A stretch of 64,000 nucleotides of DNA, from positions 96,001 through 160,000 of the forward strand of contig CBDDFZ010000002.1 in the NCBI GenBank assembly GCA_965227515.1, in the 5' to 3' direction. The notes beneath the pieces were generated by a model, which did no database searches, was not told the DNA's origin, and worked only from the letters and a program-made list of their open reading frames with translations. Positions 1 to 64,000 of this stretch are shown in pieces (positions within the stretch are counted from its first letter, which is position 1; every line of letters starts with the position of its first letter). The stretch is from Alphaproteobacteria bacterium (GTDB taxonomy: Bacteria; Pseudomonadota; Alphaproteobacteria; CALKHQ01). Both the position numbers and the translations under genes were made by a program.

Positions 1-62
1 ACGAACATCACCACCGTGGAGGTGGCGATCATCGCCGCAAATCGGAGATATGAACCCTTCAT
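1..62 (-). CDS. N-terminus of a DUF305-family (CopM-like) protein, runs off the window edge
   Basis: Manual translation from ATG at 62: MKGSYLRFAAMIATSTVVMF, typical N-terminus of DUF305 membrane proteins in copper clusters; GGAAGG RBS upstream. Confidence 0.65.
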   Translation of the reverse strand, partial: MKGSYLRFAAMIATSTVVMF

Positions 63-77
63 GTTGGCTGCCTTCCG

Positions 78-605
78 CTAGACGAACAGCAGAACCGCGG
101 CCATGGCGATCATGCCGAGACCCTCGGTCAGAGTGACGGTGGAGAGCGGCACGCTCAGCACATTGCCCATGCACGGGCAATCGATGTCCAATCCCTTATG
201 CATTGCATTCAGGACGCCCAGCGTGCCGAACCCGAACACGACGATGGTCGCGATGTAGCTGACCGTGGGCTCGAAGAACGACAGATAGGCAAGCCCTAGT
301 GCCAGCTCGATGAATGGGTAAACGTAGCCGTAGGCGTGGACCGGTTGCGCCAGCAGGTCGTACATGGCGAACCCGTCCTTGAAGCCCTCCAGGTCGAACA
401 GCTTCAAGAGCGCAAACACCAGCAGGAACACGCCCATGTAGGCATGCATGAAGGTGCGCATGGTGAAGTCCTGGAAGCCGGCGGAGATCGCCCAGGCGCC
501 CAGACCGGAAACCAGAACCAGGGATATCAGCGGCCAGTAGTCACCGATCGAGGTGCCCCGGCCCTCCTCGCGGACATGTACGCCTTCGCTCATGTGCCCA
601 TCCAT
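78..605 (-). CDS. MauE/DoxX-like heavy-metal-associated membrane protein
   Basis: Several TM segments, F..YDLLA, YPFIEL.LG and DCPCMG motif; start moved to ATG 605 (or 593), downstream of the CueR box. Confidence 0.8.
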   Translation of the reverse strand: MDGHMSEGVHVREEGRGTSIGDYWPLISLVLVSGLGAWAISAGFQDFTMRTFMHAYMGVFLLVFALLKLFDLEGFKDGFAMYDLLAQPVHAYGYVYPFIELALGLAYLSFFEPTVSYIATIVVFGFGTLGVLNAMHKGLDIDCPCMGNVLSVPLSTVTLTEGLGMIAMAAVLLFV

Positions 606-651
606 TTGTTTGGAACTGGAAGGAGAACGAAGCGCAGTGCAGAGCGGTTCC

Positions 652-672
652 ACCTTTCGCCTACTGGAAGGT
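652..672 (-). promoter_or_regulatory. CueR-type operator upstream of the MauE-like/DUF305 genes
   Basis: ACCTTTC-N7-GGAAGGT, one mismatch to ACCTTCC-N7-GGAAGGT; dyad extends to TTCCACCTT...AAGGTGGAA. Confidence 0.75.
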
Positions 673-721
673 GGAATCGCACATTGCCGGCATGCGAGGG
701 ATCGGTTGTCCGTCCAGCCGC

Positions 722-1234
722 TCAGGCACGGTCCAGATGGCGTTCTGGCTGCCCTTGAGTGGCCGGCATGCAATCCAGTCGAACGATCATGGCGGTCAAC
801 ACCTCACATGCATCCCGTACCTGTTGCAGATCGAGCTCGGCTGCGAGCGTGCCGGCGGTTTGGAGTTCCAATGGGCGTAGAGCACCAATCACACGCCGCC
901 CGCTTTCGCTCAGAGTCACGGTCTTGGCACGACGGTCTTCGGGCGCCGACCGCAACTCAACCAGCCCCTGCGTCCGCAGTTCGGCCACAAGGCGCTGGAT
1001 GTACTGACGGCTGACCGAGGGCCGCATCCGCACCATGTCCGCCAGCGTATGCGGCCCCTTCGCGGCGAGATCGTTGAGCAAGCTACGCTTTCCTGGGGTC
1101 AGGCCGTGGGGCGCGTACAACACTTCGGCGGCCGCTGTGAGGCGATGGTAGAGCGGCGGCACCTGCCAGATGATGCGCAACATCGCCTCCGCGGCGTGTT
1201 GATCGCCCGCCGTCGACTGCTCCTTGCCTGCCAT
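722..1234 (-). CDS. MarR-family transcriptional regulator
   Basis: wHTH with VSRQYIQRLVAEL...GLV...DRRAK.V.L; ATG 1234 with GGGGCGG upstream. Confidence 0.85.
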   Translation of the reverse strand: MAGKEQSTAGDQHAAEAMLRIIWQVPPLYHRLTAAAEVLYAPHGLTPGKRSLLNDLAAKGPHTLADMVRMRPSVSRQYIQRLVAELRTQGLVELRSAPEDRRAKTVTLSESGRRVIGALRPLELQTAGTLAAELDLQQVRDACEVLTAMIVRLDCMPATQGQPERHLDRA

Positions 1235-1267
1235 CGCACCGCCCCCTTTGGAATGACATCGAAATTT

Positions 1268-1296
1268 TTGACAACTGGAGTTGACAATATTGCCAA
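1268..1296. promoter_or_regulatory. Overlapping dyads, likely MarR operator / divergent promoter
   Basis: TTGACAAC-TGGA-GTTGACAA (1268-1287) and TTGACAATATTGCCAA (1281-1296) between divergent genes. Confidence 0.6.
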
Positions 1297-1317
1297 GTCG
1301 AGACCACACTCACAAGC

Positions 1318-1785
1318 ATGGTGACCACGGAGGAAGCGCCCGGTATTCGCATCATTCCGCCGCTGCTGTTCCTGGCGGCGCTGGGGGTCGGATTCGGGCT
1401 CGACGCACTGTGGCCAGCTGCAATATTGCCGGATGCGGTGCAATACCCGCTGGGCGCTGTGCTGATCGCGGCGAGTCTTGTCGTGCTGGCGCCGACCCTG
1501 CTGGCCTTCCGCCGCGCTGGCACCCCGTTCGACGTCAGGCGCCGGGCCGAAAGCCTGGTCACCGGCGGGCCGAACCGGTTCTCGCGCAATCCCGGCTACG
1601 TGGCGATGATCGCGACCTGCATCGGCATCGCCATCATGGCCGACCTGGTGTGGGCCCTGCCCTTCCTGGCGCTGGCCACCGTCATCCTCGACCTTGCCGT
1701 GGTGCGGCGGGAGGAGCGGCACCTGGCGGCGCGCTTCGGCGCGGACTATGCGGCCTACCGAAACCGCGTGCGCCGCTGGCTCTGA
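1318..1785 (+). CDS. Isoprenylcysteine carboxylmethyltransferase (ICMT/PEMT) family membrane protein
   Basis: LVTGGP..FSRNP.Y and EE..L..RFG..Y..Y...VRRWL motifs. Confidence 0.88.
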   Translation: MVTTEEAPGIRIIPPLLFLAALGVGFGLDALWPAAILPDAVQYPLGAVLIAASLVVLAPTLLAFRRAGTPFDVRRRAESLVTGGPNRFSRNPGYVAMIATCIGIAIMADLVWALPFLALATVILDLAVVRREERHLAARFGADYAAYRNRVRRWL

Positions 1786-1806
1786 GCCGTTTCCGTCAGT
1801 TGCATC

Positions 1807-1928
1807 TCAGTGGAGCGGCATGCCGCGCGCGATGGCCAGATGATGCGCTTGGTGATGCGCGCCGGTCGCCATCAGCCCAAAGAAGCCCAGCGCCTGGATG
1901 CGGGCCACGTCGGCCGCATCGGCGGCGG
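1807..1928 (-). pseudogene. 3'-end remnant of a paralogue of the 5546-6118 gene
   Basis: 107 bp (1822-1928) align to 5564-5670 with 5 substitutions; encodes AADAADVARIQALGFFGLMATGAHHQAHHLAIARG then MPLH-stop; no 5' part. Confidence 0.85.
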
Positions 1929-2025
1929 CGCCTAAATCGATCGTGCGTTGTGGCGGCCTGGGCCTCGCATATCTTGCTCAAAGCAATGGGTGCCGGCCAA
2001 CCATCGGTCGCCGGCACCCGAAGCT

Positions 2026-2730
2026 TTAGAACATTAGCCGAAGGCCGGTCAGGAGGAAGAACTCGCCCGCCTCGTTGCCGTCTTCCCGGGCCAGCGACGC
2101 CGTTTCGCCGAACGCCCGCTCGTAGTGGACGCCGACGTAGGGTGCCACCGAGCGGTCGATCAGGTCGTAACTGAGCCTGGCGCCCACCTCCAGTTTCGGC
2201 CCCCAGGCGCCGAGTCCGACCTCATGATCGTCGGTCAGCGGCAGGTCGACTTCCAGGGACGGGGTCAGGATCAGGTAGTTGGTGATGAGCGCCTCGTACT
2301 CAGCTTCCATACGCAGAATGGCCTCGTCGGCAACGAGCAGGTCGGCCCCGATGTCGACCCATTGCGGGGCCAGGCCCCGGATTCCGATGAGGCCGTACGC
2401 TCGATCGGGTCCGCTTGGCGCGTCATAGCTCACTCCCGCCGTAATGTCGGCGAAATCCGAGATTGGCATCTGAACCCGCAATTGAGTTTCCAGGGTCTCG
2501 AATTCGTCTTCGTGGGTAGCGAAATTCGCCTCGCTGCCGAGAAAGAGCTTGATCTCGTCGGTGCCGATCAGCGCCTCACCCTCCCAGTAGAGCTGGTCGG
2601 TGTCGTCGCCGAAGCGGTATTCCACCCGGTCGACCTTCACGCCCCAAATCAGTGGCTCTTCCGCCGCATGCGCGACGGCGGGCAGATATGCGGTGGCGGC
2701 GACAGCCGCCAGTGGTGCAAGCCGTGCCAT
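2026..2730 (-). CDS. copB: Copper resistance protein B (CopB/PcoB outer-membrane protein)
   Basis: Signal peptide, GLAPQW, G.RL.Y.I.R..APYVGV and terminal GLRLMF; directly follows CopA-type oxidase. Confidence 0.92.
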   Translation of the reverse strand: MARLAPLAAVAATAYLPAVAHAAEEPLIWGVKVDRVEYRFGDDTDQLYWEGEALIGTDEIKLFLGSEANFATHEDEFETLETQLRVQMPISDFADITAGVSYDAPSGPDRAYGLIGIRGLAPQWVDIGADLLVADEAILRMEAEYEALITNYLILTPSLEVDLPLTDDHEVGLGAWGPKLEVGARLSYDLIDRSVAPYVGVHYERAFGETASLAREDGNEAGEFFLLTGLRLMF

Positions 2731-2733
2731 CGC

Positions 2734-4443
2734 TCAACCTCCGGGTACGTGAGAAACGGAGGTCGGGCTCCCGTCCGGCCCGCCTTCCACGATGACCTCG
2801 CGGAACATGCCCGCGTTCATGTGGTAGCTGAGGTGGCAATGGAACGCCCACCGCCCTGGCGCGTCCACCTCCGTCTCCATCGACAGGGTGGACCCGGGGG
2901 CCACGCTCACCACGTGCTTGGCCGGGTTGGACGCGCCATTGCCCGTGTCCAGGATCGACCACATGCCGTGCAAGTGCATCGGATGCGCCATCATCGTCTC
3001 GTTTACGAAGGTGAATCGGACACGCTCTCCGTACTGCAGGCGGATCGGCTCGGCATCGCTGTACTTGATGCCGTCGAACGACCAGATGTAACGCTCCATG
3101 TTGCCGGTCAGCCGGATGGTGATTTCGCGGGTGGGCGGGCGCTGATCATAGAGCGGCGCCTGCGCGACGAGATCGCGATAGGAGAGCATGCGGCCGCCGC
3201 CGGCTGCCACCGGCGCGAGACCGCTGCCGGCGGCGTAGAACGGGTCTGCCGAGGGCTCCGACGGCATGTCGTGGCCCATTGCGGCATGATCCATGCCATC
3301 CATGGGCCCCTGCATCACCGTCCCGTCCGACATGACGTGGTCACCGCCACCCATTTCCATATCGCCGTGATCCATCCCCTCATGCGCCATGCCCATGTCG
3401 GCCATAGTCAACAGTGGGGGCTCGCGCAGGTCTGGCACCTCGCCTGCCAGGCCCTCGCGCGGTGCAAGCGTGCCTCTGGCAAACGCCGTACGTCCCACTG
3501 ACTCGGCAAATAGGGTGTAGGGGCGATCCTCCTCGGGCCGGACGACCACGTCATAGGTTTCGGCGACCGAGATCCGCAGTTCGTCCACCACCACTGGGCG
3601 AACATTGTTGCCGTCTGCCTGCACCACGGTCATCTGCAGGCCCGGGATGCGGATATCGAAGTATGCCATTGCGGAGGCGTTGATGAACCGGAGCCGAATC
3701 CGCTCACCTGGCGTGAACAGGCCCGTCCAGTTCTGCACCGGGTCCATGCCGTTGATCAGCGGCACGTACCCGTGGACGTCCTCGATGTCCGTTGGCGCCA
3801 TTCGCATTTCACCCCATTCCAACCGATCGGCCAGCGCCGCGTCGAATCCGAGCTCGGTCATTTCGCCGAGAAAGTCGACCAGCGTGCGTTGCTGCCGGTT
3901 GTAGTAGTCCGACATCAGCTTCAAATTCCGCATGACTCGTTCGCCGGAATGCGGATGGGCGTCGGTCAGCAGCACCACATAGTCACGATCAAAGCGGAAC
4001 GGTTCAGACCCGGCGGGCTCGATGACGATGGCGCCATAAGCGCCGTCCGGTTCCTGAAGGCCGCTGTGACTGTGGTACCAGTACGTGCCGGCCTGAACGA
4101 TGGGGAAGCGATAGGTGAAGGTTTCGCCGGGTGCGATGCCGGGAAAGCTGATACCCGGCACACCGTCCTGGTTTGGCGGCAGTATCAATCCGTGCCAGTG
4201 GATCGAGGTGTCTTCGCTGAGGGTGTTGGTGACATTGATCGTCACTTCCTCACCCTCGGTGAATCGTAGCACCGGGCCGGGGCTGGCGCCGTTGAAGCCA
4301 ATGCCGGTGCGCTGGAAGGCTTCGGTGGTGATGGGAACATAGCCCACGGTGAGGTCGATTTCGGCGCCGCTTGCCGGCAGCATCGCGGCTAGCAAGGCGC
4401 CGAGGCCGAGCAGGCACGCGGGCACAACGGGATGGCGTTGCAT
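2734..4443 (-). CDS. copA: CopA/PcoA-family multicopper oxidase
   Basis: HWHG, WYHSH, HPMHLHG, HCHLSYHM copper sites; Met/His-rich linker; ATG 4443 with GGAG RBS; no twin-arginine motif obvious. Confidence 0.95.
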   Translation of the reverse strand: MQRHPVVPACLLGLGALLAAMLPASGAEIDLTVGYVPITTEAFQRTGIGFNGASPGPVLRFTEGEEVTINVTNTLSEDTSIHWHGLILPPNQDGVPGISFPGIAPGETFTYRFPIVQAGTYWYHSHSGLQEPDGAYGAIVIEPAGSEPFRFDRDYVVLLTDAHPHSGERVMRNLKLMSDYYNRQQRTLVDFLGEMTELGFDAALADRLEWGEMRMAPTDIEDVHGYVPLINGMDPVQNWTGLFTPGERIRLRFINASAMAYFDIRIPGLQMTVVQADGNNVRPVVVDELRISVAETYDVVVRPEEDRPYTLFAESVGRTAFARGTLAPREGLAGEVPDLREPPLLTMADMGMAHEGMDHGDMEMGGGDHVMSDGTVMQGPMDGMDHAAMGHDMPSEPSADPFYAAGSGLAPVAAGGGRMLSYRDLVAQAPLYDQRPPTREITIRLTGNMERYIWSFDGIKYSDAEPIRLQYGERVRFTFVNETMMAHPMHLHGMWSILDTGNGASNPAKHVVSVAPGSTLSMETEVDAPGRWAFHCHLSYHMNAGMFREVIVEGGPDGSPTSVSHVPGG

Positions 4444-4506
4444 CCAGGAATCTCCAGTTATAGTGAGAAGATGCGGCCAGCACGCGGCTGGCCGCAACTC
4501 GACTTG

Positions 4507-5031
4507 TTAGTGCTGAATGTTGACCTGACCGACCATGCCGACCTGATAATGGCCGGGAATGTTGCAGGCGAACTCTAGATCGCCTGAGCCCGAGAAGGTC
4601 CAGGTCAGCTCAGTGGACTGACCGGGCTCCAGCAGGACGCTGTTGGGGTCGTCATGGTCCATCGAGCCGCCATCCATGCCCATCATGTCATGATTGATGC
4701 GATCGACCGCGATCATCCCGTGCTGGACCATGACCATCATCTCAGCCTGATGTTCCACGTGCATGGCGGGCGTGCCAATGTTGAATTCATGCAGTGCTAC
4801 ACCCTGATTAGCGATGACGAATCGGATGGTTTCGCCCTGGCTGACGGAAATCGACTCCGGTTCGAAGTAGTTGTCCTGCAAAACGATTTCGACGGTCCGA
4901 CTGGCAGAAGCGGGGTCGCCCGGCTGGCCGATCTGAGTATTGTTGACGGCATCGGCCTGAGCCACGCTGGCAAGGGTGCCCGCGGCGGCAATCGAGCACG
5001 CGCAAGCAAGGATAGACTTGGCAATAGTCAT
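4507..5031 (-). CDS. Periplasmic cupredoxin (CopI-like)
   Basis: Signal peptide, HEF, FACNIPGHYQVGM type-1 Cu site, Met/His-rich insert. Confidence 0.9.
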   Translation of the reverse strand: MTIAKSILACACSIAAAGTLASVAQADAVNNTQIGQPGDPASASRTVEIVLQDNYFEPESISVSQGETIRFVIANQGVALHEFNIGTPAMHVEHQAEMMVMVQHGMIAVDRINHDMMGMDGGSMDHDDPNSVLLEPGQSTELTWTFSGSGDLEFACNIPGHYQVGMVGQVNIQH

Positions 5032-5038
5032 GGGTATT

Positions 5039-5128
5039 CCTCGTAAGTCTGATGATGTAGCAGAGCACGCCCGTCCGACGGCGAACCGCAGGATGGGGCA
5101 AGTGGGCTGTTACGCCTCAGACTCGAGG
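5039..5128 (-). promoter_or_regulatory. Predicted mRNA hairpin sequestering the cupredoxin RBS
   Basis: On the mRNA, CCUCGAGUCUGA (last codons and stop of leader ORF) pairs with UCAGACU(UA)CGAGG, which contains the GAGG RBS. Confidence 0.7.
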
Positions 5129-5443
5129 AGGTGGCGGACTGACTTCGCTGAACAACTGGTGGCACGCGTTGTCGTCATGACCGGGCGACAACCCGGCCAA
5201 CGAAACGCAGCTTGCGGCAAACGATGCACGCAATGGCATCACGAGCCCGCCTGAACAACGCTCAATCGATATATCGCACGTGGGGCCGGAATCGCCGGTG
5301 TCGCCACGATGATGAAGATCCGCTGCCGACATGGCTGCCGCGACCACGCTGCCGTTACCCGCCATGGCGGGAGTCCCATACGTCGCGATAGCGACGGCGG
5401 TCCAGAACATCAGGGTCAGGGCAAGTCCGAGCAGGCGGTTCAT
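5117..5443 (-). CDS. Small secreted Cys-containing protein with proline-rich C-terminus (CutF/CruR-like leader)
   Basis: 108 aa, N-terminal signal/TM, 4 Cys, ends SPPPPRV; first gene after CueR-like promoter; GAGG RBS. Confidence 0.7.
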   Translation of the reverse strand: MNRLLGLALTLMFWTAVAIATYGTPAMAGNGSVVAAAMSAADLHHRGDTGDSGPTCDISIERCSGGLVMPLRASFAASCVSLAGLSPGHDDNACHQLFSEVSPPPPRV

Positions 5444-5457
5444 TTCGCCTCTATCCG

Positions 5458-5480
5458 GCCCTCCCGTGCTGGAAGGTCAA
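5458..5480 (-). promoter_or_regulatory. CueR-like promoter of leader-cupredoxin-copA-copB
   Basis: Minus strand TTGACCTTCC-AGCACG-GGAGGGC: -35 fused to a perfect half-site; second half degenerate, 6-bp spacer. Confidence 0.6.
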
Positions 5481-5545
5481 TATCAAAAATGAGCTGGATC
5501 ACCAAAAAATCAGCCAGGCGGTCTGTAGGGGCCCATGAGCCAGCG

Positions 5546-6118
5546 CTAGTGCGCGCCCGAACCGCCGCGCGCGATGGCCAGATGATGCGCCTGGTGGTGG
5601 GCGCCTGTCGCCATCAGCCCGAAGAAGCCCAGCGCCTGGATGCGGGCCACGTCGGCCGCATCGGCGGCGGTAACGCGCCAAACGATCCCGCCGTCCGACA
5701 CCTCGGCCTGCGACATCCAGCCGGTCTCGCCAGCCAACACCGGCGCATGGGCGGGCACCATCCGGCCAGCGGCCGCACCGCCGTAGCCGGCGACATCGAT
5801 GCGCATTTCCAGGCCGTCCGCCAGCTTGGCCTCCTGGACCGTCGCCTGCATCAGCATGTCCATATCGGCCAGGTGCGCGGCCAGGGCACCGATGTCGACC
5901 GACGACCAGTCGGTCTGCGGGTCGGTTTCCAAGATCGCCACGATCTCGGCGATGGCGGCAAAGGCGCTCTGCCCCGTTTCGGCCGGCGCACTCGGCCCGG
6001 CACCCATCATCTGAGCATGGTCGCCATGTAGGTGCTCCTGGGCCTTATGCTCCTGAGCATTTGCCGGCCACGCCAGGACGGCGACGATCGCGGGCAGAAC
6101 AGCGGCTGCAATTCTCAT
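5546..6118 (-). CDS. His-rich exported hypothetical protein
   Basis: ATG 6118 with GGAGGAGG RBS; signal peptide; HL.DMD, RMVPAHA and C-terminal GAHHQAHH. Confidence 0.8.
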   Translation of the reverse strand: MRIAAAVLPAIVAVLAWPANAQEHKAQEHLHGDHAQMMGAGPSAPAETGQSAFAAIAEIVAILETDPQTDWSSVDIGALAAHLADMDMLMQATVQEAKLADGLEMRIDVAGYGGAAAGRMVPAHAPVLAGETGWMSQAEVSDGGIVWRVTAADAADVARIQALGFFGLMATGAHHQAHHLAIARGGSGAH

Positions 6119-6172
6119 GAGACCTCCTCCGTGAGCATCATTCGCTTCTACCCGACCGCATCCCCACGCCAT

Positions 6173-6186
6173 ATGATCTGGATCAT
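6173..6186. promoter_or_regulatory. FNR/CRP-like box
   Basis: ATGAT-CTGG-ATCAT dyad (cf. TTGAT-N4-ATCAA) between the divergent Crp/Fnr gene and the His-rich gene. Confidence 0.55.
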
Positions 6187-6796
6187 GTCGGATGTCTTTT
6201 CCGCGATTGAGCTTGCGGTTGGCCCGTCGGGCGTCAGCACGGTGTCGTTGGCCCCGCAACAGGCACTGTTCCGCCAGGACGACCCGACAAGGGGCATGTT
6301 CCTGTTGAGGTCGGGGCGCGTCGACCTGATGCGGCACACGGCATCGGGCATCACCGCGCGCATCCATGCGGCACGCGCCGGCGAGACGTTCGCGGAAGCG
6401 TCGCTATACAGCGACCGCTACCATTGCGATGCGGTGGCGGTGTCGGCCAGCGAAGCGATCCAGTTCCACAAGGCGGCCGTGCTGGCCGCCCTCGCTCGCC
6501 AGCCCGAGCTGGCAAGCGCCATGTCGCATCACCTGGCCGCCTCGTTGCGCGAGACGCGGCGGCGCATCGAGCTGCTGTTCGTGACGCCGTTGTCCGAGCG
6601 CCTCCATCAGCGTCTGGCCGATCACGCCAACAGCGACGGCGCGCTCCCGCCCCATACAACGACAAAGACCATCGCGGAGGAAATCGGCGCCACGCCGGAA
6701 GCCACCTATCGCGCACTTGCGCAACTCGAACGCCAGGGTCGGGTCGAGCGGGTCAGGTGCGGGACAATCAGGCTTCGGGCGATCCCGCGATCCTGA
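6185..6796 (+). CDS. Crp/Fnr-family transcriptional regulator
   Basis: [15 protein letters not shown] cNMP-like domain; C-terminal [23 protein letters not shown]; start uncertain (6173 or 6185). Confidence 0.88.
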
Positions 6797-9098
6797 CCGA
6801 CCTCAGCCTTAGCGCGTTGCCGATCACCGACACCGACGACAGGCTCATGGCGGCGGCGGCCAGCATCGGGGAGAGCATGACCTCGAGGAACGGGTAGAGG
6901 ATGCCGGCGGCGATCGGCACCCCGGCGGCATTGTAGAAAAACGCGAAGAACAGGTTCTGGCGGATATTGCGCATGGTCGCCTGCGCCAGGTGGCGCGCGC
7001 GCAGGATCGCGTTGAGGTCGCCCTTGACCAGAGTGATGCCGGCGCTCTCCACCGCTACGTCGGCGCCGGCCCCCATGGCGATGCCGACATCGGCCGCGGC
7101 CAAAGCCGGCGCGTCGTTTACCCCGTCACCGGCCATGGCGACACCATGTCCATCCGCCTGGAACCGGCTCACCAGGTCCGCCTTGGTCTGCGGGCTTGCC
7201 TCCGCGTGCACTTCGTCGATGCCGAGCGTGCCGGCCACCGCCTCGGCGGTGCGCCGGTTGTCGCCGGTGGCCATCACGATCCGGAGCCCCGCTTCGTGCA
7301 GGGCGGCGATTGCGGCGGGCGTGGTTTCCTTGACTGGGTCGGCCACAGCGAGGATGCCGGCGGCCTTGCCGTCGACACCGACGAACATCGCGGTCTTGCC
7401 CTCGCCGGCCAGTTCCGCCGCGCGCTCCGAGAGCGACCCAAGTTCGACCCCGAGATCATCCATCAGCGCGGCATTGCCAAGCGCCACCTCGCGCCCGTCC
7501 ACCGTACCGCGTACGCCCTTGGCAGTGATCGCCTGGAAGTCATTGGCCGACGATAGGGTCAATTGCCTTTCCTTCGCCCCTGCCAGGATCGCCGCCGCCA
7601 GCGGATGCTCCGAGCCCTGCTCCAATGCGGCGGCCAGTGCCAGCATCTCCCCTTCGTCATCCGAGGCGATAACATCGGTCAGCTTGGGCTTGCCCTCGGT
7701 CAGGGTGCCGGTCTTGTCGACCACCAGCACGTCCACCTTGGCGAACCGCTCCAGCGCCTCGGCATCGCGGATCAGCACGCCGAGCCCGGCACCGCGCCCG
7801 GTCGCCACCATGATCGACATCGGTGTGGCCAGCCCCAGCGCGCACGGGCAGGCGATGATCAGCACGCTAACCGCGGCGATGAGCGCGAACGCGAATGCCG
7901 GCGACGGTCCGAAAATCAGCCACACGACAAAGGCGATGACGGCGATGGCGAGCACCAGCGGCACGAACCAGCCCGCGACCCGGTCGGCCAGCGCCTGGAT
8001 CGGCGCGCGGCTGCGCTGGGCTTTCGCCACGAGGTCGACGATCCGAGCCAGCATGGTATCGGCGCCGACTCGTTCGGCTTGCATGACGAAGCTGCCGGTG
8101 GTGTTGAGCGTGCCGCCGGTGACCGCATCGCCGTCCGCCTTCTCCACCGGCATCGGCTCGCCGGTCAGCATACTCTCGTCGACCGCCGAGCGGCCCTCGA
8201 TCAACACGCCGTCCACCGGCACGCTCTCGCCCGGACGCACGCGCAGACGATCGCCGGCCTGGACTTGGTCCAGCGGCACGTCGATTTCGTCATCGCCCTC
8301 AATGCGGCGGGCGGTCTTTGGAGCAAGGTCCAGCAGGGCCCGGATTGCATCGCCGGTGCGCTCACGCGCGGCGAGCTCTAACACCTGGCCGACCAGCACC
8401 AGGATGATGATGACCGCGGCGGCCTCGAAATAGATCGGCGGGCCGCCATGCCCATCACCCATGTGACCGGGAAAGAGGCCCGGCGCCACCATCGCTACCA
8501 CGCTGAACACATAGGCGGCACCGGTGCCGATGGCGATCAGGGTCCACATGTTGGTGTTGCGGGTGACGATGGAGCGCCATCCGCGGCGGAAGAAGGGTGC
8601 GGCAGCCCACAACACGACGGGCGTTGCCAGCGCGAACTGCAGCCAGCGGGCCACCTCGACGCCAAGCCAGTCGGCGAACGGGATGCCGATGTGGCTGCCC
8701 ATCTCCAGCGCGAACACGCCGATCGCCAGCGGCGCCCCGACCCACAGCCGGCGCCGGAAATCCACCAGCTCGGGATTAGGACCGGCGTCGGCGCTCGGCG
8801 TCATCGGCTCCAGCGCCATGCCGCAGATCGGGCAGTCGCCGGGCGCGTCGCGCACGATCTCCGGGTGCATCGGGCAGGTGTAGCGCGTGCCCGGCGCAGC
8901 GGGAGCCGGCGTCCCCGACGAGCGCTCGCCAGCCTCGAACCGCTCCAGGCACTTGCGCGAGCAGAAGTAGTAAGTCTCTCCTTCGTGCTCTGAGACATGC
9001 TCCGCAGTTGAGGGGTCGACGGTCATGCCGCAGATCGGGTCACGAACCGCGGTTCCCTCAGGATGACTATGGTCGTGGTGATGCGCTTGCACGGACAT
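6768..9098 (-). CDS. copA: Cu(I)/Ag(I)-translocating P1B-type ATPase with YHS and heavy-metal-binding domains
   Basis: DPICGM/YYFCS (YHS), YTCPMHP..CPICGM, TGE, CPCALGL, DKTGT, SEHP, GDGVND, YN and MSLSS; start at ATG 9098 below the CueR promoter. Confidence 0.96.
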
Positions 9099-9147
9099 GG
9101 GCTTGCCCCCAGCCGCGGAGCCGGACAATCCCGCCGCGGTGTGTCCA

Positions 9148-9178
9148 TATATGGAGTTTCCAGTCACTGGAAGCTCAA
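9148..9178 (-). promoter_or_regulatory. CueR-type promoter of the Cu-ATPase
   Basis: TTGAGC-19 bp-CATATA with dyad AGCTTCC-N7-GGAAACT (9155-9175). Confidence 0.85.
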
Positions 9179-9205
9179 GCCAATTCTGAATCGACAATCA
9201 CTGTA

Positions 9206-9236
9206 TTGACATTCCAGCAACCGGAACCCTTATTCT
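9206..9236 (+). promoter_or_regulatory. CueR-type promoter of cueR and downstream operon
   Basis: TTGACA-19 bp-TATTCT with ACATTCC-N7-GGAACCC. Confidence 0.85.
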
Positions 9237-9261
9237 TTGATATGAAGGAGAGTGTGGCTCG

Positions 9262-9663
9262 ATGAACATCAGCGATGCGGCCGGCCTGAGCGGATTGCCC
9301 AACAAGACCATCCGCTATTATGAGGACATCGGGCTGGTGCAGCCACAGCGCAGCGGTAATGGATACCGCGCATTCACCGAGAGCGACGTGCATAAACTTC
9401 GCTTCTTGTGTCGCGCACGCTCGCTTGGATTTTCGATCGAGGATTGCCGCGCGCTTCTGGACCTATATGAAGAGCGGCATCGATCAAGCGCCGACGTAAA
9501 ACGGATCGCCAAGGCCAATCTGGCGCAAATCGACATGAAGATCGGCGAGTTGCAGGCGATGCGTCATACGCTGGTCCATCTGATTGACAGTTGTCATGGC
9601 GACGACAGGCCCGATTGCCCAATACTCGATGATCTGGCCGGTGCCGCATGGGCATCGCCCTGA
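9262..9663 (+). CDS. cueR: Cu(I)-responsive MerR-family regulator
   Basis: MNI...TIRYYEDIGL, R.LGFS, SADVK, CHGDDRPDCPILDDL. Confidence 0.96.
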   Translation: MNISDAAGLSGLPNKTIRYYEDIGLVQPQRSGNGYRAFTESDVHKLRFLCRARSLGFSIEDCRALLDLYEERHRSSADVKRIAKANLAQIDMKIGELQAMRHTLVHLIDSCHGDDRPDCPILDDLAGAAWASP

Positions 9664-10001
9664 TGCCCATGGGCTTGTCTCGCCTGATTGCAGGTGCGAT
9701 TGTCGCACTGGTCTTGTCTCTGCTACAGACCGCTCCGACATCAGCGCATGAAGGCGTTCATTCGATGGTCGGTATAGATAAGCGTGGCAGCGCTGACGTC
9801 GGCCAGTCGTTCGCATTGCATGAGGCGCAGACTTGTCACAGCGGAGCGGCGGGCGCCATTTGCGCGTCGCTAGCTGCAGCGCCATTGGAGGCTGGCAGTT
9901 GGTTGCCTCCAATGGCTGATGCTCGATGCTGGTCGCAAGGTCAGCAGCTGTGGCGCAGCAAAGCCCTTTCAGCCCCGCCAACGCCACCACCGATGGCTTG
10001 A
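9663..10001 (+). CDS. Small secreted Cys-containing protein with proline-rich C-terminus (second CutF/CruR-like leader)
   Basis: ATG overlaps cueR stop (TGATG); signal peptide; TCHSGAAGAICAS; ends APPTPPPMA. Confidence 0.65.
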   Translation: MPMGLSRLIAGAIVALVLSLLQTAPTSAHEGVHSMVGIDKRGSADVGQSFALHEAQTCHSGAAGAICASLAAAPLEAGSWLPPMADARCWSQGQQLWRSKALSAPPTPPPMA

Positions 10002-10051
10002 TCCTGGTCGATTGAAGAACCGATCTTCAAACACGGGATCCAGTACAGGTG
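9988..10051 (+). promoter_or_regulatory. Predicted mRNA hairpin sequestering the cytochrome c' RBS
   Basis: Nested pairs CACC/GGTG, GCT/AGT, GATCCTG/CGGGATC, TTGAAGA/TCTTCAA; spans leader stop codon and AGGTG RBS. Confidence 0.65.
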
Positions 10052-10055
10052 AAAG

Positions 10056-10607
10056 ATGATGCGAACAGCGGCAGCAATTGCAGCGACCGCAGCTGTAGCG
10101 GCAGCAACTTTGAGTGCGTATGGCCATACGGGCGCCTCCGGCGTCGTGAAGAAACGCATGGACGCCATGGGAGTTCTTGGCGACGCTATGGAAGCGTTGA
10201 CAGGCATGATGCGCGAGGAGACGCCTTACGACGCTGAGCGCGTGCGTTTGTTGGCTCAAGATATTGCGATCCACGGCGGCGCGGCTCTGACGGAATTGTT
10301 TCCCGAGGGCAGCGCCGACCCGCCATCCGAGGCCTTGCCTCAAATCTGGGGCGAATGGGATCGCTTCGCGGGTCTCGCGGATCAACTTGCTTTGGTGGCT
10401 CGAGCGCTCGAAGCCGTAGCCGACAGTCCGCGGTCCGATGGAGACGATATGATGTCAGGCGGCGGCATGATGTCGGGTGGTGGCATGATGGGCAGCCCCA
10501 TGACACCGGACTATGACATGTTGATCGAAATGCCCCCGGACATGGTGTTTCGACAACTCGCCCAGACCTGCACAGCCTGCCATCAGGACTATCGCCGGGA
10601 GGAATAA
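10056..10607 (+). CDS. Class II cytochrome c (c'/c556-like) with Met-rich insert
   Basis: Signal peptide, LFPEGS, A.P.IW..W..F, C-terminal CTACH; MMSGGGMMSGGGMMG insert. Confidence 0.9.
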   Translation: MMRTAAAIAATAAVAAATLSAYGHTGASGVVKKRMDAMGVLGDAMEALTGMMREETPYDAERVRLLAQDIAIHGGAALTELFPEGSADPPSEALPQIWGEWDRFAGLADQLALVARALEAVADSPRSDGDDMMSGGGMMSGGGMMGSPMTPDYDMLIEMPPDMVFRQLAQTCTACHQDYRREE

Positions 10608-11510
10608 ATGTCTCGACGCAAAGTTCTTGGCGTCGGGGCACTTGTTATTGTGATTGTCGGAACCGGCACGGCGTACATGGTCGTGCGCGGCCCCGACATT
10701 CCGCTCCGCCGCCTAGACGGTCTGACCGGCAACATTGATCGCGGTGCCTACGTCGCGAGGTTGTCCGGATGCATCGCCTGCCACACCGATGCCCGCAATA
10801 ACGGTGCGGTTCTCGCGGGTGGCGGGGCGACCGAGACCGCCTTCGGCACCTTCTATGCGCCGAATATCACGCCCCACCTGGAAGATGGTATCGGCGGATG
10901 GTCGATCGATGATTTCAGTCGAGCGCTGACGGCCGGCCTGTCTCCCGATGGCAGCCACTACTTCCCGGTGTTTCCGTACGCTTTCTACACACGGATGTCC
11001 GATCAGGACATCGTCGACTTATGGGCTGCGGTCAATTCCGTGCCGCCGGTGGCCAGCGGCCCGCCCGAACACGAGCTGGATTTTCCGTACAGCGTAAGAG
11101 CCGGCGTTGGCCTATGGAAATGGTTGTATCTCGATAACGGCGAACTGGCACCTGACCCGTCCCGGCCCGAGTCCTGGAATCGCGGTCGCTACCTCGCGCT
11201 CGGTCCGGCTCATTGCGGCGCATGCCACACGCCCCGTGACTTTCTCGGCGGTCGGCAGCTCGAATTGCGTTGGACCGGCGGCGAAGGGCCTGATGGCGAG
11301 GCGGTGCCGCCGATCACCGGTACCGCATTGAGCGACGCTGGTTGGACGGAAGAGGATCTGGCCTTTGCATTGAGAACCGGCATCGTCCCGGGCGGCGATG
11401 CCTTTGGCGGCTCAATGGCAGAAGTTGTCAGGGATGGCTCGCAATTCTGGAGCGGTGACGATCTGTCAGCCATCGCCACATACGTATTTTCTGTGGAGAG
11501 CGCGGAATGA
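10608..11510 (+). CDS. Membrane-anchored diheme cytochrome c
   Basis: CIACH and CGACHTPR; FGTFYAPNITP..GIG.WS; resembles dehydrogenase cytochrome subunits. Confidence 0.9.
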   Translation: MSRRKVLGVGALVIVIVGTGTAYMVVRGPDIPLRRLDGLTGNIDRGAYVARLSGCIACHTDARNNGAVLAGGGATETAFGTFYAPNITPHLEDGIGGWSIDDFSRALTAGLSPDGSHYFPVFPYAFYTRMSDQDIVDLWAAVNSVPPVASGPPEHELDFPYSVRAGVGLWKWLYLDNGELAPDPSRPESWNRGRYLALGPAHCGACHTPRDFLGGRQLELRWTGGEGPDGEAVPPITGTALSDAGWTEEDLAFALRTGIVPGGDAFGGSMAEVVRDGSQFWSGDDLSAIATYVFSVESAE

Positions 11511-12910
11511 CGTTGACCCGTCGAGATTTCCTGACTGCAGGCGCGGCACTGGTAACGGCATCGGCCATCGCTCGTCGCTCCGCCACAGCGGATGTGGCAA
11601 CGGATCCGGATGTACCAACCATCCGGGCACAGCGTGGCGGTGCGTGGATGGTGCCTGGGGAATCCCTGCGGACAGAAATCTGGGGCTATGAGGGGCTGGT
11701 TCCCGGGCCGGACTTGAGACTGCCGCGAGGTGGTCGCTTGATCCGGAGGTTCGTGAACGAGCTGCCTCAGCCGTCAACCATACATTGGCATGGTATTCGC
11801 CTTCAGAACGCCATGGACGGTGTGCCGGAACTGACACAGGCGGTGGTGCAACCCGGTGAGGAGTTCCTTTACGACTTTACAGTGCCGGATGCGGGGACCT
11901 TTTGGTACCACTCCCACAATCAGTCGTGGGAGCAAGTGGCACGCGGCCTATATGGCGCGATCGTCGTCGACGAGCCCGATCCGCCTGAGGTCGACCGTGA
12001 CGACGTGTTGCTGATCGATGATTGGCGACTGACGGCCGAAGGCGAGATCGACGAAAGTTTTGGCGCGATGTCCGACTGGTCGCACGCTGGCCGTCTCGGA
12101 AACTGGCTCACCGTCAACGGCAATGGCGCTTGGCATGCAGCGGTTGGACACAATTCACGGCTGCGGCTGCGCTTGGTAAATACGGCAAACGCGCGGGTAT
12201 TCACGCTGACAATGAAGGGCCTCGAAGGCTGGATGGTCGCCCAAGATGGCCAACCGCTCGACGCACCAGTACCTGCAAATTGGATCACTTTGGCGCCGGG
12301 TCAACGGACCGACTTGATCGTCGACGTGATGGCAATGCCGGGGGAAGAAGGCAGCCTGGCAGCCGTCGATCGCAATCAAGTGTTTCGGTTGGCGACGTTC
12401 ATGGTTGCCGGAGAATCGCGGACCGTACGACTTGGCGAACCCGAGCCGCTACCTGCAAATCCGAACCCCGCACTCGGCAGCATCGAAACCGCAAGAAGAG
12501 TGACGCTGACAATGTCCGGCGGAGCCATGGGCCGAATGACCGGCGCCACCTTGTCCGGACAGTACCTCGGCATGGCCGATCTTGTGGAACGCGGAAAGGT
12601 GTGGGCCCTGAACGGCAGCGCCGATATGCCCGACAAGCCACTTATAGATGCAGCGTTAGGGGAGACGGTCCGGCTGACGATTGTCAATGAGACGGCGTTT
12701 CCGCACGGCATGCACCTGCACGGCCATCACTTCAGGCAGGTCTTCGCCAACGGTTCGACCGGCCCATGGCGAGACACGATCTTGCTGCAGGGCGCTGAAA
12801 CGCTCGAAGTGGCCTTTGTCGCTGACAATCCCGGAGATTGGCTGTTGCACTGCCATATGCTCGAACACGCTGTCGCCGGAATGAACACCTGGATACGCGT
12901 GTCCGGATGA
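11507..12910 (+). CDS. Tat-exported multicopper oxidase (CutO/CueO-like)
   Basis: TRRDFL Tat signal; HWHG, WYHSH, HGMHLHGHHF, HCHMLEH...GM. Confidence 0.95.
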   Translation: MTLTRRDFLTAGAALVTASAIARRSATADVATDPDVPTIRAQRGGAWMVPGESLRTEIWGYEGLVPGPDLRLPRGGRLIRRFVNELPQPSTIHWHGIRLQNAMDGVPELTQAVVQPGEEFLYDFTVPDAGTFWYHSHNQSWEQVARGLYGAIVVDEPDPPEVDRDDVLLIDDWRLTAEGEIDESFGAMSDWSHAGRLGNWLTVNGNGAWHAAVGHNSRLRLRLVNTANARVFTLTMKGLEGWMVAQDGQPLDAPVPANWITLAPGQRTDLIVDVMAMPGEEGSLAAVDRNQVFRLATFMVAGESRTVRLGEPEPLPANPNPALGSIETARRVTLTMSGGAMGRMTGATLSGQYLGMADLVERGKVWALNGSADMPDKPLIDAALGETVRLTIVNETAFPHGMHLHGHHFRQVFANGSTGPWRDTILLQGAETLEVAFVADNPGDWLLHCHMLEHAVAGMNTWIRVSG

Positions 12911-13377
12911 CACGTGTAACGCTAATCGCAATTTGCGCGCTCGGCGCCGCGCTCGTCAGTGCGTTTGGCTATTGGTATCTCAGCGATAACGGCTCTGAGA
13001 CACCGCCTTCAGCCATGCTGCCGGCCTTTGGCCTGGAAGAGGGAGCCGGTCTTTACGCCCGGTTTTGTGCGGACTGCCATGGTGACAATTTGGAAGGCCA
13101 ACCCAACTGGCAGGTAGCAGGCAACGACGGTGTATTGCCCGCACCGCCGCACGACGACTCAGGCCACACATGGCACCACCCAGACACAATGTTGTTCGAC
13201 TACACCAAGTACGGCGGGCAGGAGATGGCTGAGCGGATGGGCCTGGATGGCGTGGCCAGCGGCATGCCAGGTTTCGCCGATGTGATGACCGACGAGGAAA
13301 TCTGGACCGTCCTGGCCTTCATCAAGTCTCGTTGGTCGGAGCGGAACCGTCAGGCGCAGGCGCAACGGTCCCAATGA
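12907..13377 (+). CDS. Monoheme cytochrome c
   Basis: ATGA overlap with oxidase; CADCHG, PAPPHD.SGHTWHH, SGMPGF. Confidence 0.9.
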   Translation: MTRVTLIAICALGAALVSAFGYWYLSDNGSETPPSAMLPAFGLEEGAGLYARFCADCHGDNLEGQPNWQVAGNDGVLPAPPHDDSGHTWHHPDTMLFDYTKYGGQEMAERMGLDGVASGMPGFADVMTDEEIWTVLAFIKSRWSERNRQAQAQRSQ

Positions 13378-13412
13378 CGCGGAAAGATCGATTGCAGCGC
13401 GGCCATGTCGAT

Positions 13413-13443
13413 TAGACCTTCCAGCAACCGGAAGCCGCAGAAT
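13413..13443 (+). promoter_or_regulatory. CueR-type promoter of DUF411-dsbA
   Basis: TAGACC-19 bp-CAGAAT with ACCTTCC-N7-GGAAGCC; core TTCCAGCAACCGGAA identical to the cueR promoter. Confidence 0.85.
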
Positions 13444-13498
13444 GAACTTCGGGAAACCTTGTAGGCGCGTGTCGCCTCAGCAACCAAGGGCATCAATA

Positions 13499-13954
13499 AT
13501 GGTCAGCAGATTCGCGAAATTGGTGACGGCGATTCTTACGCTGTTCGCTAGCCAGCAAGTGTACGCCGAACCTGAGGAGATGACGGTCTACAAGACACCC
13601 TGGTGTGGATGTTGTGCAGGCTGGGCGGACCATATCGAAGCTGGTGGTATGTCCGTGCAAATTGTCGAGCTTGAGGATCTGGAATCGATCAAGACGCTAG
13701 CCGGCGTGCCTGAGAGCCTCCGATCCTGCCACACCGCCATGGTCGGCGACTATGTCATCGAGGGCCACGTCCCGTTGGCGACTATCAGGGACTTGCTGGC
13801 GAGTCAGCCTGCGATCGCAGGCATAGCGGTGCCCGGCATGCCAATCGGCTCGCCCGGTATGGAAGGCCCCAACCCGCAACCGTACGAGGTCATCACCATC
13901 GAGGATGGCAAAGCCGGTGAAGTGTTCGCCTATATCATACCTTCGGAGAACTGA
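13499..13954 (+). CDS. DUF411 / CopG-like periplasmic metal-binding protein
   Basis: YKTPWCGCC..W, SCHTA, IEGHVP, PGMP.GSPGM. Confidence 0.92.
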   Translation: MVSRFAKLVTAILTLFASQQVYAEPEEMTVYKTPWCGCCAGWADHIEAGGMSVQIVELEDLESIKTLAGVPESLRSCHTAMVGDYVIEGHVPLATIRDLLASQPAIAGIAVPGMPIGSPGMEGPNPQPYEVITIEDGKAGEVFAYIIPSEN

Positions 13955-13958
13955 TGTC

Positions 13959-14696
13959 ATGTTGAAACTTGGAACTGTATTGGCGCTTGCTGCGGTACTT
14001 TATGGCTCGTCGGCACTTGCTGACGACATAAGCCCGGAAGCTGAAGCCGAGATTCGGCAGATCGTCCGAGAGTATCTTCTCGAACACCCCGAGGTCATTC
14101 TTGAGGCCGTTGCGGTATTAGAGCAGCGACAGGCCGCGGAAGCAGCCGAGGCGCAAGCGCAAGCGTTGGGCGAGTTGCGGGACGCATTGGAACGCAATCC
14201 CGACAGCCCGGTATCCGGCAATCCCGACGGTGACGTAACCATCGTCGAGTTCTTCGACTACAATTGCAGTTTTTGCCGACGCGCTGTGCCAGTCATTCAT
14301 GCTCTCTTGGAAAGCGACGCTCAAATAAGGTACGTCTACAAAGAATTTCCAATCCTGGCTGAAAGCTCCATGTATTCTGCGCGGCTTGCCCTCGCCGTTA
14401 GTCGGTTGCAGCCACAACTCTATGAACCGCTACACAATGCACTGTTGTCAACCAGTGGTGCGCTCGACGAGGGTATCATAGATTCAATCGCTGAAAGCGT
14501 AGGCGTCGATCTTGAGTTGACAAAAGCAGAAATTGCGGACCCGTCTATTCAAGAGGAAATCGACAGAAATCTACAATTGGCCCAACTTCTTGGTATTAAT
14601 GGAACTCCAACATTTGTCATCGGGGACGCCGTCCTCGCTGGATTGCAGGACATCCGCGTGTTGGAACAAGCCGTAGATGATGTGCGTAATAAATGA
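13959..14696 (+). CDS. DsbA-family (Com1/ScsC-like) thiol-disulfide oxidoreductase
   Basis: YLLEHPEVI.EA N-terminal helix, EFFDYNCSFC, GTPTFVIG. Confidence 0.92.
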   Translation: MLKLGTVLALAAVLYGSSALADDISPEAEAEIRQIVREYLLEHPEVILEAVAVLEQRQAAEAAEAQAQALGELRDALERNPDSPVSGNPDGDVTIVEFFDYNCSFCRRAVPVIHALLESDAQIRYVYKEFPILAESSMYSARLALAVSRLQPQLYEPLHNALLSTSGALDEGIIDSIAESVGVDLELTKAEIADPSIQEEIDRNLQLAQLLGINGTPTFVIGDAVLAGLQDIRVLEQAVDDVRNK

Positions 14697-14867
14697 CGAC
14701 CAAACACTTTAGGGCATCAAAATTTCGTACGATGTTCAACTTCGCCCACCATCATTCATTCTCGGGTCAGAGAACCCATGTTTGGCTCGAGAATTCATGC
14801 GGAAATCGGACAGCAGTACGATGGCAAATGCTGTGCCGCGTCAGAAACGTCAACGGAGGATGATCAA

Positions 14868-16586
14868 ATGCACCAAGCAACCACGACAGACCATCCGAAC
14901 TTACGACAGAGGTTGATTAGCTCGACAGTTGCCACTCTGTCATTTGCCTGCCTCTCGACAATCAGCCTAGCCATGCAATCGGCCTACGCAAACGAGGAAA
15001 TGGAGCTGGTGGATGAGCCGCCGCATGAGGCAGTCGCGCTGATCGATATCGTCGAAAGTTTGGCTATTGCCGACAATGAAGGTGCCGAGAGTCTGGGGGC
15101 TCTATCTAGTTTCTATGAGCATAGAAACTATGCACCTGCCTGGGTAACCGAGGAGGGACCAACGGCCAATGGCCAAGCACTGTTGGCAGCCTTGCGCTCC
15201 GCCGACTCACATGGCCTAAATCCTGCAATTTATCGATTAGCTGAGATCGAGCAATTGGCGACCGCAACAGCAACAGACGACTTAGCTAAGTTAGATCGCA
15301 TGCTATCAGCCGCGTTTATTCAGTATGGCGGTGATCTAATGCAGGGCCGGTATCGGCAAGGAGAGGCGGCAGGCTCGGTCCAGTCCTACAGTACCGATTT
15401 GGATTTGTTGCAGCCATTGCGGTTCGCTGCCCAGTCTGGTGCGATTGACGAAGTTCTTCATGCCTTCACGCCTCCGCAGGAACAGTATCATCGGATCGTG
15501 GAGGCGCTTTCTCGCTACCGGGCGATTGCCAACGCTGGCGGCTGGCCACTCGTTGATATCAGCGGAAGTCTAGAACCGGGTGATTGGAGCGATGCGGTTG
15601 CTACGCTTAGGGAGCGTTTACGTGTAAGCGGAGACTACTCCGTCAACGTCGATCAAGTCGCAGATGCCAGTTTCTATGACCAAACACTCGCCGATGCTGT
15701 GAGGTTGTTCCAGGAACGACATGGTTTGTTGGTCGATGCTGTCGTTGGACCTCGAACGCTAGGTGAACTGAATACGACAGTCGAAATGCGGATCGCGCAA
15801 CTTGAGATTGCACTGGAGCGTTGGAGATGGTTGCCTCGGGATTTGGGGCAGCGCTACGTCATGGTGAATGTGCCAGCGTTTCACCTAACTGCTGTGGATG
15901 ATACACGCGGTGAACCCCTTACAATGCGAGTGATTGTAGGAACTAGGGAACATCAGACTCCAGTATTCAATGATACCATTGAGTATGTTCAAATGAACCC
16001 CTACTGGAACGTTCCATACAGCATCGCAACGGAAGAGTATCTACCGCAACTCATTCGCGATCCATTTTATCTTCTCAACCGAAATATCCGGATATTCTCC
16101 GGTAGTGGCGAAGTCAATCCGGTGCTCGTTGACTGGGCAGCTTATGGCGGGGGTGGCTTCCCTTACCATTTGCGGCAAGACCCTGGTGCGGGCAATGCTT
16201 TGGGCGACATCAAGTTCATGTTTCCCAATGGACATGCTGTGTACCTCCACGACACGCCAACACAGCCATTGTTCAATCGTACAACCCGCGCGTTTAGCCA
16301 TGGATGCGTTCGTGTGCATGACCCCATTGCATTGGCTGAGTTTGTGCTCGGTGTTGATCCTTCATACACGCGCGAAAGGATTACCTCGATGATTGGCTCC
16401 GAGCGCACTATTGATGTGAACCTGCCGGAAGAGATACCGGTTTATATCACTTATCAGACCGCTTGGGTCGATGATCATGGCAGTGTTCATTTCCGTCAGG
16501 ACATATACGACCGCGACTCTAGACTTCTGGCCAAGATGATGGACGACATACCAGAGGCGGGTGATGCGCAAATGGCGGCAAACTAA
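14868..16586 (+). CDS. YcbB/LdtD-like L,D-transpeptidase
   Basis: PG-binding domain (FQERHGL..D..VG..T), LERWRW, NPYWNVP, YLHDTP...FSHGCVR catalytic motif; GGAGGA RBS before ATG 14868. Confidence 0.92.
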   Translation: MHQATTTDHPNLRQRLISSTVATLSFACLSTISLAMQSAYANEEMELVDEPPHEAVALIDIVESLAIADNEGAESLGALSSFYEHRNYAPAWVTEEGPTANGQALLAALRSADSHGLNPAIYRLAEIEQLATATATDDLAKLDRMLSAAFIQYGGDLMQGRYRQGEAAGSVQSYSTDLDLLQPLRFAAQSGAIDEVLHAFTPPQEQYHRIVEALSRYRAIANAGGWPLVDISGSLEPGDWSDAVATLRERLRVSGDYSVNVDQVADASFYDQTLADAVRLFQERHGLLVDAVVGPRTLGELNTTVEMRIAQLEIALERWRWLPRDLGQRYVMVNVPAFHLTAVDDTRGEPLTMRVIVGTREHQTPVFNDTIEYVQMNPYWNVPYSIATEEYLPQLIRDPFYLLNRNIRIFSGSGEVNPVLVDWAAYGGGGFPYHLRQDPGAGNALGDIKFMFPNGHAVYLHDTPTQPLFNRTTRAFSHGCVRVHDPIALAEFVLGVDPSYTRERITSMIGSERTIDVNLPEEIPVYITYQTAWVDDHGSVHFRQDIYDRDSRLLAKMMDDIPEAGDAQMAAN

Positions 16587-16750
16587 GAAGGTGCGTGGGG
16601 TGCTGCAGTTGAGATGTGACAGGTTATCAGCAAGCCATTAATCCAGTGATCGCTGATGCCGGTTCAGTTAAGACAGACAGAAAACTAGAGTTGTCAATGT
16701 ATGCGTGTGTGAGCCAAGGGATCCTGGCCGATTGATCAGGGTGGGTAGAA

Positions 16751-17419
16751 GTGGAAATACTTGGTCAGTCTCTCTTGCTCGCATTCGCCCTCGGTCTGTT
16801 GGGCTTCATCGAACCCTGCACAATTGGTGCTCACTTGCTTTTCTTGAGCAGTCACAAGGCCCGACCGTTGGGTCAGCGGCTCGGGGCAGCAGTGATATTT
16901 CTGATTGCCAGACTTGTGGTTATGGGTGGGTTTGGCGGCTTGGTCGTTGTTATTGGGCAGCAACTCATAAGTGTGCAGACGGGAGCATGGCTGGTCGTCG
17001 GCGTAATTTATCTTGCTCTTGGAGTTGCAATTATCGCGGGTTGGGACAAGTCGATGCAGCATCGTATTGGCCTTGGCCCGGAAAGCTGGAAGGCTGCCAC
17101 CAACCCACTTTTGCAGGGATTGGCATTCGGCCTCATCATACCAGCTTGTGCCGCGCCGATCCTGTTTGGCCTCATGGGCACCGCGACCGTGAGCGGATCT
17201 GCCGCTTCCGGATTTTTGATGATGGCGGTCTTCGCACTTGCATTGTCACTACCCCTTCTTCCGCTTTCGGCCGTGCCTAGCATTTCAGGCCCTCTTGACC
17301 GGCTCGGAGATTGGTTGCGGCCGCGTCGCTGGCTTCTCGGCGCAATTTTTGTGGCGCTGGGAATTTGGTCCATATGGTTTGGATTGTTCGTTGATCCAGT
17401 TGACTGGAGTGGGACGTGA
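16751..17419 (+). CDS. CcdA/DsbD-like transmembrane thiol-redox protein
   Basis: About 6 TM segments with two conserved-type Cys (FIEPC, IPACAAP); GTG start. Confidence 0.8.
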   Translation: MEILGQSLLLAFALGLLGFIEPCTIGAHLLFLSSHKARPLGQRLGAAVIFLIARLVVMGGFGGLVVVIGQQLISVQTGAWLVVGVIYLALGVAIIAGWDKSMQHRIGLGPESWKAATNPLLQGLAFGLIIPACAAPILFGLMGTATVSGSAASGFLMMAVFALALSLPLLPLSAVPSISGPLDRLGDWLRPRRWLLGAIFVALGIWSIWFGLFVDPVDWSGT

Positions 17420-18657
17420 CCCCGCGCCGCCGATTCTGGCATGTGGCGGGCGCGGGTACCGCGTTTCAGGCAGGATCGGCCGCGGTGGACAGCGCAACGG
17501 TGATGTCGGCGCTGGTTTTCCAGCTAACGGGAAGCGCAATTGCCGTCGGCGCAGTTCCCACTATTCTTCGGCTTGGCTGGCTTCTACCGCAGATTTTCGT
17601 TGGCTACTTGGCCGGCTGTGCCGTCTCCTCGATGCCGTTCTACATCCTGGGAGCATTTGGGCGAAGCGCGGCGATTGCTTTCTTAGCGATCGTACTCTGG
17701 ATTGGGTCAGCGGCAGGCTGGTCAAATGCTACGATCGGCGCGGCAACATTGGGAATATGGGTGCTGTATGCGTTTCTGAGCGGTGTCGTTGGCGTTCCGT
17801 ACAACGACATCGTCGCCCGATCGGTCCCGTCTGAACTCCGTAGTCGGCTGCTCTCGGTTCGCTTTCTCGGAGGCGGAATAGCTGCGCTCTTGGTCGCAGT
17901 GCTGGCTGACAGACTAATGCGATCGCTCGACTTTCCCGTCTCTTACGCCGCTATACTGGGGATTGCGGCGGTTCTAATGATGCTCTCATCCATAGTTTTT
18001 GTAGTGATGGGAGAACCGGAAAAAACGGCACCACTTAAAGCAGCCGAGAATTTCAAGGCCTATCTGAGCGACGGTGTGGCAGTGTTCAGAGGCGACACAG
18101 TCTTCCGTCACTTTTTATTTGCTCAGTGGTGCGGTAGCGCCGTTCTCATCGCCGCTCCTTTTTTTATCGTTGCAGCCGCCGCGCTGGGCATGTCCTTGGA
18201 AAACGTGGCGCTTCTGCTCGTCGCCCAGACTGCCGGCACGCTCGCCAGCAATCCGCTTTGGGGGTGGTGGGGCGATCGCCTTGGCAAAATGAGCCTGATG
18301 CGAAGCATTGCGGTTGCGCGTGCGGCCCCGCCAACAGTCATTCTGAGCGTGCTATTCATCCCAGTGTCGCACGATTGGCTCATGGCGATCTTGCTGGTGG
18401 TCTTTTTTGTTATCGGAGCATTGGCGAGTGGGCTTACAATCGCGGTCATCGGACTCCTGATGGAAATATCTCCAGAAGACCGTCGCCCAGCCTACAGCGG
18501 CTATTTCAGTGCGCTTACGGCGCCCGCATACATTTTTCCAATTTTCGGAGGCCTTACTGCAGTCACCTTTGGGATATGGTTTGTGTTCGCGATATCGCTC
18601 CTTGCCACATTTGCTCAGACCGTAGCTCTCTCAAGAATAGACATGACAGAAAGTTAG
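17416..18657 (+). CDS. MFS transporter
   Basis: 413 aa, about 12 TM, WG..GDRLG motif; GTGA overlap with previous gene. Confidence 0.85.
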   Translation: MTPRRRFWHVAGAGTAFQAGSAAVDSATVMSALVFQLTGSAIAVGAVPTILRLGWLLPQIFVGYLAGCAVSSMPFYILGAFGRSAAIAFLAIVLWIGSAAGWSNATIGAATLGIWVLYAFLSGVVGVPYNDIVARSVPSELRSRLLSVRFLGGGIAALLVAVLADRLMRSLDFPVSYAAILGIAAVLMMLSSIVFVVMGEPEKTAPLKAAENFKAYLSDGVAVFRGDTVFRHFLFAQWCGSAVLIAAPFFIVAAAALGMSLENVALLLVAQTAGTLASNPLWGWWGDRLGKMSLMRSIAVARAAPPTVILSVLFIPVSHDWLMAILLVVFFVIGALASGLTIAVIGLLMEISPEDRRPAYSGYFSALTAPAYIFPIFGGLTAVTFGIWFVFAISLLATFAQTVALSRIDMTES

Positions 18658-18760
18658 GTAAGGTACTATTTCGCAACTCTAAATCTAGTAGCGTATTGTC
18701 TGATCTTATCGCTGATTTGGTCTCCGTCTAGATATTGTTTTTCTGGGCACAGAGTATCCT

Positions 18761-20254
18761 GGCGATTATGATCCTGACAAAGTAGAATGCGTTTCGCTGG
18801 GCCGAGATCATTGGTGAGCGCCTAGCCGAGATGTGATGGCGCGTAGGCGAGGCGGCCCAATATCTCTTCCAGGACGTGTTCGGCGACTGACCAACTCGTT
18901 GCCACCCGGCCGATGCGCTGCATTTTTCGTCGGTAGGCGTGCTGCAGATGCTGTGAAAGGCCATGTCGCAAACTCGGAAGATGCCAGAGAAGCGGAAAGA
19001 GGCCGAACCCGGGGCGTTCGTGCGGTTCACGGCAGCGACGGCCAAGGTTGCGCCGTCCCGGCGGCCTAAGCCAAAGACAGAGAACGAGTAGGCTGTCACC
19101 GGCCGCCGGGGCGTAAATCCCGGTGTTAAAGCGGTAAGACATACTGGCGCGGCCAAGATCGCGTGTGTGCGCAGATACGCGTCCAGCGACCGTGGCAGCG
19201 ACGAAGGTGAGCGCGTACGTACACTCTCACGCCTTCAGCGCGTGTCATTGCCACTACTCCGATTGTCAAAGCAGGGGGTGGAGCCCCTGCCGCTCCGGAC
19301 CGCACTTCGCGGTCCGCGGCCTACAGCGAGCCCGGCCAGAGGCCGGTGACAGTCAGAGCCGGCGGCAGCTTGCTCGAAGCATACCAGATTTGGTGTGCGG
19401 AGTCTCGATTCGGTCCAGAAATGCTAATTGGGCCAACGCCGTGCCAGGTGGCGCAGCAGCGCCTGGCGGATGGTGAGGCGGCGGGTGGCCCGCTTACCGC
19501 TGATCAGGCCGCCGATAGGTGAGGCGCTTGCCGGCGATGCCCTTGGCGGCCAGTGCGGCGCGTTCGAGGTCGGAGACATCGCGGCTGTTGAAGCGGAAGT
19601 CGAACTCGCCGAGGTAGCAGCGCAGGTGCTTCTGGCTGACGTGGTGGTAGTTACCGCTGATGCCGCGCTTGAGCAGCGAGAACGCGTTCTCGATGGTGTT
19701 GGTGTGCCAGAACTGGCCGCGCACGTATTCCTTGGCGCTGTGGTTGACCGAGCCGTGGCCGCTGAATTCCTCACCGGGTGCGGCGTAGGTCTTGGACTCG
19801 TCGGTCATGAGATAGGAGCCAGGGTCGATGTGGCTGGTGAGGATGGGGCGCAGGGTCTTGGCGGTGACGTCCGGCACATGGAACGAGCGCAGCTTGCCGT
19901 CACGCTCGACCAGCGCCATGACTGCCTCTTTGTTGCGCGGCGCGCGGTGAGCGCGATCCTGGAGCGCTCGAACTCGCTTGAACAGAGTGTCGACTGTCAG
20001 CGGATGGCGGCAGGCAATACTCTGTTAGAGGCCAAGTCGATGGGACTTGCCTTCGAGGGGGCGGCAGCTCAGTATGCCGTGGCGCGGGCAGATGGGCCAG
20101 TTGGTCAGGCTTGGTTGCAGCCAACCGCGTCCCTTGTGTTCGGTGTGGAGGATGGGATTGGCATGGTCGTTCATGGCGATTTCCCTTTACCTCTAGAGAT
20201 AGTCGGTCTTAATCATTGCACTCTTTGTCAAAATTGGCGCTACTGATAATATAC
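18761..20254 (-). mobile_element. Decayed IS1595-family element (ISNwi-like ends)
   Basis: Left end GGCGATTATGATCCTGACAAAG; opposite end reads GTATATTATC...TGACAAAG on the minus strand; encloses transposase remnant; no target duplication seen. Confidence 0.55.
19494..20174 (-). pseudogene. IS1595-family (ISXO2-like DDE) transposase, disrupted
   Basis: Intact C-terminal part LMTDE..Y, VNHS..EYVRG, HTNTIE..FS.LKR, HL..YL.EFDFR; N-terminal zinc-ribbon remnant (NPI.H.E...ICP...LEGKSHR.GL) with a stop and an internal deletion. Confidence 0.85.
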
Positions 20255-20418
20255 AAGTGGGAACCGAGGTCGAGAGCATGTGCTGGTAGTGACAGCCGCG
20301 CCCGGCCAAAACACCACTATGCGGTTTGTTTCAAGTCTCGAACTTATTTTATTGTCTTGTTTTTTTCATTAAATCTAAGTTGTCTTTACTTTTCTTCATA
20401 TGCAGACAAAGTTCTCCT

Positions 20419-22164
20419 TCAAACCTCCTTGGCCGTAACGACTGCGCCTTCGCTGGATATATGAGCCTTCAGACGTTCAGCCTGGCTCTTGGGTGTCGCG
20501 ATCGCCAGCAGCCTTTTGGCTCTTGAGGCGGCCACATATAGTTTTCGTGCATCCTCGGCCTTGTCGGCCGGCTCGCCTGTTTCCAAGAAATCCAAGATAC
20601 CCTTGAGAGTGGATGTCGTGACGACACAGACAGCCGGATACTCCTTACCTTTGACCGAATGAATCGTCCGGGGCATCGCTGTTTCGGCTGGTACAGCCGC
20701 AAGCGCCGCATTCAACCCGGCATTCCAAGCCAGCTTTTGAGAAATAGATTTTCCGTCTTCAATCGTTAGTTCGCTTGATAAGAAATCCTTGGCAGCGTCG
20801 TGCCACGCCTTTGCCCCTGCATATTTTATCGGATCAAACCTAAGGGACCTGAGAACAGAGATAACTTTCGGACGCCAGCTAGCAGGTTCTATTTCATTAT
20901 CTGTGAGATATTGATGGTACGACCGGTCGCCTAGGCGCCCCTCCAGTTCCAGGAGAATCCGGTGGACGCTCTCGATGGCCGTTTTCATGTCACTAAAGCC
21001 CGCAGCGAAATGAAAGTCGGTTACGGCTTCGGCAAGCCGGATAGTCCGTTGGCCTGAATTGGTGGGCCGCGGCTGACCCGCGGCGGCCGCACCGCTTGCC
21101 TTTGTTGCCGCGACGATGGGCGCAGATGAAACATCGACACCGGCCTCTCTTAGCAGGGCACAAAATGCCGTGCCAATTGAAGCCGGAACTCCTTTGCCCG
21201 GATAGGACAGAATCTGAACCGGCGCGGTTTCATCCTTCAATTGCCCGAGAGCATCGTCGGGTGCGCCGCGAGCAGCGGGTGGCCTGAACTGGGCGAGGGC
21301 CTTGCAGATATTAGGCGTAGATCGGAAGTTGCCGGTCAAATCCTTGCGCTGGTCGGAGGGAAACGTATCCGCGAACTCAAAAAGATGATCGGTGACGCCG
21401 CCGCGAAATTCATAAATCGATTGATGGGGATCGCAAACGACTTTCACGGGCAGGCCGGAATCACGCAACCATGAGATGACAGTCAGATCGTCGGGGTTGC
21501 AGTCCTGCGCTTCATCTACGATGACCTCGCGAAACCGACCCCTGAGCGCACCGGCGATCCGGCTCGCAAGCGTCTGGTCATTGAGGCGTTCAAGCGCGAC
21601 AGCACGCGCTTCGTCAAAGCCCAACTGGCCCCGTTCGCGTAAGCTGGCACGGAGCCGGGTAGCGGCTGTCGTATACGCTTGAAGCTGATAGTCCTGCTTT
21701 TGGGATACGTCAAAGCCCTTGCGCTTGGCCGCCAAATCAATAATCGCGCCTGTTTGTGGGCAAAAACAGGATAGGGGCAGAGCGTGAGCGCCATTGAACG
21801 GCTCGACTGCAAGATGCGCGATGTCGGCAAGCAGGCGCGGGCGTGCATCGCAATCCTTGAGGCTAAACGGCGCAACTAGGAACTGCCAGACGAAACTGTC
21901 GAAGGAGCCGACAAAGCTCGGAAAGAGGGGCGTGGAAAGCAGTCCTTCCTGCCTGAGCCGGGTATCGAGTTCAATAACGGCGGCTTGCGTAAAGGATATG
22001 AACGCCACGCCGCGTCCCGGCAACATACTCCGAAACACCCGGCGGGCGCGTTCGGTCATCACCCTCGTTTTTCCGGCGCCAGGACAGGCCGTTACAAAGG
22101 CCGAGCCGTCATGACCGATAACAGCGCGTTGCTCGTCGGTGGGATTGAAGGGTAGCTGGCTCAT
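20419..22164 (-). CDS. gajB: UvrD-like SF1 helicase, Gabija GajB-type
   Basis: ACPGAGKT, VDEAQD, DPHQSIYEFRG, NFRS, TIHSVKGKEY, YVAASRAK; ATGA overlap with OLD nuclease. Confidence 0.85.
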   Translation of the reverse strand: MSQLPFNPTDEQRAVIGHDGSAFVTACPGAGKTRVMTERARRVFRSMLPGRGVAFISFTQAAVIELDTRLRQEGLLSTPLFPSFVGSFDSFVWQFLVAPFSLKDCDARPRLLADIAHLAVEPFNGAHALPLSCFCPQTGAIIDLAAKRKGFDVSQKQDYQLQAYTTAATRLRASLRERGQLGFDEARAVALERLNDQTLASRIAGALRGRFREVIVDEAQDCNPDDLTVISWLRDSGLPVKVVCDPHQSIYEFRGGVTDHLFEFADTFPSDQRKDLTGNFRSTPNICKALAQFRPPAARGAPDDALGQLKDETAPVQILSYPGKGVPASIGTAFCALLREAGVDVSSAPIVAATKASGAAAAGQPRPTNSGQRTIRLAEAVTDFHFAAGFSDMKTAIESVHRILLELEGRLGDRSYHQYLTDNEIEPASWRPKVISVLRSLRFDPIKYAGAKAWHDAAKDFLSSELTIEDGKSISQKLAWNAGLNAALAAVPAETAMPRTIHSVKGKEYPAVCVVTTSTLKGILDFLETGEPADKAEDARKLYVAASRAKRLLAIATPKSQAERLKAHISSEGAVVTAKEV

Positions 22165-23981
22165 TTGACCAGCGCTTTGATGGCGTCCTGGATATAGTCG
22201 GGAACGTTAAATGTATCGCTTGCGCCAACCTTCTCCGCCAGGAGCTGGGCAAAGTCACCCTTCGGCGTGTTCTTGAATAGCTCCTGTATGGCTTTGGCGC
22301 GGATATCGCCATCATTGGCGACCGCTGCGTCCCATTTCGCGGCGGATCGGGGATGAAGCGCCAGATACACGTCTTTCATACATGCGGCATTGCCAGCAGC
22401 GACCAGTTCGGTTTCCAGTGAGTACGTATTCACGCAAACATCGAGAACTTCTGCCGCGCCATTACCTGCTGCCAGCGCATCAAGATCGGCCTTCCGCTTG
22501 TCGCCAGACGCCGCCTCCCCTTCATCTGCTGTGTGCTTGTCGCCGTCCGTTACAATGACTAAACGGTCGGCGATCCGTACTCCGTCATAGGGGGCCAAGA
22601 GGGCCTTGGCGTATGGCACAAAATCAACACCGTCAATCGGCACGAAGACGGCTGAACGAAATATCCGAAAGTCCGCTGGATGGTCTTTGAGGACATAATG
22701 CTTGGCGAGAACGGGCAACAGCAACGCTTCGGCAATGCCTTCGACCAGCAGCACCCTGCCGCCAAACAGCAGGGCAGATTTGGTAACGTCGAGATAGCGG
22801 TCAATCTTCCTGCGGTCGGGCTCAGTAAGGTCAAGTTTGGCAAGAGGGATACACCGGGATTCGGGCCGCGGTGGCGGCTTCTCTGCTGCCTGTGTTTCAG
22901 CGGCCTCATCGGGTGCAGGCTTGTCCGCCGCTTCACCACCCATCACCACTGGCGCGATCGATCGGACGAAAACGAGGCTCTTGCTAGGGACCCATGCGGA
23001 CAGGTTAGGAGAATGCGTCGCGACGATGACCTGCAAATGCCCGGCGGGTGCGTCCTTGTCGTCCTTGGCTTTAAGGGAATGTTCGGCCCGCTCTTCCAGG
23101 AAGTTCAATACGGCGGCCTGGAGCTGCGGATGCAGATGGGCTTCCGGCTCTTCGACAAGGAACATCGTCAGTTCGGCATTATCGGTCCTTTCAAGCTCGA
23201 CGGCGATGGTGGCGATGTACAGAAGGTTCGCAAATCCGTGTCCGGAATATTGCAGGTCTTCTGGCGTAAAACTGTGATCGGCGAGTTTGAAGCGTAGGTC
23301 ACGCGCGATGTCGATAAGCTTTTCATCCGTGCTAAAACCGAGCGTCGCGCCCTGCCGCCGGACACCGGCAGTCAGAATGTCTAGTCCTGTCGCAACGGCG
23401 GTATCAACATCGGTCAGAATGGGATGCTCGCTTGTCCGGGCGAGGCTCTTCGCTACGTCCTCGGGATCACGCTTGCCGAGAAAGTGGTTGAGCAAAGCGT
23501 GAATGCGTGAGGGGTGGCCGGAGGCAAGTGCGTGCTTGGCGTCTCGCAGCGGCGGCAGATAGACATGGCGGATCATATCGTGGGCGCCCGCCTCGGGAAC
23601 GCTCCTAAAGCGGCCCGCCCAAAGAGTAGGCCGAATATGTCCTGGATGGCCTGTTGCATCGTAGGTCAGCCCAAAACATGCCTCCTGCAGCGTGTCGTCT
23701 GTCGTTGCGGAAATCAGCCTTCCTTGTTGCGGTGCGGATAGTTCACAAAATTTGGCGCAAATCTCGAAACTGTGTGGTATTGCGCCAAAGCGAATATCAG
23801 TTGGGTCGCAATATAATTCTCGGCGCCCGCTCAAAGGTCTAGATAAGAGTCGAATGGCATCTATGATATTACTCTTGCCGCCGTTATTTTCTCCAACCAA
23901 AATGGCAAGTCCTTTTTGAAATTCAATTGTATCGCTTGAAAACGACCGGAAGTTTGATAACTGCAGTTGTGCCAAATGCAT
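22161..23981 (-). CDS. gajA: OLD-family ABC-ATPase/TOPRIM endonuclease, Gabija GajA-type
   Basis: NFRS, GENNGGKS, EEPEAHLHP, THSP, TOPRIM VEG..E, DGD, SLE. Confidence 0.87.
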   Translation of the reverse strand: MHLAQLQLSNFRSFSSDTIEFQKGLAILVGENNGGKSNIIDAIRLLSRPLSGRRELYCDPTDIRFGAIPHSFEICAKFCELSAPQQGRLISATTDDTLQEACFGLTYDATGHPGHIRPTLWAGRFRSVPEAGAHDMIRHVYLPPLRDAKHALASGHPSRIHALLNHFLGKRDPEDVAKSLARTSEHPILTDVDTAVATGLDILTAGVRRQGATLGFSTDEKLIDIARDLRFKLADHSFTPEDLQYSGHGFANLLYIATIAVELERTDNAELTMFLVEEPEAHLHPQLQAAVLNFLEERAEHSLKAKDDKDAPAGHLQVIVATHSPNLSAWVPSKSLVFVRSIAPVVMGGEAADKPAPDEAAETQAAEKPPPRPESRCIPLAKLDLTEPDRRKIDRYLDVTKSALLFGGRVLLVEGIAEALLLPVLAKHYVLKDHPADFRIFRSAVFVPIDGVDFVPYAKALLAPYDGVRIADRLVIVTDGDKHTADEGEAASGDKRKADLDALAAGNGAAEVLDVCVNTYSLETELVAAGNAACMKDVYLALHPRSAAKWDAAVANDGDIRAKAIQELFKNTPKGDFAQLLAEKVGASDTFNVPDYIQDAIKALVK

Positions 23982-24109
23982 GAAAAATATCCTAGCGCAT
24001 TCCGTCGGCTGCTACCATGCGTGGTCATGGGGGGGCGCTATTCTTTGGTGGTACTTAGGCTATGGCACCGTCATTGGTTTGGGCCGAGGGATAGCATGGT
24101 GTGTTCGGC

Positions 24110-24619
24110 TTACTCGCGGAACTCGCGATCCGAATCCAACAAGGCATCAACAGCAATTCGCACAGCCGCAACTGCATCTGCCGGCGTGACAGTAGAGTAG
24201 TGCCGCATCCGATGTACCGCGGTGCTCGCATTCGTGACGATGTGTTGGAGATCCTGAGGAGCATTTTCATAGAATAAGTCGCTACTGTCGAGATAGATGG
24301 GCCCCACGCGCTCGAGATGCTTTCGGCACCAGGCGTCTACGCCGTGCGCAACCGCAAGGCTGAGGTCATCCGCGTCGCTCGTCGAAGCCATGCAATTGCT
24401 CCCAATTCTATTTGCAGCACGACGAAGATTGTCCCTGGCCTGATCTATATCCCACTGTAACCTGACACTATCGGTCAGGGGGGCACCGACACGGACTTTC
24501 CAGGTCAGCTCCAAATTGACTGCTTCCCCTCGACCGGTTGTGGTCTTCTCAGCCGGCAAGACCACTTGGAACGAGCGACTTCCTTCTTCCCAATAGGGTC
24601 GGGATTTTCGCTCAGACAT
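24110..24619 (-). CDS. Hypothetical protein (about 169 aa)
   Basis: ATG 24619 preceded by GAGGAGGT RBS; co-oriented with neighbours; no family recognised. Confidence 0.6.
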   Translation of the reverse strand: MSERKSRPYWEEGSRSFQVVLPAEKTTTGRGEAVNLELTWKVRVGAPLTDSVRLQWDIDQARDNLRRAANRIGSNCMASTSDADDLSLAVAHGVDAWCRKHLERVGPIYLDSSDLFYENAPQDLQHIVTNASTAVHRMRHYSTVTPADAVAAVRIAVDALLDSDREFRE

Positions 24620-24797
24620 GGCTGACCTCCTCGGATCGTTGCGGCTCATCGATGTCCTCGTTCGTTTGCGATCGACCTTCAGAGGAATTGTCGGTGACGC
24701 TCCTGCCAGCACCGTATGGCCTGACTCGACCGTGGACGCCACTCAATTCGGTGGCGTTTTCAAGCCCAAACCGATGGCGCTGCGATCGACCCGCTGT

Positions 24798-25748
24798 CTA
24801 TCCGGCGTCGTTGTGGTTATCTGATGAGGATGCCTCGTTTTCGGCGTTCTGACGAGACGCCTCGGCAGCTGCGGCTGCCTTTTCGAAGCCCTCTGCGAAT
24901 AGACCCATTCCGAGGGCTGCACCCTTGTGCCGCGCCAGCTGCGCCTCGATCGTTTCAGGGAGATCGCCGACCTCCCTTAGCATTGTTTTCAACCGCTTTC
25001 GAAGTTCAGACTTAGTCATTGTCTTGAGGTCCATCATGAAGCACACCGACGAGAACTCGTCACGACGGAAGCTGGGCGGTAGCGCCATCTCGCACCAGCT
25101 CGCTAAAAAAAGTGCACCGGATACATCCTTGCCTTCTATGGTCCATATCAAAGGCTCGCCGCATTTGTCTTCAAGTGCGGAGCAGACATAGAACCAGTCT
25201 CGCATCAGTGCGCCTTGCTTGAATGGGGTGGATTCGTCCTCGGTCAGCGGGCCAAGCAGATGGACTTCGACCTTGGCCTCATCGAGCAGAATGTCGTCGG
25301 GGTGGGGGTATAGGCGGGGTGGTTCACGTCGTTGCTGCTTATATTGGGCCAGGAGGCGCTGCCCCTCCAACTTTCTCCGAGCGAAGTACTCAAAGTTTTT
25401 TAGAGCACGCTTCTGTGCTTTGCGCTCTTCTTCTTTCAAAAGCTCCATCGCGTATCTTTTCGCTAGGCGATTGCCTTTGATGCCATCAAGGACAATACTT
25501 CGCGCGATAGCGTTCGCCGCACTCATTTCAACAGCTTGGCCGTTCTCATTCAGAGTCAGACGACGGAATGCCTCTTGCTCCAACAAACGTTCGAGGCTCC
25601 CATCGCGGAACCGCTTCGGTTCTGGGGCCTGCTTTGCCTTCTTAGGCCGCCCCTTTGGATTGCCGGACTGGCCCTTCCTGAATCTATGCTCTGCCGGCGG
25701 CTTGCCGTAGCCCACCGAGTAGGTCGCATCCTTGCGTTGCCTGCTCAT
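24798..25748 (-). CDS. DUF5681 domain protein
   Basis: YSVGYGKPP...RFRKGQSGNPKGRPK N-terminus; ATGA overlap with methyltransferase. Confidence 0.85.
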   Translation of the reverse strand: MSRQRKDATYSVGYGKPPAEHRFRKGQSGNPKGRPKKAKQAPEPKRFRDGSLERLLEQEAFRRLTLNENGQAVEMSAANAIARSIVLDGIKGNRLAKRYAMELLKEEERKAQKRALKNFEYFARRKLEGQRLLAQYKQQRREPPRLYPHPDDILLDEAKVEVHLLGPLTEDESTPFKQGALMRDWFYVCSALEDKCGEPLIWTIEGKDVSGALFLASWCEMALPPSFRRDEFSSVCFMMDLKTMTKSELRKRLKTMLREVGDLPETIEAQLARHKGAALGMGLFAEGFEKAAAAAEASRQNAENEASSSDNHNDAG

Positions 25749-27076
25749 TCGGCTGCCTCCACAGACAGTTGTTGTGTCCGCTCCGCCTCTGTGTCCTCGA
25801 ACGTCGAGCCAGTTGCCCCGAGTGTGGCAGCCTTGCCGGTGAAGCGCTCAAACCGACGCAATATGGTGTCGCAGTAGAGGGGATCGATTTCGATGACGCG
25901 GGCAGTCCGTCCAGTCTTTTCGGCCGCGATCAGCGTTGTGCCGGCGCCCGCAAATGCATCCAACACAATGCCGCCCCGCTCCGAGCAGTCACGTATTGCA
26001 TCGGCAACCAACGCAACTGGCTTGACCGTGGGGTGCATCGCCTGCTCTTCGGCACGCGTCGCAGAAAGACTGCTGATCCCTGCATAGTCCCAGACATTGG
26101 TGCGATATCGTCCCTGGTCGCCCAGACCGAACGTGTTGATATGCGGCGCAGAGCCGACCTTGAACACGAACACCAGCTCGTGCTTGGACCTGTAGAAGGT
26201 GCCCATGCCGCCATTGGTCTTGTTCCAAACGCACAGGTTCTTCAACTCGGTGAACACCTGTTGTCCCGCCGACAGCAGTTCGCCCATGTGACGCCAGTCC
26301 ATGCACACGAACGCAATGGCGCCGTCTCGGCAGGCGGTGGCCGCGGCACCCAGGGTTTCCGCCAGAAATGACGTGAAGGCCGTCTCAGACATTTCGCCGA
26401 CGCCCATGGCGAACTCGCGATGTCTCACGCGGCCCAGGCCGGAGACGTGCCCGTCGATGGGAACATTGTAGGGTGGATCGGTGAAGATCAGATCGACACG
26501 CTCACCTCCAAGGAGAGCCACATAGCTCTCGTGTTGCCTGGCGTCGGCGCAGATGAGCCGGTGACGTCCTAGATCCCAAAGGTCACCCGGCCGTGACACG
26601 GCCGCCTCGGGCGTCTCTGGTATCCAGTCCTCGCCAGCCTCTCGGCGATCCGGCGTTGCTTCGCTCGCGGCGTCAAGGACCAGGTCGATTTCGCCGACCG
26701 AGAAGCCGGTCACTGACAGGTCGAAGTCGAGGTCGATCAGCTCCTGCAGTTCAAGCGCCAAAGTCTCCTGATCCCATCCTGCATTGAGTGCCAACTTGTT
26801 GTCGGCCAGCACATAGGCCCGCCGCTCAGTGGCAGAGAGATGTGAGAGGCGAATGGTTGGGACCGTCTTCAGTCCTAACAGGCGAGCAGCTTCAACCCGA
26901 CCATGGCCGGCAACGATCTCACCGTCGTCGCTGACTAGGACCGGATTGGTGAAGCCGAATTTCTTGATGCTGTCGGCAATCTGGCGAATCTGTTTCTTCG
27001 AGTGTCGGCGCGCATTCCTCTTATAGGGCCGAAGCGTACCGACTGACTGGTCGACAATGCGATGTTCAAAGGCCAC
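25745..27076 (-). CDS. ParB/Srx N-terminal domain fused to N6/N4 DNA methyltransferase
   Basis: NAR.HS..QI, FGF.NP, AGHGR, ADNK (ParB-like); TDPPYN, HPTVKP, DAFAGAGTT (beta-class MTase); GTG start with AGGAG. Confidence 0.92.
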   Translation of the reverse strand: MAFEHRIVDQSVGTLRPYKRNARRHSKKQIRQIADSIKKFGFTNPVLVSDDGEIVAGHGRVEAARLLGLKTVPTIRLSHLSATERRAYVLADNKLALNAGWDQETLALELQELIDLDFDLSVTGFSVGEIDLVLDAASEATPDRREAGEDWIPETPEAAVSRPGDLWDLGRHRLICADARQHESYVALLGGERVDLIFTDPPYNVPIDGHVSGLGRVRHREFAMGVGEMSETAFTSFLAETLGAAATACRDGAIAFVCMDWRHMGELLSAGQQVFTELKNLCVWNKTNGGMGTFYRSKHELVFVFKVGSAPHINTFGLGDQGRYRTNVWDYAGISSLSATRAEEQAMHPTVKPVALVADAIRDCSERGGIVLDAFAGAGTTLIAAEKTGRTARVIEIDPLYCDTILRRFERFTGKAATLGATGSTFEDTEAERTQQLSVEAAE

Positions 27077-27217
27077 TGCGGACTCCTCTAACTAAAGTCA
27101 GCGCGTATCGTCGGCTGGGCGACTCGGAATCGACCCCGCGCCATTCCTCAATAATGATCCGGATGGTGGCGCGAATCAAACATGAACATGCTCGCGCGGC
27201 ACAGACTAAGGGCGTTA

Positions 27218-27499
27218 TTCATCCCGCCGATAGCAGTGAAATAGGTCATCACACTGTTAGGAGGTATGGTTTTATCCCAGTATAGTGGTGTTTCATCCCA
27301 CAATTATCCCATGCTACTGTAGAAACTTCCCAAAATTGTCTGCATCTTCGCTGTGTTATCCCACCGACTATCAGCCAATCCCGTGGTTGGCGCGGGGTTC
27401 AAGCCGAGGAGAATCTGAGGTATCGGTCAGTGGATCGCACCCTTGTGGGCACGGGAATAGCGCCACATCAATGAGATATGCGTGTGACGCGAAGGGGAT
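27218..27499. repeat. Helically phased array of (A/T)TCCC motifs
   Basis: Motif starts 27221, 27274, 27295, 27306, 27327, 27358, 27378 (gaps 53, 21, 11, 21, 31, 20); inverted copies at 27453 and 27495. Confidence 0.6.
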
Positions 27500-27600
27500 G
27501 AGCGGCTGTTGGGCCGGCAAATTCATAAAGCGATATGCCCCCGCGCCAACATCCGTAATAGCGCACGGTTCACTGTTCTTGGCCGAGACGACGCTTAGAT

Positions 27601-27771
27601 TTCCCTGTTTGTTTGCCTAGGGAAATTGTGGCTAAGTCACTGAAAACACGGGATGAATGGTCGTTGGAATCCCGAGATTCGGGCAGGAATCAATCGAGAT
27701 TTCTGTATATTCCCTGTTATCAGGGACTAACAGGGTAGAGACGAGTTCGCAGAAGACTGCAACCACCACCA
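27601..27771. other. Probable island boundary (CCCTG/CAGGG repeats plus tRNA-3'-like tail)
   Basis: TTCCCTGT at 27601 and 27710, CAGGG at 27721 and 27731, then GAGACGAGTTCGCAGAAGACTGCAACCACCACCA; host-like high-GC genes resume just after. Confidence 0.5.
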
Positions 27772-28008
27772 CCCAGTCTCGCCCTTGATAACCCGCGTTG
27801 CCGCACTTGCGACAAGTGGCAGAACTACGGGCTTCTTGACGCCGTGTTTGGTCTGGGACGTGCGGAACGCGTCTCTGCTTGCGCGATCTATGGCGCGGTT
27901 TCCAGGACGCGAGGGGGCCAGTCCGTGTTCGCCCTTGGCGGCAGCGGTACCGCCTTCGGGGCCGGCCCGGGCATGACGTGGGTGGTTGGCACCTAACTCG
28001 GGCGAACG

Positions 28009-28827
28009 TCAGGCCGACGCGCCGTCGCTAGCGTCTGCCCCTTGCCCGCGCGCCAGCGCCTGGTCGGCGCTGAGGGCGGCCTCCGGCGTGCCGGTGACGA
28101 TCATCTCCAGCACCTCGTGCTCGGTAGTGTTGGCGATGTAGCGGTCGCCGACATTCTCGCCACGCTTCAGCACCATCACCCGGTCGCCGACCTCGAAGAT
28201 ATCGGTCAGGCGGTGCGAGATGATGATCTGCGCCACCCCCTGCTTCTTAAGCTCGACCATGGTCTCCAGCAGGCGCTGGGTCGCCATCACCGACAAATTG
28301 GCGGTCGGCTCGTCCAGGATGATCACCTTCGGCTCGAACGAGATCGCGCGGCTGATCGCGACCGACTGCTGGCGGCCGCCGGACAGGCTTTCCACTTTCT
28401 GGTAGACCGAGTTGACGTCGACCTTGAGGCGCTGCAGCACCGCGCTCGCCTCGCGGTACATCTTCTTGCGGTCGACGAACGGGCCCTTGCGCGGCCAGCG
28501 CCCGAGGAAGATGTTCTGGCCGACGTCCAGGTTCCCGCACAGCGCGAAGTCCTGGTAGATCATCTCGATGCCGAGTTCGCGGCTCTCGTGCGGCCCATGG
28601 AAGTGGGTCTTGCGGCCGTCGACGATGACGTCGCCGCTGTCGCGGTGATAGGCGCCGGTCAGGATCTTCATCAGGGTCGACTTGCCGGCCGAGTTGTCAC
28701 CGACCAGCCCGAGCACTTCGCCCGGCATCAGGTGCAGGTCGACATTGACCAGCGCATTCACCGCGCCGAACGATTTGCTGATCTGCTTCATGTCGATGAT
28801 CGGTGTCGCGGATGGGGCGTCGTTCAT
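28009..28827 (-). CDS. Sugar ABC transporter ATP-binding protein (single domain)
   Basis: GDNSAGKST, LSGGRQQ, ILDEPT, ISH. Confidence 0.93.
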   Translation of the reverse strand: MNDAPSATPIIDMKQISKSFGAVNALVNVDLHLMPGEVLGLVGDNSAGKSTLMKILTGAYHRDSGDVIVDGRKTHFHGPHESRELGIEMIYQDFALCGNLDVGQNIFLGRWPRKGPFVDRKKMYREASAVLQRLKVDVNSVYQKVESLSGGRQQSVAISRAISFEPKVIILDEPTANLSVMATQRLLETMVELKKQGVAQIIISHRLTDIFEVGDRVMVLKRGENVGDRYIANTTEHEVLEMIVTGTPEAALSADQALARGQGADASDGASA

Positions 28828-31112
28828 GAGGTTGTGCTCCGAACCGGCGTTCGTTTTCGTCCAGTGAGGCGTGTCCACAGGGTGCCGAACATGTTGGCCT
28901 GGCGCACCCAGATATCGACCAGCACGGCGACGATCAGGATGCCACCGATGAAGGTGTTGACCCAGTGCTGCGGCAGCGCGACGGCCTCACCGCTCTCGGT
29001 CACGATGTTGAGTTGCAGCAGCGCGCGGATCAGGGTGATGACCGCAGCACCCGCCAGCGCGCCGATGATGGTGCCGAACCCGCCGAAGATGGACCCGCCG
29101 CCGATGATGACCGCGGCGATCGCGTCCAGTTCTCGGAACTGGCCCGCGACGGGATTGAAGCTGCGGAAATAGGCGACGTTGATGACGCCGGCGACAGCCG
29201 CTCCAAGTGAACAGAGCAAGAGCGCGCTGGCCCGCACGCGCTTGGTGTTGATGCCGGCATAGTCGGCGGCGCGGCGGTTGCCGCCGGTGGCGTAGATGCG
29301 CTGGCCGTAGGTGGTGTAGGCAAGCGCAACCCCGGCCAGGATTGCCAGCACCAGCATCAGAATGGTCTGCACGCTGATGACGTCGGCGATCTCGCCGATC
29401 ACGCCGCCGGGCGGGGCAATATCCAGGTAGGCCAGAATGTCACCGACCTTGCGGCCGATCAGGTTGAACGGCTCGTCCCATCCCGTGAGCTGCTGGCCGG
29501 TGGTGATCCACGAGGCCGCACCGCGCGCGATGTAGAACATGCCGAGGGTTGCGATGAACGCCGGCAGGCCGAACGCAACCGTAACGACGGCGTTGACCAT
29601 GCCGGCGGCCAGCCCGGCGAGTAGCCCGATCAGGATCGCCGAGCCCGGGTCGAGGCCCAGCACCTTCAGGCTGTAGGCGGCCGCACTTCCCGCCAGCGCC
29701 AGCACCGCGCCAACCGACAGGTCGATGTCGCCGCAGGCAATGACGTAGGTCAGCCCCAGGGTCAGGATCGCCAGCTCGGTGTAGTTGAGCATGATCGCGA
29801 ACGTGTTCGGCAGGCCGGCCCAGTAGTCGGGCCGCAGGTAGAGCCCGACCAGCCACAACAGACCGACCAGGATGATCGCCAGCGCGTCGCGCCGGACCAG
29901 GAAGCGCATGATGCCGCGCGCGCCGACCGCGCGGTCGGTCGTCGAAGAACCGCGGGTCTGCGCGCCGACCGAGGCGATGCCGCCAATCTCCGGCACCCTG
30001 GGCGGCGGCTTGCCGCGCAGGCGCGCCCAGGTGCGCTGGATCAGCTTGCGGCGAATGACATAGGGCTCGATCAACACGGCGAGCACCAGCAGCGCACCGA
30101 TGAAGGCGGGAATGGCGCCGGCTGGCAGGGTAGAGGTGGCCCGCACCTCGACCAGTTCGCCGTTGACTTCGACCGTGCGGGTGATCGGCACGCCTTCGCG
30201 CAAGACCTTGTGCAAGAGGGCGGTCAGCATCGCGCCCAGATAGCTGCCGATGACGCGCCCACGGCCGCCGAGGATCGACGCGCCGCCGATGATGACCGAT
30301 GCGATCACGATCAGCTCGGTCAACAAGCCGGCCTGGGAAGTGATGCCCTTGTCCTGGGCCACCGTCATCAGCCCAGCGAGCGTCGCGCACAGAGATGAGA
30401 TGATATAGGCGCGGATGCGCACCCAATTGGTGGGGATGCCGGCATAGACCGCGGCCTGGGCGTTGCCACCGGTGGCGAACGTCTCATAGCCCCAGCGCGT
30501 CTTGGCCAGCACAAGCGCGCCGAACACCACCACCAGGACCGCGATGGCGATCTGGTTGTTGAAGCCCCAGCCATTGGTTTCGCCGAGGCCGAAGAACCAC
30601 TCCTCGCCCTCCACGGCGGTGCGGTAGTAGATCGAACGCCCGCCCGTCAGCCCCAGGATGACGCCGCGGCCGATAAGCAGCATGGTCAGCGTGGCAATGA
30701 ATGCCGGCACGCGCAGATAGGTGACCAGAAGGCCGTTGACCACGCCGATCAGGGTGCCGAGCCCGACGCAAATGACGATCGCCGCCCCGATGCCGAGGTC
30801 GAGGCGGTCCGGGCTGAAACAGATGGAAAAGACCACGCCGATCACGCCCAGGGTGGACCCGATGGACAGGTCCAGGTCCTTGTTGGCGATGACGAATGTC
30901 ATGCCGACGGCCATGATCCCGAAACGCGCGGAGTCCCGCAGAAGGGCGTGCAGTGCCTCGGACGTCCCGAAGAAATCGGGGTTCAGCAGCGTACCGCCCA
31001 GGTACAGAACCGCCATCAGCGCAAGCAGCCCCACCTCCCATCCGCCGATGAGTTGCAGGGGCGCGCGCGGGAGCGATGTCGGCGCGGACGGTGAGGGCGT
31101 TGTAACGGTCAT
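28824..31112 (-). CDS. Fused double RbsC-type ABC permease
   Basis: 762 aa with two BPD_transp_2 repeats (DLS.G, PAFIATL, GGN..AA.YAGI, IIGG.SI.GG each twice). Confidence 0.92.
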   Translation of the reverse strand: MTVTTPSPSAPTSLPRAPLQLIGGWEVGLLALMAVLYLGGTLLNPDFFGTSEALHALLRDSARFGIMAVGMTFVIANKDLDLSIGSTLGVIGVVFSICFSPDRLDLGIGAAIVICVGLGTLIGVVNGLLVTYLRVPAFIATLTMLLIGRGVILGLTGGRSIYYRTAVEGEEWFFGLGETNGWGFNNQIAIAVLVVVFGALVLAKTRWGYETFATGGNAQAAVYAGIPTNWVRIRAYIISSLCATLAGLMTVAQDKGITSQAGLLTELIVIASVIIGGASILGGRGRVIGSYLGAMLTALLHKVLREGVPITRTVEVNGELVEVRATSTLPAGAIPAFIGALLVLAVLIEPYVIRRKLIQRTWARLRGKPPPRVPEIGGIASVGAQTRGSSTTDRAVGARGIMRFLVRRDALAIILVGLLWLVGLYLRPDYWAGLPNTFAIMLNYTELAILTLGLTYVIACGDIDLSVGAVLALAGSAAAYSLKVLGLDPGSAILIGLLAGLAAGMVNAVVTVAFGLPAFIATLGMFYIARGAASWITTGQQLTGWDEPFNLIGRKVGDILAYLDIAPPGGVIGEIADVISVQTILMLVLAILAGVALAYTTYGQRIYATGGNRRAADYAGINTKRVRASALLLCSLGAAVAGVINVAYFRSFNPVAGQFRELDAIAAVIIGGGSIFGGFGTIIGALAGAAVITLIRALLQLNIVTESGEAVALPQHWVNTFIGGILIVAVLVDIWVRQANMFGTLWTRLTGRKRTPVRSTTS

Positions 31113-31215
31113 TGGGATGCCGCGCGGTCAGTCAATTGGTCTCGGCAAACAAACAGGCTTGCGGCGGCCGATGCCACCGCAAGCCCAAGTTGAGATCAGT
31201 CGTACGCGAATGCCG

Positions 31216-32301
31216 TCAGTTCTCGAACCGGCTGCCGACTGTGCCGACCGTCTCGCCGGTCACCAGCTGGGCGCGGGTGTCCAGGTTGGCGGCGGAAATG
31301 CCACGGTCGATTTGCAGGTAGAGCTGCATCACCGGCCAGAAGCCCTGCAAGAACGGCTGCTGACCCAGCGCGCCGGTCAGGTCGCCGGAAGCAAGCGCTT
31401 CCTGCTGGGCCGGGCCAAGGTCGAAGCCGTAGGCGCAGATCTCTCCGGTCATGCCGGTCTGTGCCACCGCACTCGCCAGCGCCGGGGTGAAGACGTTGTT
31501 GCCGGCAAATGCGCCGACCACATTGCCACGGGATTCCATCAGCGAGATGATTGAGTTCACCGGATCGTTCATGTCGGCGGACACGCCCACGTTCTCAGGA
31601 CCCGCGTCGACCTCGAAATTGCCCAGCATGCCATTGGCCTGCAGCGACCCGACAATGGCGTTGAAGGCCGAGGTCACACGGTTGTTGACCTCGATATTCC
31701 CCATCGCGGTGTCGTTGGGCAGGATGATCGAACCGCTATCCACGCCCCGGTCGATCAGACACTGGACCAGCGCCTCGCCGGCGATCGCGGCGGCGGAGGC
31801 ATCCTGGCCGGTGTGGCTGATACCGTTGCGGTCGAAGATCTGCGGGTCGAACGAGTTGGTCGTCGCGACCGGGATGCCGTTGTCGTAGGCGGTGCGGACG
31901 ATGTCGTCATAGGCGCCGACCTGCGGCGTCGTCATGATGATGCCGTCGATGGTTGGGTCGTTGATGATCTGGTTCAGGATCTCGATCTCGCGCGCCGGAT
32001 CGTCGGTCGGCGATTCCGAGCCGAGCAGCAGGATGTTCGCGCCGATCATGTTGCCGGCCACGGTCGCCCCCACATAGACCGGGTCGAAGAAGCCGTTACC
32101 GGCGGTGTGGGTGACGATGGCGAAGGTCAGCACGCCGTCGTTGGAGTGAAAGTTCTTGGTGTCCGGGTGCTCCTGTGCCGCGTCCTCGAAGCTGTAGCCG
32201 CCGACGGCGGAGTCCACACTGCCCGACTGTGCCCATGCCGCCGTCGCCGTTGCCGCGACGATGATCCCGGCCAACGCACCGATGTTCCAATGGTTTCGCA
32301 A
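31216..32301 (-). CDS. RbsB-like sugar-binding protein
   Basis: Signal peptide after TTG 32301 (GGGAGGA RBS); GFD, QQPFLQGF. Confidence 0.9.
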   Translation of the reverse strand: MRNHWNIGALAGIIVAATATAAWAQSGSVDSAVGGYSFEDAAQEHPDTKNFHSNDGVLTFAIVTHTAGNGFFDPVYVGATVAGNMIGANILLLGSESPTDDPAREIEILNQIINDPTIDGIIMTTPQVGAYDDIVRTAYDNGIPVATTNSFDPQIFDRNGISHTGQDASAAAIAGEALVQCLIDRGVDSGSIILPNDTAMGNIEVNNRVTSAFNAIVGSLQANGMLGNFEVDAGPENVGVSADMNDPVNSIISLMESRGNVVGAFAGNNVFTPALASAVAQTGMTGEICAYGFDLGPAQQEALASGDLTGALGQQPFLQGFWPVMQLYLQIDRGISAANLDTRAQLVTGETVGTVGSRFEN

Positions 32302-32665
32302 CGTATCCTCCCTTTGCTTGATTGCTGTTGTTTGGTTGCTGCGGGCTTTTGTACCCATTCTTCTGGTATTAAGGCCAGACTATGCGGGATTGGGAAAACC
32401 TTTGCAACGGTCGGAATTGCCAGGAATTCATGATTCGCCATGCTGTTCGAAGAATCGCCGGCAGGGCGATGCCTTATGGCCGGCCCGCGCGCGGACCACC
32501 CGTCGCTGGCGGGCTAGTCCAATGATTTCGAACGATTCCAAGCCATGAGAGGTGCGTGGCCCGGCGCCCGCGCGATGTCAGGCTGGCAATACGCCGACAT
32601 TGCGCCGCGACGTGGTGTCCGGATTGCACCGGGCACTGGCGCCAGCACAAGGCCGTAACAATAAT

Positions 32666-32682
32666 TATCCGATCAGTCGGTA
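32666..32682. promoter_or_regulatory. Candidate operator shared with the GH51 promoter
   Basis: TATCCGATCAGTCGGTA, 14/17 identical to TATCGGATTTGTCGGTA at 37793-37809. Confidence 0.5.
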
Positions 32683-32846
32683 CGCATCCTTGCTCTTGAT
32701 CTAATTTCCATTGGCAAGCTATGGTTTTGGGTACGTCGGGCGGTCGCGGGAGCGGTGTTCCGTGCCCGTCCGGGTGAGACGCCGGCAACCAAGAATAGTG
32801 GGCCAAAAGGCCACAACCGGTCGGGCACGAAAACGGGAGGATTACG

Positions 32847-34124
32847 TTGGCACACTTCAACCGCATTATTGCCGTGGCCGCGGGCGGCCTGGTGGCGACG
32901 ACGATGGCTGCCGAGGCGCAGCAGACCGTAGTCTGGTGGGACTTTCTGGCCGGCGGCGACGGCGTGCGTATGCGCACGCTGATCGACGAGTTCAATGCCG
33001 AGCACGACGGCGAGATCCTGATCGAGCCGACGACGCTGGAATGGGGCGTGCCCTACTACTCGAAAGTCCAGACGTCCACCGCGGTCGGCGAGGGGCCGGA
33101 CATGATGACGTACCACACGTCGCGCATTCCGCTCGCGGTGGACAACGACATCCTGGATCCGATCACCGCCGACGACATGGCCGCCATGGGCCTGGGCCAG
33201 TCCGATTTCGCATCGGCCCTGTGGGACGCCGTGCAGCTTGATGGGCAGCAATATGCGGTGCCGTTCGATACCCATCCGATCGTGCTCTACTACAACAAGG
33301 AGAAGTTGGCCGAAGCTGGTCTGCTGGGCGACGATGGCCTGCCCACCGGCCTGGACGGCATCGACAACTTCAATGCCGCCCTGCAGGCCCTGCAGGACGG
33401 CGGCACCACCTGGGGCATGTCGACCTTCACCGCCGGCGGCAACTTCCAGTTCCGAACCATCTATTCCCTGCTGTGCCAGCAGGACGGTGAGATGCTGACC
33501 GACGGCGAATGGCTGGCCGGCGACAATTACGACAAGCTGGTCAATGCCCTGCGCGTCGTGTCCGACTGGGTCGGCGATGGGCACGTGCCGGAATATACCG
33601 AATATCCGGCCGCGATTGCGCTGTTCACCTCTGGCGAATCCGCCATGCACATCAACGGTGTGTGGGAAGTGCCGACCATGGTCGACCTGCAGGAGAAGGG
33701 TGAGCTGTTCGAATGGGGCGCGGTCGAGCTGCCGGTGTTCTTCGACCACCCGTGCACCTATGCCGACTCCCACGCGTTCGCCATTCCCAACAACCAGGGC
33801 AACGAAATCTCCGCCGAGAAGCGCGCCGCGGTGCTGACCGTGATCGCGTGGATGCTGGAGCACGGCCTGTTCTGGGCCACCGCCGGCCACATCCCGGCGC
33901 TGAACGCCGTGACCTCGTCGGATGACTACCAGGCGATGGAGCCGAACGCGACCTATGCCGTGCTGTCGGCGAACATGATCTTCGACCCCAAGTCGATTTT
34001 TGCCGGCGTGGCCGGGCCAATGTTCGAAGCGGCGGGCAACAGCTTCACCGCCAGCGTCAATGGCGAGATGGATGCCGAAGAAGCGGTCGCGCTGATGAAG
34101 GACGAGCTGGAATTCATGCAGTAG
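32847..34124 (+). CDS. Carbohydrate ABC (CUT1) substrate-binding protein
   Basis: TTG start with GGGAGG; signal peptide; PD, YAVP.D, LYYNK, NG.W. Confidence 0.92.
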   Translation: MAHFNRIIAVAAGGLVATTMAAEAQQTVVWWDFLAGGDGVRMRTLIDEFNAEHDGEILIEPTTLEWGVPYYSKVQTSTAVGEGPDMMTYHTSRIPLAVDNDILDPITADDMAAMGLGQSDFASALWDAVQLDGQQYAVPFDTHPIVLYYNKEKLAEAGLLGDDGLPTGLDGIDNFNAALQALQDGGTTWGMSTFTAGGNFQFRTIYSLLCQQDGEMLTDGEWLAGDNYDKLVNALRVVSDWVGDGHVPEYTEYPAAIALFTSGESAMHINGVWEVPTMVDLQEKGELFEWGAVELPVFFDHPCTYADSHAFAIPNNQGNEISAEKRAAVLTVIAWMLEHGLFWATAGHIPALNAVTSSDDYQAMEPNATYAVLSANMIFDPKSIFAGVAGPMFEAAGNSFTASVNGEMDAEEAVALMKDELEFMQ

Positions 34125-34204
34125 CGGGCAGGTGAACCGATGCGGGCCGGGGTCGATGTTGGACGCCGGCCCATTGTGCATGCCACGGGCGGCAGATCCT
34201 CAGC

Positions 34205-35083
34205 ATGACAGGTAGCCGACGCAGCGAAGGGCTCGTCGCGCTGGTGCTGGTGGCACCATTCGTCATCATCTACGGGTGGATGTTCATCTATCCGACCGTG
34301 CAGATGGTCGGGCTCAGTTTCACCGACGCCAAGCTCATCGGCGGCGGCGAGTGGAACGACTTCTGGAATTACGACCGCCTGTTCAACGACCGCACGTTCG
34401 GCGTTGCGGTCTGGAACACGCTCTATTTCGTGCTGCTGACGGTGATCCCCGGCACCCTGACGGCGCTCGGCATCGCGCTGATGGTCAGCCGTCTGAAGGG
34501 CTGGATGCAAAGCGGCATCCTGGCCGCGTTCTTCCTGCCGTTCATCCTTCCGGTCTCGGTCGTCTATCGGATCTGGGAATGGGTGTTCAACCTGCAGTTC
34601 GGCATCGGGCAATACGTCATCGAGCCGATCGTCGGCGAGCCGGTCGCGGTTTGGCGGCGGTACGAATGGTTCATGCCCATGGCCGGCCTCGTCACCATCT
34701 GGTGGACGTGCGGCTTCAGCGTCTTGTTGTTCCTGGCCGGTCTGCGCAACATTCCGCAGGAGATGTACGAGGCCGCGTCGCTGGACGGCGCCAACCGCTG
34801 GCTCAAGTTCCTGCGCATCACCTGGCCCTTGATCTGGCCGGTGACCGTGCTGGTGCTGACCATCCAGCTCATCCTCCAGCTCAAGATCTTCGACCAGATC
34901 TATCTGTTCGCACAGGGCGGGCGCACCAACTCCACGATGGTCCTGGTGCAGTACATCTACGAGCAGGCATTCGTGCACAACCGCGGCGGCTACGCGGCCA
35001 CCGTGGCCCTGGCGCTGTTCGTGCTGATCGTTGTCGTCTCCGTGCTGCAGTTCCAAGCCTTGCGCGTACGGGGCGCGCGATGA
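34205..35083 (+). CDS. Carbohydrate ABC permease
   Basis: YEAASLDGA EAA loop, ITWP. Confidence 0.93.
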   Translation: MTGSRRSEGLVALVLVAPFVIIYGWMFIYPTVQMVGLSFTDAKLIGGGEWNDFWNYDRLFNDRTFGVAVWNTLYFVLLTVIPGTLTALGIALMVSRLKGWMQSGILAAFFLPFILPVSVVYRIWEWVFNLQFGIGQYVIEPIVGEPVAVWRRYEWFMPMAGLVTIWWTCGFSVLLFLAGLRNIPQEMYEAASLDGANRWLKFLRITWPLIWPVTVLVLTIQLILQLKIFDQIYLFAQGGRTNSTMVLVQYIYEQAFVHNRGGYAATVALALFVLIVVVSVLQFQALRVRGAR

Positions 35084-35967
35084 GCGCGTCCGCAGCAGGG
35101 ACACGGACTTCGGCCATGACGGAGGCGCAGGCCCGACGCATCCGCCGGTTCGACATCGCCGGCCTGGCGCTGACGCTGCTGACCGTTTTGTGCGCCATCA
35201 TCTGGGCCTTTCCACTGTACTGGGCGATTGTCACCACACTGAAGCCCGAACACGAGGTGACCCGTCCCTATATCGAGATGCTGCCGGAGACCTGGAGCAT
35301 CGAAGCCTATGTCCACGTTCTGACCAACACCAAGATCGGCTACTGGTACATCAACTCGCTTGCAACGTCGGCCGCGATCACGGTGGTCGTCATCCTGATG
35401 GGAATGATGGCGGGCTATGCCATCTCGCGGCTGAATTTTCCGGGCCGGCGGGTGTTGTGGTGGACGATCCTGGCCAGCTTCATGATCCCGATCCCGGCGT
35501 TGATCGTGAACCACTACATCCTGATGTCGGACGTGGGGTTCCTGAACTCCTGGCTCGGCATCATCGTGCCCCAGCTCATCGCGCCGGTGGTCGTCATTGT
35601 CTACAAGCAGTTCTTCGATTCTGTTCCGAGGGAGTTCAGCGAGGCGGCCATCATCGATGGGGCCAACCACTTCCAGCTGCTGTTTCGAATCTACGTACCG
35701 ACCAACTGGGGCGTGACCACCGCGCTGGCCGTTATCACTTTCATCGGTGGCTGGAATGCGTTCCTGTGGCCATTCCTGGCGGCAACGACCGAGGACATGA
35801 TGACGATCACCGTCGGCATTACCCAGGTGAATGATGCCTTCGGTGTCTTCTATGCGCGCGACCTCGCCGCCGCCGTCATGGCCGGGCTGCCGGTGGCGAT
35901 CATCTACCTGATTTTCCAGCGCCGGGTGACCCAGGCGATCACGCTCTCGGCGGGGATCAAGGGGTAA
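35080..35967 (+). CDS. Carbohydrate ABC permease
   Basis: EAAIIDGA, WNAFLWP, terminal GIKG; ATGA overlap. Confidence 0.93.
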   Translation: MSASAAGTRTSAMTEAQARRIRRFDIAGLALTLLTVLCAIIWAFPLYWAIVTTLKPEHEVTRPYIEMLPETWSIEAYVHVLTNTKIGYWYINSLATSAAITVVVILMGMMAGYAISRLNFPGRRVLWWTILASFMIPIPALIVNHYILMSDVGFLNSWLGIIVPQLIAPVVVIVYKQFFDSVPREFSEAAIIDGANHFQLLFRIYVPTNWGVTTALAVITFIGGWNAFLWPFLAATTEDMMTITVGITQVNDAFGVFYARDLAAAVMAGLPVAIIYLIFQRRVTQAITLSAGIKG

Positions 35968-35994
35968 GGCTCCGCTCTAAGAATTGAATATTCC

Positions 35995-36172
35995 TGTCTC
36001 CCTCGCCCTTGTGGCGAGGGCCCATTCAAATGCCATTCTCAGCGCATCCGATGTTCACTTGACGGCAGTGCCGCAACGTCTGCCGAGCGGCCGCCACATC
36101 GACCAGCAGTACCGCTTATGATTTCGGCGTATTGGACAACAATGGGTCCTCGCCACAAGGGCGAGGACGACA
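35995..36172. repeat. REP/REPIN-like palindromic element between convergent genes
   Basis: 32-bp terminal inverted repeats (35995-36026 / 36141-36172), each itself a hairpin CCTCGCC-N4-GGCGAGG; nested inner arms CGATGT/ACATCG and CGGCAG/CTGCCG. Confidence 0.75.
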
Positions 36173-36239
36173 ACGGTATTTTCGGCTTCAGGCCGTCGCC
36201 CAAATGCGTAAGGCCAGCCACGACACGGACGGAGGCATC

Positions 36240-37751
36240 TCAGCCCACCTTCACCCGCAGCAGGTGATAGGACAGCGGCGGCAGCGACGCCTTCACACGC
36301 CCGTCTTCAACGATTGCGCCGGTCCCGTCTACCGGGGCGACATTGTCCGGATCGTCCGCCGTGTTGACCGCCTCCAGGTCGTCGTGGCGGATCATCTTGT
36401 GCATGTCCACACGCGCGTCGCCGAACCCCTCAAGCGCGATGTCCAGATCAAGGCTTTCGGTGCCGTGACGGTTGACGGCAAAGAATGTCACCGTGCCGCC
36501 CGCGGCATCGCGCACCCCGGCGATGTCGATATAGGGCACGTCGCCCACATCGACCGTGTCGTACGTGGGGCAGTCGACCGCCAGCCGCAGCGCCTCGCCA
36601 CGCCCATAGATCGATGCGTATAGGTACGGGTAGTAGATCGTCTGCCGCCAGGCGCGCCCGCCCGGCTCGGTCATAATAGGCGCGATCACGTTGACGAGCT
36701 GGGCGATGCAGCCGATCTTCACCACGTCGGCGCGGCGGATGAACGTGTTCAGGATGGCGCCGACCTGCAGCACATCCTCGAAATTGTAGATGTCCTCCAG
36801 CACTGGCGGGGCATGCGGCCAGTCGACACCATGCAGGATCGCTTTGTCCTGCTCGCGGGTGTGGTACCAGACGTTCCATTCGTCGAACGAGATGTATACC
36901 TGCCGCTTGGAGCGTTTCTTCGCCTTCACATAGTCGATGATGCCGGCGACGGTGCCGATATAGGTGTCGAGCTTCTTGGCGAGCCCGAGGAAGCGCTGAT
37001 TGTCCTTCTCGTTGTTCGCGAAGTACATGTGGAGCGAGATGTAGTCGACCTCGTCATAGCTCTGGTCGAGCACCGTGGCCTCCCACTCTGGATAGGTCGG
37101 CATGTCGGAGTTCGACGAACCGCAGACCACCAGCTCCAGCGATGGGTCGAAGGCGCGGATCGCCTTTGCAGTGTTGTTGGCCAGCTTGCCGTATTCCGCC
37201 GCCGACTTGTTGCCGATCTGCCAGGGCCCGTCCATCTCGTTGCCCAGGCACCACAGCCGGCAGTTCCAGGGCTCGGTCTGCCCGTTCTTCTTGCGCAGGT
37301 CGCTCCAATAGCTGCCGCCGGGGTGATTGACGTACTCCACGAAATTGCGTGCCGCATCCAGCCCGCGCGAGCCCAGATTGACTGCCAGCATCATCTCCGT
37401 GCCGACGGTGTCGCACCAATTTGCGAACTCGTGGATGCCGACGTGGTTCGACTCCGATGTGTGCCAGGCCAGGTCCAGGCGCGTCGGCCGCTCTTCGCGC
37501 GGCCCGATGCCGTCCTCCCAATTGTAGGCTGAGACGAAGTTGCCGCCGGGATAGCGCACCATCGGGATGTTCAGTGCGCGCACCAGGTCCGCCACGTCGC
37601 CGCGCATGCCGTCGGAGTCGGCACTCGGGTGGTCGGGCTCGTAGATGCCGCTGTAGACGGCCCGGCCCAGATGCTCGAGGAAGGCCCCGTAGAGACGATC
37701 GTCGATCGCGGCGATCACATAGTCCCTGTGCGCCGTGACGCGCGCCCGCAT
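36240..37751 (-). CDS. abfA: GH51 alpha-L-arabinofuranosidase
   Basis: EHLGR, RYPGGNF, LGNEMDGPWQ, FDEWNVW, AQLVNVIAPI. Confidence 0.95.
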   Translation of the reverse strand: MRARVTAHRDYVIAAIDDRLYGAFLEHLGRAVYSGIYEPDHPSADSDGMRGDVADLVRALNIPMVRYPGGNFVSAYNWEDGIGPREERPTRLDLAWHTSESNHVGIHEFANWCDTVGTEMMLAVNLGSRGLDAARNFVEYVNHPGGSYWSDLRKKNGQTEPWNCRLWCLGNEMDGPWQIGNKSAAEYGKLANNTAKAIRAFDPSLELVVCGSSNSDMPTYPEWEATVLDQSYDEVDYISLHMYFANNEKDNQRFLGLAKKLDTYIGTVAGIIDYVKAKKRSKRQVYISFDEWNVWYHTREQDKAILHGVDWPHAPPVLEDIYNFEDVLQVGAILNTFIRRADVVKIGCIAQLVNVIAPIMTEPGGRAWRQTIYYPYLYASIYGRGEALRLAVDCPTYDTVDVGDVPYIDIAGVRDAAGGTVTFFAVNRHGTESLDLDIALEGFGDARVDMHKMIRHDDLEAVNTADDPDNVAPVDGTGAIVEDGRVKASLPPLSYHLLRVKVG

Positions 37752-37792
37752 GGGTTCCTCCATACATGTTTAATTCAACATTACCCGTTTTG

Positions 37793-37809
37793 TATCGGAT
37801 TTGTCGGTA
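37793..37809. promoter_or_regulatory. Candidate operator upstream of abfA
   Basis: TATCGGATTTGTCGGTA, similar to 32666-32682. Confidence 0.5.
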
Positions 37810-37838
37810 TGGAGGAAGGCCGATGAGCAGCGTGCGCG

Positions 37839-38768
37839 CTATTTCCGCGTGCTGAGGCGCAGGATGATGTCCTGGTCGTAATTGCCGAATCCCCGGCCGA
37901 ACAGGTTCATGCCGCCGGGATTGCGCGCATCCGGCCGGACACCGACCCGCACGCGGATGGAATGGTGATTGGCGACCTCCAGGTCCGCCAGCGAAACATC
38001 CGATATGCGCACGCCGTCGACATAGGTACCGTCGCCGTTGATCCGCCAGCTCTTCAACTTGCCGTACTGGGAGCCGGCGAGTTTCCACCAGGCGGGCGTG
38101 TAGACGCCGCGCTTGTCGCCGAAGTCCCCCGGCGAGGTCCAGGTGCCGGCGTCGATACCGTTCACCGATAGCGTGATGTCCGACGGCCAGTCGGCACTGG
38201 TGCCCGGCACCTCCGAACTCAGCTCCATTACGACTTCCAGTTGTTCGATCTCCTCCATGCTGGAGCGCGCGTTGTTCGGGAACTGGTACTCGACATAGCC
38301 GCGCGTGAACCACAGCAGTCCCGTCTTCATCCGCGCCGGCTCCAGGAAGGAGTCCGGCACGTCGAGCAGGCCGATGATGCCTTCGGTGGAGCAGAGCCCG
38401 CACGGCGCGCTGACCTCGCAACTGGTGTAGAGGCCGAGCGGCATCGACACCTCGATGGCATCGGATTTCAGGCTGTCCAGGTCCTCCTTGAAGACGACGA
38501 GCACCTCGTCGAAGGTTGATCGGCACACCTTCTGGTTGCCCTTGCGCGCCTTCTGCGTCTCCGACCGGACGAGCCCAGCGTCCTCCAGAATCTGCACGTT
38601 TGCCGAGACCGTGGACTGTGGAAGCGACAGTTTGGCCGCAATCTCGTTGACGTTCAGGGCACCGTTCTGGTGCAGCACCTTCAGGATGCCGACCCGTGGG
38701 GCGGAAGCGAGGCTCTTCAGGACATGCAGGCCATCTTCAGGGTCGATCACCAGGAAGTTGCGGCTCAT
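37839..38768 (-). CDS. ArsR-HTH transcriptional regulator with long C-terminal domain (arabinoside-locus type)
   Basis: LAS..R..IL, NVNEIA..L.LPQSTVS, LEDAGL; C-terminal PCGLC, WTSPGDFG, QYG.LK. Confidence 0.88.
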   Translation of the reverse strand: MSRNFLVIDPEDGLHVLKSLASAPRVGILKVLHQNGALNVNEIAAKLSLPQSTVSANVQILEDAGLVRSETQKARKGNQKVCRSTFDEVLVVFKEDLDSLKSDAIEVSMPLGLYTSCEVSAPCGLCSTEGIIGLLDVPDSFLEPARMKTGLLWFTRGYVEYQFPNNARSSMEEIEQLEVVMELSSEVPGTSADWPSDITLSVNGIDAGTWTSPGDFGDKRGVYTPAWWKLAGSQYGKLKSWRINGDGTYVDGVRISDVSLADLEVANHHSIRVRVGVRPDARNPGGMNLFGRGFGNYDQDIILRLSTRK

Positions 38769-38994
38769 TAAGGCTCCATACAATTGTCGCGCGGTTTTGC
38801 GCGCGCAGCGTTTTTTGTTCCCATTTTGCCGATGCAGTCAATGGTGCGCTGACCGCCGAGCCGGTCCGCAGCCATGTTTGGTCATGGCTATGACCTGGCG
38901 CGCTCCAGCACGAAACACACCGCACGAGACGGCAATTCCGCCCGCATTCTCCAGCTTATTCGCACTTGTGGTGCAACCCAAGGCGGGGTAATCT

Positions 38995-39018
38995 AACTAG
39001 GAAAACGTTTTCCTAGTT
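38995..39018. promoter_or_regulatory. LacI-family operator (perfect 24-bp palindrome)
   Basis: AACTAGGAAAACGTTTTCCTAGTT with central CG. Confidence 0.88.
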
Positions 39019-39113
39019 TCCTAATGCGGTTCCTTCACGCAGTGCCGTCGAAGCCGACCATTGGCACCGGTGGGGATCGCGGAACGAAGAAATAACGACA
39101 AGCAAGGGAGGAC

Positions 39114-40382
39114 ATGATGGGCAACCAGCTATCAAGGCGCCGATTGATCACTTCGTCTGCGGCAGCATTTGGCGCGGGGTCCGTTGCCGCGCCTTTCATC
39201 AATCGTGCCCGTGCCCAGGAGAACAGGATCACGATTGGCATGGAGGTTGGATCGCCCTACGACACCTTCTACCGGGATCATGCCACCACCTTCACCGAGG
39301 CGACCGGTGTAGATGTGGAGTTCATCTCGATACCGCACGACAACATCCGCCAGCAGTTCGTGCTGGACGCATTGTCTGGCGCCGGCGGTTTCGACGTCTA
39401 CATTGCGGATCAGGTCTGGCTGCCTGAATTCTACGAGAAAGGGTTCATCACGGACCTGACCGATGCGGTCGCGGCAGACGACCTCGCCGATTTCTCCGCC
39501 ACGGCCATCGACACCGTCAGCTATCAGGGGGCGCTGGTGGCGTTGCCGATCATGGTCCACAACTGTGCCATGTACTGGCGGACCGATCTGCTGCAGGCGG
39601 CCGGGTTCGCCGCGCCTCCCGCAAGCTGGGAGGAATATCGCGAGGTTGCGCGCGCCACCACGTCCGGCGACGTGTGGGGCACGATGATTCTGTCCAAGCA
39701 GGGTATCGAGGCGGCAACCCGCCTGAACGCGTTCTATCAGCAGAGCGGCAGCGACATTGTCGATGCGAGCGGTAATGCCACTATCGACACAGAGGCGGGG
39801 CGCGCCGCGCTGGAGTTCATGACCGCCTTGGTGTTCGAAGACAAGGCTGCGCCGGAAGGCGTGCTCGAACTGCCGGACATGCAAGGTGCCTGGCTGGAGG
39901 GCGAGCTCGCGCTGGCGCCGGTATGGCCCTACCTCTATTCGCTGTCGAAGGAGCCGCTCGGCGACACATTCGCCATCGGCACGGCGCCGGGCAACCCGGA
40001 CGATGGCGGCACGGTCTATTCGTGGGGGTTCGCCGCAGCCGCCGGTGCGCCGAACCCAGACGCGGCACTCGAATGGGTGAGATGGGCCACCAGCACGGAG
40101 ACGCTGTATCAGTTCGGCAAGGAGTGGCTGAATCCGGTGCCGCGCCAGTCGGCCATCGATCTGGTCAACGCGGACGCCGACATTGGCGACGACGACAAGG
40201 CCGCGATCTCGGCCTTTGCCGCCTCCGCCGCCGCCGGCACCAGCATGCCGATGATCCCGCAATATGCGCAGCTTCTTGACGTGCTGGGCATCATGCAGTC
40301 GGGCGTCATGTCCGGTGCATTGACGATCGATGAGGCGCTGGCCGAGGGCCAGGAGCGCGCGGATGCCATCATGGCGGGCTGA
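39114..40382 (+). CDS. Sugar ABC substrate-binding protein (Tat signal)
   Basis: SRRRLI Tat motif; YWRTDLL, P.SWEE. Confidence 0.92.
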   Translation: MMGNQLSRRRLITSSAAAFGAGSVAAPFINRARAQENRITIGMEVGSPYDTFYRDHATTFTEATGVDVEFISIPHDNIRQQFVLDALSGAGGFDVYIADQVWLPEFYEKGFITDLTDAVAADDLADFSATAIDTVSYQGALVALPIMVHNCAMYWRTDLLQAAGFAAPPASWEEYREVARATTSGDVWGTMILSKQGIEAATRLNAFYQQSGSDIVDASGNATIDTEAGRAALEFMTALVFEDKAAPEGVLELPDMQGAWLEGELALAPVWPYLYSLSKEPLGDTFAIGTAPGNPDDGGTVYSWGFAAAAGAPNPDAALEWVRWATSTETLYQFGKEWLNPVPRQSAIDLVNADADIGDDDKAAISAFAASAAAGTSMPMIPQYAQLLDVLGIMQSGVMSGALTIDEALAEGQERADAIMAG

Positions 40383-40403
40383 CGCTTTCGTTGCGAGGCG
40401 GTC

Positions 40404-41315
40404 GTGCCGCATCAAATCGCCTCTCGCGGCACCGATCTGGGGCGCCGGCGCCGTGTGACGGGCATACTGCTCACGGCGCCCGCGCTCGTCGCCATTGCGG
40501 CGACCATCGTCTACCCGATCGGGTGGACCCTGTTCATCAGTATGAACCATGCCGACTACGCCATGACCGGCGTGGCGGACCTTGTGGGGCCCGACCACTA
40601 TGTGCGCATAGCCGGCCTGGTCGACTTCCAGCGCGCGTTGTTGCAAACGCTTGGCTTCGTCGCCACCGCATTCTTGCTCGAAGCGGTGCTGGCGCTGCCC
40701 ATCGCGTTGGCCCTGCATCGCGGGCTGCGCGGCCATCGCGTTTTCCGGGCGCTGATCGCTCTGCCATTGATGGTCGCGCCCGTGGTCGGTGCCCTGGCTT
40801 GGCGGTTCGTGTTCGTCGATGGCTACGGCATGGTGGATTCGATCGCCGCCTGGCTTGGTACCGACGGGCCGCTATGGTTCTCCGACGTGTGGTTGGCGCG
40901 GGTGGCAATCCTGATCGCGAACCTGTGGCTGGCCCTGCCGTTCGACGTGCTGATGCTGCTGGCCGGTCTGGCAAGCCTGCCGTCGGAGCCCGTCGAGGCC
41001 GCACGGATCGATGGTGCCAGTACCCTCCAGACCTTGATCAGGGTCACCCTGCCGTTGCTGCGTTCGGTGATCCTGATCATCGTGGTTGTGCGGCTGGCGG
41101 ATGCATTCCGAATCTTCGACGTGTCCTACGTGCTGACCGCGGGCGGACCCGCAAACAGCACCGATGTGCTGTCGACGTTCATCTACCGCCAAATGTTCAC
41201 GTCCTTCGATTTCGCCGGAGGCTCGGCGGCATCGATCATGCTGGTGGCGATCACCGCCGCAGCTTCGTTGTTGGCCGTCTTCCTGCTGCGCGAGAAGTGG
41301 CGGTCGGCGACATGA
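40404..41315 (+). CDS. Carbohydrate ABC permease
   Basis: EAARIDGAS, LTAGGP. Confidence 0.92.
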   Translation: MPHQIASRGTDLGRRRRVTGILLTAPALVAIAATIVYPIGWTLFISMNHADYAMTGVADLVGPDHYVRIAGLVDFQRALLQTLGFVATAFLLEAVLALPIALALHRGLRGHRVFRALIALPLMVAPVVGALAWRFVFVDGYGMVDSIAAWLGTDGPLWFSDVWLARVAILIANLWLALPFDVLMLLAGLASLPSEPVEAARIDGASTLQTLIRVTLPLLRSVILIIVVVRLADAFRIFDVSYVLTAGGPANSTDVLSTFIYRQMFTSFDFAGGSAASIMLVAITAAASLLAVFLLREKWRSAT

Positions 41316-42163
41316 CCGTTCTCGGCGCACGACCCCGTCCGGGCCCGAACCTGGCGGATTACGCTCGCTGGGGCGGGCTTGCGTTGACCTGCCTGCTGAT
41401 GCTGGTGCCCGTCTTCTGGATCCTCTCGACATCGTTCAAGAGCGACGCTGAGGTGCTGGTCACGCCAAGCACGCTGTTGCCCCGCGATCCGATACTGGAC
41501 AATTATGCCACCGCGCTGGGGGGCGACTTCCTCAGCTTCATGTCCAACAGCTTGATCGCGGCCAGCGGCGCAACTCTGCTGTGCCTTGTCCTCGGCATTC
41601 CCGCTGCCTTCGGGTTCGCGAAATTCGGCTATCGAGGGTCCGGGGGCCTGCTGGCGTTCATCGTGGTCACCCGTGTTTTCCCGCCGATCGCCTTGGCGCT
41701 GCCGTTCTTCCTGCAGTTCGGGGCGATCGGCCTGATCGATACGCCGTTCGGTCTCATCGTCGCCTATGTCCCCATCGTCCTTCCCCTGATGATCTGGATA
41801 CTGCACGGCTTCTTTCGCAACTTTCCCGATGAGCTGCTAGAGGCGGCCCGGGTCGATGGCCTCGGGGTCTTGCCGACCCTGATCCGCATCGTCATTCCGC
41901 TGTCACTGCCGGCCATCGGCACGGCAACTCTGTTCGGCTTCCTGGTTGCCTGGAACGAGTTCGTCATCGCGCTGACGCTGACACGCACGCCGGCGGGCCA
42001 GACCATGCCTGTCGGTATCTCGGGGCTGATCACCCAATTCACTGTGCTGTGGGGCGAGATGATGGCAGCGGCGGCGGTCTACCTGCTGCCAGTGCTGGTG
42101 GTCACGGTGCTGACACAGCGCGGTCTCGTCAGCGGCCTGATGGCTGGGGCGACCAAACACTAG
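41312..42163 (+). CDS. Carbohydrate ABC permease
   Basis: EAARVDG, WNEF; ATGA overlap. Confidence 0.92.
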   Translation: MTVLGARPRPGPNLADYARWGGLALTCLLMLVPVFWILSTSFKSDAEVLVTPSTLLPRDPILDNYATALGGDFLSFMSNSLIAASGATLLCLVLGIPAAFGFAKFGYRGSGGLLAFIVVTRVFPPIALALPFFLQFGAIGLIDTPFGLIVAYVPIVLPLMIWILHGFFRNFPDELLEAARVDGLGVLPTLIRIVIPLSLPAIGTATLFGFLVAWNEFVIALTLTRTPAGQTMPVGISGLITQFTVLWGEMMAAAAVYLLPVLVVTVLTQRGLVSGLMAGATKH

Positions 42164-42222
42164 CAACCGACTATGAGAAGTGCGGGCCGGAAGCGCCGCA
42201 CAATCGGGGAGAAGAGAAGCAG

Positions 42223-43074
42223 ATGAACCAGGTCATAGCCCATAAGACGCCATGCGTGCTGGCCCATGGCGCGGAGATACCGGCAATCGGACTCGGCACT
42301 TATCCCATGCGCGGCGAACGTTGCGTCGCCGCGGTCGAGACCGCGCTCGTCTACGGCTACAGGCATATCGACACGGCATCCGGCTATCAGAACGAGGCCG
42401 AGGTCGGACAGGGCATCCGCGGCGCTGGCATCCCGCGCGAGGACATATTCGTCACCACCAAGATCACGCCATGGGACCTGGCGGAGGGTGACATGCAAAG
42501 GGCCGTTGAACGGAGCCTCAAGGCACTGGGGCTCGACGTCGCCGACCTGATCCTGATCCATTGGCCCTCGCGCACCATCCCTGCGGCCGAAACGGTGCGC
42601 ACGCTCAACGACGTCAAGCGCCGGGGGCTGGCGCGCCACATCGGCGTCTCCAACTACACGGTGGCGTTGCTTGAGGAAGCGTGGGCCGCGACCGAGGAAC
42701 CGCTGGCGGTGAACCAGTGCGAGTTCCATCCCTATCTCGACCAGCAACGACTACGCGCGGCGTGTCGCGCGCGCGGCATGGCGTTCACCGCCTATGCCCC
42801 GCTCGGCCAGGGCGCCGAACTGAAGGACCCGGCGGTGACTGGAATCGCCAGGGCGCTCGGCCGCACGCCGGCGCAGGTGTTGCTGCGCTGGGCCTTGCAG
42901 CACGAGGGAACGTGCGCAATTCCGAAGAGTGCGACGCCAAGCCGTATCCGAGAGAACCTGGCCGTGTTCGACTTCAGCCTATCGGCGGAACAGATGGACG
43001 TGTTGTCGGGGTTGGCGCGGCCGGGCAGCCGCATCATCGCAGATCCGGATTTGGCGCCAGCATGGGACGAGTGA
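42223..43074 (+). CDS. Aldo/keto reductase (2,5-DKG reductase-like)
   Basis: GLGT, HIDTA..Y.NE, TTK, LIHWP, IGVSN, AIPKS. Confidence 0.93.
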   Translation: MNQVIAHKTPCVLAHGAEIPAIGLGTYPMRGERCVAAVETALVYGYRHIDTASGYQNEAEVGQGIRGAGIPREDIFVTTKITPWDLAEGDMQRAVERSLKALGLDVADLILIHWPSRTIPAAETVRTLNDVKRRGLARHIGVSNYTVALLEEAWAATEEPLAVNQCEFHPYLDQQRLRAACRARGMAFTAYAPLGQGAELKDPAVTGIARALGRTPAQVLLRWALQHEGTCAIPKSATPSRIRENLAVFDFSLSAEQMDVLSGLARPGSRIIADPDLAPAWDE

Positions 43075-43087
43075 TGGAGCGCGCTCG

Positions 43088-44992
43088 TCAGGTTTCCGGC
43101 AGCCACACCCGCATTTCACCTGGGCCGCGATTGCACCACAGGTAGTAGGGGATCGCGGTGAGCCTGGCGGGCACCAGCCGGGCCGGCGAGTCGCGATAGA
43201 GCGAACTGTCCCATTCGCTGCCATCCGCCAGCGCACCGTCGACCGTGATGGCAACCGCGCCGTCGAACAGCTCTGCGTGCACGGCGGCGTCTGCCTTTGC
43301 GTCGCGCGGCACCCGCGCAAGCGCAAGCGCTATGTCGTGATTGTCGGCGTGCTCCACGCAATAGACCAATGGGCCGCGCTTCAGGCACACCCGTCCGGCA
43401 TCCGCCCCGACACTGGGATGAGCGTATACACGGGTGACCGGCATCGGCAGGTCGAGCGCGACGCGGTCGCCGGGCTGCCATTCCCGCTGAATGGTGAGAT
43501 AGCCGTTGTGGAGGTTTGGCGCCATGTCCACAGGCGCGCCGTTGACCGAGGCCGTGGCCCCCTCGGCCCATCCCGGAATGCGTAGTTTGAGTGCGAAGTC
43601 GAGCGCTGCTTCGAGCTCCATCGTGATCGAGATGTCCCCAGACCAGGGATAGGTGCTCTCTTCCACCAACGTCACCGGTGTGTCGCCGATCTTGAGGTGC
43701 GCGCGGGTACCGCCGTAGATGTGGATCGCAATGCTGTCGGCGCTGGTCGAGTAGAAATAGCCGCTGACAGAGGCGATCAGCCGCGAGGCGTTCATGGTGC
43801 AGCACGGGCAAGGATGCCACGCCCAGCGGCTGTGGCTGCCATCGCTTTCCAGCTTGTTGTCGTAGAAATAGTGCTCGCCGTCGCGGGCCAGCCCGCTCAT
43901 CGTGTTGTTGAACAGGGCGAGCTCCAGGACATCGGCATAAGCGCCGTCGAGGTCCAGATTCAGCATGCGTTGCGCCCAGAAGATCATCGCCACCGACGCG
44001 CAGGTCTCCGCGTAGGCGGTGTCGTTGGGCAGGTCGTAGTCGGCGGTGAAGCCCTCGTTGTCGGCGGATGGCCCGAACCCGCCGGTGATGTACATGCGCG
44101 CCCGGGTCACGTCCTGCCACAGCACTTCGCAGGCGCGCTTCAGGCTTTCGTCGCCCAGGTCGGCGGCGAGGTCGGCCATGGCGGTGTACATGTACATGGC
44201 GCGCACGGCGTGCCCCACAACCTTGGTCTGCTCGCGCACCGGCTTGTGCGCCTGACCGTATTCGTAGGTGCCGGCCCAATAATCTGCCGGATCGGCTCCG
44301 CGCGCCCGCGCTTCAAGGTCGAAATAGTGCGGTGAGCTGCCACGCTCGTCGATGAAGTACGCGGCCAGGTCCAACCGCCGCCGGTCGCCGGTCAGGTGGT
44401 AGAGCTTGATCAGCGCGATCTCGATCTCCTGATGGCCGGGATAGCCGCGCTTCTGCCCCTCGCCATGCCCGAACACCTCGCCAATGTGGTCGATATAGCG
44501 CTCCATGATGTCGAGCAGGCGCCGGCGGCCGGTGGCCTGGAAATAGGCGATCGCACCTTCCAGCAGGTGGCCGGCGCAATAGAGCTCGTGGTTGTCGCGC
44601 AGATTGGTCCAGCGGTTCTCCGGCTCGCGCGACAGGTACCAGCAGTTGAGATAGCCGTTGGGTTCCTGCGTTTCGGCCAGCGTCTCGGCGATCTCGTCGA
44701 TGCGGCGCTCTATCTCCGCATCGCGTCGATGATGCAGCGCGTAGCTGGCGGCTTCGATCCATTTGCCGACATCGGAATCCCAGAAGATCTGGGTGGTGAA
44801 GTTCTTGTTGTTGCGTGGAATGCGCAGTGGCGGCGCCGGCCGGGGCGCGGTGAGCGAGTCGAGGATGCCGTACTCCTGCAGTTTCACGTACTGGCTCGGG
44901 ATCGTGCGCGTCAGCACCGTCTCCAGGCGTTCCCGCCAGAAGGCGCCGGTCAGGTCGACCGCAGTGAAGTTGGCTGGCATGTAGGTTCGCAT
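43088..44992 (-). CDS. GH127 beta-L-arabinofuranosidase family glycoside hydrolase
   Basis: FWDSDV.KW.EA, HELY, GH.EIE, GHAVRA.Y, EGF, YAETCAS, CPCC; start at ATG 44992. Confidence 0.94.
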   Translation of the reverse strand: MRTYMPANFTAVDLTGAFWRERLETVLTRTIPSQYVKLQEYGILDSLTAPRPAPPLRIPRNNKNFTTQIFWDSDVGKWIEAASYALHHRRDAEIERRIDEIAETLAETQEPNGYLNCWYLSREPENRWTNLRDNHELYCAGHLLEGAIAYFQATGRRRLLDIMERYIDHIGEVFGHGEGQKRGYPGHQEIEIALIKLYHLTGDRRRLDLAAYFIDERGSSPHYFDLEARARGADPADYWAGTYEYGQAHKPVREQTKVVGHAVRAMYMYTAMADLAADLGDESLKRACEVLWQDVTRARMYITGGFGPSADNEGFTADYDLPNDTAYAETCASVAMIFWAQRMLNLDLDGAYADVLELALFNNTMSGLARDGEHYFYDNKLESDGSHSRWAWHPCPCCTMNASRLIASVSGYFYSTSADSIAIHIYGGTRAHLKIGDTPVTLVEESTYPWSGDISITMELEAALDFALKLRIPGWAEGATASVNGAPVDMAPNLHNGYLTIQREWQPGDRVALDLPMPVTRVYAHPSVGADAGRVCLKRGPLVYCVEHADNHDIALALARVPRDAKADAAVHAELFDGAVAITVDGALADGSEWDSSLYRDSPARLVPARLTAIPYYLWCNRGPGEMRVWLPET

Positions 44993-45024
44993 GGAGCAGG
45001 CTCCGGTTGGCTGAACGTTGGCGG

Positions 45025-46098
45025 TCAGGCGCGGCGGCCGCCGCAGGATTCGCGCACGACCAGGGTGCAGGGCATGCGGCTGACGCCGCTGAAGTGCTCG
45101 CCGCGGATCATCTTCAGCAACCGTTGGCCCGCTTCCCGGCCGAGGTCTGCCAGGTTCATGTCGACGCTGGTCAGTGCGGGCCGCGCGGCGTCGGTCATCA
45201 CCGTCCAGTTGTCGAAGCCCACGATGGCAACGTCGCCGGGCACGGCGATGCCGCGCTCGCGCAGCGCCTCCGCCGCACCGCGCGCAATCTGGTCGTTGCC
45301 GCAGAACAGGGCGTCGGGCGGCCGATCGGATGACCCGAATAGCTCGGTGACGGCCTCGCGCGCCCACGCTTCCGACCACACGCCGGGCATGTAGAACGCG
45401 TCGGGCACAGCGATGTCCGCGTCAGCCAGGGTCTTTTGCCAACCGGCACGGCGCAGCCGAACCGCCTCGAAGCCCTCCGGCCCGGTCAGGTGGGCGATAC
45501 GTTTCCGGCCGAGCCCGACCAAATGCTGTGTCGCCAGTGCGGCACCGCCCTCATCGTCGGGCAGCAGCGAGAAGGCGTTGGGGTCGTCGGACTGGGCGAA
45601 AACATTGATGACAGGCAGGCCGGTGATGCCAAGGTCGACATATGGCCGGCGGTCGGCACGACGGGCGGTGAACACCAGCCCATCGACCCGCTTGCGCAGC
45701 AACTGCTCCAGATGCTGGCTCTCGCGCTCCGGGTCGTCGGTGGCGTTGCACATGAACACCGCGATGCCCTCGTCGGCCAGCGTCGCCTCCAGACCTTCCA
45801 AGATCGGCATCGTGAACCGGCCGAAACTGTCATTGGAAATCAGACCGACGGTGTAGCTGTGCGCGCGGTGCAGGCTCTGCGCCAGGCTGTTTGGGCGAAA
45901 CCCGATTTCCGCGGCGACTTCGGCGATGCGGTCGCGGGTTTCCTGTTTCAGGCTGCCGCTGTTGTTGAGCGCCTTCGAAACGGTGCCGATGCTGACCTTG
46001 GCAAGCCGTGCCACGTCGCGGATCGTCGGCCCCGGCCGGGTCGGCCGGCTGCCGCGTCCGCCGCGCGGCGGCTCATCTCCGTTCTCGGTATCCATCAT
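45025..46098 (-). CDS. LacI-family transcriptional regulator
   Basis: TIRDVARLAKVSIGTVSKALN HTH; ND..A, VGFDN, LTSV. Confidence 0.95.
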   Translation of the reverse strand: MMDTENGDEPPRGGRGSRPTRPGPTIRDVARLAKVSIGTVSKALNNSGSLKQETRDRIAEVAAEIGFRPNSLAQSLHRAHSYTVGLISNDSFGRFTMPILEGLEATLADEGIAVFMCNATDDPERESQHLEQLLRKRVDGLVFTARRADRRPYVDLGITGLPVINVFAQSDDPNAFSLLPDDEGGAALATQHLVGLGRKRIAHLTGPEGFEAVRLRRAGWQKTLADADIAVPDAFYMPGVWSEAWAREAVTELFGSSDRPPDALFCGNDQIARGAAEALRERGIAVPGDVAIVGFDNWTVMTDAARPALTSVDMNLADLGREAGQRLLKMIRGEHFSGVSRMPCTLVVRESCGGRRA

Positions 46099-47006
46099 TT
46101 CACCGCACCGCTGAGGAAACCGGAGACGTAGTACCTCTGGAGCAGCAGGTAAAACAGCACGCAGGGAATGATCGAGACGAACACGCCGGCTTCCAACATG
46201 CCCCAGTCGGTGCCGCCGAGGATGGTCTGTTGCCGCGCTGTCGATAGTGCCAGCGGAAGCGTGAAGGCGTCGCCCCGGTTCATGATCACCAGCGCGGCCA
46301 GGAACTCGTTCCACGACATGATGAAGGCGAACAGCGAGACGGTGACGATGGCTGGCTTGATCGCCGGCAAGTAGATGCGCAGCAGGAGCTGGAAGCTGCC
46401 GGCGCCGTCGACAACGGCCGCCTCCTCCAGTTCTCGCGGCACCGCCTCGAAGCTGTTGCGCATGATGTAGACGCTGAACGGAATCTGCACCGCAGTGTGC
46501 ACGATCGCCAGCCCGACGAGCGAGTTCTGCAGCCCGATCTCGGCGAACATGAAGAATATCGGCGTCAGCAGTGCCTGGTAGGGGATGATCAGCGCCAGCA
46601 GCAGGACGACGAACAGCCCCTCCTTGAACGGGATCGGGAAGCGGGCCAGCGCATAGCCGGCCGGGATGGTCAGCGCCAGGCAGAACACGATAGTGAGTAG
46701 TGCCGCGCCGCCGCTGTTGGCCAGGTAGGTGAGCAGGCCGGCCTGGTAATTCCACAGCCGATCGTAGGCATCGATGTCGAAGGTCTCGGCGACGTAGGTC
46801 GGTGGTGTGCGGTTGGCTTCCTCGGTCGTCTTGACCGAGGCCATCAGCGCGAAGAACAACGGCGCGATCATCACTGCGCAGACCGCCATGCAGACCGCAC
46901 CCAATAGCAGCCGAGTCCGCGCTTCGCATAGGCGCACCCAAAGCCTCCGCAGGTCGAGGCCATCGGCGCGTTGCCCCTGCAGTTCGTGATGCACGGCGCT
47001 GCTCAT
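46095..47006 (-). CDS. Carbohydrate ABC permease
   Basis: LEEAAVVDGA, WNEF, GAVK. Confidence 0.92.
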   Translation of the reverse strand: MSSAVHHELQGQRADGLDLRRLWVRLCEARTRLLLGAVCMAVCAVMIAPLFFALMASVKTTEEANRTPPTYVAETFDIDAYDRLWNYQAGLLTYLANSGGAALLTIVFCLALTIPAGYALARFPIPFKEGLFVVLLLALIIPYQALLTPIFFMFAEIGLQNSLVGLAIVHTAVQIPFSVYIMRNSFEAVPRELEEAAVVDGAGSFQLLLRIYLPAIKPAIVTVSLFAFIMSWNEFLAALVIMNRGDAFTLPLALSTARQQTILGGTDWGMLEAGVFVSIIPCVLFYLLLQRYYVSGFLSGAVK

Positions 47007-47878
47007 CCGCGCGCCCGCTTGCTCAGGAAGATCTGCAGGACCGTGAAGCACAGGATGACGGCGGCCAGGATCAGCGACAGGGCGGAGCCGTAGCCGAGCT
47101 TCAGGAACGGGAAGGCATTGAGGTAGATGTGGAACACCGATGTCGCGGTCTCGTTGAACGGCTGGCCGGCGGTCATGATGTAGAACTGGTCGAACGCGAG
47201 CAGCGAGCCGATGGCGCTGACCAGGGTGACCAGCAGCACGGTCTTCAGCGTCAGCGGCAGAATGATGGACCACACGCGCCGCCAGTAGGACGCACCGTCG
47301 ACCAGCGCCGCCTCGGTGATCTCGCTCGGGATCGCGTGGATGGCGGCAACGAACAACAGCATGCCGAAGCCAACGACCTTCCACACCACCGAAACGATCA
47401 CCGCCCACAGGGAGGTGTCGGCATCGGCGCCGAACCAGATGATGGGCTGGTCGACGATGCCCAGGTCGACCAGCATGCGGTTGATCAGCCCGAAGTCGTA
47501 GCTGAACAGCCAGTACCAGAGCAGGCTGGAGATCGAGAGCCCGATCACCACCGGCACGAAGACGACGGCACGGGTGAACTTGCGCAGAGGCGTGTTGCGC
47601 GCGGTCAACAGGGCCAGCAGGTAGCCGAGGATCATCAGGATCGGCGTGATCAGCAACGTGTACGTGAGGGTGAACCAAAGAGAGACCCAAAACTGGCGTT
47701 CGTTAAACGCCTTCTCGAAATTGCCGAGGCCGATGAACGTCTCCTCCTCCATCAACGGCCATTTGTGCAGCGACATCCAGCCCATCTGGATCAGCGGGTA
47801 GACCGTGAACGCCAGCACGAACAGCAGTGCCGGCGCCAGGTACAGTAGCCCGATCCATTTGCTCTTGCTGGCGTACAC
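47003..47878 (-). CDS. Carbohydrate ABC permease
   Basis: EAALVDGAS, FDQFYIMT. Confidence 0.92.
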   Translation of the reverse strand: MYASKSKWIGLLYLAPALLFVLAFTVYPLIQMGWMSLHKWPLMEEETFIGLGNFEKAFNERQFWVSLWFTLTYTLLITPILMILGYLLALLTARNTPLRKFTRAVVFVPVVIGLSISSLLWYWLFSYDFGLINRMLVDLGIVDQPIIWFGADADTSLWAVIVSVVWKVVGFGMLLFVAAIHAIPSEITEAALVDGASYWRRVWSIILPLTLKTVLLVTLVSAIGSLLAFDQFYIMTAGQPFNETATSVFHIYLNAFPFLKLGYGSALSLILAAVILCFTVLQIFLSKRARG

Positions 47879-47958
47879 GTAGGCCCCTCGATTGCGTGCG
47901 CGTCAGGCGCCGGCGCCAAGGTGGTGGCGCCGGCCCTGGACGGTTCAGACGACTGCGG

Positions 47959-49215
47959 CTATTCGGCCATGATGGCGCGCATCTGCTCCTTGGCGTCGGC
48001 GATAATCTCGTCGATCGGATCGTCGGTGTAGTACGCGCGTTGCAGCATCTGCAGCCACGGGCCTTGCGGCGAGTTGATCAGTTCGAAGAACTTGAGGGTG
48101 TAGGGCGTCTGCGCCACCGCGATGGCCTCGGCCACGTTCTGCACCCGCGGGTCGGAGCGGAAATACTCGTTGTCGGCCATGTCGGACCGGGTGGTCATGT
48201 TCAGGACGGCGGCATAGCCCTCGATCTGGACCTCGTCGGTCAGCAGCCACTTCATGAAGTCGATGGCGTCGTCGACCCGGTCGCTGCCGTTCGGGATCAC
48301 GACGATGTCGCCGCCGGCGAACGAGGACGCGGAGCGGGGCTCGACGCCGGGCAGGGTGGTGACGCCGAAGTCCATCTCCGGGTTCTGCTCCATCGCCAGC
48401 GTGATGTTGAAGTTGCCGGTGCCCATCATGCCGATTTTGCCGGTGCCGAACTGCAGGATGAACGTCTCGCCGGTTTCCGACCGCGCCGCCGGGTTGACGT
48501 TGCCGTCGGCAATCATCTGGCGCGCCCATGCCAGCACCTGCGCGACGCCCTCGCCGGTCAACGGCTCGTCATCGGCGTCCTGCGGCGCGATCTTTGCGCC
48601 TGATGCCCACATCAGCGGGCCGACAGTGAAGATGTTGCAGCCGGCGCACGACCCCGGCAGGTAGTATCCGTAGATGTCGTCACCCAGTGCGCTGATCTGT
48701 GCCGCGTATTCGGCAATCTCGGCCAAGCTGTCCGGCGGATCCTCCGGGTCCAGCCCGGCCTCTCGAAACAGGTCCTTGTTGTAGAACAGCGCCGACACGT
48801 CGGCATAGAGCGGCACGCCGTAGAGCCGGCCCTCGTAAGTCGAGACCGCCATGTGGCCGGGGCTCGCGGTCTTCAGGTTCGGGTCATCGCCGATCAGGTC
48901 GGTGATGTCGACAAGCTGGCCTGCAGCCTCGAACTGCGGGCCGTAGATCAGGTCCAGGCCCATCAGGTCCGGCGGGTCGCCCGCGGCGATCGCCTGCGCC
49001 AACTTCGGCACCATTTCCGCGTGTGGGATGTAGGTGAGCTCGATGGGTCGGTCCGGGTTGGCCTCGTTCCACATCGCGGCCAACCGGTCGGTCATTGGCG
49101 CGTTACCGCCGGTCCGCTCCCAAAACACCAGTGGTTCCTGCGCCAGCGCCGGCAGCGTCAGCAATCCGGCCAGGCCCCCAAGCACCGCAAGTCCGAGTCT
49201 CTTATTCGCACCCAT
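47959..49215 (-). CDS. Sugar ABC substrate-binding protein
   Basis: Signal peptide, AGDPPDL, LFYNKDLF; GGGAGGA RBS. Confidence 0.92.
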   Translation of the reverse strand: MGANKRLGLAVLGGLAGLLTLPALAQEPLVFWERTGGNAPMTDRLAAMWNEANPDRPIELTYIPHAEMVPKLAQAIAAGDPPDLMGLDLIYGPQFEAAGQLVDITDLIGDDPNLKTASPGHMAVSTYEGRLYGVPLYADVSALFYNKDLFREAGLDPEDPPDSLAEIAEYAAQISALGDDIYGYYLPGSCAGCNIFTVGPLMWASGAKIAPQDADDEPLTGEGVAQVLAWARQMIADGNVNPAARSETGETFILQFGTGKIGMMGTGNFNITLAMEQNPEMDFGVTTLPGVEPRSASSFAGGDIVVIPNGSDRVDDAIDFMKWLLTDEVQIEGYAAVLNMTTRSDMADNEYFRSDPRVQNVAEAIAVAQTPYTLKFFELINSPQGPWLQMLQRAYYTDDPIDEIIADAKEQMRAIMAE

Positions 49216-49340
49216 GTCCATTCCTCCCATTGCCGTTGTGCCCATTACGGTTCTGCCGGGGTCGTTCTTTGCGCCCCGATTTCCCGGCGAGCCGTCTCGC
49301 CCGCCGTTGCTGCCTTGCCCCAGCCATGCGAGAGCATGAT

Positions 49341-49356
49341 TAGGAAAACGTTTTCC
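49341..49356. promoter_or_regulatory. LacI-family operator, second copy
   Basis: TAGGAAAACGTTTTCC, identical core to 38998-39013. Confidence 0.85.
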
Positions 49357-49420
49357 CGAGAGATTAGGCCATATCGAAGCGGCATGCGCAAGAGAGATGT
49401 CGAGCCAGGAGGACGTCGCG

Positions 49421-49945
49421 TGACCTGCCCCCGTTAACCGGATCCAGGGGCTGCATTAGAGGATAGCTCCTGGGTCGCACTGGAAGGGAGCTAAGGCATG
49501 GCCAAGTGACGTTCTGTTGAACAGATCATCCACGATATTCGCGAGGCGGATGTGCTGCTGTCGCGGGGTCAGACTGTCGGTGAGGTTTGCCGTCGGCTCG
49601 GTGTTTCCGAACAGAGCTACTACCGATGGCGCAAGGAGTATGGCCTGTATGGCTACCGCCGGATGACGGCTCTGCTGGGTGCCGAGGGCTGGCACGTGAA
49701 CCACAAGCGGGTTGAGCGTATCTGGCGGTGTGAGGGGCTGAAGGGCCCGCAGAAGCAGCCGAAGCGGGGCCGGCGGTGGCTGAACGATGGATCGCGCATC
49801 CGTCTGCGGCCATGCTGGTGCAATCATGTTTGGGCGTATGACTTCGTGCAGGGCCGAACGCACGATGGCCGGGCGTTCCGGATGCTGACAGTGATCGACG
49901 AGTTCACCCGGGAGTGTCTGGCGATCGAGGTCGCGCGGCGCTTGC
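49421..49945 (+). mobile_element. IS3-family remnant (left end, internally deleted orfA/orfB, truncated)
   Basis: Starts TGACCTGCCCC; orfA-like VCRRLGVSEQSYYRWRKEYG joined to orfB-like YGYRR, NHKRVER, W.YDF, VIDEFTRECLAI; no right end. Confidence 0.88.
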
Positions 49946-50187
49946 GCCGCCGGGCTTACTGCCCGAGCGGCGGCACGGATGCTGTAACGGAGGTCCGCGC
50001 TGGCTTCCGGGACCAAGCCGTCAAGAAGCAGCGCATCGAGGCGTTCCGCACGGGCGAGCATGGTGGCCGCGGCGGTCGATTGTTCGGCAAGCGCAACGGC
50101 GTCATTGCGCAGGCGATCCGGCCAGCGGGCGGGATCGGCGCCGTGCGTGTCGAGCAAGTGGCGAAAGGTATCGAGATCCATGGTCAT
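49946..50187 (-). pseudogene. Anti-sigma factor, truncated by the IS3 remnant
   Basis: F..LLD.HGADPARWP N-terminus; ATGA overlap with sigma gene; reading frame runs into IS sequence before any TM segment. Confidence 0.7.
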
Positions 50188-50738
50188 GCCTCGACGTTCA
50201 ACAATTTGGCGCGAAGGGAGCGGCGCGCGCGTGCGAGCAGCTGTTCGACGGCGCCGACGGTGACGCCCAGTGTCGCCGCGGCCTCGGCATTGGAGGCGCC
50301 GGCGCCTTAGACCAGGGCGACGGCTGCCTGCTGACGCTCCGGAAGCACGGATACGGCCGCGGCAACGTCGCGTTCCTCCTCGGCCGACACTAGCAGCGCT
50401 TCCTGGTTGGCACTCTCGTCAGCCGGCTCGCTTACCTGGTCGAGCGCGACGCCCGAAGGCCGGCGTTTCAGGTCCAGGCACTGGTTCACAACGACCCTCC
50501 AGAGCCAAGTAGAGAACGCACCGCGACCGGGTCGCCAGCGTTCAGCCTTGCGCCAGATTTTGAGGAACACTTCCTGCACCGTATCCTCCGCGTCAGCCCG
50601 GGATCCCAGCATGCGCTGCGCCAATCGCAACGTGCGATCAAGGTGTCGGTCGACAAGCATGCCGAAGGCCCGATCGTCGCCATCGACGATCATCGCCATC
50701 AGCGCTTCATCCGTTTCGGCATCGTTTGTATGTGCCAC
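50184..50738 (-). pseudogene. ECF sigma-70 factor with in-frame premature TAA at 50307-50309
   Basis: Region 2 DAEDTVQEVF, FSTWL; after TAA the same frame continues as region 4 SNAEAAATLGVTVGAVEQLLARARRSLR to TGA 50184. Confidence 0.85.
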
Positions 50739-50978
50739 ATGTGACCCTTGTTACGCGCCAACTCGATTGAGCAAGCCGGGACGATTTGTGGTGCCTCGTA
50801 CGTTGCTTGTCTGGAGAAGGCAGACATGGGCAAAGTCCGTACATCATTGAACGGACCGACGCGGCAAACCTGACGCGCGACGTTGTATTTTCTTTCTCGG
50901 ACAGGTTTCCCGCCCGCTCCCTGGCCCGTTGAGGGCCACTCTCCGGCATCGGGCAATGCGGCTACACGGGCGTGTCTG

Positions 50979-51749
50979 TCAAGTGATATCCACCAACTTC
51001 TCCGCAGCGCAGCGCAGGTGCGGCAGGAAGTTGCGCAAGATGTGCGACTTGGAGATCCGCGCCGAGTGCGCGCTGATATTGAGCGCCGCCACCACGTTCC
51101 CGGCGCGGTTGCGCACCGGCACTGCCAGCGATCGCAGCCCTGGCTCTAGCTCCTGATCAACCAATGAATATCCGTGCCGACGCACCATCCTCAATCGCTC
51201 GTGCAAGTCCTCCGCCGTCGAGATGGTCCGGCGGGTGTAGGCGGGGAGGCCGTAGGTCTCGATGAAGGTGTCGACTGCCGGGTCCGGGTGCGCCGCCAGC
51301 AGCACCTGTCCCATCGACGTGGCATGCGCTGGCAGCCGCGCGCCCGCATGCAGGGCCACCGACATCAGCCGATGCGGCGCCGACGACCGGCAGACATAGA
51401 CCACCTCGCCGCCATCGAGCACGGCGACACTGCTCGATTCCCGGGTCTGCCGCGTCACCTCCTCCAGATAGTGCCGTGCCAAATCCCAAAAGCTGAGCGA
51501 CGACAGATAGGCGTGGCCCAGCGTCAACACCTTCGGGGTCAGGCGAAAGTGCTTGCTGTCGCCGGTGACATAGCCAAGCGTCTTGAGCGTCAGCAGGAAG
51601 CGTCGGGCGGTCGCGCGCGAGAACCCGGTCTTGTTGGCGATATCGCTGACCGTCAGGCTGTCGGCCTGGTCGCCGAAGCAGCGGATAACCTCCAGCCCCT
51701 TGGCCAGGGATGCCACGAAGGTCGAGCTGTCGGAAGCGATGTCGGACAT
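50979..51749 (-). CDS. IclR-family regulator (PcaR/PobR-like)
   Basis: FVASLAKGL, RATARRFLLTL, LPAHATSMG, DQELE.GLRSLAVP. Confidence 0.93.
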   Translation of the reverse strand: MSDIASDSSTFVASLAKGLEVIRCFGDQADSLTVSDIANKTGFSRATARRFLLTLKTLGYVTGDSKHFRLTPKVLTLGHAYLSSLSFWDLARHYLEEVTRQTRESSSVAVLDGGEVVYVCRSSAPHRLMSVALHAGARLPAHATSMGQVLLAAHPDPAVDTFIETYGLPAYTRRTISTAEDLHERLRMVRRHGYSLVDQELEPGLRSLAVPVRNRAGNVVAALNISAHSARISKSHILRNFLPHLRCAAEKLVDIT

Positions 51750-51789
51750 GATTATACGGGCCTGCCAGGTCGCGGCGAAATCGCCATTC

Positions 51790-51823
51790 GTTCGTATTGC
51801 GAACATATGATTGATATACGAAC
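51790..51823. promoter_or_regulatory. PcaR/PobR-type operator
   Basis: GTTCG-TATTG-CGAAC dyad (51790-51804) plus adjacent half site ATACGAAC in the divergent promoter region. Confidence 0.75.
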
Positions 51824-51902
51824 ACTGTTCTTGTGGCAACCAAGCGGTTTGGCTATCGTCGCCGACAACCAACAATCAACGTTCGCTTATGCGGGGGAAA
51901 CC

Positions 51903-52415
51903 ATGCCGGTCGAACAGGCAACGGCAACCGTGTTCGGTAGCTTGAACGACTTTGCCAAGGGCGGCGTTCAGGTCGTCGACGACGATGCCAAGAACTATGT
52001 CTTCTCGAACATTTTCGAAGTGGCGGGCAGTTCTGCGCCGTATGAGCGGGTCGCAGTCGCCAAGAACTTCGAGTACGTGATCGAGGCTGCGCGCGCCGAG
52101 GGCGTGTCCGGTTGGTACACGGCCGCCCACGACGAGTTTGCCGTCTGCATGGACGGTGAGATCCGCGTCGATCTGGTCAAGCTCGACGACCCGGATGCCG
52201 CGGTCGACCCGGAGAGCCAGGGCGCGCACGCCCTGGAGGGCGAGCCGGCGGGCCGCAAGATGGGCCATGTCGTGCTGCGCCAGGGCCACATGGCGCTGCT
52301 GCCCGTGGGTGCCGCCTACCGCTTCACGGCCGACAATCCTTCGGTGATGATCGTCCAGACGATTGTCGGGCCGGTGACCGTCGAAAAATGGGACGAGATC
52401 TGCCAGCAGTCGTAA
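51903..52415 (+). CDS. hapC: Hydroquinone 1,2-dioxygenase small subunit (HapC/PnpC1/HqdA-like)
   Basis: TVFGSL...KGGV, YVFSNIFEVA, HDEF, GHMALLP, TVEKW..IC. Confidence 0.85.
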   Translation: MPVEQATATVFGSLNDFAKGGVQVVDDDAKNYVFSNIFEVAGSSAPYERVAVAKNFEYVIEAARAEGVSGWYTAAHDEFAVCMDGEIRVDLVKLDDPDAAVDPESQGAHALEGEPAGRKMGHVVLRQGHMALLPVGAAYRFTADNPSVMIVQTIVGPVTVEKWDEICQQS

Positions 52416-52475
52416 AGGCCGGCTGACGAACGCGCGCCTCAACCGGCGCAGCTTTGGATATTGGAGGAACTGGAC

Positions 52476-53513
52476 ATGGCGATGGTCGAGCGCGCTGCCG
52501 AAGCGCCGCAAGTCTCCAACCCGCGCGGGCTTCCCCTCACCACTGGCAGCGAGGTCATGCCGCCGGACAACGTCAACGGCTACAAGGCGTTCAAGGTCGG
52601 TGACTTCCAGTTCCGGCGTGACAGCTATTTCGCGCACATCGAATGGCCCGGCGGCCGCCACCAGATGGCGATCGACGCCTTCCTACGCGCGCTGATGCGC
52701 GACGTCGCCTGGGGCTTCTTCTACGGCACCGTGAACTTCGATGGCGTGTTCGGCACCACCAACTATTACGGCGAGGTCGAGATGTTCGCCGGCGCGATGA
52801 ACGACGCCTACACGTCGGCCGGACAGGACTTCATTCAGCGCTTCGAATCAGGCGAACTGGCGAGCGTGTTCCGCGACATGATCGCCGACTGGACCAACGA
52901 GGGCTACGACCCGTTCGCCGCCCCGCTGGAGACCGAGGTGCCATGGGGCGTGAAGAGCGGCAACAATGACGAGGCGGTCTCGCGCCAGCGGGTCACCGCC
53001 AAGCGCATGGTCGGCCTGCCCGGCGACACGCCTGTGCGCAGCGACGACATGGGCATGCCGGTCAACCGCATGTTCACTGACGTCGACCAGTCGCAGCCCG
53101 AGGTCCACGCCGAGCCGGGCTTCGAGCATGAGGTCAGTGCCTACAACCTGTTCGGCTACCTCTCACGTTCCGACGTGACCTGGAACCCGTCGGTCTGCTC
53201 GGTGGTGAAGGAGAGCCTGTTCTGCCCGACGACCGAGGAGTTCATTCTGCCGGTCGAGCATGGCAATGACCGCGTCGAGTGGTTCCTGCAGATGAGCGAT
53301 GAGATCATCTGGGACGTGAAGGACGGCAAGTCCGGCAAGCCGCGCGCGGTGGTCACCATGAAGGCGGGCGACGTGGCCGCGATGCCGGCGGACATCCGTC
53401 ATACCGGCTATTCGCCGAAGCGATCGATGCTGCTGGTGTGGGAAAACGCCTCGCCGAAGATCCCGGACCTGGTGCGCTCGGGCAAGGCACCGACCGTGCC
53501 CGTGACCTGGTAG
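52476..53513 (+). CDS. hapD: Hydroquinone 1,2-dioxygenase large subunit (HapD/PnpC2/HqdB-like)
   Basis: FLRALMRDVAWGFFYG, DVTWNPSV, PTTEE.ILP..HGNDRVEWF, MPADIRH. Confidence 0.88.
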   Translation: MAMVERAAEAPQVSNPRGLPLTTGSEVMPPDNVNGYKAFKVGDFQFRRDSYFAHIEWPGGRHQMAIDAFLRALMRDVAWGFFYGTVNFDGVFGTTNYYGEVEMFAGAMNDAYTSAGQDFIQRFESGELASVFRDMIADWTNEGYDPFAAPLETEVPWGVKSGNNDEAVSRQRVTAKRMVGLPGDTPVRSDDMGMPVNRMFTDVDQSQPEVHAEPGFEHEVSAYNLFGYLSRSDVTWNPSVCSVVKESLFCPTTEEFILPVEHGNDRVEWFLQMSDEIIWDVKDGKSGKPRAVVTMKAGDVAAMPADIRHTGYSPKRSMLLVWENASPKIPDLVRSGKAPTVPVTW

Positions 53514-53545
53514 GCGTCGGGCCGGCACCGAACAACCGCACAGCC

Positions 53546-55009
53546 ATGCAGGACAAGCTCTTCATCGGCGGCGCCTTCGTCGATGCCGCCGCGGGCGGTA
53601 CCATCGAGGTGCTGAACCCGTTCGACAACTCACCGATCGCCCAGGTCGCCGAAGCGCGCGCCGAGGACGTCGACCGCGCGGTCGAGGCCGCGACCGACGC
53701 GTTCCCGGCCTGGAGCCGCATGGACGCGGCCGACCGCGGCCAGTTGCTGACCCGGCTCGCCGACGCCATCGAGGCCCATGCCGAAGAGCTGATCGTGCTG
53801 GAGGCCACAGACACCGGCCACCCGGTACGCGATGCCCGCAAGCTGGACGTGCCGCGCACCGCGCGCTGCTTCCGCTATTTCGGCGGCATGGCCGACAAGG
53901 TGGAGGGCTTCCTGCCGCCGGTCTATCCGGGCTTCATCAACTACGTGCAACGCGAGCCGGTCGGCGTTGTCGGCCAGATCGTACCCTGGAACTTTCCGCT
54001 CATGTTCACGAGCTGGAAGATGGCGCCGGCACTGGCGGCCGGCAACACCATCGTCATCAAGCCGGCCGAGCTGACGCCGCTGTCCACGCTGCGGATCGCA
54101 GAACTGATGCAGGAGGTCGGCATTCCTGATGGGGTGGTCAACGTGGTGCCAGGCTACGGCCAGACCGCGGGCCAGCGCATCGCCGAGCACGAGGGCATCG
54201 CCAAGGTCGCCTTCACCGGTTCCACCGCCACCGGCCGCAAGGTCGTGGAAGCCAGCGCCGGCAATTTGAAGAAGGTGCAGCTCGAACTGGGCGGCAAGGG
54301 CCCCAACATCGTGTTCGAGGATGCGTTCATCCCGGCCGCTGTCGGTGGCTCGGCCTGGGCGATATTCCACAACCAGGGCCAGGCCTGTATCGCCGGTTCG
54401 CGGCTGATCTTGCACGAGAAGGTCGCCGACGAGTTTCTGGAGAAGTTCATCGGGCTCGCAAGGTCGATACGGCTCGGCAACCCGCTAGACGAGGCGACCG
54501 AGATGGGGCCGCTGACCTCCCAGCACCACCAGGAGCGCGTGCTGCACTTCTGCGATGTTGCCACCAAGGAAGGCGGCGAAATTCTGACCGGCGGCAAGGC
54601 ACCCGACAGCGACGAGCTGGCGGCCGGCTGCTTCGTGGAGCCGACGGTGGTGCGCGCCAAGCCAGGCGACACGGTGTCGAAGGAAGAGGTGTTTGGCCCA
54701 TTTGTCAGCGTCACCACCTTCAGCGACGACGACGAGGCACTGGCGATCGCCAACGACGTGCGCTACGGCCTCGGCTCCGGCCTGTGGACATCGAACCTGT
54801 CGCGCGCCCACCGCATGGCGCGCGAAATCCATGCCGGCATGGTCTGGATCAACTCCTACAAGGTCGTGCACCCGGCGAGCCCGTTCGGCGGTATGGGCGA
54901 GAGCGGCTATGGCCGTGAGATGGGTTTCGAGGTGATGCGCGAATATACCCAGCCGAAGTCGGTCTGGGTCAACGTCGACGCGCAGATCCCACCGCATTAC
55001 CAGCGGTAG
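53546..55009 (+). CDS. hapE: Aldehyde dehydrogenase, likely 4-hydroxymuconic semialdehyde dehydrogenase
   Basis: PWNFP, FTGST, LELGGK, NQGQACIAG, EEVFGP; follows dioxygenase subunits. Confidence 0.85.
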   Translation: MQDKLFIGGAFVDAAAGGTIEVLNPFDNSPIAQVAEARAEDVDRAVEAATDAFPAWSRMDAADRGQLLTRLADAIEAHAEELIVLEATDTGHPVRDARKLDVPRTARCFRYFGGMADKVEGFLPPVYPGFINYVQREPVGVVGQIVPWNFPLMFTSWKMAPALAAGNTIVIKPAELTPLSTLRIAELMQEVGIPDGVVNVVPGYGQTAGQRIAEHEGIAKVAFTGSTATGRKVVEASAGNLKKVQLELGGKGPNIVFEDAFIPAAVGGSAWAIFHNQGQACIAGSRLILHEKVADEFLEKFIGLARSIRLGNPLDEATEMGPLTSQHHQERVLHFCDVATKEGGEILTGGKAPDSDELAAGCFVEPTVVRAKPGDTVSKEEVFGPFVSVTTFSDDDEALAIANDVRYGLGSGLWTSNLSRAHRMAREIHAGMVWINSYKVVHPASPFGGMGESGYGREMGFEVMREYTQPKSVWVNVDAQIPPHYQR

Positions 55010-55015
55010 GCGGCG

Positions 55016-55876
55016 ATGGTGCAGATCACAGACCTGGCGACGGCGGTTCGCGACAACATCAACAGCGGCGACACGGTCGCGTTCGAGGGGTTTACGCATC
55101 TGATCCCGCACGCCGCCGCGCACGAGGTGATCCGGCAGGGCATCACCGACCTGACCGTCACCCGGATGACGCCCGACCTGATCTACGACCAGTTGATCGG
55201 CATGGGGCGGGTGAAGAAGCTGATCTTCTCCTATGCCGGTAATCCGGGCGTCGGCCTGCTGAGGCGGCTGCGCGACGCGGTGGAGAACGGCTGGCCACGG
55301 CCCATCGAGCTGGAGGAGCATTCCCACGCCGCCATGGCGCACGCTTACGAGGCCGGGGCGTCCGGCCTGCCCTGCGCGGTGCTGCGCGCCTACAAGGGCG
55401 CCGACTTGGCCAAGGTCAATCCCAACATCAAGTCGCTGACCTGCCCGTTCACCGGAGAGGAACTCGCGGCGGTGCCGGCGATCCGCCCCGACGTGGCGGT
55501 GATCCACGCCCAGCAGGCGAACCGGCGCGGCGACGTGATGATCGAGGGCATTCTCGGCGTGCAGAAGGAAGCGGTTCTGGCCGCCAAGCGCGCGGTGGTG
55601 ACGGTTGAGGAGATCGTCGACGAGTTCGTCGATCCGCACATGAACGCGTGCATCCTGCCGCGCTGGACCGTCGACGCGGTGGTCGAGGTGCCGGGCGGCG
55701 CCAACCCGTCCTACGCCCACGGATACTATGAGCGCGACAACGCGGCCTATCTGGAGTGGGACCGCATCTCCGCCGACCGCGAGGCCTTCACTGCCTGGAT
55801 GCAGGCCAACGTGCTGGAGGCGGGGCCGGAGCGGTTCGCCGCCCGCGTGGAACTGCTGCGCAGGAGGGCCGCCTGA
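55016..55876 (+). CDS. pcaI: 3-oxoadipate CoA-transferase subunit A
   Basis: EGFTHLIP, RMTPD..YDQ, GNPGVG.L.R, YY.RDN. Confidence 0.88.
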   Translation: MVQITDLATAVRDNINSGDTVAFEGFTHLIPHAAAHEVIRQGITDLTVTRMTPDLIYDQLIGMGRVKKLIFSYAGNPGVGLLRRLRDAVENGWPRPIELEEHSHAAMAHAYEAGASGLPCAVLRAYKGADLAKVNPNIKSLTCPFTGEELAAVPAIRPDVAVIHAQQANRRGDVMIEGILGVQKEAVLAAKRAVVTVEEIVDEFVDPHMNACILPRWTVDAVVEVPGGANPSYAHGYYERDNAAYLEWDRISADREAFTAWMQANVLEAGPERFAARVELLRRRAA

Positions 55877-56679
55877 TGGACTTCACGCCTGCCGAGATGA
55901 TGACGGTGGCCGCCGCCCGGGCGCTGACCGGCGACGACGTGGTCTTCGTCGGCATCGGCGCGCCGTCGGCGGCCTGCAACCTGGCGCGGCTGACCCATGC
56001 CCCCGACATCACCCTGATCTATGAGAGCGGCACCATCGGCACTGCGCCGAACGTGCTGCCGCTGTCCATCGGCGACGGCGAGTTGGCGGAAACCGCGCTG
56101 ACCACCGTGCCGGTGACGGAGATGTTCCGCTACTGGCTGCAGGGCGGACGGATTTCCGTTGGGTTCCTGGGCGCGGCGCAGATCGACCGCTTCGGCAACA
56201 TCAACACCACCGTCATCGGCGACTACGCGCATCCAAAGGTGCGGCTGCCCGGTGGCGGCGGCGCGCCGGAGATCGCGAGCTGCTGCCACAAGGTGTTCGT
56301 CACCATGAAGCAGTCGAACCGCAGCTTCGTGCAGAAAATCGACTTCTTCACCTCGTTTGGCCACGGCAATGGCGGCAACGACCGCGCGGAGCTGGGGATC
56401 ACGACCGAGGGGCCGGTCCTGCTGGTCACCGATCTTGCGGTGTGGAAGCCGGACCCGGTGACCAAGGAGTTCACAGTGGTCTCGCTCCACCCCGGCGTCA
56501 CTTTCGCTATGGTGGAGGAGACATGCGGCTGGCCGGTGCGGTTTGCGGAGAGCGTCGTCGTCACCCGGCCGCCGACCCGCGAGGAGTTGGACGTGCTGCG
56601 CGACCTGCATGCGCGCACCGAGGCGGCGCATCGGCGCGCCGAGGCGGCGCCGTCCAAGCCGCTGGCCGCGGCCGGCTGA
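55876..56679 (+). CDS. pcaJ: 3-oxoadipate CoA-transferase subunit B
   Basis: FVGIG.P, IYESG, GFLGAAQIDRFGN.N, RLPG.GGA. Confidence 0.88.
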   Translation: MDFTPAEMMTVAAARALTGDDVVFVGIGAPSAACNLARLTHAPDITLIYESGTIGTAPNVLPLSIGDGELAETALTTVPVTEMFRYWLQGGRISVGFLGAAQIDRFGNINTTVIGDYAHPKVRLPGGGGAPEIASCCHKVFVTMKQSNRSFVQKIDFFTSFGHGNGGNDRAELGITTEGPVLLVTDLAVWKPDPVTKEFTVVSLHPGVTFAMVEETCGWPVRFAESVVVTRPPTREELDVLRDLHARTEAAHRRAEAAPSKPLAAAG

Positions 56680-56688
56680 GCCCGGGCG

Positions 56689-57753
56689 ATGCAGCCCTTC
56701 GTCTACAATGCGCTGTCCGGCCGGGTGGTGTTTGGGTCCGGCACCCTGGGCGAGGCCGGTGCGGAGGTTGAGCGGCTGGGCTTCGGCCGTGTCGTCGTGC
56801 TGACCACGCCGCAACAGGAGCAGCAGGGCCAGGACCTGGCACAGGCGCTGGGCAGCCGCGCGGTCGGTGTGTTCGCCGAGGCCGCCATGCACACGCCGAT
56901 CGAGGTCACCCGGCGCGCGGTCACCTTCGCCGAGAAGGCGAGGGCGGACGCGACGGTGTCCATCGGCGGCGGCTCGACCACCGGTCTCGGCAAGGCGTTG
57001 GCGTTGCATGTCGGGCTGCCGCAGATCGCCATACCCACCACCTACGCCGGTTCGGAGATGACCAACATCTTGGGCCAGACCGAAGGCGGCAAGAAGACCA
57101 CGCTGCGCGACGACAAGCTGCGCCCGAAGACCGTGATCTACGATGTCGACCTGACCATTGGCCTGCCGGTCGCCATGAGCATGACCTCGGGCCTGAACGC
57201 CATCGCCCATGCCATGGAGGCGCTCTATGCGCCCGACGGCAACCCGGTGATCGCGCTGATGGCGGAGGAAGGCACGCGTGCGCTCGGCACGGCGCTGCCG
57301 ACCATCAAGGCCGACCCGGCGAACGCGGAGGCGCGTTCCGACGCGCTGTACGGCGCCTGGCTGTGCTCGATCTGCCTGGCCTCCACGTCGATGGCGCTGC
57401 ACCACAAGCTCTGCCACACGCTGGGCGGCACCTTCGACCTGCCGCATGCCGAGACCCACGCCATCGTCCTGCCGCACGCCGCCGCCTACAACGCGCCGGC
57501 GGCGCCGGACGCGATGGCCCGCATTGCCCGTGCGCTTGGCCGCAGCGACGGTGACGGCGCGGCAGCGCTATTCGACCTGACTGGCACGATCGGCGCGCCC
57601 AATGCGCTGAAGGACTTCGGCATGCCCGAGGACGGCATCGACAGGGCGGCCGACATCGCGACCGAGAACCCCTACCAGAACCCGCGTGCGATCGAGCGCG
57701 GCGCCATCCGCGCCATGATCGCGAACGCCTGGGCCGGCGCGCCGCCGGCCTGA
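56689..57753 (+). CDS. hapF: Maleylacetate reductase
   Basis: A.MHTP, GGGSTTGLGKA, PTTYAGSE, LHHKLCHTLGG.F.LPHAETH. Confidence 0.92.
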   Translation: MQPFVYNALSGRVVFGSGTLGEAGAEVERLGFGRVVVLTTPQQEQQGQDLAQALGSRAVGVFAEAAMHTPIEVTRRAVTFAEKARADATVSIGGGSTTGLGKALALHVGLPQIAIPTTYAGSEMTNILGQTEGGKKTTLRDDKLRPKTVIYDVDLTIGLPVAMSMTSGLNAIAHAMEALYAPDGNPVIALMAEEGTRALGTALPTIKADPANAEARSDALYGAWLCSICLASTSMALHHKLCHTLGGTFDLPHAETHAIVLPHAAAYNAPAAPDAMARIARALGRSDGDGAAALFDLTGTIGAPNALKDFGMPEDGIDRAADIATENPYQNPRAIERGAIRAMIANAWAGAPPA

Positions 57754-57787
57754 CCTCAACGAGCGATACCACCTGGGGAGGAGAAAT

Positions 57788-59086
57788 ATGCACCGTTCAA
57801 AGCTTACACGGCGTCGGTTCGTCGGAACGTCCGCGGCCGGTATCGCTGGTGGGGCCGCGCTGTCCAGCGGCGTTGCCGCGCCGGCGATCGCGCAGGACCG
57901 CACCATCAAGCTCGGCTATGTCAGCCCGCAGACCGGTCCGCTTGCCCCGTTCGGCGAGGCCGACAGCTATGTGGTGGGCGCCGTGCAGGAAGCGCTGGCC
58001 GGCGGGCTAAGTGCCGGCGGCCAGTCCTATCCTGTCGAGATCATCGTCAAGGACAGCCAGTCCAACCCCAACCGCGCGGCCGAGGTGGCGAGCGAGCTGA
58101 TTCTCGACGACGAGGTCGACATCATGCTGGTCGCCTCGACGCCGGAGACCACCAATCCCGTCTCCGACCAGTGCGAGATCAACGGTGTGCCCTGCATCTC
58201 GTCGGTGGCGCCGTGGCAGCCCTGGTTCTTCACCCGTGGCGGCGATCCGGCAGTGGGCTTCGAGTACACCTACCACTTCTTCTGGGGCCTGGAGGACGTG
58301 ATCGCCGTGTTCCTGAACATGTGGAACAAGGTGGACACCAACAAGTCGGTCGGCGGGCTGTTCCCGAACGACGGCGACGGCAATGCATGGGGCGACCCGG
58401 AACTCGGCTTCCCCAAGCCGCTGGCCGATGCCGGCTATTCGCTTGCCGACCCGGGCCGCTACCAGAACCTGAACGACGACTTCACCGCCTACATCTCCGC
58501 GTTCCAGGAGGCTAATGCAGAGATCATCACTGGCGTGATGATCCCGCCCGACTTCACCACTTTCTGGACCCAGTCCAAGCAACAGGGCTACACGCCGAAG
58601 GTGGCGTCTGTGGGCAAGGCGATCCTGTTCCCGGTGGCGGTGGAAGCGCTGGGCGACCAGGGTCACAACCTGTCGTCGGAGGTCTGGTGGACACCGTCCC
58701 ATCCATTCTCGTCGTCGCTGACCGGCCAGTCGGCCGGCGACCTGGCGGCGGCGTTCGAGGCCGGCACCGGCAAGCAATGGACTCAGCCGATCGGCTTCGT
58801 GCACGCGTTGTTCGAGGTTGCGGCGGCGGCGCTGGACGCGGCGGGCGGCCCCGGCGATCCCGACGCCTTGATCGCGGCACTGAAGGGCCTGCAACTCGAC
58901 ACCGTCGTCGGCCCCGTCGATTGGACCGCCGGCCCGGTGCCGACGGTCGCCAAGACGCCGCTGGTCGGCGGCCAGTGGCGGCTGACCGAGGGCGGTGAGC
59001 ACCAGTACGATATCGTCGTCACCGCCAACGAGACCGCACCCGACATTCCGCTCGGCGGGGACATGGAGGCGATCCCACAGGGCTGA
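57788..59086 (+). CDS. Branched-chain-type (HAAT) ABC substrate-binding protein, Tat signal
   Basis: TRRRFV, GYVSPQTGPLA, DSQS.P. Confidence 0.92.
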   Translation: MHRSKLTRRRFVGTSAAGIAGGAALSSGVAAPAIAQDRTIKLGYVSPQTGPLAPFGEADSYVVGAVQEALAGGLSAGGQSYPVEIIVKDSQSNPNRAAEVASELILDDEVDIMLVASTPETTNPVSDQCEINGVPCISSVAPWQPWFFTRGGDPAVGFEYTYHFFWGLEDVIAVFLNMWNKVDTNKSVGGLFPNDGDGNAWGDPELGFPKPLADAGYSLADPGRYQNLNDDFTAYISAFQEANAEIITGVMIPPDFTTFWTQSKQQGYTPKVASVGKAILFPVAVEALGDQGHNLSSEVWWTPSHPFSSSLTGQSAGDLAAAFEAGTGKQWTQPIGFVHALFEVAAAALDAAGGPGDPDALIAALKGLQLDTVVGPVDWTAGPVPTVAKTPLVGGQWRLTEGGEHQYDIVVTANETAPDIPLGGDMEAIPQG

Positions 59087-59147
59087 CGCGCTAGCCTCCG
59101 GTACCATATGTGCCGGCGGACGGGCATGGCCGGGATCGGGCGTTGTT

Positions 59148-59890
<743 letters not shown>

Positions 59891-59894
<4 letters not shown>

Positions 59895-60628
59895 GCGCCG
59901 CCACCGATACCATGGCCGACACCATGGCCGAGATCGTGCTGGAGACCCGCGGGCTGGAGGCGTTTTACGGCGACTTTCAGGCCCTGTTCGGTATCGACTT
60001 CATGATTGCGGCCGGGGAGACCATTGCCATCATCGGCGCAAATGGCGCCGGCAAGTCGACGTTCCTGCGCACGATCACCGGTTTGCTGTCCGCGCCGACC
60101 GATGCCGTGCACTTCCAGGGCACCGCCATCGGTGGCGCCTCGGCCCACCGTATCGCGCGCCAAGGGGTCGCGATGGTGCCGGAAGGCCGCCAGCTTTTCC
60201 CCTCGTTGACCGTCGAGGAAAACCTGCTGATGGGGCTGGAGGCCGGGCGCGCCGGCCACTGGACCAAGGAGAGAGTGTTCGAACTGTTCCCGGTCCTGGA
60301 GGAGCGGCGCGCGGCGCCGGGCACGGCGCTTTCCGGCGGCCAGCAGCAGATGGTCGCCATCGGCCGTGCGCTGCTGGCCAATCCGGTGCTGCTGCTCTGC
60401 GACGAGGTCAGCCTCGGACTGGCGCCCATCGTGATCAAGGACATCTACGCCGCCCTGCCTGCGATCCAGGCCCAGGGCACCAGTGTCGTCGTGGTCGAGC
60501 AGGACATCGGCCAGGCGATGGCGGTTGCCGACCGGGTCTACTGCTTCCAGGAGGGGCGGGTGTCGCTGACCGGGCGCCCGTCCGAGCTGACCCGCGACGC
60601 CATCACTCAAGCGTACTTCGGCGTGTGA
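59891..60628 (+). CDS. HAAT ABC ATP-binding protein (LivF-like)
   Basis: GANGAGKS, PEGR, LSGGQQQM, DE.SLGLAP. Confidence 0.92.
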
Positions 60629-60632
60629 CAGC

Positions 60633-61499
60633 ATGGAGTGGGTAAACGCCATCGTGCAGGGGGTCATGACCGGCGGGCTGTTCGCGCTGTTCGCGGCCGG
60701 CCTGTCGTTGATCTTCGGCGTCATGCGGCTGGTCAACCTGGCGCACGGCGACTTCATCATCCTGGGCTCGTTCATCGCCATTGCCGTCGTCGAGGCGGTT
60801 GCCGTCCACCCGCTGCTGACGCTGGTCATCGTCGTGCCGGTGATGTTCGCCATCGGCTACGCCCTGCAGAAGGGTCTGCTGAACCTGACGCTCGGCGACG
60901 ACATCATGCCGCCGTTGCTGGTGACGTTCGGGTTGTCGATCATCATCCAGAACGCGTTGCAGGAAACGTTCAGCGCCGATACCAGGCGGCTGCAGGCCGG
61001 CGGGCTGGAGACGGCGAGCCTGGATATCGCCGACGGGCTCGCCATCGGCTGGTTCCCGCTGTTGATCTTCGTGACCGCGATTGCCGTGATCGGCGGCCTT
61101 CAAGTCCTGTTCACCCGCACGTCCATAGGCCGCGTGTTCCGCGCCACATCCGACAACCAGACCACCGTCCAGTTGATGGGTGTCGACAACCGGCGCGTGT
61201 TCGCGCTGGCGATGGGGCTGGCGCTCGCCATCTGCGGCATCGCCGGCGTGCTGCTGGCGATCCGCACCAACGTCGCCCCGAACGTCGGGCCGGGCCGGCT
61301 GTTGTTCGCCTTCGAGGCGGTGATCATCGGCGGCCTCGGCAATCTGTGGGGCACCCTCGCCGGCGGGGTCATCCTGGGTGTCGCACAATCCATCGGCGCC
61401 AAGATCCACCCTGGCGTACAGATCCTGGCCGGCCACTTGGTATTCCTTGCTATCCTGGTGGTGCGGCCGGCTGGCATCTTCCCGAAGACGAGGGACTGA
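60633..61499 (+). CDS. HAAT ABC permease (LivH-like)
   Basis: GLSLIFG..RLVNLAHG, IIGGLG. Confidence 0.92.
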   Translation: MEWVNAIVQGVMTGGLFALFAAGLSLIFGVMRLVNLAHGDFIILGSFIAIAVVEAVAVHPLLTLVIVVPVMFAIGYALQKGLLNLTLGDDIMPPLLVTFGLSIIIQNALQETFSADTRRLQAGGLETASLDIADGLAIGWFPLLIFVTAIAVIGGLQVLFTRTSIGRVFRATSDNQTTVQLMGVDNRRVFALAMGLALAICGIAGVLLAIRTNVAPNVGPGRLLFAFEAVIIGGLGNLWGTLAGGVILGVAQSIGAKIHPGVQILAGHLVFLAILVVRPAGIFPKTRD

Positions 61500-61503
61500 G
61501 GCG

Positions 61504-62526
61504 GTGGCGGCCTATCGTATCGTCGTCATCGACCGCCGCAGCCGACTGGCGCTGATTGGCGTCGCGATCCTGCTGGCCGCGATCCTGAGCGGGCCGCTGT
61601 GGCTGGGCCGCGCAGACATGCGGCTCGCCATCGAGATCGCGAGTTACCTGACGCTGGCGACGATGTGGAACCTGCTCGCGGGCTATGCCGGCCTGGTGTC
61701 GGTTGGCCAGCAGGCGTTTGTTGGCCTCGGTGGATATGCCCTGTTCGCCGTGGTGGTCTTCCTCGGCTTCAACCCGCTGCTCGGGCTAGTGGTGGCGGGG
61801 CTGGCCGCCGCCGTGATCGCGGTGCCGACGGCCGCCGTCGCGTTCCGGCTGAAAGGCGCCTACTTCGCCATCGGAACCTGGGTCATCGCCGAGGTGTTCA
61901 TGCTCTCCATCGCCCAGGTCACCGCGCTCGGCGGCGGCTCCGGCATGTCGCTGCCGGCGGCGGCCGTCAGGGGGATTGCCGCAGACGCCGGGTGGCGCGA
62001 GGCGATCATGTACTTCGTCGCCGTGGGCATCGCCGCAGGCGCCATCGGCTTCGTCTACTGGCTGCTGCGGTCGCGCCAAGGTCTGGCCCTGACCGCGATC
62101 CGCGACAGCGAGGTGGCGTCTTCCAGCGTCGGTGTCGACACCGCGCGCACCAAGTACCTGATCTACATCGTGGCCGCCTTCGTCACCGGCATCGCCGGCG
62201 GCCTGATTTTCCTGTCCAAGCTGCGCATCTCGCCCGATGCCGCGTTCAACGTGGTCGACTGGACCGCCTATGTGATCTTCATCGTCGTTATCGGCGGGAT
62301 CGGGCGCATCGAGGGGCCCATCGTCGGCACGATTGTGTTCTTCGTCCTACGCGGCCTACTGGCCGACGAAGGCGCGATCTACCTGATCATCCTCGGCGCG
62401 TTGGCGCTGGTGGTGATGCTGAAGGCGCCGGTCGGGCTGTGGGGCCTGTTGTTGGAGCGAACCGGGTTCGAGGTGTTCCCGACCCGCCGTCGACTGGTAC
62501 GGACAGGCCCTGAGGACGGAACATGA
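61504..62526 (+). CDS. HAAT ABC permease (LivM-like)
   Basis: WNLLAGYAG.VS.G, G.YFAI.T, AIRD.E, IGG.G..EGP; GTG start. Confidence 0.92.
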   Translation: MAAYRIVVIDRRSRLALIGVAILLAAILSGPLWLGRADMRLAIEIASYLTLATMWNLLAGYAGLVSVGQQAFVGLGGYALFAVVVFLGFNPLLGLVVAGLAAAVIAVPTAAVAFRLKGAYFAIGTWVIAEVFMLSIAQVTALGGGSGMSLPAAAVRGIAADAGWREAIMYFVAVGIAAGAIGFVYWLLRSRQGLALTAIRDSEVASSSVGVDTARTKYLIYIVAAFVTGIAGGLIFLSKLRISPDAAFNVVDWTAYVIFIVVIGGIGRIEGPIVGTIVFFVLRGLLADEGAIYLIILGALALVVMLKAPVGLWGLLLERTGFEVFPTRRRLVRTGPEDGT

Positions 62527-62915
62527 CGGCGACCGACGCGCCCAACCGCGACTACTGGCGGCTGCGTCCCCGCGCGCCGATGCCGGGCACAGACCTGTGC
62601 GCGGTCGACGAGATCGAGGAGCCCGGCGCGCGCGAGTTCACCTTCGGCCGTGGCACCACTCAGTTTTCCATGTTCGTGGTGCGCGCGAACGGCGGCGTCT
62701 TCGGCTACGTCAACATCTGCCCGCACTACTCGTCGGCCTTGAACGCGCGCGCGAACGCGTTCCTGAACACGGACAAGACGCGCATCCGCTGCACCATGCA
62801 CTTCGCGGAGTTCCGTATCGAGGACGGCTTCGGCGTGGCCGGCGCGGCGGAGAACTGTTGGCTGGACCCGGTCCCGGTGGTCGAACGCGACGGCCGGCTG
62901 ATGATCGGGGATTAG
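62523..62915 (+). CDS. Rieske [2Fe-2S] ferredoxin
   Basis: CPH-x17-CTMH ligand motif; ATGA overlap with permease. Confidence 0.85.
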   Translation: MTATDAPNRDYWRLRPRAPMPGTDLCAVDEIEEPGAREFTFGRGTTQFSMFVVRANGGVFGYVNICPHYSSALNARANAFLNTDKTRIRCTMHFAEFRIEDGFGVAGAAENCWLDPVPVVERDGRLMIGD

Positions 62916-63943
62916 GTCCCGCGGCTGGGCAGGCGCAGGCGGGCGACCGCCATGCCGAGCGCGATGGCGACGCCCTCGATGACGAGCTGCACCGCCGTGG
63001 ACACGCCCAACATCTGCAGCACCTGGTTGAGATGGACCAGGAATAGCGCGGCGCCGGCGACCGAGATCATGCTGCCGATGCCACCGCTCATGGCGGTGCC
63101 GCCCAGCACGGCGGCTGCGATGGGCGCCAACAGGTACGGTGTGCCGACCTCCAGCGTCGGGTTGCGGATGAACGCCGACAGCAGGATGCCGACGATACCG
63201 TACAGAAGGCCGGCCATCGCATAGGCCGCGATCTGGTAGCCGGCGACGTTGACCCCGACGATGTGGGCGGCGCGCGGGTTGGCGCCCATGGCGCAGAAGC
63301 GCCGGCCGATCACCGACTTGCGCAGGATCAGAGTCATGGCGGCGACCAGCACCACCGCGGCCCAGACCGAGAAGTTGACACCGATCAGCCGCCACTCGCC
63401 CAGGTCGGCCAGCATCGGCGGCACCCGTGCCTCCGGCGGCAGGCCCTGCCGGTACCAGAGGGTCAATCCGCCCACCACCGCACCGATGGCGAGCGTGACG
63501 ATCAGGGCGTTGAGCTGCAGCACGCCGATCAGGAAGCCGTTGACCAGGCCCACCGCCACCGCCAGGGCCAGGGCCGCCAGTACCGCGGTGGCGACGTCGC
63601 TGTCCGCCCCGCCCGACACGCCGAGCAGGACCGTGCTCGACAGCGTGACGATCGCCGGTACCGACAGGTCGATGCCGCGCGCCATCAGCACGATGGCCTG
63701 GCCCATCGAGGCGATGGTCAGGAATGCGGCGAGCGGCAGGACCGCCAGCAGCGACGTGCCGAGCAGGCTGCGCGGCACGAAGATCGCGCTGAGGGCAATC
63801 AGGAGTGCAAGCGCGATCCAGATCGCCGCGAACTGCATCCGGAAGATGCTGCCGGCGGGGATGACATGCTGCTGCGATTGGGTGCGCGCGACCTCCGCCG
63901 ATGTCTCCGATGCGCCGAGGGGCGACTGCACGGCCGCGCCCAC
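62912..63943 (-). CDS. RbsC-type ABC permease
   Basis: GIDLSV, G.NP.AA, IAAAVLGG...GG.G. Confidence 0.9.
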   Translation of the reverse strand: MGAAVQSPLGASETSAEVARTQSQQHVIPAGSIFRMQFAAIWIALALLIALSAIFVPRSLLGTSLLAVLPLAAFLTIASMGQAIVLMARGIDLSVPAIVTLSSTVLLGVSGGADSDVATAVLAALALAVAVGLVNGFLIGVLQLNALIVTLAIGAVVGGLTLWYRQGLPPEARVPPMLADLGEWRLIGVNFSVWAAVVLVAAMTLILRKSVIGRRFCAMGANPRAAHIVGVNVAGYQIAAYAMAGLLYGIVGILLSAFIRNPTLEVGTPYLLAPIAAAVLGGTAMSGGIGSMISVAGAALFLVHLNQVLQMLGVSTAVQLVIEGVAIALGMAVARLRLPSRGT

Positions 63944-64000
63944 GCTACGCCGTGGCCCTGGCGCGACGAACGCCTGGCCCGCGCAGGCGCCGTACGACGC

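Follow-up and report, generated by a model that had tools for sequence, protein, structure and literature searches.

The closest described system is CutF of Rhodobacter capsulatus, for which copper-induced stalling at a PPP motif during Sec export has been reported to melt an mRNA stem (PMC9973294; bioRxiv 10.1101/2025.02.05.636593). Dependence on PPP and EF-P and a disulfide-versus-Cu model have been described for CutF (bioRxiv 10.1101/2025.02.05.636593), and cutF itself was not induced by copper in promoter fusions (PMC7558416). The CutF-like set, gathered by iterative profile search, comprises 5,334 proteins, and the filters were a length below 150 aa, PP in the last 15 residues, a signal peptide and a same-strand downstream gene within 1000 nt (PMC9973294). 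The strict motif of 2021 was CxxxC, and the wider set includes motif variants (PMC8456105). In Table_3.xlsx of that source a CutF-like gene is found directly before a cytochrome c' gene at 11 loci, with arrows as read in 51 of the 53 Cytochrom_C_2 rows, and a MerR gene directly before the CutF-like gene in two of these 51 rows (W9HDK8 and N6YKP1), neither with cytochrome c' next; the table contains 2,022 MerR hits, the MerR-CutF order having been counted in the 51 Cytochrom_C_2 rows. More distant comparisons are provided by CruR/DUF2946 of Bordetella pertussis, in which conserved motif spacing has already been published (PMC9426467), and by the export-monitoring peptides SecM, VemP and MifM.

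The locus compared here with these systems lies in a window of 64,000 nucleotides, the whole stretch of alphaproteobacterial DNA that was analysed. Its features are the following:

6768-9098, minus strand: copA, P1B ATPase (Pfam)
9158..9178, minus strand: divergent CueR-type box ahead of copA (zero-mismatch pattern match)
9206..9236, plus strand: putative CueR-type promoter of cueR and the operon, with -35 TTGACA (9206-9211), a 19-nt spacer and the -10-like TATTCT (9231-9236)
9262..9663, plus strand: cueR, Cu(I)-responsive MerR-family activator of 133 aa (NCBIfam TIGR02044, 163.4 bits against a cut-off of 147.4; Pfam MerR)
9661..9665, plus strand: TGATG stop/start overlap of cueR and the leader
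9663..10001, plus strand: CutF-like leader ORF, open frame of 112 aa
9663..9749, plus strand: putative Sec signal peptide, aa 1-28, with a T-S-A cleavage site before His29 (hydropathy and inspection)
9834..9863, plus strand: Cys motif C58-H59-x7-C67 (C58-x8-C67), with C67 43 residues before the last Pro
9975..9992, plus strand: Pro tail P105-P106-T-P108-P109-P110, putative EF-P-dependent stall site, without Arg and not RAPP
9988..10051, plus strand: mRNA stem-loop linking the final Pro codons and the stop with the cytochrome c' Shine-Dalgarno (computed folds)
9988-9991 and 10048-10051: stem helix 1, CACC/GGTG
9996-9998 and 10042-10044: stem helix 2, GCT/AGT
10000-10006 and 10034-10040: stem helix 3, GATCCTG/CGGGATC
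10012-10018 and 10024-10030: stem helix 4, TTGAAGA/TCTTCAA
10047..10052, plus strand: Shine-Dalgarno AGGTGA of cytochrome c' (ATG at 10056 or 10059)
10056..10607, plus strand: cytochrome c' with a Met-rich insertion, the gene predicted to be directly gated (Pfam PF01322, E 8.4e-21)
10608-11510, plus strand: cytochrome c (Pfam)
11507-12910, plus strand: Tat-type multicopper oxidase (Pfam)
12910-13377, plus strand: cytochrome c (Pfam)

An ORF with a signal peptide and a Pro tail had been predicted to overlap the cueR stop, and the sequence and its hydropathy bear this out. The leader begins within the cueR stop codon (TGA, 9661-9663), has a basic n-region with a hydropathy of 2.8 over 12 residues, and ends in SAPPTPPPMA; its start is the probable one, because further in-frame ATG codons are present at 9648 and 9669. 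Neither CxxxC nor an Arg in the tail is found in its sequence. The GC content at third positions is 0.58, the neighbouring genes being higher (0.65-0.68). A chance check of the 238 window ORFs of 80-150 aa gave 17 with PP in the last 15 residues and a single one that also passed a cut-off for a hydrophobic N-terminus, namely this leader, a cut-off that failed to catch the first leader of the island at 5117-5443.

When the leader is set against the CutF-like filters, its 112 aa are below the 150-aa limit, PPTPPPMA places PP in the last 15 residues, an N-terminal signal peptide is recognized (by hydropathy and inspection only) and the same-strand cytochrome c' gene follows after 54 nt, within the 1000 nt allowed. 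The metal motif of Cys (or His), expected about 45 residues before the Pro motif, is found at 43 (C67 to P110), and computation gives a stem that shields the downstream Shine-Dalgarno and opens when a ribosome occupies the Pro tail, a property that is borderline at the window locus alone and clear across loci. Under the strict CxxxC rule of 2021 the leader falls outside, with C-x8-C. CutF (cutFOG; PMC8456105, PMC9973294) has about 110-120 aa, a Sec-type signal, a Cys motif and a C-terminal PPP, and the leader resembles it in all of these as well as in the distance of 43 residues from the second Cys to the last Pro, the stem over the next Shine-Dalgarno and the multicopper oxidase downstream. 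The two differ in that CutF carries CxxxC and PPPRL whereas the leader carries C-x8-C and PPTPPPMA, in that CutF gates the oxidase itself whereas the leader would gate cytochrome c', and in that cutF is the first gene whereas the leader is second, coupled to cueR behind a CueR-type promoter.

Entries of Table_3.xlsx such as K9GNI1, A0A2N5XK63, A0A1I0R4C7 and A0A058ZHK5 (PMC8456105) share the context: the genes that follow are those for cytochrome c', cytochrome c and a multicopper oxidase, and A0A2N5XK63 in addition has MerR and CopA two genes upstream. In the rows read, where they are listed by gene order, the leader is preceded by cytochrome c or another gene and not by cueR. K9GNI1 corresponds to one of the related loci described below (L017), whose leader matches it by organism, context and the VSA-AE cleavage site. 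CruR/DUF2946 (PMC9426467) is likewise an upstream ORF of Cu operons with a signal peptide, a Cys motif, a Pro tail and conserved spacing, but it has CxxC, RAPP, Rho termination, a long spacer and OFF polarity, whereas the leader has neither CxxC nor RAPP, its spacer is short, a stem hiding the Shine-Dalgarno stands in place of Rho termination, and its expected polarity is ON. Membership in DUF2946/CruR in the strict sense was considered and rejected on the basis of C-x8-C instead of CxxC, SAPP instead of RAPP and no PF11162 match; the operon layout also differs, the leader being a second gene that overlaps cueR with a 54-nt spacer to the next gene, as against a first gene followed by a long intergenic region. 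In SecM, VemP and MifM, too, an exported nascent chain pauses and the stem that covers the following ribosome-binding site is melted, but these precede Sec/YidC genes and read export force, whereas the leader precedes Cu-defence genes and carries a putative metal-binding Cys.

A word-based search with leader 9663-10001 gave 104 candidates, none of which passed, and scanning all 1.84 billion representatives with HMMER revealed one relative, P0002 (E 6.9e-5, 37% identity), which keeps the signal, C-x8-C, the 52/43 Cys-Pro spacing and the PPxPPPM end. By exact look-up neither window leader is present in the protein collection, in which P0002 is a singleton. A profile search with five sequences returned three proteins, P0002, itself in the alignment, and two of 135 and 127 aa; because two further sequences of the alignment have just these lengths, neither protein is counted as a new relative. 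Neither window leader has a Pfam family (none at E 0.1 or E 1 for leader 9663-10001) or an NCBIfam family, and PF11162 (DUF2946) is matched weakly by two of 44 aligned leaders (best E 0.077). Rfam gave no matches within the window and therefore no known riboswitch.

Related loci have been collected with the gated cytochrome c' gene as the anchor, 8 plasmid loci being picked from 92 matching records and joined to the best 80 of at least 543 confirmed genome matches. Of these 88 loci, 70 have an ORF that combines a Pro tail with a hydrophobic N-terminus and stops a short distance upstream of cytochrome c', and in 18 no leader stands directly before it. The 70 include one leader added by hand (L043, with PPPP 21 residues from its end) and not a frameshifted copy (L008); near-duplicates were collapsed to 46 leaders including the window's own. 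Mean column identity in the 44-sequence alignment is 16%. PPP is present in 43 of the 46 leaders, and His as the first residue past the putative cleavage site (small-x-small followed by H) in 33, against a shuffle mean of 15.7 and a maximum of 28. Several loci depart from the common form: in L043 (5467-5928) the leader continues 21 residues beyond PPPP, across sequence that lies between the genes in L027 and L031; in the Martelella plasmid copy L008 (2086-2448) the leader and cytochrome c' look frameshifted in comparison with the near-identical L045; and the Thalassobaculum-type leaders of L001, L018, L021 and L036 have RAPP and PPP together, and the two whose spacing was determined carry one Cys only, 43 residues upstream.

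The leaders had been chosen by the Pro tail alone and not by Cys, and of 48 sequences (the 46 leaders, P0002 and the window's first leader) 46 were then found to have a Cys at a distance of 42-45 residues ahead of the last Pro, 41 of them at 42 or 43; in 2000 shuffles the mean was 8.1 leaders and the maximum 19. Both window leaders have a distance of 43, as does CutF (C73 to P116, numbering of PMC8456105), the distance in CruR being 49 (C93 to P142; PMC9426467). The second Cys varies in position, with gaps of 3, 5, 6, 7 or 8 residues, and 11 of the 46 leaders have one Cys only; these 11 single-Cys relatives lie beyond what the disulfide-versus-Cu model published for CutF can explain. Leader 9663-10001 is a real, well-conserved and ordinary member of the known CutF-like class; less usual, as modest extras, are its direct coupling to cueR, the CueR-type promoter upstream, which probably adds a second layer of copper control, and the single-Cys relatives.

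The stem predicted between the end of the leader, with its final Pro codons and its stop, and the AGGTG of cytochrome c' was recovered by folding, all four helices being found, and the region 9970-10075 gave -33 kcal/mol (z -2.28, a value equalled by 3 of 200 shuffles). In all windows folded the inner hairpin (10000-10040) is near-certain, and the helix that covers the Shine-Dalgarno is of just 4 bp, with a pair probability that drops from 0.97-0.99 in short windows to 0.64-0.65 in 9900-10120; when 9940-10080 was folded, an alternative partner (9966-9974) dominated and 10048-10051 was still paired at 0.82 or more. The cost of opening the Shine-Dalgarno falls from 8.9 kcal/mol in the free mRNA to 1.8 with a ribosome modelled on P110; in a longer region with a 30-nt footprint it falls from 7.6 to 3.5, and footprints at P108 or earlier change little. 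Medians over the 46 leaders are 8.8 kcal/mol free and 3.7 when a ribosome occupies the last Pro. Placing the ribosome at the stop codon instead opens the Shine-Dalgarno about equally (1.8 against 1.8 in the window, medians 3.1 against 3.7), and therefore dwell time and not position must carry any regulation, geometry alone being unable to separate regulated stalling from plain coupling. The hairpin was also considered as an intrinsic terminator and rejected, as it lies outside the three terminator-like sites of 9000-10700 and has no T tract.

The opening cost exceeds the shuffle mean in 41 of the 46 leaders and is at or below the 5% level in 20. The native cost is higher than that of chimeras with swapped 5' arms in 40 of 46 (median 8.8 against 4.8 kcal/mol), so each locus has its own complementary arm despite differing sequences; 5-6 of the 46 leaders show no excess hiding against shuffles and chimeras. 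The window locus is borderline, its 8.9 kcal/mol being reached by 17 of 300 shuffles and 2 of 45 chimeras. Synonymous-codon selection for pairing with the Shine-Dalgarno is not shown there, with 47 of 300 recodings reaching the native cost; recodings hide it as well because CCN codons pair with GG by themselves.

The island contains a first leader, ahead of a cupredoxin gene, with the following features:

5117..5443, minus strand: first leader, 108 aa, with C56-x6-C63 and PPPPRV, C63 being 43 residues before the last Pro
5038..5129, minus strand: stem-loop hiding the GAGGA Shine-Dalgarno of the cupredoxin gene (computed)

With a ribosome on its last Pro the cost of opening this Shine-Dalgarno falls from 14.2 to 4.0 kcal/mol. 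The original prediction had described the two leaders as without obvious similarity, which holds in pairwise comparison (no similarity, BLASTP E 1.1), but not in profile comparison: a profile of the 45 other leaders, L017 included, matches leader 9663-10001 at E 1.1e-6 and leader 5117-5443 at E 1.5e-5. In that search of 239 targets P0002 and both window leaders ranked first, the next decoy standing at 0.16, and with the last 75 residues alone the order held more weakly (6e-4, 0.011 and 0.25 for the decoy). At profile level the description of the second leader as sequence-unrelated is therefore wrong, an independent origin of the two is rejected by the common profile match, and, as judged from sequence, both belong as distant members to a single known class; novelty and independence, as implied before, find no support, both gene contexts being already present in Table_3.xlsx of PMC8456105. 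Five of the six related loci that have a cupredoxin gene carry a second leader ahead of it, so the arrangement of two leaders per island recurs.

Other observations were made in the surroundings of the first leader. A CueR-box-like promoter (5443-5480, minus strand; TTGACC, 19 nt, GATAGA), with a dyad centre of 6 nt and outside the matches of the pattern scan, ends 6 nt before the first-leader ATG, so that this mRNA may be leaderless. The stretch 5546-6796 encodes a hypothetical secreted protein together with a Crp-family regulator in divergent orientation, a pair that recurs in the related copper loci L027, L031, L033, L039, L043, L068, L069 and L072. Further away (19494-27076, minus strand), the edge of a mobile region is marked by a piece of an IS1595-family transposase, followed by an AAA ATPase and a UvrD helicase, a candidate Gabija-like pairing, and by a DNA methylase with DUF5681.

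The promoter ahead of cueR holds a TTCC-N7-GGAA dyad in its 19-nt spacer. The CueR-box pattern used in the scans has zero-mismatch matches at two places in the window, the one at 9206-9226 (plus strand) and the divergent one, both between copA and cueR. With two mismatches allowed, 6 matches were found window-wide, which is not significant (7 of 100 shuffles reach 6), and a promoter scan of 9000-10700, allowing spacers of 16-18 nt only, found none. Of the 46 leaders, 21 have a CueR-type box in the 1.5 kb upstream of them, compared with 4 of 46 for downstream coding DNA. A third CueR-type box (13413-13443, plus strand), nearly identical to that of cueR, precedes genes for DUF411 and ScsC/DsbA proteins; the ATG at 13442 falls inside its -10 element, and the real start must therefore be further down. 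Near the predicted start of the cueR transcript there is a mini-ORF of 7 codons (9242-9265, plus strand) whose stop overlaps the cueR ATG (ATGA), and cueR has its own Shine-Dalgarno 11 nt from its start.

The leader overlaps the stop of an upstream ORF by 1 or 4 nt in 16 of the 46 non-redundant leaders, that ORF, identified in all but two, being mostly cytochrome c. Direct overlap with cueR is found in the window and in one of the 88 related loci (L088), among the matches listed, and the order cueR-cytochrome c-leader in L013, L018 and L021. A literature search covering few subscription journals found no paper on a cueR-coupled or single-Cys leader. Downstream, the junctions of 10608..13377 abut or overlap (TAAATG, ATGA, TGATG-like), and the island as a whole is Cu-themed, with CueR, CopA, two multicopper oxidases and CopB (Pfam, NCBIfam). 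The cytochromes c' of the window and of L001-L007 share an invariant His directly after the signal peptide and a Met/Gly-rich insertion, sequence features suggestive of Cu binding.

The leader is probably a CutF-like cis-acting nascent-chain sensor of ON polarity that gates the cytochrome c' operon. By analogy with known CueR biology, Cu(I)-CueR would activate the promoter at 9206-9236 and yield an mRNA for cueR, leader, cytochrome c', cytochrome c and oxidase, on which ribosomes ending cueR could restart on the leader at TGATG. The leader, with its signal-like N-terminus, would be exported co-translationally by Sec, and with the ribosome at PPP Cys67, 43 residues away, would be on the periplasmic side of the translocon, where Cu bound to it may lengthen the pause, as the CutF experiments suggest. 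The paused ribosome is computed to cover the 5' arm of the stem and free AGGTGA; cytochrome c' would then be translated, and the coupled cytochrome c and multicopper oxidase with it. When Cu is lacking, the ribosome would run off and the stem re-form. It had been proposed that each oxidase operon has its own Pro-tail leader and stem, and with this the conservation in 70 of 88 loci, the Cys-Pro spacing, the upstream CueR boxes and the published CutF mechanism agree; a nascent-chain sensor is the reading adopted, and the leader probably reads periplasmic Cu while CueR reads cytoplasmic Cu. A more specific version, offered tentatively, is a two-compartment AND gate on one mRNA, in which cytoplasmic Cu, through CueR, would set transcription and the loading of ribosomes onto the leader by the TGATG overlap and periplasmic Cu, through the leader, would set the time that the stem is open per ribosome, and in this branch sensing would be done not by a Cys pair but by one Cys kept at 42-45 residues from where the ribosome stalls, perhaps aided by the His at the mature N-terminus.

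The same stall-and-melt device might respond to periplasmic thiol redox, another metal or Sec export capacity instead of Cu, and it would then pace a cytochrome operon whose maturation needs reduced thiols; the Cu theme of the whole island and a Cys spacing equal to that of CutF speak against this, and it is judged unlikely. That the coupling is unregulated is doubtful in a higher degree: the leader would be an exported Cu-binding peptide, the hairpin would set only stoichiometry or mRNA stability, and all copper control would come from CueR-dependent transcription, for which the upstream CueR boxes, the equal opening by a ribosome at the stop and at PPP and the His at the mature N-terminus, suited to a metal-binding peptide, can be quoted. 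A Cys-Pro distance fixed within 3 residues at 16% identity, however, fits a ribosome-to-translocon ruler and not a free chaperone, and CutF, once read as a chaperone, works only in cis (PMC9973294).

Two further readings have very little probability. A CruR-like OFF switch, with default stalling relieved by Cu and the operon shut by Rho-dependent termination or by re-formation of the stem, is favoured by the SAPP of the tail, one residue off RAPP, and by the RAPP of the four Thalassobaculum-type leaders, but the operons that CruR heads serve Cu import, and its spacer is 162 nt and its distance 49 (PMC9426467), as against a 54-nt spacer, a distance of 43, detoxifying genes and a CueR-type activator box here, and the switch is highly improbable. 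Least credible of all is a decayed or untranslated remnant, which would have stayed behind when the cytochrome c gene found between cueR and leader in relatives was lost; the few homologues, the absence of the exact sequence from the protein collection and the cueR-cytochrome c-leader order of three loci would agree with it, but the frame is open, the signal, both Cys, the spacing and PPP are intact, P0002 keeps C-x8-C, the 52/43 spacing and the PPPM end at 37% identity, and L088 has the same direct overlap.

The kind of system, the idea of conserved spacing and the cytochrome c' gene context have all been published before. With the CutF-like sensor as the preferred reading, a gene overlooked by the family libraries can be annotated, and a mechanism shown for one protein, CutF, would be extended to a widespread cytochrome c'/multicopper oxidase operon of marine alphaproteobacteria.
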